Virus record (IMG/VR): IMGVR_UViG_649989948_000014 | Coordinates: 1 to 29,649 of that record | From: a virus | Taxonomy: Duplodnaviria; Heunggongvirae; Uroviricota; Caudoviricetes | Strand: one strand, 5' to 3' | Length of the DNA: 29,649 bases | In this document: positions 1 through 29,649 of the stretch, one piece after another | Numbering within the stretch: the first letter of the stretch is position 1 | Layout of the letters: the number at the start of each line of letters is the position of its first letter | Made by a program: the position numbers and the translations under genes | The notes under the pieces: generated by a model | Seen by the model: the letters and a program-made list of their open reading frames with translations, nothing else | What the model was told of the DNA's origin: nothing | The model's database searches: none

Positions 1-462
<462 letters not shown>

Positions 463-503
463 AGACTCCTCCACAGAGAGAAAATGGCCCCGAAGGGCCA
501 TGA

Positions 504-1536
504 TTACGCCAGTTGTACGGACACGAACGCATCAGGGTCAGCCAGCAGCATCAGCGGTGCTGACTGAATCATGGTGAACTCACGCGCCGGATCGCCGGTG
601 GTCACCCAGTTTTTCGGGTAGCGGGCAGAGGCGTTAATACCTTCGCGCTGTGCGTCCGCATCCTGAATGCAGCCATAGGTGCGCAGACCGCGTGCCTGAG
701 TGTTCCCCAGCACCATCGTGTTGTCCGGCAGGAAGTTCTTTTTGACGTCGTTTTCCACGTACTGTCCGGAATACACGACGATCGCCGTATCGCCATACAT
801 CCCCTTATAGGACACCGCTTCGCCCAGGTCTTTTACCGCTGTCTCCAGCTCGGAATTAGAGCCGCGACGGGTATCCAGCTTCTCCTTGACGGCTTTGAAG
901 GAACGGAACAGCGCCCAGCCTTTCGGATCAAACACGATGATATTCACCACGCCGCTGGCGTTCAGCGCGTAGGCTTCGATATCGTCGGTCGGGTCATACG
1001 TGGACTTGTCACGCTTGCTCCACTCCGTGCCGCCGGACTGCGTGATGTTGTTCGCCGCACTGCGGCCCATATCCACCTCAACCGGATCGAAGGCTTCACC
1101 GGTCATGGTGTATTTGCCCTTGAGCACGGCAGAAACTGCCTGCATCTCTTCGACCTGAGCAATGGCCAGCTCTTCGTCACGCATGTTCTGCAGGATGATG
1201 CGACGGCGGCGGTAAGCCGGAAGCCGGGTCCGCCAGATTCTGCGGATCTTCATCCGGCAGGCGACGCAGGGTCATCTGCGGATTCACCTCATGCTTCGGC
1301 TTGACATAACCCGGCGTAAATTCAGAGGTGGAGCCGCCACGGGAACGGATAACCTCACCGGAAACAATTGGCGAAACGTACAGCGCCATGTTTACCAGTC
1401 CAGGAATTTGTGAGAGATAGACTTTCTCCGTGGTGAAGGGATAGCTCTCACGGAAAAAGAGACGCAGAAACAGCGGATCAAACTTAAATTTCTGCTCATT
1501 TGCCGCCAGCAGCTGGGCGGTTGTGTACATCGACAT
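504..1536 (-). pseudogene. E: lambda major capsid protein E, frameshifted
   Basis: Track ORFs 1177..1563 (MSMYTTAQLLAANEQKF...QNLADPA) and 504..1253 (...YRRRRIILQNMRDEELAIAQ...VSVQLA) together cover lambda E but in different frames; the junction shows CCGGCTT twice in tandem on the minus strand (plus ~1214-1227). Confidence 0.85.
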
Positions 1537-1591
1537 AAAAAAATCCCGTAAAAAAAGCCGCACAGGCGGCCTTTAGTGATGAAGGGTCAGG

Positions 1592-1924
1592 TTAAACGAT
1601 GCTGATTGCCGTTCCGGCAAACGCGGTCCGTTTTTTCGTCTCGTCGCTGGCAGCCTCCGGCCAGAGCACATCCTCATAACGGAACGTGCCGGACTTGTAG
1701 AACGTCAGTGTGGTGCTGGTCTGGTCAGCAGCAACTGCAAGAATGCCAACGGCAGCACCGTCGGTGGTGCCATCCCACGCAACCAGCTTACGGGTGGAGG
1801 TGTCCAGCATCAGCGGGGTCATTGCAGGCGCTTTCGCACTCAACCCGCCGGGCGCGGTTGCGGTATGAGCCGGGTCACTGTTGCCCAGCGGCTGGTAATG
1901 GGTAAAGGTTTCTTTGCTCGTCAT
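1592..1924 (-). CDS. D: head decoration protein D
   Basis: ORF 1592..1930 contains [41 protein letters not shown]...AISIV, near-identical to lambda gpD; start moved to the internal Met. Confidence 0.95.
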
Positions 1925-1933
1925 AAACATCCC

Positions 1934-3233
1934 TTACACTGGTGTGTTCAGCAAATCGTTAACGGCATCAGATGCCGGGTTACCTGCAGCCAGCGGTGCC
2001 GGTGCCCCCTGCATCAGACGATCCAGCGCAGTGTCACTGCGCGCCTGTGCACTCTGTGGTGCTGCGGCCAGAATACGGCGGGCCGTTTCCACGGTCATAC
2101 CGGGGGTTTCGGCCAGCACGCATGCCTGTTCTTCGCGTCCGTGAGCCTCCTCACAGTTGAGGATCCCCATAATGCGACTGTTTTCTGCCGCAACCGCTGC
2201 GGTGATCTGCGCGTTCACGTCCGGCTGCGCAGCGCTGGCGTTCTCGCCCTCCGTCGCTTGCACCACGCCAGTAACGTCAGCCTGCGAAGCAGTGGCTGAA
2301 ACAGTTGTTGATTGAGTCTCTTTGGTCATTCGCCCTCCTGAGAGACGGGATTTACGTGCATCCAGTGCATCACGCATGACGGTGATCGCATCGGTACTGT
2401 TCACAAGTTCATCAGCCAGTCCGGCATCAATGGCCTCCTGACCGCTGTACACTGCAGCCTCGGTATCCAGCACAGCCTGCACGGACAGGCCGGTATATGC
2501 CGACACCTTCTGTGCAAACATCCGGCGGGTTGCATCCATCCGGGACTGCAGTGTTTCCCGGACATCATCCGGTAGATGGCTGTAGGGGTTGCCATCCACC
2601 TTATGGCTGCCGCTGTAAATCAGCGTGATTTCCACGCCCTGTTTCTCCAGCGCAGCACCGTAATTACTGTGAGCCATCATGACGCCGATGGAGCCTGTCC
2701 GGGCGGTCTGCGTGACCAGACGCCGGGAGGCGGCGCTGGCAAGCAGCTGACCTGCACTGCAGTTCATGTCGTTGGCCAGCGCCCATACCGGTTTTATGTC
2801 TCGCACACGGGCGATGATGTCAGCACAGTCAAATGCTCCCGCCACCATCCCGCCCGGTGTGTCCATATCCAGCAGAATGCCGTCCACAATCGGATCGCTG
2901 GCAGCCTGTTGCAGACGGGCGATAATGCCGTTGTAACCGGTCATCCCCGAATACGGCTGCAGCGCCCGCGTCCGGCTGACCAGCGTGCCGGACACCGGCA
3001 GCACGGCGATGCCGTTCATGACCTGATAACTGCGGGCCTGTCGTGGTCCGTCATCATCAACGGATAACGCCAGCGCCGCGGGTGCCTCTCCGGCAGTCAG
3101 GCTGTCGCCGGACACCGCATCCGCCAGGCGGCTGATCCCAAGCTGGCCTGCAAGCGCACAAAAGAAAACCCGCGCATAGGCGGGTTCAAGCATCAGCGGC
3201 TCATTAAAGGCCATACTGGCAATATGCGGGAGA

Positions 3234-3253
<20 letters not shown>
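1934..3253 (-). CDS. C: capsid assembly protease C (minor capsid protein C; scaffold Nu3 nested in frame in its 3' part)
   Basis: ORF 1934..3388 contains TAELRNLPHIASMAFNEPLMLEPAYARVFF...NDLLNTPV matching lambda gpC; likely GTG start at 3253 overlapping the end of B. Confidence 0.92.
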
Positions 3254-6934
<3,681 letters not shown>

Positions 6935-6960
<26 letters not shown>

Positions 6961-7480
6961 TCAGCAACCCCGGTATCAGTTCATCCAGCGCGGCTGCTTT
7001 GTTCATGGCTTTGATAATATCCCGTTTCAGGAAATCAACATGTCGGTTTTCCAGTTCCGGAAAACGCCGCTGCACCGACAGGGGGAGCCCGTCGAGAATA
7101 CTGGCAATTTCACCTGCGATCCGCGACAACACGAAAGTACAGAATGCGGTTTCCACCACTTCAGCGGAGTCTCTGGCATTCTTCAGTTCCTGTGCGTCGG
7201 CCTGCGCACGCGTAAGTCGATGGCGTTCGTACTCAATAGTTCCTGGCTGGAGATCTGCCTCGCTGGCCTGCCGCAGTTCTTCAACCTCCCGGCGCAGCTT
7301 TTCGTTCTCAATTTCAGCATCCCTTTCGGCATACCATTTTATGACGGCGGCAGAGTCATAAAGCACCTCATTACCCTTGCCACCGCCTCGCAGAACGGGC
7401 ATTCCCTGTTCCTGCCAGTTCTGAATGGTACGGATACTCGCACCGAAAATGTCAGCCAGCTGCTTTTTGTTGACTTCCAT
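6935..7480 (-). CDS. Nu1: terminase small subunit Nu1
   Basis: 181-aa ORF MEVNKKQLADIFGASIRTIQNWQEQGMPVLRGGGKGNEVLYDSAAVIKWYAER... matches lambda Nu1. Confidence 0.96.
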
Positions 7481-7657
7481 TGTTCATTCCACGGACAAAA
7501 ACAGAGAAAGGAAACGACAGAGGCCAAAAAGCTCGCTTTCAGCACCTGTCGCTTCCTTTCTTTTCAGAGGGTATTTTAAATAAAAACATTAAGTTATGAC
7601 GAAGAAGAACGGAAACGCCTTAAACCGGAAAATTTTCATAAATAGCGAAAACCCGCG

Positions 7658-7669
7658 AGGTCGCCGCCC
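7658..7669. other. cosN cohesive-end site (cos region extends about 7481-7720)
   Basis: Plus strand aggtcgccgccc is the reverse complement of the lambda 12-nt cohesive end GGGCGGCGACCT; flanks match lambda genome ends (cgcgggttttcgctatttatgaaaattttccggtttaa toward Nu1; ggatcgccggaaaggacccg on the other side). Confidence 0.88.
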
Positions 7670-7868
7670 CGTAACCTGTCGGATCGCCGGAAAGGACCCG
7701 CAAAATGATAATAATTATCATCTGCATGTCACAACGTGCATCTACGCCATCAAACCACGTCAAATAATCAATTATGACGCAGGTATCATATTAATTGATC
7801 TGCATCAACTTAACGTAAAAACAACTTCAGACAATACAAATCAGCGACACTGAATACGGGACAACCTC

Positions 7869-8102
7869 ATGTCAACGAAGAACAGAACCCGCAGAACAAC
7901 AACCCGCAACATCCGCTTTCCTAACCAAATGATTGAACAAATTAACATCGCTCTTGATCAAAAAGGGTCCGGGAATTTCTCAGCCTGGGTCATTGAAGCC
8001 TGCCGCCGGAGACTGTGCTCAGAAAAAAGAGTTTCTCCTGAAGCAAACAAAGAAAAGAGTGACATTACTGAATTGCTCAGAAAACAGATCAGACCAGATT
8101 GA
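7869..8102 (+). CDS. small DNA-binding-like protein, YlcI/YnfO (DUF3950)-like, possible ribbon-helix-helix fold
   Basis: 77-aa ORF with RNIRFPNQMIEQINIALDQKGSGNFSAWVIEACRRRL; sits next to cos as ylcI does next to the terminase genes in DLP12; family assignment from memory. Confidence 0.4.
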   Translation: MSTKNRTRRTTTRNIRFPNQMIEQINIALDQKGSGNFSAWVIEACRRRLCSEKRVSPEANKEKSDITELLRKQIRPD

Positions 8103-8143
8103 AGCAATTTAGATAATCGTGCAGACTACGCCCCTCATATCAC

Positions 8144-8569
8144 ATGGAAGGTACTACAATGGCTCAGGTTGCCATTTTTAAACAAATATTCGATAAAGTG
8201 AGAAATAATTTAAACTATCACTGGTTTTATTCTGAACTAAAACGTCACAATGTCTCACATTACATTTACTATTTAGCCACAGAGAATATTCATCTTGTTC
8301 TTGAAAACGATAATACGGTTTTAATAAAAGGACAGGGTAAGGTTGTAAATGTAAGATTTTCAAAAAATAAATGCCTTATAGAAGCCACCTTAAAAGGATT
8401 CAAATCAGGAGAGTTATCATTTTACGAATACAGGAAAAATCTTGCTACAGCAGGGGTTTTCAGATGGATTACAAATATCCACGAAAACAAAAGGTATTAC
8501 TATACCTTTGATAATTCATTACTCTTTACTGAGAACATTCAGAACACTACACAAATATTTCCGCACTAA
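8144..8569 (+). CDS. hypothetical protein (141 aa), AT-rich, downstream partner of the RHH-like gene
   Basis: Uninterrupted ORF 41 bp after the previous gene on the same strand; low-GC codon usage unlike the lambda backbone; no motif recognised. Confidence 0.4.
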
Positions 8570-8855
8570 ATCATAACGTCCGGTTTCTTCCGTGCCAGAA
8601 CCGGACTCGCTGGCATGATGAAATATGTGTACCCGGTAACCCCGGTGTGCATCGTTTTTGATTATTCCCACACACTCGCGCAGAAGGAGTTCCCCGTCGG
8701 GCTACGGTCTCTGTTAATACGGGAATACGGCGACGATACAGCGCATGATGTGTCAGGCTTGAATACCTTTATCCTTTAAAAGGGATATCAGTTAAGTTAT
8801 CCCGTGTAGGGTATAAGCCATTATCAAGCCCACCCGTAGATAGGCTTTGTAATGG

Positions 8856-9113
8856 CTACTTCGCTTTTGCTTCCGCTCGCTTACGCCGGCGCTCTTCTTT
8901 CCTCTCGGCTTTTGCCATGTCCATGAATGCCTGCATGATCGAGTTCCGCATCATGTAGCTAACAAAGTGATGATTGACACAGCCGTTGAGGCGCAGCTGC
9001 TCGCCAAACTCATCCACCGAGGCCAATGCTTCCATCATGCCCTTCTCGCCTTTCATGAACTCTGAGAAGTCGCGCCCCGCTCTGGAGGCGCATTCAATAA
9101 CACGATCACTCAT
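8856..9113 (-). CDS. hypothetical protein (85 aa), translationally coupled to the upstream KilA-N gene
   Basis: ORF start overlaps the stop of 9110..9607 (ATGA-type overlap); charged KR-rich C-terminus. Confidence 0.4.
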   Translation of the reverse strand: MSDRVIECASRAGRDFSEFMKGEKGMMEALASVDEFGEQLRLNGCVNHHFVSYMMRNSIMQAFMDMAKAERKEERRRKRAEAKAK

Positions 9114-9607
9114 CCCGGAAGCCCGGGGATCGTAATCTGCAGCTGGTTAGCCAGGGAGTTAATCTCAGCGACCAACACTGGCTTCGTATAGCGCCATGCT
9201 GCCAGCCCTTGTCCGCAGAAGCTCGCCATGTCTTTCTTCTGGTCAAACTCATGACATTTCATGTTGAGCTGCGCACTTAAGCTGTTGCGATGCTGAAGTT
9301 CTCCGGTGAAGTAGTCATCGAGGACTTTATAGGCCGCGTACTTGAACCCGGGGTTTAACCAAGCCGCATAATCGTAAGCAACAAACTTCCCGCCATATGT
9401 TCCACCGTGTACACCGCGCTCAGTAAAAACCACAGATTCGTGGTTTTTCTCCAGCTCGGCTAAGAACTCTTTGGTCTGCTTGTTTCGCAGGTAGTGGTAA
9501 GGTGATTCAGATTCACTTTTACCACTGGCTTTCCACATATCAGTGAGGCAGATCATGCCATCTTCACCGATACGAATTGGTTGATTGAAGAGGGTTAATG
9601 ATTTCAT
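9110..9607 (-). CDS. KilA-N domain protein
   Basis: 165-aa ORF with ...IRIGEDGMICLTDMWKASGK...FTERGVHGGTYGGKFVAYDYAAWLNPGFKYAAY..., a pattern typical of KilA-N DNA-binding domains (recalled, not searched). Confidence 0.5.
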   Translation of the reverse strand: MKSLTLFNQPIRIGEDGMICLTDMWKASGKSESESPYHYLRNKQTKEFLAELEKNHESVVFTERGVHGGTYGGKFVAYDYAAWLNPGFKYAAYKVLDDYFTGELQHRNSLSAQLNMKCHEFDQKKDMASFCGQGLAAWRYTKPVLVAEINSLANQLQITIPGLPG

Positions 9608-9808
9608 AGCGTGTACCTACTCTTTGAAATGAACCTTTGCCGCACAGGAAACCAGCCCACCGAGGCTCGCCAGCACTAACTGGTATCCTCAAAGGCCCAT
9701 TCCAAAGGGGCAGGTTCGGTGTAAAAAACATGCGTTGCGGTACGCATTTATTGCAAAAAGCCCCGCATCGCGAGGCTCATTAAATGGACTTTGTGATTTG
9801 CAAAAAAA

Positions 9809-10267
9809 TTATTTCAGGCATTGCGTCCTGATGTATTCCTGCAGGTAGTTAACCTGCGCGGTTATCTTGTCGATTCCACTTCGGAGACGGTAATAATTGA
9901 GTTCAGCATCTGCTGTAAGTCCTGGGCTTTCTCCATCGCCCATGCCGCTGGCTCCGGTCGTAGACTTTGCACAGGTGGCGGCGACTTGCAGGCGCTTACG
10001 CCCAGCAGAAACATCAGCACGGAGACTTTCGATAGTCGCGTTAGCATCAGCAAGCTCCTTTGTGTATCTTGCGTCGAGTTCTGCTACATCACGTTGACGC
10101 TTCCGCATGTCAGCGATGGTAGCGTTCGCCTTCTCCAGTTCACTGGCCTTGTTATCGCGCTGCTCTTTGTAGGCGATTGCGTTATCACGGTAATGATTAA
10201 CAGCCCATGACAGGCAGACGATGATGCAGATAACCAGAGCGGAGATAATCGCGGTTACCCTGCTCAT
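9809..10267 (-). CDS. rzpD: i-spanin Rz
   Basis: ORF 9809..10279 with N-terminal TM segment ([23 protein letters not shown]) and coiled-coil-like body; directly follows the endolysin gene; DLP12 RzpD-like. Confidence 0.85.
9862..10053 (-). CDS. rzoD: o-spanin Rz1 lipoprotein, embedded in the +1 frame of Rz
   Basis: 63-aa [38 protein letters not shown]... with lipobox LLGVSAC and proline-rich stretch, entirely inside Rz. Confidence 0.75.
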
Positions 10268-10761
10268 TGTTGCCCCCACAAACAGACCTCACGCTCAATC
10301 TCACGACGAGTCATCAGGCCTTTCCATTGCTTACCGCCAGCGTATGCCCAGCGACGTAGCTGGTCACATGCGCCCTTGATATCGCCCTGGTTTATTTTGC
10401 GAAGAAGAGTAGATGTTCTGAAATTGCCTGCGCCCACGTTATAGACGAACGAGTAAAGAGCGCCGCGCGTTGTTTCCGGTATATCGACTTTGATGTACGG
10501 GTTAATTTGTCTGGCTACCATGGCAAGGTCTTTATTCAGGAGGGCTTTGCATTCTGCTTCGGTATACGTTTTACCGGGAATGATGTCTTTTCCTGTATGC
10601 CCGTGACATACAGTCCATACGCCAACGATATCTTTGTATGGTATGTAGCTGACACCTTCCAGACCATCGTTACCACTTGGGCCAGTGATTAACACTGATG
10701 CTATAGCAATTGCTCCGCCACCAATAGCAGCAGCAACGGCTTTTCGTAATGATGGAGGCAT
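10264..10761 (-). CDS. rrrD: SAR endolysin (lysozyme, phage 21 R / RrrD-like)
   Basis: 165-aa ORF with N-terminal signal-arrest-release segment ([20 protein letters not shown]) followed by a lysozyme-like body. Confidence 0.9.
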
Positions 10762-10976
10762 TATTCACCTCTCGCAGCCTTGCGCTTATCTTCTTTAATC
10801 TTGAAATAAAGGTTTGTCAGGTACGTCAGCAGGCCAAATACCAAGCTACCCAGCACTCCAATTGCCGCCCACTGTGAGGGCGTGACTTTATCTAGCAGCT
10901 GTAAAAACCAGTACCCGGCACTACCTGCTGAGGTGCCATAGGCGACACCCGTTGTTAACTTATCCATGGATTTCAT
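10761..10976 (-). CDS. essD: class II holin (S21 / EssD-like pinholin)
   Basis: 71-aa [74 protein letters not shown], two TM segments, immediately upstream of the endolysin. Confidence 0.88.
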
Positions 10977-11088
10977 AACCCCACCTCGCAGACAAAGCGG
11001 GTGTAAATTGAGGGAATACTACGAAACGTAACAGACTCGGAGTCAGTGAATAACTCAGGTATTGGGTTATCAGCTAATATCGAGACCC

Positions 11089-11120
11089 AAAAAATGGAAA
11101 AACCCGCTCGACGGCGGGTT
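11089..11120 (-). terminator. candidate intrinsic terminator upstream of the lysis cassette (tR'-like position)
   Basis: Minus strand reads ACCCGCcgtcgaGCGGGT followed by TTTTTCCATTTTTT; lies between the porin gene and the holin gene. Confidence 0.35.
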
Positions 11121-11547
11121 TAAGCTGTGTGACGAAGTAACCACTCTTAACAGCATAACCAATTTTTTACGTACGTAAACCACTAAATGATATTTGCGAG
11201 AATGCTACCGAGTATTGAAAACACCACTACAAATACATAAGCAAATCTCAACAAATAACCAACAAATAATTTCCAGCGTTATTTTTAGCTGGTTTAAATT
11301 GAACCTTCAAATTATAGAGCACTTATAAATAACAGCCATTAATATAAATTGGCTAATAGATTTATTTTTATTCAGCCAAGAGCCATGAATAGGATTCGAT
11401 AGAAAAAGTTCAGATAAAAATAGAGATCTACTTCACAAATCAAATGAGAAACCAAAACTTACATCTTGAAATAATCACATTGATTAGATGAATATTTATC
11501 GCGCAGTGACATCATTTTTTAATAATAGTTCAAAAAAAGGGCTCACG

Positions 11548-12630
11548 ATGAAAAAATTAACAGTGGCAATTTCTGCTGTAGCTGCATCAGTACTGATGGC
11601 GATGTCTGCTCAGGCAGCTGAAATTTATAATAAAGACAGTAACAAGCTGGATCTGTACGGGAAAGTTAATGCTAAGCACTACTTCTCCTCTAATGATGCA
11701 GATGATGGTGATACTACTTATGCCCGTCTTGGCTTCAAAGGTGAAACCCAAATCAACGATCAACTGACTGGTTTCGGTCAGTGGGAATATGAATTCAAAG
11801 GCAACCGCGCTGAATCTCAAGGTTCCTCCAAAGATAAAACCCGTCTTGCCTTCGCTGGCCTGAAATTCGGTGACTACGGCTCCATCGATTATGGCCGTAA
11901 CTACGGTGTAGCATACGATATTGGTGCATGGACCGACGTTCTGCCAGAATTCGGTGGCGATACCTGGACCCAAACAGATGTATTCATGACTGGTCGCACC
12001 ACAGGTGTTGCAACTTATCGTAACAATGACTTCTTTGGTCTGGTTGATGGTCTGAACTTTGCTGCTCAGTATCAGGGTAAAAATGACCGCACTGACGTAA
12101 CTGAAGCTAATGGTGATGGTTTCGGTTTCTCCACTACTTATGAGTATGAAGGATTCGGTGTAGGTGCAACCTATGCTAAATCTGACCGCACTAATAATCA
12201 GGTTATCTACGGTAACAACAGCCTGAATGCATCTGGTCAAAATGCTGAAGTATGGGCAGCTGGTCTGAAATATGATGCGAACAACATCTATCTGGCTACC
12301 ACCTATTCTGAAACCCAGAACATGACTGTTTTTGGTAATAACCATATTGCCAACAAAGCACAAAACTTCGAAGTAGTTGCACAATATCAGTTCGACTTCG
12401 GTCTGCGTCCGTCCGTTGCTTACCTGCAATCTAAAGGAAAAGACTTGGGTGCGTGGGGTGATCAGGACCTGGTTGAATATATTGATGTAGGTGCAACCTA
12501 TTACTTCAACAAAAATATGTCCACTTTTGTTGATTACAAAATCAACCTGATTGATAAGAGCGATTTCACGAAAGCATCTGGCGTTGCTACCGATGATATC
12601 GTTGCTGTAGGTATGGTTTACCAGTTCTAA
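11548..12630 (+). CDS. nmpC: outer membrane porin, NmpC/OmpD-type, apparently intact
   Basis: ORF 11488..12630; from the internal Met: [46 protein letters not shown]...GMVYQF (signal peptide, C-terminal aromatic residue); opposite strand to Q and the lysis genes, as nmpC is in DLP12. Confidence 0.9.
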
Positions 12631-12767
12631 TTTGATTACTAAAAGATATGTTGCGGGAGGCTTTGCCTCCCCAACATATAAGTGGCTCCCTCAAGCCACT
12701 TCCTTTAGGAGCACAACCTTGCTTCTAACTATATAAACCTTCTGTTATATATTACCCTTTATTTTTG

Positions 12768-12791
12768 GGGGCGTCTCAACGCCCCATTTTT
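12768..12791 (+). terminator. intrinsic terminator hairpin downstream of the porin gene, convergent with Q
   Basis: GGGGCGT ctca ACGCCCC followed by ATTTTTAATAATTTTT on the plus strand; a second palindrome (GGGAGGC tttg CCTCCC) lies at about 12655-12671. Confidence 0.45.
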
Positions 12792-12818
12792 AATAATTTT
12801 TAGTAAACAATTGGCATA

Positions 12819-13202
12819 TTAATTAGAGTTATTAACAACGATATCCATCTCTAACCGGATATCTAATGCCATTAACATCCCTTCAATTATGCCCTCAGCC
12901 TTCTGTAACCTTTTCCCGATATAACCATCAGAGCAGCAATGCTTACCTGCCAGTGACATGAATGTCATACCGACTACATAATAATCTACTAATAAATCGT
13001 GCAAATCGCTGTTGTTCTTTTTCAGACGGGCCATGCACCCGCAAATAATCATCGCGTCATCGTCACAACATTGCGGGCGAGATTTTACTTTTGAAGTAAT
13101 TAATCCCTTAAAACCGGCGGCAATGGACGACCAGGTCACATCTTCATGATTATTAGCCGCCCACGCTCCCCAACGCTCAAGAACCATCTGAATATCACGC
13201 AT
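12819..13202 (-). CDS. quuD: late-gene antiterminator Q (QuuD-like)
   Basis: ORF 12819..13217; from the internal Met [60 protein letters not shown]... matches the DLP12 Q homolog. Confidence 0.85.
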
Positions 13203-13269
13203 CAACTTACTCCACAAAAATCAGACCAGAACGCCAATTACAAGCAAAAATCAACAAAACAGTATTAGT

Positions 13270-13410
13270 TGATTGTTATCTCTGACTTCATACTCCTGCT
13301 CCTGTCAGTGTTTTGGCGTAATTCTTCAGTATTCGGTAATCGGTCAAAACAGAACCGGGGAAACGATATAAGCGCAGGCGCATCCAGCGGTGGCGAAGAA
13401 GTTCTGCCAT
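13270..13410 (-). CDS. ylcG: YlcG-like small protein (46 aa)
   Basis: Hand-translated minus-strand ORF MAELLRHRWMRLRLYRFPGSVLTDYRILKNYAKTLTGAGV between rusA and Q; below the ORF-track length cutoff. Confidence 0.55.
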
Positions 13411-13424
13411 ATAAAACTCAAACA

Positions 13425-13787
13425 TCATTCATCTCCCAGTTCAGTGATGGTCAGTTCCAGCTTTCCACCTTTGACAACCGGCATCTTCACAACGCGGTAA
13501 TCAACGACCTGAGCATCATCCAGCCAGAAACCTGCTTTAGTGAGTGCGTCAAAAGCGGCTTTTTGCAGATTATCCAGGTCACGGCGACGGCGATCCGGCA
13601 TGTGGCACTCAATGCGGATTTTCACAGGCATAGCCAGGCCGATATCCAGCATTGCGTTTTTAATGATTCGGGCGACGTTATCGCGGTATGCCTGCCCCTC
13701 TGCGCTGACGTGCGTGCGCCCGCGATTATGGCGGTAATAGCGATTATTGCTCGGAGGCCAGGGTAATGTGATGCTGTAGGTATTCAC
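13425..13787 (-). CDS. rusA: Holliday junction resolvase RusA
   Basis: 120-aa [77 protein letters not shown]... matches RusA. Confidence 0.93.
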
Positions 13788-14074
13788 GCCTTAATAACCC
13801 CCTCTTTCAGCCAGATAACCTGTGTTCTCGCCATACCTTCCAGCGCGCATTCTTTTGCATATGCAGCATCGACAAAATGTGTGCGGCGGTCGATTTCGTC
13901 GTGGCAGGCAGAACATGCAATGGTGGCAATCAGGTCTGGCGGTTTGGTACCGGTGCCGCACAATCCAGTCAGCCGGATATGTGCCAGTACAGACGTTTCA
14001 GGGTTGCCATTACATACGCCAGGGATTCTTACCTGGCATTCCCGACTACGCGCTGCTTTTCTCAAATCAGCCAT
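13784..14074 (-). CDS. ybcO: YbcO-like putative nuclease (DUF1364)
   Basis: ORF 13784..14113; from the internal Met [64 protein letters not shown]... (96 aa, Cys-rich). Confidence 0.8.
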
Positions 14075-14237
14075 GATTCCTCCTTGCTGCCAGTCGCAAC
14101 CATTTTTTATCAACCAGGCTGGCGGTATATCCGAGCAGTGTTGGTATTTCGGAAGGCTTCAGCTCCGGTTTACGCTTACGACGATTTGGTACTCTGTAGA
14201 TGTGTCCGTTCATGACACGAATAAGCGGTGTAGCCAT
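14067..14237 (-). CDS. ninE: NinE-like small protein (56 aa)
   Basis: Hand-translated [59 protein letters not shown], start overlapping the ybcN stop (TAATG); coordinates approximate. Confidence 0.5.
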   Translation of the reverse strand: MATPLIRVMNGHIYRVPNRRKRKPELKPSEIPTLLGYTASLVDKKWLRLAARRNHG

Positions 14238-14692
14238 TACGCCTCCTGTTTGTCGCGGAGCTGCTGGAACTCGCAGCTCTGCGGAATAGTCAGGTGGCAG
14301 CCAATATTCATCGCCCAGGCTTCAACCTTACACAGGAAGACATACATCTCTCCGGTATCAAGATCGGAGGTATGGCGTAACGACTGGATAGTGGTGATAT
14401 CACCGGTTACGACATCAACCAGGTCTTTGGTTTCATAACCGAGATATGTGTGTTTGAGAGCATCTTTTACCCAAGCTGGAGTGGCGAACGTTTTACCCTT
14501 GCTGATGAGGTATTCACTGATTTCGCTGTACCACATGTGGCTGAGTGCATTCTGGGAAAGACTGCGTCTCTCGCGCCACGGTTTAAGCACCATGCGAAAG
14601 CATTTGCCGTCCTCCAGATAAGGCTGGATCTGCCGACCGATAGCGGTGAAGTTACCGCGATGCAATTTGATACCATCTTGTGGGAGGTTCAC
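14237..14692 (-). CDS. ybcN: YbcN-like protein (DLP12 nin-region protein, reported DNA base-flipping activity)
   Basis: 151-aa [64 protein letters not shown]..., same length and position as DLP12 YbcN; likely GTG start. Confidence 0.85.
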
Positions 14693-14884
14693 GCTTCACC
14701 TCCGCAGAGATCAAACGCTGGATGCAAAATATCGCAGGTGCATTTCTGCATCTGTGAATGGAGAAGAGAGGTTGGATTGTATGTGCGCATAAACGTCCCC
14801 GTTTAGCGCAGAAGTCACCGGAGGAGTTCAAACTCCGGTGACTTAATTATGGCAAGTTGATTGTTGAAAATCAATTTAGTGGAT

Positions 14885-15667
14885 TTAGGCGCAATACAAA
14901 GGATCATTAGCAGCTCTAATACCGCCCTGAATCGCAAGCCCTGTATGGCAATTTGACATTGAGCATGATTGCCATCTGTGCAAGGGACCTCCATTAATCG
15001 AAACTTCCAGCAGATCTTTATCTCCTTTCATCCTGACCCCTTCATACAACATATCAAGACGCTCAACAATCAATCCTGTTGGAGGTTCCATTTTTAGAAC
15101 GAGGGCAAACTCTCCTGGCCCACGTCGTATTGTTATACGCGGGCCGGTACACTCCACATCCCAATTGTCTGATTTAGCTTTCCATTCATTTTCATCTATC
15201 AGTAAAGTCTCCTTACCAATAGAATTACAGAAAATTCCTGATAAAAGCATCGGTCCATGTGGTATGGGTGAAGGTTTCACAGAAAGAATGGGTTGTTCGT
15301 TGACTACAATCAAATTTTGACAGTTATGAAACGTCACTCCTGCAAATTTTACTGTTATAGGCTCATTATGAAAATCAAACATTTCATTTGCAAAACCAGC
15401 CTGTAAGCACTTGGGATTTCTGTCAGCTATTTCCACTGTCTGTGCTGAAAGTCTACCACGAGCTCTTTTTTGATTGCATTGGGAGCAAAGAAGTGTCATT
15501 CCATTCGGATCATGTACTTTGGCATCAACGAAGTCAGGTTTAAAATGCTCATAATCATAAAATCCAAATCCACAAATTACACAGCCAAAGCCGCACCTTT
15601 GCCTTATCTGACGTTTTATTGTCTCAGGTATTCTTCTTGAGAGCCCGTGTTTATTAATATTGTCCAT
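14885..15667 (-). CDS. HNH-motif (His-Me finger) nuclease-like protein with uncharacterised ~190-aa C-terminal domain
   Basis: 260-aa ORF; N-terminus CGFGCVICGFGFYDYEHFKPDFVDAKVHDPNGMTLLCSQCNQKR has two CxxC pairs bracketing conserved His and Asn; AT-rich codon usage; rest unrecognised. Confidence 0.6.
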   Translation of the reverse strand: MDNINKHGLSRRIPETIKRQIRQRCGFGCVICGFGFYDYEHFKPDFVDAKVHDPNGMTLLCSQCNQKRARGRLSAQTVEIADRNPKCLQAGFANEMFDFHNEPITVKFAGVTFHNCQNLIVVNEQPILSVKPSPIPHGPMLLSGIFCNSIGKETLLIDENEWKAKSDNWDVECTGPRITIRRGPGEFALVLKMEPPTGLIVERLDMLYEGVRMKGDKDLLEVSINGGPLHRWQSCSMSNCHTGLAIQGGIRAANDPLYCA

Positions 15668-15841
15668 ATGGTTAGTACGCTATAAGTTTGTTTCTATAAT
15701 TTTACCACAATAGATAAGTTTGTATCAGAAATCGCTATATGGAGTGAGCGGAATATTTATATTATTCATGCAATTGCTCTCCCGTACGCAGCCCGCACTT
15801 CCGTCATCGCAGAATGACGGAAGCCTTACTAACTAGCGCCT

Positions 15842-16165
15842 TTATTGAAACAGATTCTGAGGTAAATGCGGCAATACTCGACTCCACTTATCATCCTGCC
15901 ACGGCTGAAGTTTTACATGTGCCGTTTCTCGGACGAGGATTGCTCGCGCTCTGTTGAGTATCTGGGGATATTCTTGCTCGATAGAAGTGAAGCGACCAGC
16001 TTCACGATGCTCCGCAACCTGAAGAAGAGGAGTAACGTTCTGGTAGGTAATTAACATCACATTCCCTGCTCGCCATAACCAGGCGAGTGTGCAAAGTTCG
16101 TTATCAGTGAATTGTTTTGTGATTGGGGATTGTTGAACTGCTAGAACGAGAACGCCAGCATCCAT
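15842..16165 (-). CDS. hypothetical protein (107 aa), upstream of and co-oriented with the HNH-motif gene
   Basis: Uninterrupted ORF between the recombinase and the HNH gene; an overlapping plus-strand ORF (15866..16054) is shorter; no motif recognised. Confidence 0.35.
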   Translation of the reverse strand: MDAGVLVLAVQQSPITKQFTDNELCTLAWLWRAGNVMLITYQNVTPLLQVAEHREAGRFTSIEQEYPQILNRARAILVRETAHVKLQPWQDDKWSRVLPHLPQNLFQ

Positions 16166-16276
16166 TGGCAGTCCCTATAGTAAAACCATAGCTCAGGACG
16201 CTTCGTTCAGGATAGATAATTTTATTGTACTTACCTAACTTTCTTACTATAGCACGGTTGAAAAAGTGATTATTAC

Positions 16277-17803
16277 TCAAAAATAAACCTCACCATCAAC
16301 CATATATTTGAGAGTACTTATCGCCTGCTGGGCAGATATTGTTTTCATTAAAGGATAGTGTTTAAAAACAATGCCATTCATAAAATAGATATCACAGGTT
16401 TTATTATCTGTATTGATTATGATTTTTTCGAATGTTTTATAGGCAAGTGTACGACATAGCTCTCGCCCATTTTTACTGGTTAAGTCAATAGCATGAAAAT
16501 CACCAAGTGAACTCACCGCTTTACTCTTCAAAGTTTTTAATGATACAGAAGCCCTTCGTAATTCCTTATCTAATACTCTGATTTTTTCTGCTATAGCGGT
16601 AACTTCAGGCGCAACAGATAATGCAGCAATTAAATTATTAATTTTCATCTGGAGCTCAATAATTTTCAACTCTAAAGTTTCATTAGCATCTTTCTTGTTT
16701 TCAACTGGTTGGATTTTACTACAATTAAAAAGCAACTCATTAATGATATTATAATCAACCAAATCTCTCTTTATTGATGGCCTGTCACATCGATGCAGTC
16801 TTCTCATCGGACAAACATAATAGCCATGCAAACTTCCAGATACCGCATGAACAATCATGGTATTACCACAAGCCTCGCACTTCATAACTGTTCGAAGTAG
16901 ATTTATCAACATAGGATTTTTGCTACTATTGCTAATACCAAAAGGTGCCAACCGAATTTCCTGCACAGCGTAAAACAAATCATCTGATATGACTCTGGGA
17001 TAATAGCCAGCGATTTCACTTATTCCTTTACCTCTTGCACGATATGAAGGTACGCATATACCTATCAGAGCTTTATTCGCTAATAATTTTTCAATTACAG
17101 AAGGTCCCCATGCACTTTCTTTTCCTGAGAAATTCTTTACAGCATGATCATTTAAATACTTGGCTATTGCATTCAATGAGCGCCTTTCCATCCTGAGTTT
17201 AAAAATTAGCTCAATAGTTTTCACCCTGTCGGGGTCTGGAACAAAAGCCGTTCTTTTGTCATCCAATGAGAGCCATCTCGGACAAGACGCCGTCATAATC
17301 GTGCCTGACTCCAGTGCATCCTGCCGTTTTTTCTTCCATGATAATTTAACCCGACTTGACTTTATCTCGCTTTCTTCATTTGCCCTTTGTGCTATAAGTA
17401 TGGCTTTTATTAATGAATATGGCTCATTCAATGAGTCAATATTATAGACTGTATTATCGCAAAGAGTTATAACATCAATACCGTGATTCAAAATCAATTT
17501 CAGACGCTCAATCGCTTCACCGACTTTTTCTCTTGAAAGTCTGTCCAGACTTTCAACTAACAATGTAGTCCCTGGCAATATATAACCATGTTCTATAGCA
17601 TCTAAAAATTCCGAAAAAGCTCCTGATTGTGCATGCTTTCCATTGAATGCGCTTAACCCCAGATCTTCATACGTTACGGTATCAAGGTAATAATCACTAT
17701 TTACCTTTAGCCATTCAGTAATAAGCCTTCTCTGGCGGTTTAATGAATCACCAGACATCTGACCTGGTGATGAAAATCGCATATATGCTATGGCTTTTTT
17801 CAT
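16277..17803 (-). CDS. ybcK: large serine recombinase (YbcK-like)
   Basis: 508-aa ORF; N-terminal resolvase-type motif AIAYMRFSSPGQ (catalytic Ser), C-terminal Cys cluster CEACGNTMIVH...YYVCPMRRLHRC; same size and neighbourhood (next to emrE) as DLP12 ybcK. Confidence 0.85.
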   Translation of the reverse strand: MKKAIAYMRFSSPGQMSGDSLNRQRRLITEWLKVNSDYYLDTVTYEDLGLSAFNGKHAQSGAFSEFLDAIEHGYILPGTTLLVESLDRLSREKVGEAIERLKLILNHGIDVITLCDNTVYNIDSLNEPYSLIKAILIAQRANEESEIKSSRVKLSWKKKRQDALESGTIMTASCPRWLSLDDKRTAFVPDPDRVKTIELIFKLRMERRSLNAIAKYLNDHAVKNFSGKESAWGPSVIEKLLANKALIGICVPSYRARGKGISEIAGYYPRVISDDLFYAVQEIRLAPFGISNSSKNPMLINLLRTVMKCEACGNTMIVHAVSGSLHGYYVCPMRRLHRCDRPSIKRDLVDYNIINELLFNCSKIQPVENKKDANETLELKIIELQMKINNLIAALSVAPEVTAIAEKIRVLDKELRRASVSLKTLKSKAVSSLGDFHAIDLTSKNGRELCRTLAYKTFEKIIINTDNKTCDIYFMNGIVFKHYPLMKTISAQQAISTLKYMVDGEVYF

Positions 17804-18058
17804 GGTGACACCTGCTAAAGTATGCTTTTATAAACCTTAGTGGTGAGATATGATTTTTGTTTAATTTTTATTTAAAAAGACAATTAAGGTCACATTATCT
17901 TGAATATACAACAATAATCGTATTGCAATTTTCTTACACCATAATCTTGAAAGCACAAAAGAATGAATAAAAACTAAAGACATTAACAAAAAGCATAAAA
18001 CGAGGCCCATATAAATATACGAGCCTCCATATTTTAGTCGTTTAAAAACAAATTATTT

Positions 18059-18391
18059 TTAATGTGGTGTGCTTCGTGACAATAAATTAATAACCAACAC
18101 ACCGGCACAAATCAACATCATGCCTATAATGGCTGGCAGGTCCAACCGTTGGCCGAAAAATCCCCATGATAGTAAGCTAATCAGGACAATACCGACTCCT
18201 GACCAGATAGCATAAGCAATCCCTGTAGGAATATAAGCCAGCGTCTGAGCTAATAACCAGAATGATGCACAATAACAAATAATTGTACCAACAGATGGCC
18301 ATAACCGTGTAAAACCTTCTGAAAACTTCATTAAGGTTGTACCAATGACCTCTGCAAGTATTGCACCACCAAGATAAATATAAGGATTCAT
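18059..18391 (-). CDS. emrE: small multidrug resistance efflux transporter EmrE
   Basis: ORF 18059..18445; from the internal Met MNPYIYLGGAILAEVIGTTLMKFSEGFTRLWPSVGTIICYCASFWLLAQTLAYIPTGIAYAIWSGVGIVLISLLSWGFFGQRLDLPAIIGMMLICAGVLVINLLSRSTPH (110 aa, four TM) matches EmrE. Confidence 0.92.
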   Translation of the reverse strand: MNPYIYLGGAILAEVIGTTLMKFSEGFTRLWPSVGTIICYCASFWLLAQTLAYIPTGIAYAIWSGVGIVLISLLSWGFFGQRLDLPAIIGMMLICAGVLVINLLSRSTPH

Positions 18392-18458
18392 AGCATATTC
18401 TTTCCTGTTCAAACTGGAGAGAATTGTACTACAGTTTGAACTCAACTCACCTGTTTCA

Positions 18459-18761
18459 TCATTGTGTACCCATTGATGTTCTTTTATATACCCTCAATAC
18501 CCGTTTCATCGCGGCACTCTGGCGACACTCCTTAAAAATCAAATTCGTGCTCACCTTTCCTTCCCATTCTTCTCTGGTAGCGAACCGATAATACACCGTT
18601 CGCCAGACCTTACCATCAACGACCAGGATTCCTGCCCGCGCCATTTTAGCCGCAGCCTGATTTATGCTGGTTACCGTTGCGCCTGTTACCGCGGCAACGT
18701 CCTGCGCACAGAATTTCTTATGAGTCCCCAGGTAATGAATAATTGCCTCTTTGCCCGTCAT
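18459..18761 (-). CDS. ren: Ren protein
   Basis: 100-aa ORF MTGKEAIIHYLGTHKKFCAQDVAAVTGATVTSINQAAAKMARAGILVVDGKVWRTVYYRFATREEWEGK... matches lambda Ren; follows P. Confidence 0.9.
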   Translation of the reverse strand: MTGKEAIIHYLGTHKKFCAQDVAAVTGATVTSINQAAAKMARAGILVVDGKVWRTVYYRFATREEWEGKVSTNLIFKECRQSAAMKRVLRVYKRTSMGTQ

Positions 18762-19459
18762 ACCCTTGCTCCTTTCAGCCCAAACTTAGCTTTGATTTCT
18801 GCGATCTTCGCCAGAGCCTGTGCACGATTTAGAGGTCTACCGCCCATGACAGGAAGTTGTTTTACTGGTTCAGGTATAGCCTCACCACGGTTAATTCGTG
18901 CGGTCATACAGGACAGTTCATCGGCAGCCTTGCGCCGTAATTCCGCGTCAGTCAACGCATTGGCCCGCATGTTCTGATACAGGTTGGTAACCAGCCAGTA
19001 GTGCGCGTTTGATTTCCACGGATAAGACTCTGCATCCGGATACAGCCCGCGCTTCCGGCAATACTCGTAAACCATATCAACCAGCTCGCTGGCGTTTGGC
19101 AGCCCGGCGGTAACGGATGCTTCTTCCCGGCACCAGGCGACAAACTGCCCGGGTGATGGCAGGAATGGTCGATTCTGCCGACGGGCTACGCGCATTCCAG
19201 CGTTAACCTGTTCCATTGTGGTGATCCCGTTTTCCCAGAAAGCCAGAACCCACTGGCGGCGGATTTCGTTCAGTTCATTCTGGTCACGGTTAGCCAGGCT
19301 CGCCGGGAAAGTTGCCAGTAACTGGCTGAACACACCGTTGATGATCTGCGCTACCTGCTGTACCTGCGGCTTTTCGTCGTACTGTTCCGGCATGTTGTTG
19401 GCGATCCGGCGCATCTGCTCACGGTCAAAGTTAACCATCTGTGCGGCGATGTTTTTCAT
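18758..19459 (-). CDS. P: replication protein P (DnaB helicase loader)
   Basis: 233-aa ORF MKNIAAQMVNFDREQMRRIANNMPEQYDEKPQVQQVAQIINGVFSQLLATFPASLANRDQNE... near-identical to lambda P. Confidence 0.96.
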   Translation of the reverse strand: MKNIAAQMVNFDREQMRRIANNMPEQYDEKPQVQQVAQIINGVFSQLLATFPASLANRDQNELNEIRRQWVLAFWENGITTMEQVNAGMRVARRQNRPFLPSPGQFVAWCREEASVTAGLPNASELVDMVYEYCRKRGLYPDAESYPWKSNAHYWLVTNLYQNMRANALTDAELRRKAADELSCMTARINRGEAIPEPVKQLPVMGGRPLNRAQALAKIAEIKAKFGLKGARV

Positions 19460-20475
19460 AAATCCACCCCGTAAATCCAGTCAGTGTTTGTCAGGTCGAG
19501 TTTTGATTTTCCGGTTGTCACGCCAGCCTGTTGCTTGTTACGGTTGATTTCGAGTTGGGTCCACTTGTCGCGGAGTTTGGCCGGACTCAGCACGTTACCG
19601 GACCAGAAGTTGTCCTGGCATGCCCAGCGGAACAGCACGCACATGTCGCGGTGGTTACGTCCGTCACGTTCACGCATCAGGCGGATATCGTTAGCCCACC
19701 CTGCAAAATTCGGTTTTCTGGCTGAGGGCGCGATGGTCTTCACCATGTTAAACATCCACTCTGCGGCGGTCAGGTCTTCTGCTGTCCCCCACTTGCTGCC
19801 GCTCTGAATTGCAGCATCCAGTTTCTCCAAAGGAAAGTCGTTTTCTGGCTGGTCAGAGGATTCGCCAGAATTCTCGGACGAAAAAGGTTTTATATTGTCT
19901 TTTGTTAGTTTGTCTTTTGTGTTTACCTGATTCGGGTAAACGCCTTTACCTGATTTGGGTAAACTTTTCTTACCTGATTCAGGTAAATTTACCTCTTTCA
20001 GGTAAACTTTATTTTTCTTACCTGATTCGGGTAATGTTGACCATTCACTGACCACATTATTAATGCCGATATTCCGCCCACTCTGAATAAAAATCCCACG
20101 CTTTACCAGAACACTTTTTGCAGCAGAACACTTGTGCGGCAATATCCCGGTCAACTCGGAAAGTTGCTCGTTGCTCACCCAATCCAGTTTTTTATTAAAG
20201 CCATATGTTTTGCGCATGACAGCCAGGAAGACCAGAAGCTGGTGCTGTGTTAATCCGGCCAGCATCACAGCTTCCAGCAACTCATTTGCAATGCGCGTAT
20301 AACCATCATCGAGATCTGCCACGCGCGGCTCCTTTTGTGCCGCATCCGGCACTGGAAAATTGAATATCTCAGCAGTGTTTGCCATAATTCCTCCCGCAAT
20401 GAGTGTGTTACGATTTGCACCTGAAAGTCGGTTCTGTTCCAGCAGACCGGCTTTCGCCATTTCTGAACCTGTCAT
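19456..20475 (-). CDS. O: replication initiator O (start may be the internal Met near 20385)
   Basis: ORF contains MANTAEIFNFPVPDAAQKEPRVADLDDGYTRIANELLEAVMLAGLTQHQLLVFLAVMRKTYGFNK..., lambda O-like N-terminal domain and C-terminal P-interaction region; iterons inside the gene. Confidence 0.9.
   Translation of the reverse strand: MTGSEMAKAGLLEQNRLSGANRNTLIAGGIMANTAEIFNFPVPDAAQKEPRVADLDDGYTRIANELLEAVMLAGLTQHQLLVFLAVMRKTYGFNKKLDWVSNEQLSELTGILPHKCSAAKSVLVKRGIFIQSGRNIGINNVVSEWSTLPESGKKNKVYLKEVNLPESGKKSLPKSGKGVYPNQVNTKDKLTKDNIKPFSSENSGESSDQPENDFPLEKLDAAIQSGSKWGTAEDLTAAEWMFNMVKTIAPSARKPNFAGWANDIRLMRERDGRNHRDMCVLFRWACQDNFWSGNVLSPAKLRDKWTQLEINRNKQQAGVTTGKSKLDLTNTDWIYGVDL
19924..20034. repeat. replication origin iterons (four ~18-bp direct repeats) with adjacent AT-rich region (about 19880-19921)
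   Basis: Plus strand shows tacctgattcgggtaaa / tacctgatttgggtaaa / tacctgattcaggtaaa / tacctgattcgggtaa at ~23-bp spacing, each an internal palindrome, inside O, followed by aaaaggttttatattgtcttttgttagtttgtcttttgtg. Confidence 0.85.
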
Positions 20476-21011
20476 ATCGCCCCCAGCATGGTAGTAACCA
20501 TCGCCATCAATGGACCAGCCAGATCTGGGTCCACACGAAACATCGACACAATACCTTCACTAATTTCCTTCAGTTTCTGGTGGCGTGGTGCGTTGAGAAT
20601 GACAGCCTGTTTTGCCTCACTGAGTTCCTTTTCCATTTCAGCCAACCTAGCCATGAAGCTATCCTGCTCAACCAGGTAACCGCGATATTCCAGCGGTAGT
20701 ACCGCCAGAATTGCCGGGGTCAGTTCACGCACATTATTTCGGTATTTTTCAGAATCGAATTTGTTATCGAGGAAGCGGAACAGCTTCTGGCGTGCACGGC
20801 TGACATCATCAGGGAAATCGATGGTGCCGCCGCCCTGCTCCCGATACTCATTCACAATGAGTGTGGCAACGACATCCTGATTATCTACAGCCGACCAGGC
20901 GCGGACGGCATCACGGATTTTTTCGTGGCCTGGCACCTGTTTTGTTTGAGAACGATTTATCACCGCAGTCGGGCTAAATCCGCTAGTCTGTTGGTATGTA
21001 AGTGGTTGCAT
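20472..21011 (-). CDS. CII-like lysogeny regulator, long (179 aa) form (CP76-type CII family suggested)
   Basis: Occupies the cII position between cro and O; good AAGGAG-type RBS; family assignment is from memory and position only. Confidence 0.45.
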   Translation of the reverse strand: MQPLTYQQTSGFSPTAVINRSQTKQVPGHEKIRDAVRAWSAVDNQDVVATLIVNEYREQGGGTIDFPDDVSRARQKLFRFLDNKFDSEKYRNNVRELTPAILAVLPLEYRGYLVEQDSFMARLAEMEKELSEAKQAVILNAPRHQKLKEISEGIVSMFRVDPDLAGPLMAMVTTMLGAI

Positions 21012-21056
21012 AATTGACTCCTTTAGTTTGAATTGACTGTTAAGTTGATTGCTTAT

Positions 21057-21068
21057 TGTTAAAGAGCG
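21057..21068 (-). promoter_or_regulatory. boxA-like element at the nutR position
   Basis: Minus strand reads CGCTCTTTAACA between cro and the cII-like gene, close to the lambda boxA consensus CGCTCTTA; no obvious boxB hairpin seen next to it. Confidence 0.35.
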
Positions 21069-21080
21069 TGAAATGGAAAT

Positions 21081-21311
21081 TTAAGCTGCGTTCTTTTCGG
21101 TGTGTGGAAACAACTTCGGAAGATCCGGGCGAATCTGGTATGCCTTCACTACTCCACCAGTAGCCGTAACAATGCTGCCGACATGTTCAGGGGATACCTT
21201 TGCTTTGTTGTGAAGCCACTTATAGACGGCCTGCTGTGAAACTTCGCAAGCAGCGCCCAGTTTCTTTTGTGAACCAACGATATTGATCGCTGTTTTGATA
21301 GCTGGGTTCAT
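21081..21311 (-). CDS. cro: Cro-like repressor
   Basis: 76-aa ORF divergent from cI with HTH-like segment GSQKKLGAACEVSQQAVYKWL. Confidence 0.7.
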   Translation of the reverse strand: MNPAIKTAINIVGSQKKLGAACEVSQQAVYKWLHNKAKVSPEHVGSIVTATGGVVKAYQIRPDLPKLFPHTEKNAA

Positions 21312-21415
21312 AACAACCTCCGTGGTTAATTTGAATCAAGATTAAAACTATGGTTGTTTTTAGTCAACAACCATTTTCGTTTGATGGAATAAAACCTTGG
21401 TTGTACATTTGGACT
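21312..21415. promoter_or_regulatory. oR region with divergent pR/pRM (candidate operators)
   Basis: 104-bp cI-cro intergenic region containing three spaced copies of an ACAAC/GTTGT half-site motif (actatgGTTGTtttt, agtcaACAACcatttt, ccttgGTTGTacat), also found at the candidate oL. Confidence 0.5.
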
Positions 21416-22105
21416 ATGAAAACAACACTCTCAGAAAGACTTAAAGAAGCCAGATTAGCGCGAGGCCTTACACAAAAGGCGCTTGGGGATTTGGTCGGGG
21501 TTAGCCAGGCTGCTATTCAGAAAATCGAAACAGGGAAAGCTAATCAAACAACTAAAATCGTGGAGATCGCGAACGCTTTGGGTGTGCGCGCAGAATGGTT
21601 ATCTTCTGGCGTTGGAAATATGTCAGACAGTACAGTGCAACCAATACAATCAACTGTCAGCCATTCCAAATACTTCAAGATTGACGTTCTTGATATAGAA
21701 GTCAGTGCTGGGCCGGGAGTCATCAACCGTGAGTTTGTAGAAGTTCTACGCTCGGTTGAGTACTCGTTTGACGATGCTCGTCACATGTTCGATGGTAGGA
21801 AGGCGGAAAATATCCGCATCATTAACGTGCGTGGTGACAGCATGTCAGGAACGATCGAACCAGGTGATCTGCTGTTCGTTGATATCACAGTTAAATCTTT
21901 CGACGGTGATGGTATCTATGCGTTTCTGTACGACGACACAGCCCATGTAAAGCGCCTGCAAATGATGAAGAATAAGCTGCTGGTCATCTCTGATAACAAA
22001 AGCTACTCACCGTGGGACCCGATCGAGAAAGACGAGATGAACCGGGTGTTCATCTTCGGTAAGGTTATTGGGAGCATGCCGCAGACATATAGGAAGCATG
22101 GGTAG
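21416..22105 (+). CDS. cI: CI repressor (HTH plus LexA-like S24 autopeptidase domain), non-lambda immunity specificity
   Basis: ORF 21350..22105; from the internal Met MKTTLSERLKEARLARGLTQKALGDLVGVSQAAIQKIETGK... (HTH), Ala-Gly cleavage site in VSAGPG, Ser in GDSMSGT and Lys in HVKRL. Confidence 0.85.
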   Translation: MKTTLSERLKEARLARGLTQKALGDLVGVSQAAIQKIETGKANQTTKIVEIANALGVRAEWLSSGVGNMSDSTVQPIQSTVSHSKYFKIDVLDIEVSAGPGVINREFVEVLRSVEYSFDDARHMFDGRKAENIRIINVRGDSMSGTIEPGDLLFVDITVKSFDGDGIYAFLYDDTAHVKRLQMMKNKLLVISDNKSYSPWDPIEKDEMNRVFIFGKVIGSMPQTYRKHG

Positions 22106-22226
22106 TACCAATTAAAAATTATCAACTGGGCATTGTGCTCATTCAGTAAAGAACTAATTCCTATCTTTGCTCTAGGTAGTAATATTAAGCCACCGCAATA
22201 ATATCTTTACCTAACGGCGTAAGAAT

Positions 22227-22254
22227 CCCGGTCACCGTGCCGGGTTTTCTTTTG
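22227..22254 (+). terminator. intrinsic terminator downstream of cI
   Basis: CCCGG tcaccgtg CCGGG followed by TTTTCTTTTG, ~120 bp after the cI stop, where lambda carries rexA-rexB. Confidence 0.55.
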
Positions 22255-22379
22255 CCCTCCCCTCATCACACACACCGTTAAAAAACCACCATAACCTCGC
22301 TTCAGTTATCGCTATGCGATTCAAGTCACAAAATAAATCCATCCTAAATACAACCAGTTATATCTAAAACAACCAATAA

Positions 22380-22422
22380 AACAACTTTTGTTGTTGACGA
22401 TAAAACAACTATAGTTTTAAAT
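22380..22422 (+). promoter_or_regulatory. candidate pL with overlapping oL operator palindrome
   Basis: TTGACG (about 22394-22399), 17-bp spacer, TTAAAT (about 22417-22422); overlapped by the palindrome AACAAC tttt GTTGTT and followed by further ACAAC motifs; directed into the kil-gam-bet-exo-xis-int operon. Confidence 0.45.
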
Positions 22423-22699
22423 AAGTTCATCGCAACAACACAACGATACGGCAACTACCTGATTCACCGTTGCGATGACCGCTTAGATCCGCAGTTTGAA
22501 TTTCAGCAGGCTTCGGGGAGTGCGAGGGGTGAAACGGACGCGTGAACGTCGGTGTGACCAGCTGAAATTAACTCAACATTTCATACCTTAGTCGCTTCAA
22601 CGAGGCGGCTTAGTTATGACAACCGGCGGCCATCCACCGCCTGAATACGCGCAGAAGTCTTTATATGTTCAGCAGCCCAGCTTACGGGCAGGAGTTTTT

Positions 22700-22906
22700 A
22701 TGGTTCATCAACATTACGGAACGCAGACCGTTAATCGAGGTGCGGTCATGCCAGGAATGCTGGTCAAACACAAAGATGGTACCTGGACTGCATCAGCTAA
22801 TTTACGCGGACGGCTTTATCTGCATCGCGGCATCGAGCGCACTTATACCCGTGATTTGCTCGTGGAAGTTTTTCTCGACGGACGCGGTAACGGCCTGAAT
22901 CACTAA
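22700..22906 (+). CDS. Kil-like small protein (possible host division inhibitor, KilR-like)
   Basis: 68-aa ORF with strong RBS (gcaggagtttttATG): MVHQHYGTQTVNRGAVMPGMLVKHKDGTWTASANLRGRLYLHRGIERTYTRDLLVEVFLDGRGNGLNH, immediately upstream of gam as kil is in lambda; family from memory only. Confidence 0.4.
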   Translation: MVHQHYGTQTVNRGAVMPGMLVKHKDGTWTASANLRGRLYLHRGIERTYTRDLLVEVFLDGRGNGLNH

Positions 22907-22982
22907 CCCCCCTTTCCTGTTTTCCTAATCAGCCTGGCATTTCGCGGTCGATATTTTCACAGCCATTTTCAGGAGTTCAGCC

Positions 22983-23279
22983 ATGAACGCTTATTACATT
23001 CAGGATCGTCTTGAGGCTCAGAGCTGGGCGCGTCACTACCAGCAGATCGCCCGTGAAGAGAAAGAGGCAGAACTGGCAGACGACATGGAAAAAGGCCTGC
23101 CCCAGCACCTGTTTGAATCGCTATGCATCGATCATTTGCAACGCCACGGGGCCAGCAAAAAAGCCATTACCCGTGCGTTTGATGACGATGTTGAGTTTCA
23201 GGAACGCATGGCAGAACACATACGGTACATGGTTGAAACTATTGCCCGCCACCAGGTTGATATTGATTCAGAGGTATAA
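22983..23279 (+). CDS. gam: Gam, host RecBCD inhibitor
   Basis: 98-aa [101 protein letters not shown] matches lambda Gam (short form). Confidence 0.94.
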
Positions 23280-23284
23280 AACGG

Positions 23285-24070
23285 ATGAGTACAGCACTCG
23301 CAACGCTGGCAGGGAAGCTGGCTGAACGTGTCGGCATGGATTCTGTCGACCCACAGGAACTGATCACCACTCTTCGCCAGACGGCATTTAAAGGTGATGC
23401 CAGCGATGCGCAGTTCATCGCATTGTTGATCGTCGCCAACCAGTACGGCCTTAATCCGTGGACGAAAGAAATTTACGCCTTCCCTGATAAGCAGAACGGC
23501 ATCGTTCCGGTGGTGGGCGTTGATGGCTGGTCCCGCATCATCAATGAAAACCAGCAGTTTGATGGCATGGACTTTGAGCAGGACAATGAATCCTGTACAT
23601 GCCGGATTTACCGCAAGGACCGTAATCATCCGATCTGCGTTACCGAGTGGATGGATGAATGCCGCCGCGAACCATTCAAAACCCGCGAAGGCAGAGAAAT
23701 CACCGGACCGTGGCAGTCGCATCCCAAACGGATGTTACGGCATAAAGCCATGATTCAGTGTGCCCGTCTGGCCTTCGGATTTGCTGGTATCTATGACAAG
23801 GATGAAGCCGAGCGCATTGTCGAAAATACCGCATACACTGCAGAACGTCAGCCAGAACGCGACATCACTCCGGTTAACGATGAAACCATGCAGGAGATTA
23901 ACACTCTGCTGATCGCCCTGGATAAAACATGGGATGACGACTTATTGCCGCTCTGTTCCCAGATATTTCGCCGCGACATTCGCGCATCGTCAGAACTGAC
24001 ACAGGCCGAAGCAGTGAAAGCTCTTGGATTCCTGAAACAGAAAGCCACTGAGCAGAAGGTGGCAGCATGA
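23285..24070 (+). CDS. bet: Bet (Red-beta) single-strand annealing recombinase
   Basis: 261-aa [69 protein letters not shown]... matches lambda Bet. Confidence 0.97.
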
Positions 24071-24747
24071 CACCGGACATTATCCTGCAGCGTACCGGGA
24101 TCGACGTGAGAGCTGTCGAACAGGGGGATGATGCATGGCACAAATTACGGCTCGGCGTCATCACCGCTTCAGAAGTTCACAACGTGATAGCAAAGCCCCG
24201 CTCAGGAAAGAAGTGGCCTGACATGAAAATGTCCTACTTCCACACCCTGCTGGCTGAGGTTTGCACCGGTGTGGCTCCGGAAGTTAATGCTAAGGCGCTG
24301 GCCTGGGGAAAACAGTACGAGAACGACGCCAGAGCCCTGTTTGAATTCACTTCCGGCGTGAATGTTACTGAATCCCCGATCATCTATCGCGACGAAAGTA
24401 TGCGCACCGCCTGCTCTCCCGATGGTTTATGCAGTGACGGCAACGGCCTTGAACTGAAATGCCCGTTTACCTCCCGGGATTTCATGAAGTTCCGGCTCGG
24501 TGGTTTCGAGGCCATAAAATCGGCTTACATGGCCCAGGTGCAGTACAGCATGTGGGTGACGCGAAAAGATGCCTGGTACTTTGCCAACTATGACCCGCGT
24601 ATGAAGCGTGAAGGCCTGCATTATGTCGTGATTGAGCGGAATGAAAAGTACATGGCGAATTTTGACGAGATGGTGCCGGAGTTCATCGAAAAAATGGACG
24701 TGGCACTGGCTGAAATTGGTTTTGTATTTGGGGAGCAATGGCGATGA
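24067..24747 (+). CDS. exo: lambda exonuclease (Red-alpha)
   Basis: 226-aa [68 protein letters not shown]... matches lambda Exo. Confidence 0.97.
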
Positions 24748-24926
24748 AGCATCCTCACGATAATATCCGGGTAGGCACGATCACTTTCGTCTACTCCGTT
24801 ACGAAGCGAGGCTGGGTATTTCCCGGCCTTTCTGTTATCCGAAATCCCCTGAAAGCACAGCGGCTGGCTGAGGAGATAAATAATAAACGGGGAGCTGTAT
24901 GCACAAAGCATCTCCCGTTGAGTTAA
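24738..24926 (+). CDS. lambda orf60a-like small protein
   Basis: 62-aa [65 protein letters not shown], overlapping the exo stop as in lambda. Confidence 0.6.
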
Positions 24927-25090
24927 GAACGAGTATCGAGATGGCACATAGCCTCGCTCAAAATGGAGTCAGGTTTGTGCCAATACCAGTAGAAACAGAC
25001 GAAGAATTTCATACGTTAGCCGCATCCCTTTCACAAAAGCTGGAAATGATGGTGGCGAAAGCAGAAGCAGATGAGAGAGACCAGGTATGA
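24899..25090 (+). CDS. lambda orf63-like small protein
   Basis: 63-aa [66 protein letters not shown], overlapping neighbours in the lambda arrangement. Confidence 0.6.
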   Translation: MHKASPVELRTSIEMAHSLAQNGVRFVPIPVETDEEFHTLAASLSQKLEMMVAKAEADERDQV

Positions 25091-25382
25091 CAACCACGGA
25101 ATGCATTTTTCTGGCAGCGGGCTTCATATTCTGTGTGCTTATGCTTGCCGACATGGGACTTGTTCAATGACACCTCAGCAGGAAAACGCCCTTCGCAGCA
25201 TTGCCCGTCAGGCTAATTCTGAAATCAAAAAAGCCAGACAGCAGTTTCCGGATAAAAACGTCGATGACATTTGCCGTAGCGTACTGAAGAAGCACCGCGA
25301 AACGGTAACGCTGATGGGATTCACACCGACTCATTTAAGCCTGGCAATCGGCATGTTAAACGGCGTCTTTAAGGAACGATGA
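25071..25382 (+). CDS. early-left small ORF at the lambda orf61 position (start uncertain; internal Met near 25167)
   Basis: 103-aa ORF overlapping the orf63 stop; internal Met gives MTPQQENALRSIARQANSEIKKARQQFPDKNVDDICRSVLKKHRETVTLMGFTPTHLSLAIGMLNGVFKER. Confidence 0.4.
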   Translation: MRETRYDNHGMHFSGSGLHILCAYACRHGTCSMTPQQENALRSIARQANSEIKKARQQFPDKNVDDICRSVLKKHRETVTLMGFTPTHLSLAIGMLNGVFKER

Positions 25383-25480
25383 ACATGAAAAGCAAAATCA
25401 TCAGGGAGCTACAGGCTCCTTTTTTATTATTCGCATTCACCCTCAAGCGTATTAACCAACAATTCAGGGATTAATAGAAG

Positions 25481-25702
25481 ATGGCAGACATCATTGATTC
25501 AGCATCAGAAATTGAAGAATTACAGCGCAACACAGCAATAAAAATGCGCCGCCTGAACCACCAGGCTATATCTGCCACTCATTGTTGTGAGTGTGGCGAT
25601 CCGATAGATGAACGAAGACGCCTGGTCGTTCAGGGTTGTCGGACTTGTGCAAGTTGCCAGGAGGATCTGGAGCTTATCAGTAAACAGAGAGGTTCGAAGT
25701 GA
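25481..25702 (+). CDS. TraR/DksA-family C4 zinc-finger protein (lambda Orf73-like)
   Basis: 73-aa ORF MADIIDSASEIEELQRNTAIKMRRLNHQAISATHCCECGDPIDERRRLVVQGCRTCASCQEDLELI with CxxC...CxxC zinc finger. Confidence 0.8.
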   Translation: MADIIDSASEIEELQRNTAIKMRRLNHQAISATHCCECGDPIDERRRLVVQGCRTCASCQEDLELISKQRGSK

Positions 25703-25854
25703 GCGAAATTAACTAGAAGCCAAAGATAAAATCATCGCTGAGCAGGAGAAAATCGCTAACGGAGAAAAGACAGTAAGTCAGTATATGAAAACCGCATGAT
25801 ATCATCAGATAAAAATCGGTCGTAAAGCGAAATATTAATACCAGAACAAACGAG

Positions 25855-25878
25855 TCGAGGTAAATTATATTACCTCGA
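25855..25878. terminator. hairpin between the convergent TraR-like and membrane-protein genes
   Basis: TCGAGGTA aattatat TACCTCGA perfect 8-bp inverted repeat in an AT-rich spacer; no strong U-run, so terminator function is tentative. Confidence 0.3.
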
Positions 25879-25912
25879 TAAATTAACTAAAACTTGCCCG
25901 CTATATACTATA

Positions 25913-26515
25913 TCATTCAGTATCATCACGCGCGGTCTGTGCATATGTCACTACCGCACCTAATATATTAATTTTCTTTTCAACATAGATAATATTATCG
26001 TACTCATAATTGCCATACGGATAGCAAATGCGAATATTCTCATGTAGATCGGGGTCATCCACCTCAGCTCCAGAACAACTTTTTGAACTACCGGAAGTAT
26101 ACCGATACGGTGCAACATAAGACGATGTCTCTCCAGGCAAAAAATAAGTTAGTGTCGTAAGGGGTATAATCAGAAAAAATCCAGCAAATATGCACATCCC
26201 TGCATAAACCTTAAGGTATGCTGACAGACTCTTCCAGCCTCTTTGTTTTACTATCCCCTTCTTAACCCAAAACAGAGATAACAGAAAAGCTATTCCCATG
26301 CTAAACAGAATGTAATAGTGGGATATACTCTGATTAAGAAACGTGACCCTGTAGATATCTGCCCGCCACCAGAAGAAAAGGAAAATAAAGATCAGCCCTG
26401 AAACTGTCATGCAAATCAAATAAGGATACGAATCTTTTTTCATGTTTAGCGCCCATAAAATTTTTCCTGACCCGGACAAATTTACCATCCATTTTTTGCG
26501 CAGAAAATAGCTCAT
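25913..26515 (-). CDS. multi-pass inner-membrane protein of unknown function (start may be an internal Met near 26443)
   Basis: 200-aa ORF on the strand opposite to the surrounding pL operon, very AT-rich; hydrophobic segments LICMTVSGLIFIFLFFWW, YILFSMGIAFLLSLFWV, VYAGMCIFAGFFLIIPLTTLTYFL, then a ~70-aa hydrophilic C-terminus. Confidence 0.6.
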   Translation of the reverse strand: MSYFLRKKWMVNLSGSGKILWALNMKKDSYPYLICMTVSGLIFIFLFFWWRADIYRVTFLNQSISHYYILFSMGIAFLLSLFWVKKGIVKQRGWKSLSAYLKVYAGMCIFAGFFLIIPLTTLTYFLPGETSSYVAPYRYTSGSSKSCSGAEVDDPDLHENIRICYPYGNYEYDNIIYVEKKINILGAVVTYAQTARDDTE

Positions 26516-26757
26516 TACTTACTGCACAATAATACACAAAATTGCGTAAATTTTTTGCATGGATTTTAGCTCTTTCAGCCGAAATTTAAGGGGTAAATAG
26601 CATTTCCTAAAAGCAACTGCACCAACCCAACAGAATGGGCTACCGCTTACGTTGAGAGCAAAAAAGTGTATAGCAGCAATGAACAGCATCCTCGCACTGA
26701 CGAGGATTTCTTTTATCTGAACTCGCTACGGCGGGTTTTGTTTTATGGAGATGATAA

Positions 26758-26925
26758 ATGCACTTCCGAGTCACAGGTGAATGGAATGGAGAACCATTCA
26801 ACAGAGTTATCGAAGCCGAGAACATCAGCGACTGCTATGACCACTGGATGCTGTGGGCGCAGATAGCACATGCAGACGTAACCAATATTCGAATTGAAGA
26901 ACTGAAAGAACACCAAGCCGCCTGA
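26758..26925 (+). CDS. small ORF (~55 aa) directly upstream of xis
   Basis: Hand translation MHFRVTGEWNGEPFNRVIEAENISDCYDHWMLWAQIAHADVTNIRIEELKEHQAA; below the ORF-track cutoff; my hand count showed a 2-nt inconsistency, so the frame needs checking. Confidence 0.3.
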   Translation: MHFRVTGEWNGEPFNRVIEAENISDCYDHWMLWAQIAHADVTNIRIEELKEHQAA

Positions 26926-26940
26926 TGGCGGTTTTTTCTT
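26917..26940 (+). terminator. intrinsic terminator-like hairpin just upstream of xis
   Basis: GCCGCC tgat GGCGGT followed by TTTTTTCTT on the plus strand. Confidence 0.45.
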
Positions 26941-26964
26941 GCGTGTAATTGCGGAGACTTTGCG

Positions 26965-27183
26965 ATGTACTTGACACTTCAGGAGTGGAACGCACGCCAG
27001 CGACGCCCAAGAAGCCTTGAAACAGTTCGTCGATGGGTACGCGAGTGCAGGATATTCCCTCCTCCGGTTAAGGATGGAAGAGAGTATCTGTTCCACGAAT
27101 CAGCGGTAAAGGTTGACTTAAATCGACCAGTAACAGGTAGCCTTTTGAAGAGGATCAGAAATGGGAAGAAGGCGAAGTCATGA
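26965..27183 (+). CDS. xis: excisionase Xis
   Basis: 72-aa ORF MYLTLQEWNARQRRPRSLETVRRWVRECRIFPPPVKDGREYLFHESAVKVDLNRPVTGSLLKRIRNGKKAKS matches lambda Xis; overlaps the int start. Confidence 0.96.
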   Translation: MYLTLQEWNARQRRPRSLETVRRWVRECRIFPPPVKDGREYLFHESAVKVDLNRPVTGSLLKRIRNGKKAKS

Positions 27184-28231
27184 GCGCCGGGATTTACCCC
27201 CTAACCTTTATATAAGAAACAATGGATATTACTGCTACAGGGACCCAAGGACGGGTAAAGAGTTTGGATTAGGCAGAGACAGGCGAATCGCAATCACTGA
27301 AGCCATACAGGCCAACATTGAGTTATTTTCAGGACACAAACACAAGCCTCTGACAGCGAGAATCAACAGTGATAATTCCGTTACGTTACATTCATGGCTT
27401 GATCGCTACGAAAAAATCCTGGCCAGCAGAGGAATCAAGCAGAAGACACTCATAAATTACATGAGCAAAATTAAAGCAATAAGGAGGGGTCTGCCTGATG
27501 CTCCACTTGAAGACATCACCACAAAAGAAATTGCGGCAATGCTCAATGGATACATAGACGAGGGCAAGGCGGCGTCAGCCAAGTTAATCAGATCAACACT
27601 GAGCGATGCATTCCGAGAGGCAATAGCTGAAGGCCATATAACAACAAACCCTGTCGCTGCCACTCGCGCAGCAAAATCAGAGGTAAGGAGATCAAGACTT
27701 ACGGCTGACGAATACCTGAAAATTTATCAAGCAGCAGAATCATCACCATGTTGGCTCAGACTTGCAATGGAACTGGCTGTTGTTACCGGGCAACGAGTTG
27801 GTGATTTATGCGAAATGAAGTGGTCTGATATCGTAGATGGATATCTTTATGTCGAGCAAAGCAAAACAGGCGTAAAAATTGCCATCCCAACAGCATTGCA
27901 TGTTGATGCTCTCGGAATATCAATGAAGGAAACACTTGATAAATGCAAAGAGATTCTTGGCGGAGAAACCATAATTGCATCTACTCGTCGCGAACCGCTT
28001 TCATCCGGCACAGTATCAAGGTATTTTATGCGCGCACGAAAAGCATCAGGTCTTTCCTTCGAAGGGGATCCGCCTACCTTTCACGAGTTGCGCAGTTTGT
28101 CTGCAAGACTCTATGAGAAGCAGATAAGCGATAAGTTTGCTCAACATCTTCTCGGGCATAAGTCGGACACCATGGCATCACAGTATCGTGATGACAGAGG
28201 CAGGGAGTGGGACAAAATTGAAATCAAATAA
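27161..28231 (+). CDS. int: tyrosine integrase Int
   Basis: 356-aa ORF MGRRRSHERRDLPPNLYIRNNGYYCYRDPRTGKEFGLGRDRRIAITEAIQANIELFSGHKHKPLTARINSDNSVTLHSW... matches lambda Int, with C-terminal catalytic HxxR and Tyr region. Confidence 0.97.
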   Translation: MGRRRSHERRDLPPNLYIRNNGYYCYRDPRTGKEFGLGRDRRIAITEAIQANIELFSGHKHKPLTARINSDNSVTLHSWLDRYEKILASRGIKQKTLINYMSKIKAIRRGLPDAPLEDITTKEIAAMLNGYIDEGKAASAKLIRSTLSDAFREAIAEGHITTNPVAATRAAKSEVRRSRLTADEYLKIYQAAESSPCWLRLAMELAVVTGQRVGDLCEMKWSDIVDGYLYVEQSKTGVKIAIPTALHVDALGISMKETLDKCKEILGGETIIASTRREPLSSGTVSRYFMRARKASGLSFEGDPPTFHELRSLSARLYEKQISDKFAQHLLGHKSDTMASQYRDDRGREWDKIEIK

Positions 28232-28241
28232 TGATTTTATT

Positions 28242-28319
28242 TTGACTGATAGTGACCTGTTCGTTGCAACAAATTGATAAGCAATGCTTTTTTATAATGC
28301 CAACTTAGTATAAAAAAGC
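28242..28319. other. attL: P-prime arm with Int arm-type sites plus the 15-bp lambda core (about 28305-28319)
   Basis: Plus strand gcttatcaatttgttgcaacgaacaggtcactatcagtcaaaat (lambda P-prime arm, reverse complement) and ttagtataaaaaagc (reverse complement of core GCTTTTTTATACTAA), between int and ybhC. Confidence 0.88.
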
Positions 28320-28365
28320 AGGCTTCAACGGATTCATTTTTCTATTTCATAGCCCGGAGCAACCT

Positions 28366-29649
28366 GTGAACACATTTTCAGTTTCCCGTCTGGCGCTGGC
28401 ATTGGCTTTTGGCGTGACGCTGACCGCCTGTAGCTCAACCCCGCCCGATCAACGTCCTTCTGATCAAACCGCGCCTGGTACCTCTTCTCGCCCGATTCTG
28501 TCGGCAAAAGAAGCGCAGAATTTCGATGCTCAACACTATTTTGCATCCCTGACACCAGGTGCAGCAGCGTGGAATCCTTCCCCGATTACCCTGCCTGCGC
28601 AACCTGACTTTGTTGTCGGCCCGGCGGGCACTCAAGGTGTAACGCATACCACGATTCAGGCGGCGGTAGATGCGGCAATTATCAAGCGTACCAACAAGCG
28701 CCAGTATATTGCCGTGATGCCTGGTGAGTATCAGGGAACGGTATATGTCCCTGCCGCTCCGGGTGGAATTACTCTGTACGGTACAGGTGAAAAACCGATT
28801 GATGTGAAGATTGGGCTTTCCCTTGATGGTGGCATGAGCCCTGCCGACTGGCGTCACGACGTCAACCCGCGCGGCAAATATATGCCAGGTAAACCAGCGT
28901 GGTATATGTACGATAGCTGCCAGAGCAAACGCAGCGACAGTATCGGTGTTCTCTGCTCTGCGGTCTTCTGGTCACAAAACAATGGCCTGCAACTGCAAAA
29001 TCTGACCATCGAAAACACGCTGGGCGATAGCGTAGATGCAGGTAACCATCCGGCGGTGGCACTGCGTACTGATGGTGACCAGGTACAGATTAACAACGTT
29101 AACATTCTCGGTCGTCAGAACACCTTCTTTGTCACCAACAGCGGTGTGCAGAACCGTCTGGAAACGAATCGTCAGCCGCGTACGCTGGTGACCAACAGCT
29201 ACATTGAAGGGGATGTGGATATCGTTTCTGGTCGCGGCGCAGTGGTGTTCGATAACACCGAATTCCGCGTGGTGAACTCACGTACTCAGCAAGAAGCGTA
29301 TGTGTTTGCACCGGCTACGCTGTCCAACATTTACTACGGTTTCCTCGCCGTAAACAGCCGTTTCAATGCTTTCGGTGATGGTGTGGCGCAACTGGGCCGC
29401 TCGCTGGATGTTGATGCCAATACCAACGGTCAGGTGGTGATCCGTGATAGCGCCATCAACGAAGGTTTTAACACGGCTAAACCGTGGGCCGATGCGGTGA
29501 TCTCTAATCGTCCGTTTGCGGGTAATACCGGCAGCGTAGATGATAACGACGAAATACAGCGCAATCTGAATGACACTAACTACAACCGCATGTGGGAATA
29601 CAATAACCGCGGCGTGGGTAGTAAAGTGGTTGCAGAGGCGAAGAAGTAA
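28366..29649 (+). CDS. ybhC: host lipoprotein YbhC (pectinesterase-family outer membrane lipoprotein)
   Basis: 427-aa ORF MNTFSVSRLALALAFGVTLTACSSTPPDQ... with lipobox LTAC; ybhC is the chromosomal gene flanking the lambda attachment site in E. coli. Confidence 0.9.
   Translation: MNTFSVSRLALALAFGVTLTACSSTPPDQRPSDQTAPGTSSRPILSAKEAQNFDAQHYFASLTPGAAAWNPSPITLPAQPDFVVGPAGTQGVTHTTIQAAVDAAIIKRTNKRQYIAVMPGEYQGTVYVPAAPGGITLYGTGEKPIDVKIGLSLDGGMSPADWRHDVNPRGKYMPGKPAWYMYDSCQSKRSDSIGVLCSAVFWSQNNGLQLQNLTIENTLGDSVDAGNHPAVALRTDGDQVQINNVNILGRQNTFFVTNSGVQNRLETNRQPRTLVTNSYIEGDVDIVSGRGAVVFDNTEFRVVNSRTQQEAYVFAPATLSNIYYGFLAVNSRFNAFGDGVAQLGRSLDVDANTNGQVVIRDSAINEGFNTAKPWADAVISNRPFAGNTGSVDDNDEIQRNLNDTNYNRMWEYNNRGVGSKVVAEAKK

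Follow-up and report, generated by a model that had tools for sequence, protein, structure and literature searches.

The major capsid gene E of a cryptic lambda-like Escherichia coli prophage carries a 7-bp tandem duplication

Gene E and its 7-bp duplication

The window, that is, the whole stretch of 29,649 nucleotides that was analysed here (IMG/VR record IMGVR_UViG_649989948_000014, Caudoviricetes), opens with the end of an IS3-family element, followed by the head genes of a lambda-like prophage in the order Nu1-A-W-B-C-D-E-FI', the same as in phage lambda, with the major capsid gene E lying between D and FI (Table 1). Read on the minus strand from 1536 to 504, gene E begins with ATGTCGATGTACACA (ATG at 1536; MSMYTT...) and finishes with GCGTAA. 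A first-pass annotation had placed a split gene E at 504-1563; the split gene stands, but its start is refined to this ATG, which gives a span of 504-1536. The assignment to the lambda-type gene is borne out by 97.3% DNA identity to lambda J02459 over the whole gene, where the feature is labelled 'E (capsid component;341)', and by the protein obtained after repair of the frame, which aligns along residues 1-341 with the lambda capsid chains of PDB 7vi9 (E=1.1e-224). Moreover, the Pfam family PF03864 (Phage_cap_E) is matched by both fragments of the gene (119 and 226 aa). Functional members of the family carry an unbroken frame of about 341 codons, whereas the frame of the window gene breaks after codon 105 and meets a stop as codon 120. 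Judged by its sequence, the gene is therefore classed as a pseudogene of the lambda gpE-type capsid family (PF03864, HK97 fold) and not as a functional member of it. The pseudogene as such is already known, being annotated in RefSeq, where PGAP labels E as 'frameshifted' in both NZ_CP146655.1 and NZ_AP045036.1.

Table 1. Coordinates of the prophage head region and of the lesions within it, on the numbering of the window.
Feature	Position	Strand	Remarks
IS3-family element, end	1..189 (L001 21375-22632)	minus	~1258 bp, cut by the window edge
Truncated FI	190..462	minus	first 273 nt only; runs into the IS end; fusion ORF ends at 160
Major capsid gene E (lambda gpE type), pseudogene	504..1536	minus	1033 nt, against 1026 in the intact gene
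3' fragment ORF of E, 226 aa	504..1184	minus	ATG at 1184, original E frame, open back to 1253; predicted only
5' fragment ORF of E, 119 aa	1177..1536	minus	gpE residues 1-105 plus 14 out-of-frame residues SGLPPPSHHPAEHA; TGA at 1177-1179
Tandem duplication CCGGCTT CCGGCTT	1214..1227	minus	plus strand AAGCCGGAAGCCGG; single copy in all intact alleles
D	1592-1924	minus	apparently intact; same RefSeq protein accession as the 2018-10-2CC sister
C/Nu3	1934-3253	minus	apparently intact; same RefSeq protein accession as the 2018-10-2CC sister
B	3234-4835	minus	apparently intact; same RefSeq protein accession as the 2018-10-2CC sister
W	4832-5038	minus	apparently intact; RefSeq accessions shared with the 2018-10-2CC sister module
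A	5035-6960	minus	apparently intact; same RefSeq protein accession as the 2018-10-2CC sister
Nu1	6935-7480	minus	apparently intact; same RefSeq protein accession as the 2018-10-2CC sister

The list of open reading frames gives two overlapping frames for E, 1177..1563 (128 aa, from an upstream GTG) and 504..1253 (249 aa), which share about 77 nt and correspond to the two halves described in the first-pass annotation. At their junction, the letters of the minus strand are GCG GAC CCGGCTT CCGGCTT ACC GCC, with CCGGCTTCCGGCTT at 1227-1214 and surroundings CTGGCGGAC CCGGCTT CCGGCTT ACCGCCGCCG, so that the tandem claimed earlier is read directly. The period-7 identity covers exactly 14 bases, with a C before the first unit and an A after the second, which makes the boundaries of the duplication unambiguous and leaves no flanking microhomology. 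The first-pass annotation had given lambda E one copy only, and the alignment to it that had been proposed as a check now confirms the insertion: when the window gene is aligned with lambda J02459 and with the intact allele of the prophage in E. coli 2018-10-2CC, it differs from the intact allele by 7 inserted bases only, and removal of one CCGGCTT restores a protein of 341 aa, identical to the 2018-10-2CC allele (WP_000063238.1) and differing from lambda gpE at 7 of its 341 residues. This comparison with homologues is what shows the insertion, since the repeat alone proves nothing: the window holds two perfect 2x7 tandems, against about 1.6 expected from shuffled sequences.

The other one, GTTGCTC twice at 20163-20176, lies in an O-type replication gene (19456-20475, minus strand) and is also present in the sister prophage of 2018-10-2CC and in strain TK3889; the O-type gene is intact. 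This second tandem is native to the O-type gene and illustrates that 7-bp tandems of this kind arise by chance.

As claimed before, the duplication shifts the frame, so that the product stops at 119 aa after the out-of-frame tail SGLPPPSHHPAEHA. At window 1177-1184 (ATGCGTGA), the early stop codon (TGA) and an ATG in the original E frame overlap; reinitiation at this ATG could yield the C-terminal fragment of 226 aa, an ORF that is called separately by gene callers. The HK97 fold begins with the N-arm and E-loop and continues with the spine helix of the P domain and then the A domain (PMC5701804). By this order, the 119-aa product should consist mainly of the N-arm and E-loop, lacking the A domain altogether and the greater part of the P domain, and would consequently be unable to build a shell.

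The prophage and its IS3-associated deletion

The prophage occupies the lambda attachment site (ybhC/bio side) in an E. coli lineage for which strain MS 145-7 stands as representative. One flank (window ~27.1-29.6 kb) contains integrase, excisionase and ybhC; at the opposite end, before the first position of the window, come a diguanylate cyclase, ybhB and the bio genes. The genes int, xis, O/P, Q and S/R/Rz are intact, so that excision, replication and lysis may be possible, and a repressor gene and an almost complete head module are retained as well. Downstream of E, an IS3-family element, with ends TGTAGTGGCACAC... and ...CCACTACA, stands in place of the FI C-terminus, FII, Z, U, V, G, T, H, M, L, K, I, J and the lom N-terminus. 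The junction, at which GGTGACGCTGCAT abuts TGTAGTGGCACAC, recurs in every related contig extending that far. PGAP describes FI as 'incomplete; missing C-terminus' and the Ail/Lom gene as 'missing N-terminus', so that three PGAP pseudogenes stand in a row (E, FI and lom), with the IS3-family transposase between FI and lom. The flanks of the element thus come from two different genes, which makes the event an IS-mediated deletion, or a recombination between two IS copies, instead of a simple insertion.

An intact relative is the sister prophage of 2018-10-2CC (NZ_AP027899.1, handle L007), which lies at the same site. Its Nu1, A, W, B, C and D proteins are identical to those of the window, as is the DNA of its E gene save for the 7 bases, the same E allele being carried by the prophages of O104:H4/55989. 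It differs from the window in having a single CCGGCTT, a full FI, a complete FII-to-J tail module and lom, and its immunity/replication region is partly different (97% identity or unaligned). In the alignment to this sister, the break-points fall at positions 21024 and 9225 of L007, which corresponds to about 11.8 kb missing from the window prophage.

The absence of FII, the head-tail joining gene, and of every tail gene means that no infective particles can be formed, whatever the state of E. The first-pass annotation had regarded the lesion in E as the block to capsid formation; E is indeed broken, but the importance of this lesion was overstated, given that even a repaired gene would give no infectivity. 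MS 145-7 holds a single E homologue at this similarity level and thus no second copy that could complement it. Restoration of the E frame could at best provide heads, never infective particles, and the suggested assay of induced lysates for infectivity would be negative either way. In this sense the duplication matters little, as one more morphogenetic gene decaying in an already tail-less prophage. On the practical side, prophage-prediction tools that scored this ~34-kb element as 'intact' by its gene content would be wrong, and the 14-base tandem together with the FI'/IS3 junction offers a handy lineage marker for isolates and metagenomes (junction GGTGACGCTGCATTGTAGTGGCACAC; duplicated site GACCCGGCTTCCGGCTTACC).

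Disruption of the lambdoid head region by IS elements is recurrent, independent insertions being seen in other lambdoid prophages that share this head module. In strain MS 119-7 (L005, 5260-7972), an IS66-family element splits the decoration gene D. In strain A1 (L006, NZ_CP029328.1, 4841-6497), the same IS3-family transposase (WP_085968792.1) lies at a different position of FI. A1 (H74) was considered as a case of the present junction combined with an intact E, but it is rather an independent, simple IS3 insertion elsewhere in FI, with the tail genes kept, and as such it is silent on the order of events discussed below.

In the early region, a gap of 595 bp (22106-22700) without any annotated gene separates the S24-peptidase repressor (21416-22105) from kil (22701-22907). 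An N-type antiterminator gene is not evident within this gap, whose plus-strand ORFs all measure 31 aa or less. Between repressor and kil, the sister prophage differs and carries a hypothetical gene of 127 aa.

Occurrence among genomes and assemblies

A search with the 1060-base stretch of the locus matched 86 phage records, and the 30 of these 86 that were listed all span 1053 bases. Among 5426 complete E. coli genomes, 3154 carry a near-full-length E homologue, and only two match at 100% over all 1060 bases, namely MS 145-7, from a human colon in the USA, and TK3889, from a calf in Japan. The next-best E. coli matches show 99.3% identity over 1053 bases, i.e. they are identical save for the 7-base gap. 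A 71-base probe centred on the repeat retrieved the same two strains again, which were the only ones with at least 99% identity among 2430 matching genomes. Between MS 145-7 and TK3889, two SNPs were found over the 41 kb compared. In a large collection of public assemblies, 76 blocks contain the exact 119-aa protein, including the older draft of MS 145-7 (GCA_000179115.1), other NCBI drafts, ENA metagenome assemblies and Logan run assemblies, and the 14-base tandem was present in the fetched contigs, except for one with a single copy (L016, see below).

These data bear on the possibility that the duplication is an artefact of sequencing or assembly and that the true genome has one CCGGCTT and an intact E, a concern already raised in the first-pass annotation. 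A 7-bp indel in a lone assembly would be suspect in principle, and small indel noise does occur in these data, as seen in the A-run at 22281-22286. Nevertheless, the same 14-base tandem has been obtained for two complete genomes from different laboratories, hosts and countries, it recurs in the earlier MS 145-7 draft, in NCBI drafts and in ENA and Logan assemblies, and CCGGCTT is neither a homopolymer nor any other error-prone context. Assembly error is excluded for practical purposes, and the probability that we would still grant it is vanishingly small. In this gene, a disrupted copy is set against intact orthologues, the disruption is reproduced in independent data, and a further inactivating lesion accompanies it; a real, heritable 7-bp duplication in E of a cryptic lambda-like prophage, as part of ordinary prophage decay, is accordingly the reading that we hold with high confidence.

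The window itself is identical to NZ_CP146655.1 over 1-21563, and the remainder is one base off in an A-run. This run, at 22281-22286, has 6 residues in the window and 7 in NZ_CP146655.1, the sole difference across the window, so that the window stems either from a near-identical assembly or reflects an uncertainty in homopolymer length.

Origin of the lesions and comparison with known systems

With regard to its origin, the 7-bp tandem in E would have arisen by replication slippage or by a template-switch error. Classical slippage normally relies on flanking microhomology, and direct reading of the sequence revealed none at the CCGGCTT repeat. The term 'slipped-strand' used in the first-pass annotation is a reasonable label, but the mechanism that it names is inferred, with neither microhomology nor a significant hairpin at the site. 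A hairpin-promoted duplication was rejected after DNA folding: the GGCGG...CCGCC inverted repeat at the wild-type site reaches only -8.1 kcal/mol (z = -1.6), and the duplicated form (z = -0.6) likewise lends no support. A 7-bp target duplication left behind by an excised transposon was considered and rejected, given that excision of a bacterial IS does not normally leave both target copies without any bases of the element.

As for the order of the two lesions, the IS3-associated deletion of the tail genes would have come first, which would have removed the selection on the head genes, and the duplication in E would then have been fixed neutrally in the course of ordinary prophage decay. This sequence of events, deletion before duplication and neutral fixation afterwards, is the one towards which we lean, with some reserve. 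A fusion ORF of FI' and the IS, specific to this junction, occurs in 57 blocks of the collection. Of 24 junction contigs read, six representative places were displayed; E is split or duplicated in five of these six. The exception, L016 (ENA ERZ27263790 k141_52046; 2934-3959), combines this IS junction with one CCGGCTT copy and an unbroken E of 341 aa, whose protein is the same as that of the repaired window gene. In sequence terms, this one metagenome contig weakly suggests that the junction predates the duplication. In the E gene of L016, 10 synonymous SNPs also lie no more than ~300 bp from the site of the duplication, and two other SNP clusters are present, so that the contig may equally reflect a patch acquired from another lambdoid prophage by recombination, or chimeric assembly by MEGAHIT. 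A history in which the duplication arose first in a complete prophage and the tail was deleted later, or in which the E gene of L016 is chimeric or was repaired by recombination, seems to us rather unlikely, though it deserves to be weighed. Both lesions co-occur in all contigs examined but one, and their co-occurrence does not settle which is older; the SNP cluster of L016 resembles an imported patch; and contig L013 is similarly patchy, with 20 SNPs within 260 bp of the lysozyme gene. Between temperate phages and defective prophages, moreover, relaxed recombination has been documented (PMC3945230). Against the duplication having come first, no contig or genome was found that combines it with an intact FI/tail region, while the junction has the wider distribution and is present on both states of E. 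Among the complete E. coli genomes, none was found with the junction and no duplication, or the reverse.

The clustered SNP patches of L016, L013 and L011 indicate recombination with other lambdoid prophages. Several contigs of this prophage share SNPs in the portal gene B. The L013 contig breaks off inside E, ~250 bp beyond the duplication, a sign that this sample may contain a second copy of E.

Some readings would give the split gene a function. Recoding is known from the lambda tail assembly genes G/GT, where a programmed -1 frameshift takes place at a slippery heptamer conserved in all relatives, and the E locus resembles them in having two overlapping ORFs within a lambda morphogenetic gene. 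The geometry of the TGA-ATG overlap (ATGCGTGA) can permit translational coupling, and the ~77 nt shared by the two frames could be seen in the same light. Even so, it is extremely improbable that E remains functional through programmed recoding, or through termination-reinitiation giving a useful C-terminal fragment of gpE. Unlike G/GT, the split in E has no slippery site, is found in one lineage and would need a +1 instead of a -1 shift; within the overlap of the frames, neither a slippery heptanucleotide nor a prfB-like CUU UGA context was found, and the longest homopolymer is 3 nt. The split is seen in none of the 30 listed phage E genes (86 records matched) and in two of the ~3150 E. coli genomes with E, and hence is not a conserved feature. 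In addition, no N-terminally truncated or two-piece HK97-fold protein is known to assemble. The 7-bp repeat could also be imagined as a reversible on/off switch of capsid production by phase variation, given that exact tandem duplications can revert through loss of one copy and that L016, a junction-bearing contig, has a single copy. This we consider very improbable: the unit occurs in one or two copies and never as an array, all displayed junction contigs other than L016 have two, the single copy of L016 sits on a different E haplotype and is no simple revertant, and the loss of FII and the tail genes leaves such a switch without a useful target. The chance appears minute, too, that the 119-aa and/or 226-aa fragment acts as a dominant-negative capsid subunit, in which case the lineage-wide retention of the split, beside head genes that are otherwise intact, would not be neutral; if true, gpE fragments would poison the head assembly of superinfecting lambdoid phages and constitute a prophage-encoded defence.

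As prophage decay goes, the present element is at a textbook stage. The cryptic lambdoid prophages of E. coli K-12, DLP12, Rac and Qin, decay by IS-associated deletion and point pseudogenisation, and the present prophage is like them in being a chromosome-fixed lambdoid element with an IS-bounded morphogenetic deletion and a frameshifted structural gene. It differs from them in retaining more modules, which corresponds to an earlier stage of decay. A different parallel is offered by the laboratory E amber mutants of lambda, which make no proheads and have likewise lost the single major capsid protein. The likeness is to mutants whose other head genes are intact, whereas the present prophage is also without FII and the tail genes; besides, its lesion is a natural 7-bp duplication and not a nonsense codon, and cannot be relieved by tRNA suppressors.

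With DLP12 the relationship extends to gene content, since emrE, ybcK, ybcN, ninE, ybcO, rusA, ylcG, quuD, essD, rrrD and nohD, all of DLP12 type, are found here. The present prophage resembles a relative of the DLP12 ancestor in which decay has gone less far; it lies at lambda attB, unlike DLP12, which lies at argU. The DLP12-like nin/Q/lysis region covers window ~7.5-18.4 kb, with emrE at 18059-18391 and rusA at ~13425-13787. The same region includes a gene for an OmpC/NmpC-type porin (11548-12630), and its ybcK is a recombinase gene.

Follow-up and report, generated by a model that had tools for sequence, protein, structure and literature searches.

The closest described counterpart of the locus studied here is in the DLP12 prophage of E. 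coli K-12, in which emrE, ybcK, ybcL, and ybcM lie between ren and ylcH/ybcN. Two broader kinds of feature also bear on it. The first is the morons of lambdoid phages, a concept that is reportedly due to Juhala et al. 2000 and Cumby et al. 2012. Morons, which are also defined in citing reviews (PMC6379469, PMC9122126), are extra genes of deviant composition that sit between conserved operon neighbors, are absent in relatives, and are likely to benefit the lysogen. The second is prophage defense hotspots (PMC9122126; Vassallo et al. 2022, PMC9519451), in which conserved flanks enclose highly variable content that includes validated defense systems. A further point of comparison is BstA (Owen et al. 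2021, PMC8585504), the product of a single prophage gene, which in the BTP1 prophage lies downstream of cI and not in the nin region.

We compared a window of 29,649 nucleotides (the whole stretch of viral DNA analyzed) with a set of 5,426 complete E. coli genomes. The window has the same emrE, ybcK, ylcJ, and nin module as DLP12 in the same position, with ~96% nucleotide identity in the emrE-ybcK module, but where DLP12 has ybcL/ybcM the window instead has a truncated Bro-N/P22AR_C gene and a 260-aa HNH-fold gene. From ybcN to quuD, it is 94 to 97% identical at the nucleotide level to K-12-type loci and phage 82 (X92588.1), the nin-to-Q region being thus of the DLP12/phage 82 type. The int, xis, exo, bet, and gam genes of the prophage are of the lambda type. 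We rejected the idea that it is DLP12 itself; in a 100%-identical genome its end is a tyrosine integrase adjoining ybhC and not argU, the DLP12 integration site (PMC6379469).

We consider it highly probable that the segment between ren and ybcN is a filled recombinational cargo slot (a “moron” or defense hotspot) of lambdoid prophages with a DLP12/phage 82-type nin region, with the mechanism and function proposed below. Like morons, its cargo consists of extra genes of deviant composition between conserved neighbors, and emrE has a terminator-like hairpin behind it; unlike single-gene morons, the segment holds several nested cargo units, and the promoters and terminators of these are putative. 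The published defense hotspots differ in phage family and position, this slot being at the replication/nin boundary of the lambdoid early-right operon and holding nondefense cargo as well. None of the papers that we searched and read describes this particular lambdoid slot as a hotspot. Overall, the locus adds one new member to a known kind of feature.

Borders of the slot

The features of the slot and of its edges are as follows.

14689 to 14790, minus strand: orf33/ylcH-like 33-aa ORF overlapping the ybcN start; conserved backbone, not cargo
14812 to 14844, minus strand: perfect hairpin with a 12-bp stem (AAGTCACCGGAG / CTCCGGTGACTT), from a repeat search, between the putative promoter and orf33
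14846 to 14874, minus strand: putative sigma-70 promoter TTGATT-17 nt-CATAAT, from a promoter scan; its -35 hexamer is the exact left slot border
14875 to 15790 (CDS 14885 to 15667), minus strand: 260-aa gene cassette, a rare inner-slot allele; HNH-fold N terminus, unmatched all-beta C terminus
15842 to 16165, minus strand: 107-aa ORF, a 5'-truncated remnant of a Bro-N + P22AR_C antirepressor-like gene (Pfam P22_AR_C, E = 1.3e-15)
16211 to 18050, minus strand: ybcK + ylcJ cassette, recognized from Pfam domains, homology edges, and an indel; GC 35.1%
16277 to 17803, minus strand: ybcK CDS, 508-aa large serine recombinase (Pfam Resolvase, Recombinase, and Zn_ribbon_recom)
17861 to 18010, minus strand: annotated ylcJ-like 49-aa ORF
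18002 to 18027, minus strand: terminator-like hairpin from a terminator scan, 11-bp stem then GTTTTATGCT, ~30 nt downstream of the emrE stop codon
18059 to 18391, minus strand: emrE, 110-aa small-multidrug-resistance efflux transporter (NCBIfam SMR_efflux_EmrE, Pfam Multi_Drug_Res)
18407 to 18441, minus strand: hairpin with a 13-bp stem, from a repeat search, between the ren stop codon and the emrE ribosome-binding site
18459 to 18490, minus strand: cargo-specific ren 3' tail (last 10 to 11 codons); right border after ...AAMKRVL

On the evidence of sequence comparison, this is a cargo slot with fixed borders in the early-right (pR) operon, one border lying within ren, ~10 codons short of its stop, and the other at the putative -35 hexamer of the orf33(ylcH)/ybcN promoter. 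The left junction fell at 14874 to 14880 in 9 of 10 comparison loci and the right junction at 18490 to 18495 in all four emrE-less loci that keep ren, and the C-terminal tail of ren was different in each of the five cargo types examined. The slot would lie between a replication module (O-P-ren) and a nin module (orf33/ylcH-ybcN-ninE-ybcO-rusA-ylcG-Q). A first-pass annotation had drawn an AT-rich island from 14693 to 18458; its approximate place was right, but its left edge was off by ~180 bp (14693 to 14874, 182 bp, is conserved backbone, and variable DNA begins at 14875) and its right edge by ~30 bp, the true border lying within ren at ~18490. A vague “AT-rich island” thus becomes a slot defined to the base pair, between ren codon ~89 and the nin promoter -35 hexamer.

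Across 11 cargo contexts, TTGATT and the ATAAT core of the putative -10 hexamer were invariant and the 17-nt spacer was variable; the first base of the -10 hexamer was C in nine contexts and A in the other two (N2512 and GPEC1352). The phage 82 record annotates the same elements as a putative minus_35 and minus_10, and this -35 is where its homology to the window ends. The orf33/ylcH-like ORF, which was kept in all 11 cargo contexts compared, is annotated in the 100%-identical record NZ_CP146655 and, as orf33, in X92588.1. The phage 82 record marks the hairpin between this ORF and the promoter as a “possible regulator-binding site,” and as we read the alignment, the C-to-T changes seen in its left arm in other strains would retain G-U pairs in minus-sense RNA.

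A consensus scan of the region gave 15 promoter-like sites (12.9 expected in shuffles) and 4 terminator-like sites (3.2 expected), with no enrichment of either, and only scan sites with added support from conservation or prior annotation were used. The motif TTGAT-N5-9-ATCAA was present just at the left border and in one more copy at 12530, and a search of the island for att-like or cassette-boundary repeats returned only short, chance-level pairs. One of these pairs, an 18-nt direct repeat (83%; 14864 and 18532), was rejected as evidence of site-specific insertion, its right copy lying ~40 bp inside the backbone.

Composition and mosaic structure of the cargo

The AT-richness seen by eye in the first-pass annotation was borne out by computation. 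The GC content is 38.7% in 14693 to 18458 compared with 50.2% in the left flank (13218 to 14692) and 50.5% in the right flank (18459 to 20475), and the refined island with borders set by comparison (14875 to 18490) has a GC content of 38.2%, approximately the window minimum for 3.6-kb stretches (0.3816, starting at 14841). Two-breakpoint likelihood segmentation placed the breaks at 15163 and 18498, with a gain of 58.6 nats over no break. GC3 was 0.30 to 0.33 in the 260-aa gene, ybcK, and emrE, compared with 0.45 to 0.60 in quuD, rusA, ybcO, ninE, ybcN, ren, P, and O. Thus, the deviant composition of morons is found here at the level of both GC content (38.2 to 38.7% against ~50% in the flanks) and GC3. 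Other AT-rich patches (33 to 39% GC) are present in the window at 7751 to 8750, 11001 to 11750, and 25751 to 26750. The checks that had been proposed, a GC profile with codon usage and a comparison with other lambdoid prophages, gave a compositional break in the first case and other cargo between the same flanks in the second. Neither a flat profile nor one identical block in all related prophages, the outcomes named as fatal to the idea, was therefore found, and that AT-rich accessory cargo interrupts the lambdoid backbone between ren and ybcN stands.

What is not supported is the reading of this cargo as one horizontally acquired block. The four ORFs are indeed all on the minus strand, but the cro-to-Q operon is entirely on that strand, so that a shared strand is uninformative about common origin, and unequal gene frequencies, internal breakpoints, and a separate ybcK+ylcJ indel point to a nested mosaic. 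Prophage slots with swappable content are a known kind of feature, and in this one at least three accessory modules that were acquired separately are nested. It contains four or more pieces, each with a history of its own: emrE, the ybcK(+ylcJ) cassette, the truncated 3' part of a Bro-N/P22AR_C gene, and the 260-aa gene. Homology to different strains breaks internally at 15791, 15849, 15994, 16211, and 16238, and some strains are 100% identical to the window in the left half and ~96% in the right half, others showing the reverse. Homology to the ybcK+ylcJ cassette starts at 16211 (O157) or 16238 (K-12 type). In the K-12-type locus, ybcK+ylcJ forms a clean 2,083-bp indel between emrE and ybcL relative to the emrE-ybcL remnant of ATCC 25922; the right edge of this indel corresponds to window 18050/18051, and its junctions have neither repeats nor a target duplication.

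The individual gene calls fared unevenly. The spacer at 17804 to 18058, taken as a long intergenic stretch, contains the ylcJ-like ORF and the terminator-like hairpin. The 107-aa ORF, taken as AT-rich cargo, has an intermediate GC content of 46.9% and is a truncated gene of backbone type, 83% identical to residues 100 to 202 of a 202-aa Bro-N+P22AR_C protein that strain eco-241 encodes at this position. The serine recombinase was called correctly, all three Pfam domains being present in YbcK; its translation contains the motifs RFSSPGQ and DRLSR, and it is predicted to have the catalytic serine and three-domain architecture of large serine recombinases. Purifying selection on ybcK is strong, in defective prophages too (dN/dS of 0.05 to 0.07 at dS up to 0.18). 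The identity of emrE holds (NCBIfam EmrE score of 240.6 bits against a cutoff of 226, covering residues 1 to 110 of 110; dN/dS of 0.01 to 0.16), but its 128-aa reading was an upstream extension, the start codon being the ATG at 18391. The isolated phages Turner, 3W, and PhiR70_1 also have emrE-ybcK islands. As part of a modular package, the gene for EmrE, a model multidrug transporter, is carried by viable lambdoid phages.

Contents of the slot across E. coli and how they may have arisen

The slot census covered ~20 inspected loci out of 3,534 places, together with BLAST counts; in the loci inspected, at least 11 different contents were seen where ren and orf33/ybcN form the flanks. The ybcN/leader flank was found in 2,944 of the 5,426 genomes, the emrE+ybcK module (the two genes measured as one query) in 1,399, the BstA allele in ~104 to 110, and the 260-aa allele in 82. 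At least five contents occur directly downstream of ybcK: nothing, ybcL/ybcM, an alpha/beta hydrolase, P22AR_C with the 260-aa gene, and P22AR_C with BstA. By PADLOC, the inner slot of MIN10 contains BstA (E = 3.6e-121) and the whole slot of GPEC1352 is taken up by PD-Lambda-1 (E = 1.9e-198), with weak candidate PRTase/NADAR matches in the slot of other strains. BstA and PD-Lambda-1 are defense systems validated by experiment (PMC8585504, PMC9519451). Several alternative cargos (emrE, a BD-FAE alpha/beta hydrolase, ybcL/ybcM, and a YajG-like lipoprotein) are not defense genes, and we therefore regard the locus as a general accessory slot rather than a dedicated defense locus. It nonetheless has the conserved flanks and hypervariable content, including known defense systems, of a prophage defense hotspot, and its cargo, like a moron, is present in some relatives and absent or replaced in others between conserved genes. 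The slot can be mined over thousands of E. coli prophages for accessory and defense genes, as has been done for P2 and P4.

In the explanation that we favor, foreign AT-rich genes would first have entered by illegitimate recombination. The patterns of identity suggest that homologous recombination then shuffled alleles between lambdoid phages, coresident or infecting, acting both in the conserved flanks and in internal modules that these phages share. Transcription of the cargo would probably start at promoters of its own within the long AT-rich spacers, with H-NS silencing or modulating it; in K-12, genomic SELEX detected sigma-70 promoters with H-NS marks in two spacers, emrE-ybcK and ybcK-ybcL (PMC3946193). 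emrE would provide the lysogen with cation and drug efflux, and the inner slot beside the nin promoter may serve mainly in defense against superinfection.

YbcK itself could instead be an integron-like recombinase that captures and exchanges cassettes and so generates the gene diversity between ybcK and the nin promoter. The variety of contents directly downstream of ybcK and the purifying selection on it even in defective prophages would fit such a role. We nevertheless think it very unlikely: the ybcK-proximal breakpoints differ among variants, the distal border at the -35 hexamer is unchanged in prophages without ybcK, searches of the island turned up no repeated recombination-site motif, and one variant has a truncated gene at the junction, which speaks for illegitimate recombination.

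We give hardly any credence to the idea that the whole 3.6 kb is one YbcK-mobilized integrative element that inserted site specifically in the 3' end of ren and brought a new ren tail. YbcK does have all three large-serine-recombinase domains and motifs and experiences strong purifying selection, the right junction lies inside ren so that the cargo supplies a new C terminus, as integrative elements often do, and an Erwinia homologue occupies an integrase-like position at a prophage end adjoining the host gene lepA. However, integrative elements have constant att ends and a recombinase at one end; here ybcK lies in midsegment and its inner borders vary (15994, 16211, and 16238), unlike a site-specific crossover. 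Furthermore, five cargo types without ybcK have the same outer borders, ybcK+ylcJ is an indel of its own with repeat-free junctions, and identities in the left half of the island disagree with those in the right half. The recombinational slot remains our preferred reading, and we flag YbcK as a strongly conserved phage serine recombinase.

That the low GC content merely reflects ordinary lambdoid heterogeneity or functional AT-richness in genes long-standing in the phage lineage is highly improbable, for although the window has other AT-rich patches and the emrE+ybcK module is widespread and also found in isolated phages, about half of the same-flank prophages are without that module, the GC3 of the cargo departs from that of neighbors in the same operon, the 260-aa family extends across beta- and gammaproteobacterial prophages, and the 260-aa allele is ≥99% identical in all 82 carrier genomes while, in the records inspected, ybcK, ren, and P to its right differ from the window by up to 4 to 5%.

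A candidate defense gene in the inner slot

The 260-aa protein (WP_001348590, phrog_6544) had been called an HNH protein from its sequence. The fold supports this, its N terminus having a beta-beta-alpha-metal fold with a catalytic His and a zinc-binding Cys pair, as does a weak PHROG HNH match (E = 4.8e-4), the sole sequence-model match, but no Pfam or NCBIfam model was matched at E ≤ 0.01. Its Cys, Glu-His, and Asn residues are invariant, and it lay in prophage early regions in all of the Enterobacter, Klebsiella, Citrobacter, and Pseudomonas contexts inspected. The protein departs from HNH nucleases (the CBASS effector Cap5, EcoKMcrA, and the GVE2 HNH endonuclease) in having Asn65 instead of His at the end of the motif and in lacking a Pfam HNH match, and its C terminus, an all-beta domain of ~180 residues, had no significant structural match. 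No PADLOC 2023 model was matched by the 260-aa protein or by the other three proteins, and we found no description of the 260-aa protein in the literature.

BstA occupies the exact position of the 260-aa gene, from the P22AR_C ORF to the nin promoter, in MIN10 and ~100 other genomes. Both are single prophage genes; their products have no sequence similarity, BstA having a KilA-N-like domain and the 260-aa protein an HNH-fold domain. The 260-aa protein would most likely be a nuclease-type antiphage effector, and its gene is one concrete, easily testable candidate defense gene.

A bolder reading, which we put forward tentatively and at rather less than even chances, is that the 260-aa protein is the founder of an undescribed single-gene defense family and that the interval between ren and P(nin) is an uncatalogued general hotspot like those of P2 and P4. 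The beta domain, which on this view is novel, would then sense infection and release the HNH-fold nuclease.

Composition and setting of the island

A defective, lambda-like prophage in E. coli MS 145-7 (NZ_CP146655) matches the window at 100% identity; coordinates of the comparison locus L001 were converted to window coordinates by subtracting 1001. The prophage ends in a tyrosine integrase and excisionase adjoining ybhC and carries lambda-type gam, bet and exo, an S24-peptidase repressor, cro, a ydaT-like gene, O, P and ren, together with a nin-to-lysis region of the DLP12/phage-82 type (ylcH-like orf33, ybcN, ninE, ybcO, rusA, ylcG, quuD, nmpC/ompC porin, essD, rrrD). Its early-right operon is encoded on the minus strand. 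We regard the prophage as defective because its head-gene region (window 1-7000, via L001 1-8500) is degraded, with a frameshifted major capsid gene and an FI gene truncated by an adjoining IS3-family element.

The first-pass annotation had described 14693-18458 as an AT-rich cargo island, consistent with acquisition as one block. Its composition was as described: the segment has 38.7% GC against 50.2% and 50.5% in the flanks, a two-breakpoint GC model gained 58.6 nats of log-likelihood, and the refined interval 14875-18490 (3.6 kb) is essentially at the GC minimum of the window for its length. Codon composition agreed, GC3 being 0.30-0.33 in the cargo genes and 0.45-0.60 in backbone genes of the same operon. 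All four island ORFs do lie on the minus strand, but the shared strand is no evidence of common origin, since the entire operon runs on it. Long intergenic spacers do exist, although part of this space is occupied: within 17804-18058 lie a 49-aa ylcJ-like ORF and, immediately past emrE, a terminator-like hairpin. We concluded that the AT-rich observation is confirmed and that its interpretation was partly right, in that the segment is cargo in a variable slot; the proposed borders were slightly off, and the single-block origin was wrong, the content being nested modules with discordant histories.

Features of the slot in the window
14875-18490, minus strand, variable cargo slot between ren and the putative orf33/ybcN promoter
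14885-15667, minus strand, 260-aa gene
15842-16165, minus strand, 107-aa ORF
16277-17803, minus strand, ybcK
start at 18391, minus strand, emrE

Other AT-rich patches (33-39% GC) occur at window 7751-8750, 11001-11750 and 25751-26750. According to the annotation of the identical genome, they sit near ylcI/DUF1398 genes, upstream of the nmpC/ompC porin gene, and at an opposite-strand 200-aa hypothetical gene between a TraR-like gene and xis. All three are probably morons as well.

Borders of the slot and a putative promoter

A megablast search with 14000-19000 against 5,426 complete E. coli genomes gave matches in 4,506, just 296 of them with at least 80% query coverage. For the borders, representative loci were fetched and then aligned to the window. 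Homology on the left ended at 14874-14880 in nine of ten loci, independent of cargo; in GPEC1352 the BLAST alignment ended at 14810, the hexamers nonetheless being conserved. Across 11 aligned contexts, TTGATT is the exact onset of conservation, followed by a variable 17-nt spacer and a -10 hexamer with an invariant ATAAT core (first base C in nine contexts and A in two), 3' of which lie a 12-bp-stem hairpin, orf33 and ybcN. Identical elements are annotated in the 1996 phage 82 record X92588.1 as putative -35 and -10 signals with a "possible regulator-binding site," and homology between that record and the window stops at the annotated -35. Because conservation begins at TTGATT, ahead of the hairpin, orf33 and ybcN, the initial 182 bp of the island as first drawn, from 14693, are backbone, as the phage 82 annotation also indicates.

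A 6-bp inverted repeat, TTGATT-N6-AATCAA (window 14857-14874), overlaps the putative -35 hexamer; its outer arm, which is the hexamer, and the ATCA core of its inner arm are invariant, and its 6-nt centre varies in nearly all the cargo contexts. The repeat could serve as an operator, or it could reflect the -35 hexamer by coincidence. The island is bracketed by a direct repeat of 18 nt with 15/18 matches (TTGAAAATCAATTTAGTG / TTAAAAATCAAATTCGTG; window 14864-14881 and 18532-18549), whose right copy lies ~40 bp inside conserved ren sequence and which is probably due to chance.

The right border, at 18490-18495 in prophages without emrE, lies inside ren, because the C-terminal tail of Ren changes with cargo type: among the five types examined, the protein is identical as far as AAMKRVL, and its last 8-11 residues (window 18459-18490) differ with each type. 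To judge from this variation, the Ren tail appears unconstrained. Between the ren stop codon and the emrE ribosome-binding site is a 13-bp-stem hairpin (18407-18441), with no T-run after it, that could act in the regulation or processing of emrE.

Alternative contents and nested modules

Between these borders, different prophages carry different cargo.

Contents of the slot, with internal breakpoints in window coordinates
With emrE-ybcK, nothing between ybcK and the promoter (O157:H7, 16211)
With emrE-ybcK, then ybcL/ybcM (K-12 type, 16238)
With emrE-ybcK, then a BD-FAE alpha/beta hydrolase (15994)
With emrE-ybcK, then P22AR_C and the 260-aa gene
With emrE-ybcK, then P22AR_C and a 309-aa protein
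Without emrE-ybcK, two small ORFs
Without emrE-ybcK, a 169-aa ORF and ead/Ea22-like genes
Without emrE-ybcK, a 150-aa ORF and a YajG-like lipoprotein
Without emrE-ybcK, a 500-aa DUF4041/T5orf172 protein
Without emrE-ybcK, NADAR and PRTase-CE, ren replaced (D217-5, L012 2365-3998)
Without emrE-ybcK, a 169-aa ORF, a full Bro-N/P22AR_C gene and DUF4041 (eco-241)

Further internal breakpoints lie at 15849 (MIN10) and 15791 (FDAARGOS_772). The modules also differ in distribution. The ybcN/leader flank is present in 2,944 genomes at 3,534 places, and emrE plus ybcK, measured as one query, in 1,399; emrE alone, at ~92% identity, occurs in roughly 2,300 further genomes by BLAST rows, one such locus having been inspected. 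The 260-aa gene was found in 82 genomes, all copies at least 99% identical, with the same neighbours in three of four inspected records; in the fourth, ST12468, this arrangement is truncated by IS3/IS1 insertions. By alignment, segment identities are discordant across the island: in FDAARGOS_772 the right part (ybcK, emrE, ren) is 99.9-100% identical to the window, and the left side is 89.8-95.5% identical and carries a different gene. Compared with ATCC 25922, ybcK plus ylcJ in a K-12-type locus forms a clean 2,083-bp indel separating emrE from ybcL, with a right edge equivalent to window 18050/18051, directly past the emrE stop codon, and no repeats at its junctions. The 107-aa ORF is a 5'-truncated remnant, because it matches (83% identity) residues 100-202 of a 202-aa Bro-N plus P22AR_C antirepressor-like protein at the equivalent position in eco-241; its truncation point (~16153-16210) adjoins the ybcK module. 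The emrE-ybcK module also decays, since a deletion in FDAARGOS_772, equivalent to window 17062-18202, has left the 3' portion of ybcK fused with the 5' portion of emrE, and both genes are annotated as pseudogenes.

YbcK might be thought to have mobilised the whole segment as a single element or to have driven cassette capture. Both readings are disfavoured: prophages lacking ybcK have the same outer borders, the inner ones differ between variants, and no recurrent recombination-site motif was found in the island. That the low GC is ordinary compositional heterogeneity is disfavoured by the GC3 contrast, the presence/absence polymorphism of the cargo and the fact that a nearly identical 260-aa allele sits on diverged backbones.

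The slot thus has fixed outer borders, many alleles, nested modules with discordant histories, a truncated gene at one junction and validated defence genes among its alleles. AT-rich foreign genes would have entered it by illegitimate recombination and later been exchanged by homologous recombination, both in the conserved flanks (P/ren and promoter/ybcN) and in shared internal modules, for example ybcK or the P22AR_C remnant; recombination between lambdoid phages and resident defective prophages is known (PMC3945230). Expression of the cargo would depend on promoters of its own within the AT-rich spacers, controlled by H-NS; the model follows K-12 genomic SELEX data, in which the emrE-ybcK and ybcK-ybcL spacers contained sigma-70 promoters and H-NS marks (PMC3946193). 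Whatever the cargo, the conserved putative promoter at the left border would re-initiate or increase transcription of the nin module that lies downstream. The emrE/ybcK part is textbook DLP12 content; what is new is that the slot is defined to the base pair, that BstA and PD-Lambda-1 use it, and that one of its alleles, the 260-aa gene, belongs to an uncharacterised HNH-fold family.

Cargo proteins

In PADLOC, the 309-aa protein was recognised as BstA (E = 3.6e-121), and PD-Lambda-1 was the identification for the DUF4041 protein (E = 1.9e-198), both experimentally validated defence systems (PMC8585504 and PMC9519451, respectively); the BstA allele occurs in about 104-110 genomes. The PRTase-CE and NADAR pair of D217-5 gave weak PADLOC matches (PRTase_III-A, PDC-M42C) and is a possible candidate for an uncharacterised defence pair.

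The 260-aa protein had no match in Pfam, NCBIfam or PADLOC but gave a full-length match to phrog_6544. Its homologues number more than 300, are ~250-265 aa long (50-79% identity) and occur in Enterobacterales, Burkholderia, Comamonas, Pseudomonas and Vibrio, with invariant residues including R24, C25, C29, C32, E40, H41, H52, C61, C64 and N65. Wherever the context was inspected (Enterobacter, Klebsiella, Citrobacter and Pseudomonas), the gene stands alone in a prophage early region. Position and architecture make the protein a tentative candidate for nuclease-type superinfection defence, a role that seems plausible rather than probable.

YbcK has a complete large-serine-recombinase architecture, and a dN/dS of 0.05-0.07 (at dS up to 0.18) argues that the protein is kept by selection. 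This strong purifying selection is seen despite a mid-prophage position, in mostly defective prophages with their own tyrosine integrase. A literature search on YbcK function returned no report beyond the sabinene-tolerance phenotype of ybcK over-expression (PMC7181518). Homologues with 42-56% identity (L021, L023 and L025, from Erwinia, Yersinia and Pantoea) lie after tail-fibre genes at a prophage end adjoining the host gene lepA in Erwinia, after tail-fibre genes in Yersinia and within the nin region in Pantoea. Variants of emrE-ybcK are also present in the isolated phages Turner, 3W and PhiR70_1, so the package travels on apparently viable viruses.

The window's emrE scores above the cutoff of the curated EmrE model. 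A second emrE lineage (92% nucleotide identity, dS 0.42 relative to the window) is present in ATCC 25922 (L006, NZ_CP037449 4946908-4950351), where it sits between yedK and fliE in a four-gene remnant, ompC-like porin-ybcM-ybcL-emrE, without ybcK or other phage genes.

Follow-up and report, generated by a model that had tools for sequence, protein, structure and literature searches.

Organization of the locus

The window analyzed here is a stretch of 29,649 nucleotides from a virus of the Caudoviricetes (IMG/VR record IMGVR_UViG_649989948_000014, positions 1 to 29,649) that represents a lambda-like E. coli prophage, and the locus under study contains two minus-strand open reading frames (ORFs), encoding proteins of 260 and 107 amino acids and separated by 174 nt (Table 1). 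Both ORFs had been noted in an initial annotation made from the DNA sequence; their coordinates match the ORF list, and the same two coding sequences are annotated by RefSeq in the chromosome of E. coli 600468, where the locus is 100% identical (coordinates in the extracted locus equal the window coordinates + 301). RefSeq labels the longer product (WP_001348590) 'hypothetical protein' and the shorter one (WP_000338662) 'P22AR C-terminal domain-containing protein'.

The gene order across the region is ren - emrE - ylcJ - ybcK - 107-aa ORF - HNH gene - 33-aa ORF - ybcN, in which ybcK encodes a large serine recombinase of 508 aa and the 33-aa ORF opens the conserved nin block ybcN-ninE-ybcO-rusA-ylcG-quuD. 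The GC content is 39.7% in the cassette that carries the HNH gene, 36.5% in ybcK and 34.7% in the emrE block, and is approximately 50% in the nin and replication blocks; gene order and base composition therefore agree with the earlier description of an AT-rich block beside a large serine recombinase, between ybcN and ren. As had also been proposed, the DLP12 prophage of E. coli K-12 carries different genes at this site, namely ybcL-ybcM in place of the 107-aa ORF and the HNH gene. The HNH gene itself is unchanged in 80 complete E. coli genomes.

A consensus scan of the region for promoter-like sites returned 15, compared with a shuffled expectation of 13.0 (sd 3.5), and thus no excess; a terminator scan likewise gave counts no higher than those in shuffled sequence. 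Furthermore, no regulatory DNA was conserved upstream or downstream of the gene among homologous cassettes.

Table 1. Features of the HNH cassette and its flanks, in window coordinates
Feature	Positions	Strand	Description	Basis
33-aa ORF (ylcH/orf33 equivalent)	14689..14790	-	left flank of the slot	RefSeq annotation of the identical locus; phage 82 orf33 region
Hairpin, perfect 10-bp	14814..14842	-	GTCACCGGAG...CTCCGGTGAC; 43 nt past the HNH stop codon	read from sequence
Exchangeable cargo cassette	14875..15790	.	916 bp, 39.7% GC	blastn breakpoints and GC
HNH gene	14885..15667	-	260 aa, WP_001348590	ORF list, RefSeq CDS, phrog_6544, homologues
All-beta C-terminal domain	14888..15403	-	residues 89-260, ~17 strands	
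HNH (beta-beta-alpha-metal) domain	15404..15667	-	N-terminal, residues 1-88	
Promoter-like site	15699..15728	-	CTGATA-18-TAAAAT with upstream TG; in the cassette, ~30 nt before the ATG	weak evidence only
Hairpin, perfect 10-bp	15798..15823	-	CTTCCGTCAT-tctgcg-ATGACGGAAG; after the 107-aa ORF, without a T tail	read from sequence
107-aa ORF	15842..16165	-	truncated Bro-N/P22AR_C remnant, WP_000338662; flanks the slot	

The HNH gene occupies a variable cargo slot

The region was compared by blastn with six other E. coli prophage loci. The left junction falls at 14874/14875 in all of them and the right junction at 15791-15862, and the cassette so delimited contains the HNH gene alone. The left flank, including its hairpin, is 93-97% identical in all comparators and with all cargo types, and the right flank with its hairpin is common to comparators L003 and L085 from 15791 onwards. 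In other E. coli the slot holds BstA, a HEPN protein together with a 133-aa protein, a 169-aa protein of unknown function (WP_000990013), ybcL-ybcM, or nothing; strain FRIK2069 has the cassette-free junction of an empty slot. The prophage slot from ybcK/P22AR_C to ybcN is a variable cargo slot.

The BstA gene in the slot was found in E. coli SA53-3 and identified with a PADLOC model (E=3.6e-121); phage Turner displayed the same partial match pattern as SA53-3. BstA is a published prophage-borne abortive-infection protein (PMC8585504). The earlier suggestion that this kind of cargo slot is used for defence genes is borne out by the presence of BstA or the HEPN pair in this slot, bounded by an identical left junction, as well as by homologues of the HNH gene in the gpA-gpQ locus of P2-type elements; the slot also accepts non-defence cargo, as ybcL-ybcM in K-12 illustrates. 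No methyltransferase, antitoxin or inhibitor gene that could confer self-immunity was seen in the cassette.

The upstream 107-aa ORF is a gene remnant

The initial annotation had allowed for a two-component module formed by the HNH gene and the 107-aa ORF, and the two ORFs do share a strand and an AT-rich block, with 174 nt between them. The 107-aa product matches Pfam P22_AR_C (E=1.3e-15) and is 83% identical to residues 100-202 of a 202-aa protein composed of Bro-N and P22AR_C. When examined as a P22 antirepressor-type protein, it was found to have the P22_AR_C domain but to be missing Bro-N; both domains are present in the intact 202-aa relative, and the ORF is a truncated remnant. The annotations of O104:H4 and SA53-3 list it as a pseudogene, interrupted by an internal stop. 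The ORF is not part of the exchanged cassette, adjoins BstA or the 169-aa protein in other strains, and is absent beside HNH homologues in other genera. Judged from these sequence comparisons, the 107-aa ORF represents the C-terminal half of an antirepressor-like gene of the Bro-N/P22AR_C type and has no part in the module, and a two-gene system is accordingly very improbable; the two-component reading was abandoned. For annotation, the gain is that the 107-aa 'P22AR C-terminal domain protein' of these prophages would be recorded as a gene remnant.

The N-terminal domain is a predicted zinc-stabilized HNH nuclease

The translation of the HNH gene contains the string CGFGCVIC...YDYEHF...HDPNGMTLLCSQCNQKR, which had been read as a His-Me finger signature. 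This reading holds up in the homologues, as H41, H52, C25, C29 and C32 are identical in 74/74 alignable species-level homologues and C61 is identical in 77/77 aligned rows. The predicted catalytic residues are E40-H41 and N65, with H52 also invariant, and the predicted zinc ligands are C29/C32/C61/C64, with C25 likewise invariant. Variation at the remaining positions is restricted: position 40 is E in 50 homologues, H in 19 and D in 4; at position 65, 59 homologues have H and 17 have N; and position 64 is C in 64 and H in 12. The domain displays the beta-beta-alpha-metal fold, with a general-base His that closes strand 1 and follows an acidic residue or His, and with a helix that supplies a His or Asn as metal ligand; it also has the two CxxC pairs that hold structural zinc in the zinc-containing HNH subclass.

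The match to Pfam PF01844 reached 14.5 bits (E=0.041), below the gathering cut-off of 21.4 bits, and membership of the HNH superfamily is therefore assigned on structure and motif and not on the Pfam model. On the predicted structure, the 260-aa protein is of the HNH type, with a complete predicted catalytic set in a zinc-stabilized domain.

The C-terminal domain is all-beta and permanently fused to the HNH domain

The AF2 model of the 260-aa protein has a pLDDT of 89.7 and a full-length pTM of 0.80. Beyond the HNH domain it consists of beta strands, among which N160, D170 and R181 are conserved polar residues. The full-length protein matches phrog_6544 end to end (E=1.8e-141), an entry whose annotation gives no function. 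When the C-terminal domain alone was used as a query, it matched 739 clusters (50% identity), and in these the domain nearly always begins at approximately residue 88-92, after an HNH domain; the HNH domain is permanently fused to the conserved beta domain. Fusion of the beta domain to other effectors was considered and rejected, as the HNH-less matches inspected were fragments, and a 1222-aa match with 13 repeats looks like an artefactual tandem repeat.

The HNH protein had no significant match in Pfam, NCBIfam or PADLOC, phrog_6544 being the only family that matched, and searches of PDB sequences, with the single sequence or with a 42-sequence profile, gave only spurious matches (a staphyloxanthin protein and HIV gp160). 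A Foldseek comparison with BFVD matched the HNH part alone, with no match at E<0.001, and hhalign detected no internal repeat in the beta domain. The initial annotation had described the C-terminal part as lacking a recognizable motif, and this was upheld at the structural level, since the domain is all-beta with no relative found by sequence or by BFVD/PDB search. The protein in its full length is covered by no family of Pfam, NCBIfam or PADLOC, by no PDB fold and by no paper in the literature searched, and no secretion or delivery domain was found in it. Neither WP_001348590 nor the PHROG number was found in the literature searched, and WP_001348590 is absent from those parts of the supplements of DefensePredictor and Rousset et al. 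that were accessible.

Distribution and neighborhoods of homologues

A word-index search recovered 305 homologues, and the family is present in 221/185,579 species genomes and on 7/72,556 plasmids. The hosts span many bacterial phyla and include Proteobacteria, Cyanobacteria, Planctomycetes, Chloroflexi and Firmicutes, along with one Methanothrix assembly. Between different classes of Proteobacteria the homologues are 50-60% identical, and in chromosomal contexts the gene stands alone. In the species genomes, 72/76 loci were not beside phage genes recognizable with the enterobacterial probes used.

Two phage positions recur. In lambdoid prophages of E. coli, Enterobacter and Klebsiella, homologues of 60-79% identity lie between the replication genes and the nin/Q block, a position that accounts for 36/78 IMG/VR loci. 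A further 9/78 IMG/VR loci, as well as a locus in Buttiauxella, place the homologue between gpA and gpQ (portal) of P2-like elements, and in a P2-type element of Pseudomonas luteola the homologue is next to the portal gene; in the P2-type loci it is the main or only sizeable cargo. The P2 gpA-gpQ locus is a defence hotspot that holds old and tin, according to Rousset et al. (PMC9122126).

Gene-neighborhood conservation was assessed within five genes of the homologue in 74 species, and no cluster was common to >4 loci. The absence of a conserved neighbor in these 74 species loci fits the stand-alone form of the module that had been suggested, and not the two-component form. Some loci have defence neighbors (GmrSD, DrmA, a type I S subunit, a type IV enzyme, HEC-05/06 or IetA), and defence models matched ~6% of 147 nearest neighbors in the species-representative genomes, a figure obtained without a matched control; most neighbors in these genomes are housekeeping or uncharacterized genes. 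As to residence in defence hotspots, the lambdoid slot also hosts BstA or HEPN genes and the P2 homologues lie in the gpA-gpQ locus, and the enrichment in chromosomes is modest and uncontrolled. Toxin-antitoxin genes occur near some loci: those at the Pseudomonas luteola locus are RelE/ParE-XRE, and the Enterobacter locus has a gene for a RES-domain protein.

Nearby genes in the viral loci include a C5 methyltransferase (11/78) and Dam (9/78). A restriction-modification pairing of these methyltransferases with the HNH gene was set aside because their offsets and orientations vary and none is present in the window.

A candidate single-gene system for phage exclusion

The reading that we favor is that the 260-aa protein is a candidate single-gene, sensor-coupled DNase 'moron' that serves phage exclusion, by defence or abortive infection; on the sequence evidence we hold this to be evenly poised between right and wrong. 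Its basis is the zinc HNH domain with its catalytic set, the obligate fusion to the beta domain, the occurrence as a lone gene, and the residence in slots where related phages carry validated defence genes. The patchy distribution of the family, the defence genes near some homologues and the precedent of DS-7 for the architecture also speak for it. Under such a scheme, the beta domain would act as a sensor or regulator that holds the DNase inactive, or away from the DNA of host and prophage; a signal supplied by the invading phage, perhaps one of its proteins or DNA with an unusual structure or modification, would release the DNase; and the HNH domain might then nick or cut DNA and so halt replication of the invader, possibly at the cell's cost. 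Several observations weigh against exclusion: no defence HMM matched the protein, the gene has the direction of the pR early operon and its promoter-like site does not stand out from chance, most neighbors in the species-representative genomes are housekeeping or uncharacterized genes, no means of self-immunity is visible in the cassette, and the slot also accepts ybcL-ybcM, which have no link to defence.

An accessory nuclease of the lytic cycle, which would process or recombine DNA in the manner of NinG/Rap or RusA, or else degrade host DNA or counter host defences, would be expressed from pR upon induction and would leave the lysogen unprotected. Because the HNH gene points in the same direction as the pR early operon, it could be a lytic-cycle gene; it also occupies a delayed-early position, between P/ren and ninB-type genes, in a nin region known for structure-specific nucleases. 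A faint resemblance to NinG (phrog_5034, E=0.44; NinG models of BFVD, E ~0.1) and the lack of a convincing promoter of its own point the same way. However, homologues have NinG or RusA as neighbors and are thus not replacements for them, and near-identical prophages have the slot empty or filled with BstA or HEPN, so that the gene is dispensable for the phage. Moreover, the family extends to cyanobacteria, planctomycetes and an archaeal assembly, most species-genome loci (72/76, enterobacterial probes) are away from recognizable phage genes, and the P2 gpA-gpQ locus is not a lytic operon of that kind; a lytic role is therefore considered unlikely.

A free-standing HNH homing endonuclease, a selfish gene spreading by cutting cassette-free alleles that are then repaired by copying, would account for a free-standing phage HNH gene with sharp insertion boundaries, foreign GC content and patchy distribution, and weak PHROG and BFVD matches to 'HNH (homing) endonuclease' entries accord with it. 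These weak matches were the extent of the similarity when confident homology to homing endonucleases, which the initial annotation had named as grounds for rejecting a defence role, was sought, and none of the DNA-binding modules that typically accompany homing enzymes of the phage HNH type was detected. The flanks differ between loci, so that there is no common target gene, and the left junction is shared with non-nuclease cargo (BstA, HEPN, ybcL-ybcM), which argues for exchange by flanking homology and against homing. An identity of 50-60% across classes of Proteobacteria, with the gene alone in chromosomes, fits a selected cellular function better than a fast-decaying selfish gene, and homing appears quite improbable. 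Little probability is also given to a solitary toxin or addiction nuclease, or a weapon against plasmids or satellites, whose benefit would be to stabilize the carrier element and not to protect it from lytic phages. HNH DNases are common as toxin domains, the gene is carried on prophages and a few plasmids (7/72,556), and the toxin-antitoxin genes in Pseudomonas luteola and Enterobacter lie near some homologues; yet the cassette has a single gene, the 74 species loci lack a conserved immunity or antitoxin partner, the protein has no secretion or delivery domain, and an unregulated DNase with no antidote would not be expected to stay unchanged in 80 complete E. coli genomes.

The exclusion reading can be extended, with some doubt, to a broader proposal: the gene may be the founding E. 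coli case of a new multi-phylum single-protein immune system, also present in at least one archaeal assembly, in which the previously undescribed all-beta domain (conserved N160, D170 and R181) would be the sensor or gatekeeper of a Cap5-like HNH DNase and which would form the sole payload of lambdoid and P2 defence slots. If the protein is protective, a compact (260-aa), widespread single-gene system with a sensor domain that has no PDB relative would join the defence catalogue, and the slot between ybcK/P22AR_C and ybcN in lambdoid prophages of the DLP12/82 type, which already houses BstA and a HEPN pair, would qualify as a defence hotspot; the weight of such an addition is limited by the hundreds of comparable candidate defence genes already known.

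Comparison with known systems

As the initial annotation had anticipated, the protein corresponds to no named defence system: the best match among the PADLOC v2.0 (2023) models was PtuB (E=0.031), and no PtuA-like ATPase or other conserved neighbor accompanies it. The similarity to Septu PtuB and to the retron-associated TIGR02646 HNH proteins is non-significant and confined to the HNH core, and those proteins work with the ATPase PtuA or a retron, whereas no such conserved partner is present here. Homing HNH endonucleases and NinG/Rap resemble the gene in being free-standing HNH-family genes in phage early/nin regions; however, the similarity is sub-threshold and again limited to the HNH core, no NUMOD, IENR1, AP2 or HTH module was detected in the 260-aa protein, and NinG coexists with homologues in other prophages.

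The type IV HNH enzymes EcoKMcrA (6GHC), ScoMcrA (5ZMM), TagI (6GHS) and VcaM4I (6YEX) are likewise solitary, have no methyltransferase and carry a fused recognition domain, but their domain order is reversed, as the HNH domain is N-terminal in the 260-aa protein. McrA is also prophage-borne. No modified-DNA reader (SRA, PUA/EVE/YTH/ASCH, McrA N-terminal or sulfur-binding domain) was recognized in the 260-aa protein. BstA shares the slot (in SA53-3) and is also a single-gene prophage accessory protein acting on DNA; however, it has a KilA-N-like N-terminal domain and no HNH domain, it is unrelated in sequence and fold type, and it carries the self-immunity DNA element aba, for which no counterpart was identified in the HNH cassette.

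Cap5, the HNH-SAVED effector of CBASS (PDB 7RWK, 7RWM, 8FM1), differs in its C-terminal domain, which is an alpha/beta SAVED domain compared with the all-beta domain here; no CD-NTase or other CBASS gene is present in the window or beside homologues, and no PADLOC CBASS model matched. DS-7 of DefensePredictor ('SVIR', WP_225403053) is a validated single-protein E. coli defence system (PMC13092281). Homology to DS-7 was rejected, as hhalign gave a probability of 0.4% over only 27 spurious columns, and DS-7 is a protein of 368 aa with a C-terminal DUF2634 domain that resembles the sheath initiator of a phage baseplate. The likeness is instead one of design: both are single genes of E. coli accessory DNA, and in both the N-terminal HNH domain has its best structural match in the HNH of Cap5 (7RWK), while the C-terminal domain is rich in beta strands and no classical DNA reader.

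Genomic setting of the HNH gene

The prophage is 100% identical to one in E. coli 600468 (NZ_CP025849), whose integration site adjoins ybhC. The initial annotation had described a 260-aa ORF with an HNH signature (the HNH gene) and a 107-aa ORF upstream on the same strand, both in an AT-rich block; the two ORFs were confirmed, separated by 174 nt, as was the block, at 35-41% GC versus ~50% on both sides. RefSeq names their products 'hypothetical protein' (WP_001348590) and 'P22AR C-terminal domain-containing protein', respectively. The local gene order is P, ren, emrE, ylcJ, ybcK, 107-aa ORF, HNH gene, 33-aa ORF and ybcN, followed by ninE, ybcO, rusA, ylcG and quuD; ybcK encodes a 508-aa large serine recombinase with Resolvase, Recombinase and Zn_ribbon_recom domains.

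The whole window is a mosaic prophage, with lambda-like int/xis at ybhC, head, tail and red genes of lambda type, and a nin-Q-lysis region of DLP12/82 type that includes an ompC-like porin gene. Another unannotated accessory gene, encoding the hypothetical protein WP_001348592, lies between a TraR/DksA-like gene and xis-int, on the opposite strand.

Coordinates of features in the window and in the comparison loci
Feature	Position	Strand	Remarks
isrC Hfq-binding sRNA (Rfam)	window 1-121	minus	141 bits, E=2.4e-34; stops at window edge
ompC-like porin gene	window about 11548-12630
33-aa ORF and its hairpin	window 14713-14850		nin side of slot
Second copies of 14713-14850	L002 (O157:H7 Anguil) 5336-5473; L086 (another E. 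coli prophage) 3509-3646; L085 (eco-241) 4448-4545		87-91% identity
Flank hairpins	window 14814-14842; 15798-15823	minus	perfect, 10 bp
End of nin-side homology	window 14874/14875		6/6 loci
AT-rich block	window 14875-18445
Exchanged piece (cassette)	window 14875-15790		916 bp, 39.7% GC
HNH gene	window 14885-15667	minus	260 aa
Promoter-like site	window 15699-15728		extended -10
Restart of far-side homology	window 15791-15862		six loci
107-aa ORF	window 15842-16165	minus
emrE-ylcJ-ybcK block	window 16277-18445		35-37% GC
WP_001348592 gene	window 25914-26516	minus	200 aa
169-aa cargo gene	L003 (O104:H4 C227-11) 3188-3697; L085 2688-3197		WP_000990013 / WP_000990010
HEPN cargo variant	L002 3215-4011; also in L086		Pfam HEPN E=3e-6; PADLOC PDC-M28A E=1.8e-7
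Enterobacter accessory segment	L095-L097 7945-11868

An exchangeable cargo slot

The window was compared by blastn with six other E. coli prophage loci, and homology on the nin side stops at exactly the same nucleotide in every one of them. The HNH gene is the only gene of the exchanged piece, which is present in 80 of 5,426 complete E. coli genomes. In SA53-3 the slot holds a full-length homologue of BstA (PADLOC PDLC02356, E=3.6e-121), a prophage protein shown by experiment to act by abortive infection (PMC8585504), and phage Turner gives the same partial match pattern as SA53-3. This directly supports the earlier view that such prophage cargo slots are sites for defence genes. The slot is empty in O157:H7 FRIK2069, and in K-12, where the DLP12 prophage had been said to carry different genes, ybcL-ybcM lie between ybcK and the 33-aa ORF.

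Other cargoes are a HEPN protein with a 133-aa protein (O157:H7 strain Anguil and strain 7_12_30A) and a 169-aa unknown protein (O104:H4 and eco-241). The HEPN gene overlaps that for the 133-aa protein, and the two may form a HEPN/MNT-like pair; an integron-cassette-type protein (VCH_CASS14) is encoded nearby on the other strand. The 169-aa protein had no match in Pfam or PADLOC and is a second candidate of the same hotspot. The segment holding the 33-aa ORF recurs beyond the Bro-N/P22AR_C gene in O157-type and eco-241 prophages, and this repeat could be a recombination linker in module exchange. A hairpin stands in the conserved flank on each side of the cassette; since neither has a proper T tail, these are not classical intrinsic terminators.

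The 107-aa ORF falls outside the exchanged DNA. P22AR_C is its sole domain, and it corresponds, with 83% identity, to residues 100-202 of a 202-aa protein (Bro-N + P22AR_C) that occurs in prophages without emrE-ybcK; its counterpart in O104:H4 C227-11 and SA53-3 contains an internal stop and is listed as a pseudogene. These comparative data contradict a two-gene system of the HNH gene and this ORF; the ORF is a remnant, probably truncated on arrival of the emrE-ylcJ-ybcK segment. That segment, with the serine recombinase at its end, occupies exactly the place that the Bro-N (N-terminal) half of the 202-aa gene takes in related prophages (comparison with L002, L085 and L086). It resembles an insertion carried by a recombinase, which would have truncated the gene and delivered the emrE efflux gene.

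The protein family and its distribution

The HNH domain is barely visible to sequence models: Pfam PF01844 matched at E=0.041, under the Pfam threshold, PADLOC returned only PtuB (E=0.031), and NCBIfam gave no match. The whole protein is covered by phrog_6544 ('unknown function', E=1.8e-141). When 76 species-level homologues were aligned with the query (77 rows), H41, H52, C25, C29 and C32 were invariant in the 74 of 74 homologues aligned there, and C61 was identical in 77/77 rows. Residue 40 is E, H or D, residue 64 is C or H, and residue 65 is either H (59 homologues) or N (17, among them the clade of the window protein). The protein has an HNH fold whose catalytic and zinc residues are complete and under strong purifying selection.

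The C-terminal all-beta domain (residues 89-260), modelled alone, reached a pLDDT of 86. A profile search of PDB sequences with it found no genuine relative, and no internal repeat was detected in it. Conservation of the polar residues N160 (74/75), D170 (75/75) and R181 (64) suggests a functional site. An exhaustive search with this domain alone yielded 739 clusters (50% identity), nearly all of which have it starting at residue 88-92 behind an HNH. The two domains therefore form an obligate unit; the exceptions inspected were fragments or proteins with added C-terminal tails (TPR, SEC-C motifs).

A word-index search found 305 homologues. Relatives are encoded in 221 of 185,579 species (one genome per species), spanning Proteobacteria, Cyanobacteria, Planctomycetes, Chloroflexi, Firmicutes and one Methanothrix assembly, in 7 of 72,556 plasmids, and in 1 of 50,697 sequenced phage records, so that they are rare in both of these last two sets. 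Chromosomal neighbours in other phyla are mixed, many being housekeeping genes (LeuRS, HypF, TonB receptors) and a few defence genes (GmrSD twice, DrmA, a type I S subunit, a type IV enzyme, HEC-05/06, IetA). No conserved neighbour was found across 74 loci (biggest cluster, 4/74), and the HNH gene is accordingly predicted to work alone.

The homologues in lambdoid prophages (60-79% identity) are found in the interval from the replication genes to the nin/Q block, in every case after roughly 90-170 nt of intergenic DNA; those of E. coli are downstream of O/DnaC-type replication genes, and an Enterobacter homologue (75% identical) immediately follows replication gene P. Klebsiella phage ST846-OXA48phi9.2 also carries one. 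A relative is encoded by 102 viral contigs of IMG/VR; the 78 loci analysed include 36 with lambdoid markers and nine in which P2 gpA and the P2 portal gene are both present within 6 kb. In P2-type loci, Buttiauxella included, the gpA-gpQ interval, a defence hotspot that is home to old and tin (Rousset et al., PMC9122126), has the homologue as its main or sole sizeable gene; in a Pseudomonas luteola P2-type element it lies just beyond the portal gene. The homologues and the cassette occupy two independent phage defence hotspots.

The Enterobacter segment is a larger accessory island at the same position: the homologue, two small ORFs, a 459-aa RES-domain protein and a 476-aa unknown protein, then DinI and DUF1367. 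DNA methyltransferase genes often lie a few genes from the IMG/VR homologues (789-aa C5 methylase, 11/78; Dam, 9/78), and DinI-like genes occur in 18/78. Offsets and orientations vary, and the window has no methyltransferase gene.

Proposed function and comparison with known systems

The favoured reading of the 260-aa protein is a sensor-coupled DNase, in which the beta domain would keep the HNH inactive, or steer it, pending a cue from an invading phage; DNA cleavage would then stop the invader, directly or through cell death. As a sub-case, the beta domain could be a novel modified-DNA reader and the protein a type IV-like enzyme. Weak points of this mechanism are the orientation of the gene, which is that of the pR operon, a sole promoter-like site no better than chance, upstream regions that are not conserved between cassettes, and no visible self-immunity determinant.

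A lytic-cycle nuclease would agree with the position and orientation of the gene, but this is unlikely: the gene is dispensable, because the slot may be empty or carry BstA; it coexists with NinG or RusA; and homologues also occur far from phages. We consider a homing endonuclease quite improbable; the protein is a free-standing HNH with sharp junctions, yet the junction is common to unrelated cargo, a common target is lacking and typical DNA-binding modules were not detected. Equally little weight is given to a solitary toxin or addiction gene, for which the antidote gene is absent. The original observation holds and its interpretation is partly supported: the HNH gene is now a stronger candidate for stand-alone defence, and the two-component reading falls.

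The accession WP_001348590 was not mentioned in the literature searched; the defence catalogue covered was PADLOC-DB v2.0 (2023). The closest working analogue is DS-7 (DefensePredictor; PMC13092281), whose defence activity has been validated. This single protein joins an HNH resembling that of Cap5 to a C-terminal domain that is rich in beta structure and baseplate-like (DUF2634); homology to it was rejected (hhalign probability 0.4%). Cap5 likewise has an HNH and places effector before sensor, but its SAVED domain and CBASS context were not found here. McrA-type enzymes share the logic of a solitary HNH plus reader, but carry the two domains in the opposite order and use readers of known fold. 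With BstA the slot is the only common feature. The 260-aa protein belongs to none of these, in keeping with the claim of the initial annotation that it matches no named system, and is therefore placed as a putative single-protein nuclease effector with a fused sensor, outside the named systems.

Follow-up and report, generated by a model that had tools for sequence, protein, structure and literature searches.

The window analysed here (the whole stretch of DNA, 29,649 nt, from a lambdoid prophage) contains on its minus strand, at positions 16277-17803, one ATG-initiated open reading frame of 508 amino acids with the N-terminus MKKAIAYMRFSSPGQ, as given by the ORF list and its translation. The frame is ybcK (b0544 of the cryptic K-12 prophage DLP12), an already catalogued gene and not new to this analysis. 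The K-12 copy has a DNA identity of 95.7% to that of the window, likewise encodes 508 aa, and shares both the gene order emrE-ylcJ-ybcK and the position between ren and ylcH/ybcN. The features that matter for the following are listed below as read along the minus strand, with the integration module last.

18459..18761, minus strand: ren (PHROG Ren-like, E 9.8e-42); the variable slot has its left-hand edge inside the last ~10 codons of ren, at ~18490 (alignment; BLAST boundary 18490).
18059..18391, minus strand: emrE, an SMR efflux pump and the constant left neighbour of ylcJ-ybcK (annotation; Pfam Multi_Drug_Res, E 3.4e-35).
17804..18050, minus strand: leader between emrE and ybcK, with ylcJ (17861-18010, 49 aa; Pfam YlcJ, E 1.9e-30) and a terminator-like hairpin (18002-18027).
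16277..17803, minus strand: ybcK, 508-aa large serine recombinase (ORF, Pfam, residue conservation, AF2/Foldseek, dN/dS).
16238..16276, minus strand: the 39 nt past the ybcK stop codon, the last stretch homologous to the K-12 block described below (BLAST).
15842..16165, minus strand: truncated antirepressor-like gene, 107 aa, with the P22AR C-terminal domain (Pfam P22_AR_C, E 1.3e-15).
14885..15667, minus strand: 260-aa cargo protein, phrog_6544, function unknown (PHROGs).
14812..14880, minus strand: conserved right-hand edge of the variable slot, with a 12-bp perfect hairpin (14812-14844) and the motif GTTGATTnnnGAAAATCAA (inverted-repeat search, seven-locus alignment, BLAST).
14237..14790, minus strand: ylcH (14689-14790) and ybcN (NinB/Orf homologue, 14237-14692; phrog_72 NinB/Orf, E 3.6e-52; annotation), conserved backbone genes flanking the slot on its right.
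26965..28231, plus strand: integration module of the prophage, at its end adjoining ybhC, made up of an excisionase gene (26965-27183) and a tyrosine integrase gene (27161-28231) (RefSeq annotation, ORFs).

An earlier note, made from the DNA alone, had placed the recombinase between emrE and an HNH cargo gene. It is clear from the list that emrE is indeed found upstream, but with the 49-aa ylcJ in between, and that the P22AR_C fragment comes first on the downstream side, while the 260-aa protein behind it, with an N-terminal CxxC...H...N...CxxC region, has a weak HNH match (phrog_7785, E 4.8e-4). This protein gave no match in Pfam or PADLOC, and PADLOC found no defence-family match for either the P22AR_C fragment or YbcK. 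Cargo of exactly this kind, with the 260-aa protein, is carried in such an arrangement by only about 80 genomes. The AT-rich block described in the same note is real, with a GC content of 0.34-0.42 over positions 15001-18500 against about 0.50-0.56 on either side.

The protein has the domain order of the large serine recombinases. Pfam assigned a Resolvase domain to residues 4-161 (E 8.9e-19), containing the catalytic motifs Y-x-R-x-S...Q and D-R-x-x-R, followed by a Recombinase domain at residues 191-284 (E 2.3e-14) and a Zn_ribbon_recom domain at residues 302-357 (E 8.2e-8), a four-cysteine zinc ribbon with a coiled-coil insertion. Across 33 family members Y7, R9, S11, Q15, D87, R88, and R91 are invariant and C309, C312, C331, and C339 nearly so, and the catalytic and zinc-binding residues are kept throughout the family, down to approximately 30% identity. 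A sequence-only search of the PDB returned nothing at E 1e-3, and comparison of folds was needed to obtain matches. The AlphaFold2 model (mean pLDDT 80.3) forms a coiled coil from helices 368-397 and 401-427 and has an extra small C-terminal alpha/beta domain at residues 444-508, and Foldseek aligned it with full-length serine integrases in the PDB with E values from 1.6e-18 to 4.4e-8 (4KIS, a crystal structure of a large serine recombinase-DNA complex), phiC31 and Bxb1 being found at about 1e-13. Judged by sequence and predicted fold, ybcK is a genuine large serine recombinase gene with all the family domains and an intact active site, which bears out what the note had read from the letters, namely a second recombinase of the serine type with its catalytic motif and a cysteine-rich, zinc-ribbon-like segment towards the C-terminus. 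The literature that we searched contains no report of recombination by YbcK, and assigns no activity or target to it.

For quantification of its occurrence we used 5426 complete E. coli genomes, about a dozen loci being inspected base by base and the remainder entering as BLAST summary counts. Approximately a quarter of the genomes (1424), among them K-12 and O157:H7, carry ybcK, and 1398 of these 1424 copies are full length. The gene is also present in the isolated phages Perceval, 4A7, D2, 1W, and 3W and in the PhiR series. Seven alleles gave dN/dS values of 0.055-0.16 at dS up to 0.18, so ybcK is clearly under strong purifying selection and kept functional, which tells us that the YbcK protein does something. 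The pair emrE-ylcJ was found in 1400 genomes against 1424 for ybcK; ybcK essentially always stands beside emrE-ylcJ, and no second insertion site was seen among these approximately 1400 genomes. The emrE gene itself is also found without ybcK, in a prophage remnant adjoining fliE.

Integration of the prophage is served by other genes. In strain MS 145-7, which is 100% identical, the RefSeq annotation confirms that the tyrosine integrase adjoins ybhC, the lambda attachment locus, approximately 10 kb from ybcK, as the note had proposed in calling the serine recombinase additional to a tyrosine integrase. Since the Int/Xis pair lies next to ybhC, and since ybcK-bearing prophages occupy different sites, argU with IntD in the case of DLP12 and att-lambda with a lambda-type Int in the case of the window, ybcK is not the integrase of the prophage. 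No chromosome junction at ybcK was found among the prophage loci examined.

The recombinase gene lies in a low-GC slot between ren and ylcH/ybcN(ninB), at approximately 14881-18489, whose contents are exchanged between prophages. Beyond ~14880 all cargo variants diverge in the seven-locus alignment. The same slot, with identical edges, is found without ybcK in other loci, where it holds small ORFs (L003, L006, L007), a TIR protein (L005), PD-Lambda-1 together with a full-length, 202-aa form of the antirepressor (L010), or a HEPN protein together with that same form (L011); the homology of the window to the latter two loci stops at 16152-16164. Where ybcK is present, it is followed according to lineage by ybcL-ybcM, BstA, an alpha/beta hydrolase, the HNH-like gene, or nothing. 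The variable gene slot that the note had suspected around the recombinase is thus there, with the same edges and different cargo across lambdoid prophages, and it is equally variable in prophages that lack ybcK. With conserved flanks, interchangeable low-GC cargo, and defence genes (BstA, PD-Lambda-1, TIR and HEPN proteins; PADLOC among the evidence) as part of that cargo, the slot is a general hotspot for moron and defence genes in lambdoid phages, its edges being fixed by the conserved backbone on both sides.

In K-12 the recombinase gene is part of a block of 2083 bp, comprising ylcJ, ybcK, and a further 309 nt, which stands between emrE and ybcL-ybcM, with junctions around 568,655 and 570,738 of NC_000913.3. 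Genomes of the JJ1886 type, 2627 in all, have emrE-ATCC-ybcL-ybcM instead, with 4 bp in place of the 2083 bp and both flanks intact. This clean presence or absence is the pattern expected from site-specific insertion or excision, and residual or conditional mobility is possible. The flanks are 91.6% and 89.7% identical between the two types, and since this is only about 90% the event must be old. The left end of the block falls at window position 18050/18051, so that the emrE-ybcK leader is the counterpart of its left part, and in BLAST the K-12 insert aligns with the window over insert positions 1-1815 at 94.9% identity. Missing from the window are the last 268 nt of the block, unique sequence that in K-12 leads on to ybcL-ybcM; the truncated antirepressor gene and the HNH-like gene stand in their place. 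With no right end of the K-12 type, the copy of ybcK in the window is probably immobile.

The breakpoints downstream of ybcK are scattered. Counted from the stop codon they lie at about +40 in K-12, at +70 in EDL933, and at about +320 in both L012 and Perceval, and others were found at window positions 15791, 15849, and 15862; the arm of the window type, common to EDL933, L012, and Perceval, runs on to ~16192. The gene itself is mosaic. Between the window and L012 it is 99.8% identical over the first 500 nt and 94.7% over the last 527, and between K-12 and L008 the identity likewise falls from 99.8% to 93.4%. The mosaic alleles show that homologous recombination within conserved anchors is enough to explain the exchange of cargo, which in our reading of the alignments is best explained by homologous or illegitimate recombination. 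The surrounding diversity of cargo, known defence genes included, needs no recombinase, only an ordinary hotspot and homologous recombination.

Taken together, we consider it fairly probable that ybcK is a catalytically intact orphan accessory recombinase of lambdoid phages that acts neither as their integrase nor as the generator of their cargo diversity. The comparison of K-12 with the JJ1886 type suggests that the ylcJ-ybcK block of ~2.1 kb long ago entered, or was cleanly cut from, the emrE-ybcL-ybcM cassette. Thereafter emrE-ylcJ-ybcK would have been inherited as one unit. As the mosaic alleles and scattered breakpoints show, homologous crossovers in emrE/ybcK and ylcH-ybcN together with microhomology deletions reshuffle this unit and swap the DNA downstream of ybcK; in the window the downstream arm is the truncated antirepressor gene with the HNH-like gene. 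By analogy with its family, YbcK would bind a pair of specific sites, ~40-50 bp in length, use Ser11 for cleavage, and rotate its subunits to exchange the strands. The gene has the orientation of the early-right operon, and the untranslated region upstream of ybcK in K-12 has been treated as a Rho/NusG-dependent terminator, with ybcK mRNA elevated in Rho or NusG mutants (PMC4150792). From this orientation and the termination upstream in K-12, ybcK is probably silent in lysogens, with expression expected under N antitermination upon infection or induction.

The earlier note had pictured the recombinase as the mark of a nested integrative element. As an account of the past this stands, in that a historical 2083-bp block can be recognized in the emrE-ybcL-ybcM cassette of K-12, although the empty sites are all old alleles, none of them being more than 93.5% identical in the complete E. 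coli genomes. An element that is still active, in which YbcK excises ylcJ-ybcK with or without neighbouring cargo and inserts it into lambdoid phages at a specific site next to emrE, appears unlikely to us. Such an element would leave clean presence and absence with preserved flanks, as seen, and the catalytic residues are intact and under purifying selection. In addition, the family recurs in single-gene form across many accessory regions, unrelated to one another, on both prophages and plasmids, as expected of a gene that moves by itself. Against these points, no second insertion context and no recent empty site was found in the 5426 genomes as a sign of present mobility, and we infer that at least about 346 genomes carry a ybcK prophage together with an empty site that has stayed unfilled. 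The search for empty sites in relatives, as the note had recommended, was successful for the K-12-type arrangement through the JJ1886 type but gave none of the 5426 genomes for the junction of the window, and a nested element in the window itself is not supported; the absence of the last 268 nt of the K-12 block from the window also speaks against an active element.

Recognizable ends would also be expected of an active element, and none rose above chance. Direct and inverted repeats at candidate boundaries within 14000-19000, including the boundaries of the AT-rich block where the note had proposed to look, did not exceed shuffled controls. Terminal inverted repeats scored at or below the shuffled means for the ends of the K-12 block, for an alternative right end between +40 and +130, and for the JJ1886 empty site. 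Two individual candidates were rejected, a 16-nt inverted repeat (16261-16276 / 17687-17702, 15 of 16 bases), which is not conserved in K-12 and is close to chance level, and a direct repeat (14864-14881 / 18532-18549, 15 of 18), which is near the slot edges but 42 nt off the edge on the ren side. Among 12 family loci, no flanking DNA is conserved downstream of the recombinase gene, and only ~45-68 nt upstream of the start codon are common to E. coli, L020, and L014 and probably represent a promoter or leader; that the family shares nothing beyond ~65 nt upstream also speaks against an active element. What looked like matching flanks in L014 and L027 proved to be host sequence next to ssrA. 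The attachment sites of large serine recombinases are weakly symmetric and share a crossover of 2 bp only, and for this reason the missing repeats are weak negative evidence.

A second alternative, also unlikely in our opinion, is that YbcK works at the level of the phage on a distant or host target, through alternative integration, multimer resolution, or a domesticated DNA-binding or regulatory role, and is kept for the benefit of phage or lysogen. This would reconcile purifying selection with the lack of evidence for self-mobility. It would also suit the homologues found at the equivalent nin-region position of distant lambdoid prophages already equipped with a tyrosine integrase (L023, 42% identity, and L020, 60%), and those standing alone on large Pantoea and Duffyella plasmids. 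In L020 a 229-nt duplication from the 5' end of a DUF1367 gene, with copies 82.5% identical, flanks the recombinase block, a pattern that points to homologous recombination rather than site-specific insertion. Both over-expression and deletion of ybcK altered the solvent tolerance of E. coli BL21 (PMC7181518), but the phenotype has no mechanistic link to recombination. The loci examined offer neither a chromosome junction at ybcK, as mentioned above, nor a candidate site.

Much less credible is the proposal that YbcK captures cargo by recombining a site right behind its gene with other DNA, in the manner of an integron integrase, and so brings in defence or moron genes. The sequence directly behind ybcK does differ by lineage, and K-12 and EDL933 have nearly identical ybcK genes with unrelated sequence from about the stop codon on; the breakpoints of these two lineages fall no further than ~70 nt from the stop codon, as a relic att site at that place would explain. 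The single fixed crossover point that an integron-like device would leave beside ybcK is, however, replaced by breakpoints at many positions, the one in EDL933 is accounted for by a microhomology deletion of 5 bp (CTATC), and ybcK-less slots with the same outer edges are just as variable. Shared P22AR_C and ybcK sequences provide homology anchors, ybcK is visibly mosaic, and large serine recombinases normally do not recombine identical sites. The suggestion of the note that the recombinase may mark a mechanism of cargo exchange is therefore not supported. Equally doubtful is a broader version, in which the YbcK family would be a dedicated phage and plasmid device, expressed in early lytic transcription only, that joins its own downstream site to co-resident mobile DNA and seeds hotspots with new defence and moron genes; under that version the two old breakpoints within ~70 nt of the stop codon and the repeated lone-gene occurrences of the family in hotspots of unrelated prophages and plasmids would be traces of its activity. 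Least probable of all is an inert relic, the remains of an old integrase that is decaying and has no present function, which the absence of target sites, the silencing by Rho in K-12, and the AT-rich, horizontally acquired surroundings might suggest, but which is already largely refuted by the dN/dS values and runs against the full length of nearly all copies, the catalytic and zinc residues kept down to low identity, and the retention of ybcK in size-limited genomes of viable phages.

With ybcK regarded as an orphan accessory recombinase, its likeness to known systems is partial. YbcK shares domain order, catalytic motifs, four-cysteine zinc ribbon, and coiled coil with the integrases of phiC31 and Bxb1 and the Listeria A118-type LI integrase. 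It differs from these phage integrases in an extra C-terminal domain of ~65 aa and in a sequence similarity too low for a sequence-only PDB match, in lying inside the prophage and not next to the attachment site, in the company of a tyrosine integrase of the prophage's own, and in that no attP/attB or attL/attR was found for it. TnpX of Tn4451 and TndX of Tn5397 are large serine recombinases associated with a small cargo-bearing block, as is the case for ylcJ-ybcK, and the clean presence or absence of 2.1 kb resembles these transposons and the Ccr system of SCCmec. Unlike them, the ylcJ-ybcK block has neither multiple insertion sites nor recognizable ends nor any sign of a circular intermediate, and carries only ylcJ besides the recombinase. 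As one account mentions, defence genes also travel beside Ccr recombinases (PMC11470126). Serine recombinases are known as neighbours of defence systems, the published marker relationship being that of small serine recombinases (PMC13552941), whereas YbcK is large and absent from many variants of the same hotspot. The slot as such, with its conserved flanks and interchangeable cargo, resembles other defence and moron hotspots of temperate phages, with a serine recombinase alongside; the P2/P4 hotspots are an example. If the sites of YbcK were found, it would be a new serine integrase naturally active in E. coli, and the reason why lambdoid phages keep a second recombinase in the early operon would become apparent.

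Four YbcK homologues come after tail-fibre assembly genes; a role of the family as tail-fibre invertase was dismissed, as no inverted duplicate fibre segments are present. Homologues were also observed at prophage ends, in L014, L016, L018, and L026.

The gene at 16277-17803 on the minus strand is a single long ATG-start open reading frame of 508 aa with the N-terminus MKKAIAYMRFSSPGQ, and its identification as a large serine recombinase in the earlier note was confirmed. The protein contains the Pfam domains Resolvase (residues 4-161, E 8.9e-19), Recombinase (residues 191-284, E 2.3e-14) and Zn_ribbon_recom (residues 302-357, E 8.2e-8), the three that make up a large serine recombinase. In an alignment of 33 relatives (identity down to ~28%) residues Y7, R9, S11, Q15, D87, R88 and R91 are invariant, and C309, C312, C331 and C339 are nearly so. 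A search of the PDB by sequence alone gave no match. The AlphaFold2 model (mean pLDDT 80.3) shows a catalytic domain, a long E-helix, a helical recombinase domain and a beta-ribbon, together with two long helices that form a coiled coil (368-427) and, at the C-terminus, a small additional domain. Foldseek aligned it over its full length with serine integrases of known structure, phiC31 and Bxb1 among them (best E 1.6e-18).

The sequence matches that of E. coli strain MS 145-7 at 100% identity, and RefSeq names the gene ybcK there. With 95.7% DNA identity and matching local gene order, it is the same gene as b0544 of the cryptic K-12 prophage DLP12. It is thus already catalogued in K-12, and in phage Perceval it is annotated as a large serine recombinase. 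The window prophage adjoins ybhC, the lambda attachment locus, and does have its own tyrosine integrase as the earlier note stated (excisionase and tyrosine integrase at 26965-28231 in the RefSeq annotation of the identical strain), while DLP12 is sited at argU with IntD. Because ybcK occurs in prophages with different sites and tyrosine integrases, and lies ~10 kb from the prophage end in the window, YbcK is not the integrase of the prophage. In the same annotation the major capsid gene is frameshifted into two ORFs (window ~504-1536, within region 1-1563; 1141-3737 of the MS 145-7 locus L001) and gpFI is cut short (~190-462), next to an IS3 element that extends to window ~1-117; from these two lesions the prophage looks defective. 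A 200-aa ORF annotated as a hypothetical protein lies on the opposite strand (25913-26515, minus) between the recombination genes and xis/int.

Along the minus strand, in which the phage early-right operon runs, the gene order starts with O and P and continues:

18459-18761, minus strand, ren
18059-18391, minus strand, emrE
17861-18010, minus strand, ylcJ, between emrE and ybcK
16277-17803, minus strand, ybcK
15842-16165, minus strand, antirepressor gene fragment, 107 aa
14885-15667, minus strand, 260-aa protein with a weak HNH match (phrog_6544)
then, minus strand, ylcH, ybcN (NinB homologue), ninE, ybcO, rusA, ylcG and Q

The GC content is 0.34-0.42 over ~15000-18500 and ~0.50-0.56 on both sides of this stretch. 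The edge of the cargo slot on the ylcH side is marked in every variant examined by a perfect 12-bp hairpin, AAGTCACCGGAG...CTCCGGTGACTT, together with the palindromic motif TTGATTnnnnnnAATCAA (14812-14880), and this hairpin may be the counterpart of lambda tR2. An OmpC/NmpC-type porin gene on the opposite strand (11548-12630, plus) separates the Q antiterminator (quuD) from the lysis genes, at the position taken in DLP12 by nmpC.

We consider YbcK to be probably an orphan accessory recombinase, with the cargo around it exchanged via homologous or illegitimate recombination. The earlier note had also proposed a nested integrative element, and here the comparison of filled and empty junctions is informative. 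emrE is present in 3693 genomes as opposed to 1424 for ybcK. In JJ1886 (NC_022648.1; L025 3483-5406) a prophage remnant adjacent to fliE carries emrE-ybcL-ybcM-ylcH' without ylcJ or ybcK, its genes being ~88-92% identical to the DLP12 versions. This arrangement, with its uninterrupted emrE-ybcL junction, recurs in 2627 of the 5426 genomes, so the majority of emrE copies in E. coli lie outside DLP12-type prophages. At least ~346 genomes should contain a ybcK prophage alongside an unfilled junction (2627 + 1424 - 3705). Between JJ1886 and DLP12 the flanks are homologous (91.6% and 89.7%) with one interruption, which is 2083 bp in K-12 (ylcJ, ybcK and 309 nt 3'; 5656-7738 of the DLP12 locus L002) versus 4 bp (ATCC) in JJ1886. 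It is the clean presence/absence expected under the nested element of the earlier note, and the strongest evidence for ylcJ-ybcK having at one time moved, or been cut out, as a separate block. However, even the closest empty junction has no more than 93.5% identity with the K-12 flanks, which argues that filled and empty states are old alleles and not recent excision products.

The window shares the left junction of the K-12 block, at 18050/18051, and matches its first 1815 nt, to 39 nt past the ybcK stop. Beyond this point the two are unrelated, K-12 continuing with 268 unique nt and then ybcL-ybcM, and the window with the truncated antirepressor gene, the full-length form of which is found in slots without ybcK. 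A direct join of emrE to the downstream arm of the window was found in 0 of 5426 genomes; with the 268-nt right part also missing, the window copy has neither a K-12-type right end nor a known empty site. Thus the clean presence and absence of a block stands for K-12 and JJ1886, but only between old alleles and not for the window junction, and we regard a still-active nested element as unlikely.

Direct or inverted repeats did not rise above shuffled controls at any candidate boundary. This does not settle the matter, because the sites used by serine integrases have little symmetry and a crossover of just 2 bp. One direct repeat, TTGAAAATCAATTTAGTG (14864-14881) and TTAAAAATCAAATTCGTG (18532-18549), matches at 15 of 18 bases near both slot edges, its second copy lying inside ren 42 nt from the edge; by a rough estimate it is at borderline chance level. 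Across twelve family loci no conserved DNA was found downstream of the recombinase, and in the flanks only ~45-68 nt 5' of the start codon are common to the E. coli copies and the loci L020 and L014. The best place to look for a site is the stretch just past the ybcK stop, in which two old lineage breaks fall.

As an orphan accessory recombinase YbcK would bind two specific sites and exchange strands via Ser11. The K-12 UTR 5' of ybcK has been treated as a Rho/NusG-dependent terminator, and ybcK mRNA is up in Rho or NusG mutants (PMC4150792); in lysogens the gene would be silent through Rho-dependent termination upstream. N antitermination would allow transcription to run through ybcK, as the gene is part of the early-right operon, shares its orientation and precedes the conserved hairpin in front of ylcH. 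Sabinene tolerance is reported to be altered by over-expression or deletion of ybcK (PMC7181518), and our literature search found no recombination function reported for YbcK. Some other phage-level role is a little less plausible still than an active nested element.

Slot variants were collected by a search with both conserved flanks fused into one query, and all share the same outer edges, namely the last ren codons (~18490) and a point just past the hairpin and the motif GTTGATTnnnGAAAATCAA (~14880). The cargo found consists of two small ORFs in two versions (L003; L006 and L007), a TIR-domain protein (L005 1978-2790) and a HEPN protein (PDC-M28A) with neighbours (L011 2768-3184), both weaker PADLOC defence-candidate matches, and a DUF4041 protein with the full-length 202-aa antirepressor and a further ORF (L010). 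The DUF4041 protein (4973-6475) is PD-Lambda-1 (PADLOC E 3e-198), and a 309-aa protein 3' of ybcK in L009 (2365-3294) is BstA (PADLOC E 4e-121). Given these known or candidate anti-phage genes in the same slot of other E. coli prophages, the 260-aa HNH-like protein of the window is a candidate defence gene. As the cargo varies without ybcK within identical edges, diversity is a property of the slot, a general hotspot, and ybcK is not needed for it.

Divergence 3' of ybcK sets in at ~+40 in K-12, at +70 in EDL933 (where a CTATC microhomology rejoins the distal antirepressor fragment), at ~+320 in L012 and Perceval, where an alpha/beta hydrolase comes next, and at window 15791, 15849 and 15862 in other lineages. 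K-12 and EDL933 have near-identical ybcK and unrelated DNA from about the stop codon onward. Within ybcK the window and L012 are 99.8% identical in the first 500 nt and 94.7% in the last 527, and K-12 and L008 99.8% and then 93.4%, so that the emrE-ybcK block is a patchwork. Scattered breakpoints and patchwork are the hallmark of related phages having recombined repeatedly by homology, now and then with an illegitimate join, and not of a single site-specific crossover. Nothing in the ybcK results contradicts expectation, and the more exciting mechanism of the earlier note is not supported; a cargo-capture device seems quite improbable. A deletion variant (L004, NZ_AP045833.1, 1885-2040) has emrE, ylcJ and only the first 52 ybcK codons, joined directly to the ylcH start.

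Of 5426 complete E. coli genomes, 1424 carry ybcK, and in 1398 the gene is full length with 95-100% identity. It is also carried by 12 sequenced phages, among them Perceval, 4A7, D2, 1W and 3W. Pairwise dN/dS among seven alleles is 0.055-0.16 with dS up to 0.18, indicating a protein kept functional across their entire divergence, and a decaying, inert relic was therefore rejected as barely credible. The results show that YbcK is intact and under selection, is of the serine-integrase type and sits in a cargo hotspot, where emrE-ylcJ-ybcK is inherited as a unit.

Relatives with 40-61% identity were found in several settings. Some are in the corresponding nin region of further lambdoid prophages (L020; and L023 from Pantoea, with its own tyrosine integrase), and others directly follow genes for tail-fibre assembly close to prophage ends (L014, L016, L018, L026). 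One is in a remnant next to ssrA (L027), and the remainder are in a conjugative or plasmid setting (L021, L028; Pantoea and Duffyella plasmids). In each setting examined the recombinase is the lone gene in an accessory region, a pattern compatible with self-mobility of the gene or with repeated exchange of an accessory module. Taken together, the strength of purifying selection, the clean indel of 2.1 kb and this lone-in-hotspot habit may make ybcK worth following up.

At three of the prophage-end loci the homologue goes with a conserved small-gene pair (L014 9092-9684; L018 12207-12772; L026 9325-9890), encoding an 80-aa protein and a 107-115-aa protein with an MGFPSPA start like UmuD, which lies 5' of the recombinase in two loci and 3' in one. 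In L020, a metagenomic lambdoid contig, the nin region encodes a SIR2-domain protein (5755-7695) as well as the YbcK homologue, of 60% identity, and its recombinase block is flanked by a 229-nt duplication of the DUF1367 gene 5' end (9623-9851 and 12609-12831, 82.5% identical).

Follow-up and report, generated by a model that had tools for sequence, protein, structure and literature searches.

An RNA cassette in the pL leader of N-less lambdoid prophages lies at the put/nut position and is a candidate cis-acting antitermination element

How do lambdoid phages that lack an N protein transcribe through the terminators of their early operons? To our knowledge, this read-through is known in detail for the HK022-type put RNA only, which brings about cis-acting, factor-independent processive antitermination that depends on the β' zinc-binding domain of RNA polymerase. 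For N-less phages elsewhere, annotators commonly guess that the mechanism is "maybe put-like" (e.g., PMC12315714). The same question is raised by the 29.6-kb stretch of DNA analyzed here (hereafter the window), which comes from an N-less, lambda-like Escherichia coli prophage (a DLP12/PA-2-like lambdoid), and for which a first-pass annotation had suggested either an RNA-based or a boxA-only mechanism.

Rightward from cI, the window contains a terminator, OL/pL, an untranslated leader of approximately 270 nt, and the genes for Kil, Gam, Bet, and Exo (Table 1). The layout given in the first-pass annotation, with a terminator after cI and no N-like gene up to kil, was thus correct, and the cI terminator is kept in six phages. 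The only plus-strand ORFs in 22106–22700 are a 31-aa ORF with a TTG start and two that run into kil (22616–22906 and 22665–22898). Kil most likely starts at ATG 22700, which has GGAG in front of it, because a 1-nt insertion just 5' of this ATG in PhiR30_1 disrupts the longer frame. A single ORF joining the leader to Kil, which appears in some records as a "Kil" of 128 to 139 aa, was rejected, as it meets a TAG in the window and in PhiR70_1 and a frameshift in PhiR30_1. The prophage sRNAs Pas, AgvB, and AsxR were also rejected as the leader element, since they map close to Q and pR' instead.

Table 1. Features of the immunity region and pL operon in the window. The positions of the TraR-like, xis-like, and int genes were mapped from PhiR34_1.
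Feature	Position	Strand	Details
CII-position gene (YdaT family)	20472..21011	-	phrog_163
rrn-type boxA	21056..21068	-	CGCUCUUUAACAA; in the pR transcript, flanked by cro and the YdaT/CII-like gene; lacks a boxB
Cro analogue (YdaS family)	21081..21311	-	Pfam YdaS_toxin, E 4e-17
cI-type repressor	21416..22105	+	Pfam HTH_3 + Peptidase_S24; cI annotation in PhiR34_1
Intrinsic terminator closing the cI transcript	22227..22254 (stem 22227-22244 + T-run)	+	CCCGGTCACCGTGCCGGG then TTTTCTTTTG
pL	22394..22429	+	-35 TTGACG 22394-22399; -10 TTAAAT 22417-22422; start ~22429; AAAACAAC-type operators overlap
5'-terminal stem-loop	22428..22477	+	CAUCGCAAC / GUUGCGAUG enclosing a 32-nt C-rich loop
modA core, candidate cis-acting antitermination RNA	22474..22569	+	96-nt cassette; exchanged for putL or boxA within identical flanks
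modA helices P1-P3	P1 22480-82/22522-24; P2 22489-91/22514-16; P3 22493-98/22507-12	+	RNAalifold consensus
modA helix P4	22525-26/22562-63 and 22528-30/22557-59	+	RNAalifold consensus
modA helix P5	22534-35,22537-39/22548-50,22552-53	+	RNAalifold consensus
31-aa Arg-rich ORF	22496..22591	+	TTG start, no Shine-Dalgarno; no PHROG or Pfam match; judged non-coding
Module B	22580..22642	+	Hairpin UCAUA-CC-(9-bp variable stem)-GUUAUGA, then invariant hairpin GGCGG-CCAUCCA-CCGCC
Kil (FtsZ inhibitor family, phi80/P22 type)	22700..22906	+	phrog_294, E 1.3e-37
First downstream site in the pL operon that resembles an intrinsic terminator, past exo	24808..24840	+	Consensus scan only
Strong intrinsic-terminator-like site, pL operon	25403..25431	+	AGGGAGCTACAGGCTCCTT then TTTTATTATT; 5' of TraR-like, xis-like, int

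A tblastn search of the window with lambda N, P22 gp24, HK022 Nun, phi80 N, cIII, lambda Kil, and RexA/B gave no credible match, which bears out the claim that the left operon lacks N, rexAB, and cIII and adds Nun to the list. The first gene of the pL operon does not encode an N-family protein: no ORF between pL and kil exceeds 31 aa, and PHROGs and Pfam searches were negative. PhiR34_1, a plaque-forming phage that is 99.7% identical, has no annotated N either. The first-pass annotation had found no Arg-rich ORF by hand; a short one does exist ("..GVKRTRERRCDQL.."), but it is not conserved. If translated, it would be a miniature N-like peptide that could itself be the antiterminator, as its KRTRERR recalls the N-terminal Arg-rich motifs of N proteins and 5 of 12 substitutions in the window-type lineage are synonymous. 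The ORF begins, however, with TTG, lacks a Shine-Dalgarno sequence, and matches no family; one variant has a 1-nt insertion within it, and its stop codon reads CAG in most relatives. In the sister lineage described below (L192-type), the frame is shut by UGA at codon 6 (AGG UGA) and by UAA past GUG (GUG..UAA). N proteins need NusA- and RNAP-binding regions, for which 31 aa leave too little room, and there is no boxB-like hairpin partner at the nutR position. We rejected the ORF as a mini-N because of the closed frame, the indel, and the missing Shine-Dalgarno sequence, and we give this explanation almost no credence.

The pL promoter was missed by a consensus promoter scan and was assigned by analogy with pR (TTGACT-17-TAATCT), whose 17-nt spacing it would share. 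Homology across phages of differing immunity sets in at ~22429–22430, that is, at the start assigned to pL. When 5426 complete E. coli genomes were searched with a 261-nt query comprising pL, the leader, and module B, 2227 gave a match, and in 2033 of these the match extended over at least 80% of the query. Neither the leader nor module B was found to occur a second time within the window, and a search of the full-text literature with sub-sequences of the leader returned no matching paper. None of the Rfam covariance models reached its gathering score on the leader, and relaxing E up to 10 yielded only noise (miRNA and CRISPR models). We rejected the idea that the leader is homologous over its whole length to the pL leader of phi80/HK225; the local alignment scored the same as shuffled sequences, and the likeness is limited to the first ~19 nt.

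The leader is a composite of three RNA modules ahead of kil, namely, the 5'-terminal stem-loop, modA, and module B. In the stem-loop, 99.4% of cells were paired over 18 variants, with wobble changes only and no double changes, and the pairing survives even in a variant with a replaced loop; this element is probably a stabilizer of the mRNA 5' end. The first-pass annotation had described the leader as GC-rich with several inverted repeats. The center is indeed G-rich (~60–65% G+C) and both quoted repeats are present, but the fold z-scores of the leader (−1.06 and −1.29) were not significant, and the long "cagc...gctg" stem showed no compensatory change and does not belong to the fold favored by comparison. 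The single-sequence minimum free energy (MFE) fold, made up of a stem (22499–22507/22561–22569) and a small hairpin (22511–22527), likewise showed no compensatory changes and was superseded by the alignment-based fold; the small hairpin is disrupted in 11 of 18 variants. The sole outlier was 22575–22660, with a z-score of −2.87.

Module B is strongly supported by covariation, with 97.8% of cells paired and seven pairs with double changes, against at most 52% paired in slid controls. A covariance model of module B (R2) scored 90 bits in the window, where it found a single copy, and the module occurs in more than 120 viral contigs and in phi80, HK225, KO-TP1, and ENT1. Because phi80 encodes N, module B is no substitute for N. 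Its first hairpin buries AUG 22616, which opens a uORF (MTTGGHPPP...), and in this respect it resembles translational or Rho-linked attenuators with leader hairpins and uORFs. As in mgtL/mgtP-type proline-codon leaders, the uORF has three consecutive Pro codons and precedes a toxic gene; by contrast with these leaders, it lacks a Shine-Dalgarno sequence, the tail of its peptide is not conserved, and conservation is at the nucleotide level, synonymous positions included. As a phage RNA motif that is uncatalogued and has covariation support, module B merits an Rfam-style description irrespective of modA.

The comparison with HK022 putL/putR by Infernal, proposed in the first-pass annotation, was negative for the leader. 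We built a put covariance model (R1) from 17 putL/putR variants, which scored HK022 putL at 99 bits, putR at 77 bits, three further phages (L108, L111, and L101) at 83 to 87 bits, and HK639 at 67 bits. R1 found no match in 22430–22700 of the window or in the modA of three L192-type phages (L192, L321, and L324), and therefore the leader is not a member of the put family. The conserved put motifs (AACGGCS in the loop of stem I; GUCGG...CAAUG in stem II) are absent from modA. The best R1 match in the window (15 bits, E ~0.09; minus strand, 20353–20290) falls inside the O gene; the conserved loops are missing from it, and we judged it to be due to chance. modA further differs from put in length (96 nt versus ~75 nt), in fold architecture, and in lacking a second copy in the right operon; no equivalent of putR was found in the window or in 15 L192-type loci. 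In L108, a genuine put phage, only putL was seen within the stretch examined. Because modA is single copy and has no counterpart in the pR operon, it cannot account for transcription reaching Q. The resemblance to the put elements of HK022 and HK639 lies elsewhere: modA lies close to the promoter in the pL transcript of a lambdoid phage without N, where it spans ~+46 to +141 relative to the inferred pL start, a put-like placement; it too is a discrete cassette in the size class of ~75 to 100 nt; and it is predicted to form two adjacent stem domains with conserved unpaired purine-rich nucleotides.

We then surveyed 123 viral loci having the 5' leader ...GAGCGAAGUUAGNCAGCGGCG in common. The next element was an exact boxA in 51 loci, a put-type cassette in 30, and modA in 2, with 40 loci unclassified; several of the unclassified loci have boxA variants, ~8 loci beyond the 30 have a put variant, and no locus among the 123 was classed as having modA together with put or boxA. 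A targeted scan raised the number of modA loci to 15, which represent at least six promoter/operator types, phi80 pL included. The clearest swap involves HK639, whose GenBank record has a feature "putL-like antiterminator RNA" and whose element we take to be a cis-acting, factor-independent processive antiterminator. HK639 is identical to L192 and L321 over a 53-nt 5' flank and has an ~55-nt 3' flank in common with them, and only the middle cassette varies, being put-like (~78 nt) in HK639 and modA (~97 nt) in the other two. In L108 and L111, a genuine putL stands directly 5' of module B, in the place that modA takes in the window. In phi80, HK225, and KO-TP1, the slot is of the boxA/nutL type, with boxA GCUUUUUAACAA followed by N-type genes. 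Because it lies exactly at the slot where relatives have a put RNA or a nut/N signal, modA may be an undescribed third kind of antitermination signal beside these two. A 19-mer from modA gave only chance matches in a genome collection, all in unrelated high-GC genomes, and therefore modA is absent from the species-representative genomes.

The window-type and L192-type lineages of modA align without gaps. In the two-domain RNAalifold consensus fold, 99.4% of cells were paired, with three compensatory pairs; slid controls gave at most 40% paired and no compensatory pair. As there are only two lineages, the covariation amounts to two to three independent events. Pairing is preserved by the within-lineage polymorphisms T22495C and C22514T, and in each of the five sequences tested, the consensus fold was either the MFE fold or at most 1.6 kcal/mol away from it. 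The fold z-scores of modA were unremarkable (−0.14 and −1.14), as were those of genuine put RNAs (~0). Two purine-rich single strands, CGGGGAGUGCGAGGGGUG and GUGUGACC, are invariant.

The first-pass annotation had also noted a boxA-like sequence without an obvious boxB at the nutR position on the minus strand, and this proved accurate. GCTCTTTAACAA at 21056–21067 (−) is an exact fit to the searched 12-nt consensus (GCUCUUUAACAA), is the sole exact boxA match in the window, and is followed on its 3' side by no hairpin. The pL leader contains neither boxA nor boxB, so that the nut-type pair is not present in both early transcripts. In rrn operons, boxA together with NusB, NusE, NusA, NusG, and SuhB suppresses Rho-dependent termination, and the perfect consensus at the nutR-equivalent position of the pR transcript raises the idea that rrn-like, boxA-only antitermination is the general stand-in for N in this phage. 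Complexes of the rrn type, however, work chiefly against Rho rather than intrinsic terminators, and the present boxA is one site, without boxC or spacer context and outside the pL leader. The boxA segment was found in six phages, all 100% identical and of one immunity type. Because Perceval has the same pL leader and lacks this boxA, boxA-only antitermination is not general among these N-less phages, and we regard it as a quite improbable replacement for N. The post-cro boxA is a separate feature of one immunity type that probably recruits NusB/NusE on the pR transcript.

The terminators of the pL operon bear on a different explanation. In the window, no intrinsic terminator was found between pL and exo, and in window-type phages none was found from modA to exo. 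None of the 49 modA-adjacent loci has the tL1-type terminator that lies ahead of module B in the other loci (71 of 81), an absence that accords equally well with plain loss of N and tL1. There might thus be no antitermination at all: an ancestor lost N and tL1, the leader is an ordinary 5' UTR with a stem-loop for mRNA stability, the module B hairpin that buries the uORF AUG controls the toxic kil gene at the level of translation or through Rho, and modA is a passenger or has another regulatory role. Module B alone has a significant fold z-score besides its strong covariation, and its presence in phi80 makes it unrelated to N replacement. The G-rich core of the leader is bordered by C-rich, G-poor stretches (C/G 2.3–2.5), recalling lambda tR1, in which rut sites lie on either side of boxB. 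The boundaries of mosaics in lambdoid phages can also place unrelated sequences in the same slot, which speaks against the antiterminator reading. What loss of N and tL1 leaves unexplained is why modA is a 96-nt cassette with sharp boundaries and compensatory base changes, and why it and putL or boxA replace each other precisely between flanks that are identical. It also fails to explain read-through in the sister lineage, where an intrinsic terminator stands between modA and module B in all seven L192-type loci that reach module B, none of which has a boxA. L321, the only L192-type phage examined for N, has phi80 immunity, yet no phi80 N was found in it. We consider the absence of antitermination somewhat unlikely. 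The suggestion that an RNA element in the leader replaces N was supported in part and indirectly: the cassette swaps precisely with the HK639 putL-like RNA and with boxA/nutL, has a fold supported by covariation, and in the sister lineage is followed by intrinsic terminators in phages that lack boxA and, for L321, an identifiable N. The element is not put, and the boxA-only variant of the suggestion does not describe these N-less phages in general.

It is also conceivable that modA is not a self-sufficient RNA but a nut-like recognition site for a trans-acting factor, either an unrecognized phage protein or a host factor. modA occupies the genomic position of nutL, and its invariant purine-rich single strands are of a kind that proteins recognize. 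L192-type phages have small uncharacterized ORFs just 3' of modA, among them Cys-rich proteins in L321 and a 16-aa Arg-rich ORF in L324, and such an ORF could encode a protein partner of modA. The genes 3' of modA, however, differ between two groups of L192-type phages and the window type, in which kil follows almost directly, and therefore no common phage partner is apparent. Unlike the lambda system of boxA + boxB RNA, N protein, and Nus factors, the window has no N-like gene, its leader has no boxA/boxB, and its Arg-rich mini-ORF is not conserved. We consider a recognition site of this sort improbable.

Our leading hypothesis, to which we assign a probability of roughly 0.4, is that modA RNA brings about antitermination in cis and has no sequence relationship to put. 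In this model, nascent modA RNA would form two neighboring stem domains and render the transcribing RNA polymerase resistant to downstream terminators, as the put RNA of HK022/HK639 does; the terminators overcome would be the post-exo sites in the window phage and tL1-type sites in relatives. modA would thus resemble put in position and proposed role, not in sequence, and it would act on RNA polymerase without the need for a phage protein. We regard as rather doubtful the broader claim that modA founds a new family of processive antiterminator RNAs that act in cis and independently of protein factors, have a structure unrelated to put, can take the place of putL and nutL in the pL leaders of lambdoid phages, and are carried by prophages in ~40% of sequenced E. 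coli. If true, the hypothesis would account for how early genes are expressed in a very common E. coli prophage class, to which the inducible PhiR34_1 and Perceval belong, and modA would be a new, compact element for controlling read-through in synthetic constructs. As an RNA that reprograms RNA polymerase and is unrelated to put, modA would be the second such RNA and would offer a new handle on the control of elongation by nascent RNA.

The window is a DLP12/PA-2-like lambdoid prophage in inverted orientation relative to the lambda map, and the plaque-forming phage PhiR34_1 is 99.7% identical to it across the region under study. From the analogy with pR, we infer that pL would start near 22429; between phages differing in their operators, homology resumes exactly at this position (~22429). 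A 261-nt query covering pL, the leader, and module B (22380-22640) found a match in 2227 of 5426 complete E. coli genomes, with at least 80% query coverage in 2033 of the 2227. The block between the cI terminator and OL (~100 nt; pattern ..CCTCATCACACA.ACCGTT.AAAAAACCACCA...CTTCAGTTATCGCTATGCGAT.CAAGTCACAAAAT) is near-invariant among phages with different operators.

Features of the window discussed in the text, in map order
Feature	Coordinates	Strand	Remarks
isrC Hfq-binding sRNA	1-121	-	Rfam RF01387, 141 bits; truncated by window edge
YdaT/CII-like gene	21011-20472	-	
boxA	21056-21067	-	13 nt past cro
Cro, YdaS-type	21311-21081	-	
pR			TTGACT-17-TAATCT
cI	21416-22105	+	HTH and S24 domains
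Intrinsic terminator after cI	22227-22244 and T-run	+	
Near-invariant block	22255-22345	+	
Operators and pL, then ~270 nt without a credible gene		+	Between cI terminator and Kil
pL	-35 22394-99; -10 22417-22	+	TTGACG, 17-nt spacer, TTAAAT; read by pR analogy
5' stem of leader	22428-36 with 22469-77	+	
modA	22474-22569	+	96-nt cassette; P1-P2-P3 in 22480-22524, P4-P5 in 22525-22563
Arg-rich ORF	22496-22591		31 aa
Module B	22580-22642	+	Basal pairing UCAUA with UAUGA, burying AUG 22616
Kil	22700-22906	+	phrog_294
Gam		+	Downstream of Kil; Pfam match
Bet and exonuclease		+	After Gam; named by PhiR34_1 annotation
Terminator-like sites	24808; 25403 (strong)	+	First on the pL strand
TraR/DksA-like C4 zinc-finger ORF	25481-25702	+	73 aa; pL operon, 3' of the strong site

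The first-pass annotation had proposed that the left operon lacks N, cIII, and RexA/B; tblastn, ORF content, and the PhiR34_1 annotation all agree on this and on the absence of Nun and lambda Kil, and tblastn of N and Nun proteins against the window gave no credible match. An Arg-rich ORF, not found in that annotation, is present. This ORF starts with TTG, has neither a family match nor a Shine-Dalgarno sequence, carries a 1-nt insertion in one variant, and is closed in a diverged sister lineage, where its frame reads AGG-UGA; we therefore judged it non-coding. The boxA suspected on the pR transcript is genuine (GCTCTTTAACAA, the sole exact match in the window), and no hairpin follows it. The boxA segment was found in six phages of one immunity type, all identical across it. 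Because it is confined to that type and is missing from phage Perceval despite the same pL leader, this boxA belongs to the pR transcript as a feature in its own right and is not the N substitute of the phage group. At the boxA position, the cro-cII spacer of Perceval (L236 3014-3037, +) holds a hairpin, GCCGC-CUAAUCU-GCGGC.

Kinship of the leader with the put RNAs of HK022 was examined by gathering putL/putR variants from 85 viral contigs and building a covariance model on 17. The model scored HK022 putL at 99 bits, HK022 putR at 77, three further loci (L108, L101, and L111) at 83-87, and HK639 at 67, and gave no match in the window leader, which rules out a put RNA there. A Rfam search of the leader region returned nothing. 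One weak put-model match (15 bits, E ~0.09) falls inside O, on the strand of the pR transcript (20353-20290, -); the conserved put loops are missing from it, and it was judged a chance hit. Both inverted repeats quoted for the GC-rich leader are present, but its folding energy is ordinary (z -1.06 and -1.29); since the genuine HK022 putL and putR also have z ~0, this measure is uninformative for put-like RNAs. The 5' stem persists even in a variant with its 32-nt loop replaced, consistent with an mRNA-stabilizing hairpin.

Module B, a hairpin/uORF motif with one copy in the window, is present in >120 viral contigs (for example, L003 3002-3062, L004 3002-3064, L011 2502-2564, and L012 2499-2561), spanning lambdoid phages of Escherichia, Klebsiella, and Enterobacter, and its carriers include phi80, HK225, Klebsiella KO-TP1, and Enterobacter ENT1; it is absent from Rfam. 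An invariant second part, ACAACC-GGCGG-CCAUCCA-CCGCC, which contains the second hairpin (GGCGG-CCAUCCA-CCGCC), lies 3' of the AUG-burying hairpin. Covariation is strong: among 36 distinct sequences, pairing is kept in 97.8% of cells, with double changes in seven pairs (slid controls, ≤52% paired), and the G-U pairs are compatible with plus-strand RNA only. AUG 22616 starts a uORF beginning MTTGGHPPP, which differs between loci in its tail and in its length (16 to >200 aa) and is fused in frame with Kil in the window. The Perceval (L009 1758-2177) and PhiR47_2 (L005 2877-3263) records give "Kil" 128-139 aa, with the ORF prolonged in the 5' direction across module B and modA; the added part is not conserved, relatives having stop codons or frameshifts, and is probably an annotation artifact. 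HK022 has a hairpin-only homolog, CAUAAC...GUUAUG (L001 6500-6440, -), immediately past a terminator that lies 3' of nun/IS903; the second hairpin is missing, and the AUG of this homolog begins a uORF of 9 codons, ending in a UGA that overlaps the AUG of the next gene. In phi80, module B directly follows the N gene and its terminator; as it occurs in this N-encoding phage, module B is not an N substitute and most likely controls the downstream genes post-transcriptionally.

Module B usually has an intrinsic terminator immediately upstream. A survey of the sequence preceding module B in other loci led to modA: a terminator stands just before module B in 71 of 81 non-window-type loci, all 49 window-type loci lack it, and in L108 and L111 a genuine putL directly precedes module B. 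A profile search with the leader picked up a diverged version of its central portion in another locus, L192, behind a 57-nt 5' leader common to phi80, HK225, KO-TP1, L108, and HK639. We scanned viral contigs with this shared leader as an anchor and classified the downstream element by sequence patterns: an exact boxA (nutL type) followed in 51 loci, a put-type cassette in 30, and modA in 2, while 40 fell outside the pattern classes, several of these having boxA variants and ~8 a put variant. No locus so classed combined modA with put or boxA. One locus carries a put stem-I-like GGCGAACGGCGCACC with a consensus boxA (GCTCTTTAACAA) directly behind it, an apparent put/nut hybrid leader. A targeted scan brought the total to 15 modA loci; at least six promoter/operator types, phi80 pL among them, stand in front of these. 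HK639, whose GenBank record carries the feature "putL-like antiterminator RNA", is identical to L192 and L321 over a 53-nt 5' flank and aligns with them over a ~55-nt 3' flank, and only the middle differs (put-like, ~78 nt, versus modA, ~97 nt). Thus, modA is a sharply bounded cassette in a slot that otherwise holds either known early antitermination signal.

The window-type and L192-type modA cores align without gaps. Their RNAalifold consensus differs from the single-sequence MFE fold and consists of two adjoining domains, P1-P2-P3 on the 5' side, with loop AAUUUCAG, and P4-P5 on the 3' side. In this fold, 99.4% of cells are paired and three pairs show double changes (AU to CG, GC to AU, and AU to GC), which come from two lineages and represent only two to three independent compensatory events; slid controls gave ≤40% and zero double changes. 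The common window-type polymorphisms T22495C (U-G to C-G) and C22514T (G-C to G-U) both fit, and the consensus equals the MFE in the commonest window-type variant and L192, other variants lying 0.2-1.6 kcal/mol off. The long "cagc...gctg" stem noted earlier has an invariant 7-bp core with wobble-compatible changes only and may form in an alternative conformer or as a loop-tail pseudoknot.

The cassette swap, mutual exclusivity, covariation, and downstream terminators make a cis-acting antitermination element the best single hypothesis for modA, at a probability of roughly 0.4 from sequence comparison. In each of the seven L192-type loci reaching module B, an intrinsic terminator separates modA from that module, and boxA is absent from all seven. 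In the window, both terminator-like sites follow exo and precede the TraR-like gene, the xis-like gene, and int. (TraR/DksA-family proteins bind the secondary channel of RNA polymerase.) Against this role, no copy of modA was found in the right operon of the window or of L192-type loci. The window-type arrangement lacks the very terminator kept by antitermination-competent relatives, and simple loss of N and tL1, with no antitermination by modA, would be expected to leave the same remnant; against the evidence for a swapped, covarying cassette, we consider this explanation somewhat less probable than an antitermination role. That modA is instead a nut-like site for some trans factor seems more improbable still.

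L321 has phi80 immunity without phi80 N and two Cys-rich ORFs in its place (3705-3902 and 3927-4586, +; 65 and 219 aa), located between modA and a tL1-type terminator, with a weak zinc-ribbon as the sole match; they are candidate factors in some early function. In type-b L192-like phages, modA is followed by a ~400-nt non-coding stretch, within which a good Shine-Dalgarno sequence precedes a 16-aa Arg-rich ORF, MPVKQRERQTRTGYERR (L324 4836-4886, +). Just past modA, type-b loci have a 3-codon mini-ORF and then a small hairpin, GCGG-ACAGG-CCGC. These elements may make up a further N-like or nut-like system.

N-less lambdoid phages with put RNAs are already known from HK022, and HK639 has reportedly been described as another. 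For HK639, PMC9378689 cites King et al. 2011 (reference 31). Put-like mechanisms have been conjectured for other N-less phages (PMC12315714). Among the E. coli genome records listed, none has an annotation beneath the leader match, and a full-text search found no literature containing the leader sequences. Should modA prove functional, it would found a new family, in both sequence and structure, within a known kind of element.

Follow-up and report, generated by a model that had tools for sequence, protein, structure and literature searches.

The window analysed here, a stretch of 29,649 nucleotides of viral DNA, carries on its minus strand a gene for a 176-aa inner-membrane protein with three transmembrane (TM) helices and a C-terminal domain of 75 residues, and this gene is the core of a small mobile cassette that has been inserted into prophages of two unrelated families, the lambdoid and the P2-like. 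We suggest, at a probability of roughly 40%, that the cassette is a moron whose product, expressed in the lysogen, might act at the cell envelope as a superinfection-exclusion factor that blocks genome entry.

Results

Gene model

The initial annotation described a 200-codon open reading frame at 25913-26515. This frame exists on the minus strand, but its first part is unlikely to be translated, and the true coding sequence (CDS) most likely runs from Met25 of the frame to a stop codon at 25913-25915, that is, over 25913-26443, for a protein of 176 aa. We base this assignment on several kinds of evidence taken together. Homologs outside the closest E. coli clade all start at the equivalent of Met25 (MKKxSYP...) and are 169-180 aa long; in strain EC9 a TGG->TAG change at 26490 puts a stop codon into the 24-codon extension, and PGAP annotates the 176-aa form there; the P2-like carriers conserve DNA matching the extension, but have neither the ATG nor an open frame in it; and AlphaFold2 gives residues 1-25 of the 200-aa frame pLDDT values below 50. 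Moreover, the substitutions that separate the EC9 extension fall at codon positions 1-2 in five cases out of five. The 24 codons previously read as an N-terminal extension (26444-26515, minus strand) are thus most likely not translated but form a conserved leader in which the predicted promoter lies. The gene itself is real: a dN/dS of ~0.12 relative to the E. coli P2-type copy indicates purifying selection. In the lambdoid clade, Met25 is preceded by only a weak Shine-Dalgarno sequence.

A further minus-strand frame of 56 aa, orf56 (26519-26689), ends 3 nt before the ATG at 26515 and is listed as a CDS in the records of phages 434 and mEp332 (OL657226, PV340541). It is probably not a gene, as its frame is shifted in EC9 by a 1-nt deletion and the 13 substitutions found there are split 5/4/4 over the codon positions. 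In addition, PGAP leaves it out and no PHROG matches it; its frame is interrupted in the P2-like cassette, and distant loci do not conserve it.

Protein architecture

Where three to four TM helices had been proposed, the AlphaFold2 (AF2) model and hydropathy agree on three and not four. All are encoded on the minus strand: helix 1 at 26351-26431 (residues 5-31 of the 176-aa protein; AF2 helix 29-55 and hydropathy core 30-50 in 200-aa numbering), helix 2 at 26261-26332 (residues 38-61; AF2 helix 62-85, hydropathy core 66-84) and helix 3 at 26141-26236 (residues 70-101; AF2 helix 94-125, hydropathy core 103-126). The remaining 75 aa (25916-26140, minus strand) are predicted to form a five-stranded small beta-barrel in the periplasm, which contains the cysteine pair C147/C164 (200-aa numbering). 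The mean pLDDT is 80.7 for the full-length model and 91.3 for the C-terminal domain modelled alone.

By the positive-inside rule, the predicted topology is N-in/C-out with a cytoplasmic TM2-TM3 loop, because the N-terminus is basic and this loop carries a mean of 4.4 lysines and arginines, as against 1.9 in the TM1-TM2 loop. The parts predicted to face the cytoplasm are then only a 5-aa N-terminus and a loop of ~17 aa. The C-terminal domain evolves more slowly and is more constrained than the TM part, and its two cysteines, which sit in the motifs SCSGA and I(R/K)ICxPxG, are the only invariant residues among 24 diverse homologs. Such a pair would fit a periplasmic disulfide.

Family searches

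No family match was obtained when the protein and 24 homologs were scanned against Pfam, NCBIfam and PADLOC, only scattered sub-threshold matches for single members appearing in Pfam or NCBIfam, and the defence-protein HMMs of PADLOC-DB v2 yielded zero families at E <= 1. The protein does match PHROG 1416, a family of unknown function, at E = 7.1e-51, over residues 113-200 only (profile positions 1-88 of 90); this profile models the C-terminal part of the protein, which corresponds to widespread truncated alleles of 112 aa. A sequence-profile search of the PDB found no relative, a structure search with the full-length model returned TM noise only, and Foldseek against BFVD gave nothing at E < 0.009, so that no structural neighbour above noise was found for the protein model. 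The known folds nearest to the C-terminal barrel are OB-fold/cold-shock-like small beta-barrels and the membrane-associated barrels of DUF1093 (PDB 2ytv, 3npp, 2k5q), and any kinship with them is tentative.

A profile search of 1.84 billion cluster representatives yielded no more than 61 proteins. All full-length members have the same architecture; the others are fragments, apart from one spurious outlier, P0172, a repetitive surface protein of 3074 aa that matches a short Cys-containing stretch and that we dismissed as a chance match. As judged from these searches, the family is small and restricted to Enterobacterales. Homology to a housekeeping transporter had been named as an observation that would speak against the initial annotation. 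No transporter homology was found in Pfam or NCBIfam (sub-threshold matches only), nor a relative in the PDB, and on this sequence evidence the protein is not a fragment of such a transporter. Our literature search found no paper on the family, the supplement of the preprint by Vassallo et al. held no match to the motifs of the protein, and Rfam had no match over 25300-27100.

Prophage setting

The window represents a defective lambdoid prophage integrated beside ybhC, the lambda attachment site. Its left part is a DLP12-like late region in which the head genes are truncated by an IS3 element. On the plus strand the order of genes is gam, bet (23285-24070), exo, orf60a, orf63, a 72-aa ORF, a TraR/DksA-type gene (25481-25702; Pfam zf-dskA_traR), orf55 (26758-26925), xis (26965-27183), int (27161-28231) and ybhC. 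As initially described, the minus-strand gene occupies the slot between the TraR-like gene and orf55/xis, which is the exo-xis slot of a lambdoid prophage, and it is convergent with the TraR-like gene and opposed to the operon from bet and exo to xis and int. It had also been called very AT-rich. At 39% GC the CDS is indeed below its surroundings (48.3% for the window and 52.6% for bet-exo), but the description was overstated, as 12% of equal-sized segments here are equally or more AT-rich.

A region of 1061 bp around the gene is 98.7-99.7% identical in phages mEp332, 2B8 and 434 and 100% identical in E. coli MS 145-7, and only five of the 214 phage records that match the flanks carry the cassette. 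Between the cassette and orf55 lies tL4 of the phage 434 record, which consists of two hairpin and T-run terminators (26688-26738, plus strand). These would stop non-antiterminated transcripts in the pL direction only after the transcripts had crossed the cassette in antisense.

Predicted promoter, upstream repeats and likely terminator

A generic sigma-70 scan found no convincing promoter upstream of the CDS. An extended -10 element, TGgTAAATT, is predicted at 26479-26487 (minus strand), 44 nt upstream of the ATG, with a predicted transcription start near 26472 and hence a leader of ~29 nt. In the leader alignment the TG-n-TAAATT columns are invariant across lambdoid and P2-like carriers; inspection by eye finds TGnTAA(A/T/G)TT ~44-50 nt before the ATG at three other loci (L032, L036 and L008) and TACAAT without the TG at a fourth (L034). 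The same phage-type leader precedes the chromosomal copies in Cedecea and Citrobacter. Because a motif of the TGnTAAATT type is by itself not rare, it is this conservation across loci on which we base the reading of an extended -10, and the cassette would then have a promoter of its own. An invariant TTTTCT (26502-26507, minus strand) lies 17 nt upstream of the -10 hexamer, at the position of a -35 element, and is a poor match to the consensus.

Three tandem 10-bp units at 26524-26549 (minus strand) lie at about -50 to -80 from the predicted start and are marked by TTTACG (degenerate), TTGTGT and TTGTGC. In the P2-like loci the units are perfect ATTGTGCA decamers, whereas they are degenerate in the window, and one Salmonella locus (L023) lacks exactly one unit. 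By chance, 0.04 occurrences of the two-unit repeat pattern would be expected per window. The decamers are possible binding sites of a regulator. We compared them (TTGTGCA) with the DnaA, CRP, PhoB, OmpR, LexA and mar boxes, and none fitted. The phage 434 record labels 26526-26539, within the repeats, as a CII site. We rejected a CII-dependent promoter, since the repeats are also found in P2-like phages, which are not known to have a CII, and since their spacing to any -10 does not fit; for the first of these reasons we consider the label coincidental.

A perfect hairpin between the convergent genes, reported at first from inspection of the sequence, was confirmed at 25855-25878, with a 9-bp stem, a 6-nt loop and a fold z-score of -2.9. 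On the gene strand it is followed by a U-rich tract (CTCGTTTGTT), and it is likely the intrinsic terminator of the minus-strand gene. As seen by eye, the E. coli P2-like locus (L030) has kept the hairpin, in which one pair is compensatory, one is a wobble and one is mismatched.

A mobile cassette shared with a P2-like hotspot

Leader, CDS and terminator together make up a mobile cassette of ~760 bp (25823-26580, minus strand), which blastn aligns at 76% identity over 761 nt with the E. coli P2-like locus just mentioned. The match takes in the CDS together with ~137 nt of the leader before it and ~90 nt after it, in which the hairpin lies. Shorter matches were obtained to two Salmonella P2-like loci (L023 and L024), with the leader shared from about 26539-26576. 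The P2-like homologs (78% identity in E. coli, 71% and 59% in Salmonella, 55% in Klebsiella michiganensis) always lie between the portal gene gpQ and the replication gene gpA and are convergent with gpA. In both lambdoid and P2-like carriers, the orientation of the cassette is convergent with the adjacent early operon.

The gpQ-gpA locus has been established by experiment as an anti-phage hotspot that contains old/tin and several validated defence systems, and also non-defence cargo such as partition systems and a cytolethal distending toxin (PMC9122126). In the published table for this P2 hotspot (Rousset 2022, Table S5B), the entry that ranks fourth by frequency is system 4, a protein of 181 aa with no domain, labelled "3 TM" and recorded in 470 occurrences, which does not figure among the systems that the study tabulates as evaluated for defence (PMC9122126). 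The window protein is 51% identical to system 4 over 168 aa (BLASTP, E = 2e-56), and the two agree in size, in the arrangement of three TM helices followed by a C-terminal domain and in the CSGA...ICYPxG motifs. They differ in location, as system 4 lies at gpA-gpQ of a P2-like phage and the window copy instead in the lambdoid exo-xis region. Since the family was only catalogued there, this kinship says nothing about function.

With its leader, its hairpin, its foreign composition and its convergent orientation, the cassette is well supported as an autonomous accessory unit that is not part of the early operon. The idea of an accessory gene of the lysogen, with which the analysis began, holds to this extent, while expression in the lysogen itself is a prediction. 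In being an extra promoter-gene-terminator unit (here with a predicted promoter) of deviant composition and opposite orientation, set among the genes of a conserved operon, the cassette resembles the morons of lambdoid phages. The best reading is a moron in the exo-xis region of a 434/mEp332-type lambdoid prophage, for which we predict expression in the lysogen. Lambda bor and lom and HK97 gp15 are examples of morons in the concept of Juhala and Hendrix; the term denotes a structural category, not a function.

Prevalence and chromosomal homologs

At least 80% of the 1061-bp region is present in 905 of 5426 complete E. coli genomes (17%, or about 1 in 6). The lambdoid version is identical or near-identical in phages 434, mEp332 and 2B8 and in prophage Sp3 of O157:H7, which carries it as ECs_0804. 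The gene is intact in degraded prophages, namely the IS3-truncated one studied here, O157:H7 Sp3 and related O157:H7 prophages with pseudogenes of int, bet or exo, and the remnant in EC9, with phage pseudogenes next to the gene. N-terminally truncated alleles of 112 aa are nevertheless very common in E. coli, which makes the gene dispensable in many cases.

Homologs also occur outside phages. In Enterobacter, a LysR gene on the same strand ends 16 nt before the homolog begins, a GGDEF gene is a further neighbour, and there is no phage-type leader; in Klebsiella the homolog adjoins a bgl-type PTS and a LysR gene; in Cedecea and Pseudescherichia it is near yccA; in Citrobacter it adjoins rstB-tus; in Serratia it directly follows ptsG; in an unclassified Enterobacteriaceae genome it lies beside an ECF sigma/anti-sigma pair; and in Pantoea it is found on megaplasmids. 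No partner gene was conserved across the genomic contexts examined. To judge from these neighbourhoods, the non-phage homologs suggest that the cellular role of the protein need not involve phages.

Discussion

Proposed exclusion at the envelope and its main rival

We propose that the cassette could work as follows. In the lysogen, with pL repressed, the extended -10 element would serve as the promoter of the cassette; in lytic growth, early transcripts coming from the opposite direction would cross the cassette in antisense. The protein would be inserted with its N-terminus in the cytoplasm and its three TM helices in the inner membrane, and its 75-aa barrel, stabilised by the disulfide, would project into the periplasm. 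There the barrel might bind the ejection, tape-measure or tail-tip apparatus of an incoming phage or, alternatively, a host inner-membrane component that is used for phage DNA translocation. In either binding mode, entry of the genome would be blocked and the cell would not be killed. Action at the level of the envelope is suggested by the lack of a cytoplasmic domain and by the predicted periplasmic location of the most conserved part. Furthermore, a block of entry would be likelier than abortive infection, as a protein of this kind could not sense cytoplasmic events. Known superinfection-exclusion proteins (P22 SieA was compared) and the defence proteins of PADLOC showed no homology to the protein.

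Chromosomal homologs exist, and the periplasmic domain is strongly conserved from genus to genus; both observations suggest that the ligand of this domain may be a conserved host component. Such a ligand would be equally compatible with exclusion through an entry factor and with a function unrelated to phages. The latter is the main rival of exclusion, and we give it a somewhat lower probability: by lysogenic conversion, the protein would serve as an envelope or host-fitness factor that benefits the lysogen, for instance in stress tolerance, transporter modulation or envelope homeostasis. On this view the family would consist of ordinary membrane proteins of enterobacteria that face the periplasm, and phages would have acquired the gene from such hosts. 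Resident homologs in non-phage contexts at differing loci of at least seven genera, including the Enterobacter copy behind its LysR gene, are what such a role would predict, and so is the retention of the gene in dead prophages. Conservation of the periplasmic domain across genera would also be easier to explain if its ligand belonged to the host and were conserved than if it belonged to a phage and evolved fast. However, the chromosomal positions vary by genus and come with no partner gene, which is the pattern of horizontally scattered accessory islets; the Cedecea and Citrobacter copies keep the phage-type extended -10 leader; and most occurrences are in accessory hotspots of prophages.

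Within the exclusion reading, a narrower version can be formulated, which is unlikely as it stands. The family would be a single-protein exclusion family shared horizontally between lambdoid and P2-like phages, and the barrel would occupy an inner-membrane entry component such as a PTS permease. PTS permeases are entry components for lambda (ManYZ) and for HK97 (PtsG), and two of the chromosomal homologs have a glucose-family PTS EIIC gene as their immediate neighbour, in Serratia ptsG and in Klebsiella that of the bgl-type PTS. We treat this adjacency as a post-hoc lead only.

Other readings

An abortive-infection or otherwise toxic membrane effector, which, when triggered by an infecting phage, would form oligomers that depolarise the inner membrane or make it permeable, is improbable. 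Single or accessory TM proteins do act as effectors in several defence systems (PMC9122126), and the hotspot location, the AT-rich composition and a possibly tight regulation, given the tandem upstream repeats, would be in keeping with an effector. However, such an effector would be expected neither to lack a cytoplasmic sensor domain, a conserved partner gene and any match to a PADLOC effector model, nor to be stably kept behind an apparently constitutive promoter in 17% of E. coli genomes and to reside as a chromosomal gene elsewhere.

More improbable again is an immunity protein resembling Cmi, directed against a toxin that acts in the periplasm (a colicin M-like or pesticin-like bacteriocin, or a cell-wall effector of a T6SS). 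A membrane-anchored periplasmic domain with a conserved disulfide, as predicted here, and an orphan gene scattered on mobile elements would fit this reading, but none of the ~15 contexts examined contains an adjacent toxin gene, and the protein resembles known immunity proteins neither in sequence nor in fold. Least probable of all is a two-gene operon transcribed from a promoter upstream of 26689, in which a 56-aa membrane peptide (26519-26689) precedes a protein of 188-200 aa: both CDSs are annotated in the 434 and mEp332 records and are separated by only 3 nt, but orf56 is frameshifted in EC9, has no third-position bias, is interrupted in the P2-like cassette, is absent elsewhere and is not called by PGAP, and the extension that the longer protein requires is broken by a stop codon in EC9 and missing in every other clade.

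Significance

The gene is very common, as its presence in E. coli genomes, phage 434, Sp3 and the P2 hotspot table attests, and the family has already been catalogued (as system 4 by Rousset 2022), yet neither a function nor a domain family or structure has been assigned to it. Were the gene to encode an exclusion factor, the few proteins known to block entry would gain a new fold, and there would be consequences for the prediction of phage host range and the matching of phages for therapy in E. coli, Salmonella and Klebsiella. Should the block of a PTS-type entry component also prove true, about 1 in 6 E. coli genomes, phage 434 and O157:H7 Sp3 would carry an unnoticed immunity gene that acts at the level of entry. 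If instead it encodes a host-fitness factor, it would illustrate that location in a hotspot does not by itself establish a defence function. In any case, cloning and annotation will have to take account of the corrected gene model, with 176 aa and the predicted promoter inside the annotated frame, and of the evidence against orf56 as a coding sequence.

Comparison with known exclusion proteins

Several small inner-membrane proteins of phages, among them HK97 gp15, which is a classic moron, and Imm and Sp of T4, have periplasm-exposed parts and act at DNA entry. The window protein matched no Pfam or PHROG family of these three, and they differ from it in fold and size.

[quoted passage not shown] An hhalign comparison found no homology between SieA and the window protein (probability 0.14%, E = 0.4), and the alignments of the family do not contain FxRYPxEAxxFNK, the motif of SieA. 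SieA, unlike the window protein, has neither a C-terminal beta-barrel nor a conserved cysteine pair, and its function has been demonstrated, whereas exclusion by the window protein is a proposal. It is nevertheless SieA that we would regard as the closest functional analogue: both are proteins of ~160-176 aa with three predicted TM helices, and both are encoded in an orientation opposite to that of the neighbouring phage genes.

Sequences flanking the cassette

On the minus strand, 5' of the predicted promoter of the cassette (the leader, membrane-protein gene and hairpin terminator), lie three tandem 10-bp units of the form (A/T)TTGTGCA.. (window 26524-26549), which recur in P2-like loci of Salmonella (L024, 7895-7925) and Escherichia coli (L030, 5895-5930). 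Comparison across loci shows that the units are degenerate in the lambdoid copy and perfect in the P2-like carriers, and that precisely one of the units is missing from one of the Salmonella copies. In the phage 434 GenBank record, these bases are labelled a CII binding site.

A 56-aa minus-strand CDS at window 26519-26689 is annotated as a 'putative membrane protein' in phages 434 (CPT_434_35) and mEp332. PGAP makes no call for it, it is not conserved beyond close relatives, we found no third-position substitution bias when this was looked for in the ORF, and the version in the prophage remnant of E. coli strain EC9 contains a frameshift; judged by sequence, it behaves as non-coding. On the plus strand, two successive terminators, each a hairpin followed by a T-run (window 26688-26707 and 26719-26738), correspond to tL4 of the older phage 434 record (M60848), and are placed just past the antisense crossing of the cassette and ahead of orf55/xis.

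The prophage is mosaic and defective: window 1-23000 contains an IS3 element (1-116), pseudogenes of gpFI and the major capsid gene, and a late region resembling that of DLP12, in which emrE (18058-18390) and a porin gene (11547-12629; GC minimum of ~32% just upstream) are found. Further AT-rich patches occur at ~7700-8300 and 15000-16500.

Homologs and their neighbours

Three E. coli proteins of 112 aa (P0075, P0077 and P0084) are products of P2-type alleles of the homolog that are truncated at the N-terminal end: TM1 and TM2 are lacking, and an internal GTG serves as start codon (VKQSGW, read as MKQSGW); such alleles are present in at least 1000 contigs. PHROG 1416 covers only the C-terminal part of the P2-type homolog, as present in these alleles, and together these sequence data suggest either frequent decay or an intragenic recombination breakpoint.

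A 3.5-kb contig (L007, JARKOR010000073.1) binned into a 'Candidatus Nanosynbacter' (Saccharibacteria) MAG is 98-100% identical at the protein level to the present E. coli lambdoid prophage segment from bet through the membrane gene; its placement is almost certainly binning contamination.

In a Klebsiella P2-like hotspot (L034, 2281-5623), the homolog is accompanied by genes for a 790-aa AAA_16 protein and a 279-aa protein, a pair that may constitute a defence system, and a reverse-transcriptase (RVT_1) gene with a 197-aa gene (L019, 1-1238) is located ~7 kb from an Enterobacter chromosomal homolog. Chromosomal homologs directly adjoin ptsG in Serratia marcescens (L040, 3333-5510) and a bgl-type EIIBCA gene in Klebsiella sp. 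(L027, 5882-8543). Because a glucose-family PTS EIIC gene is the immediate neighbour in only two of ~7 independent chromosomal contexts, this adjacency may be a coincidence; lambda and HK97 are known to use PTS permeases as entry factors at the inner membrane.
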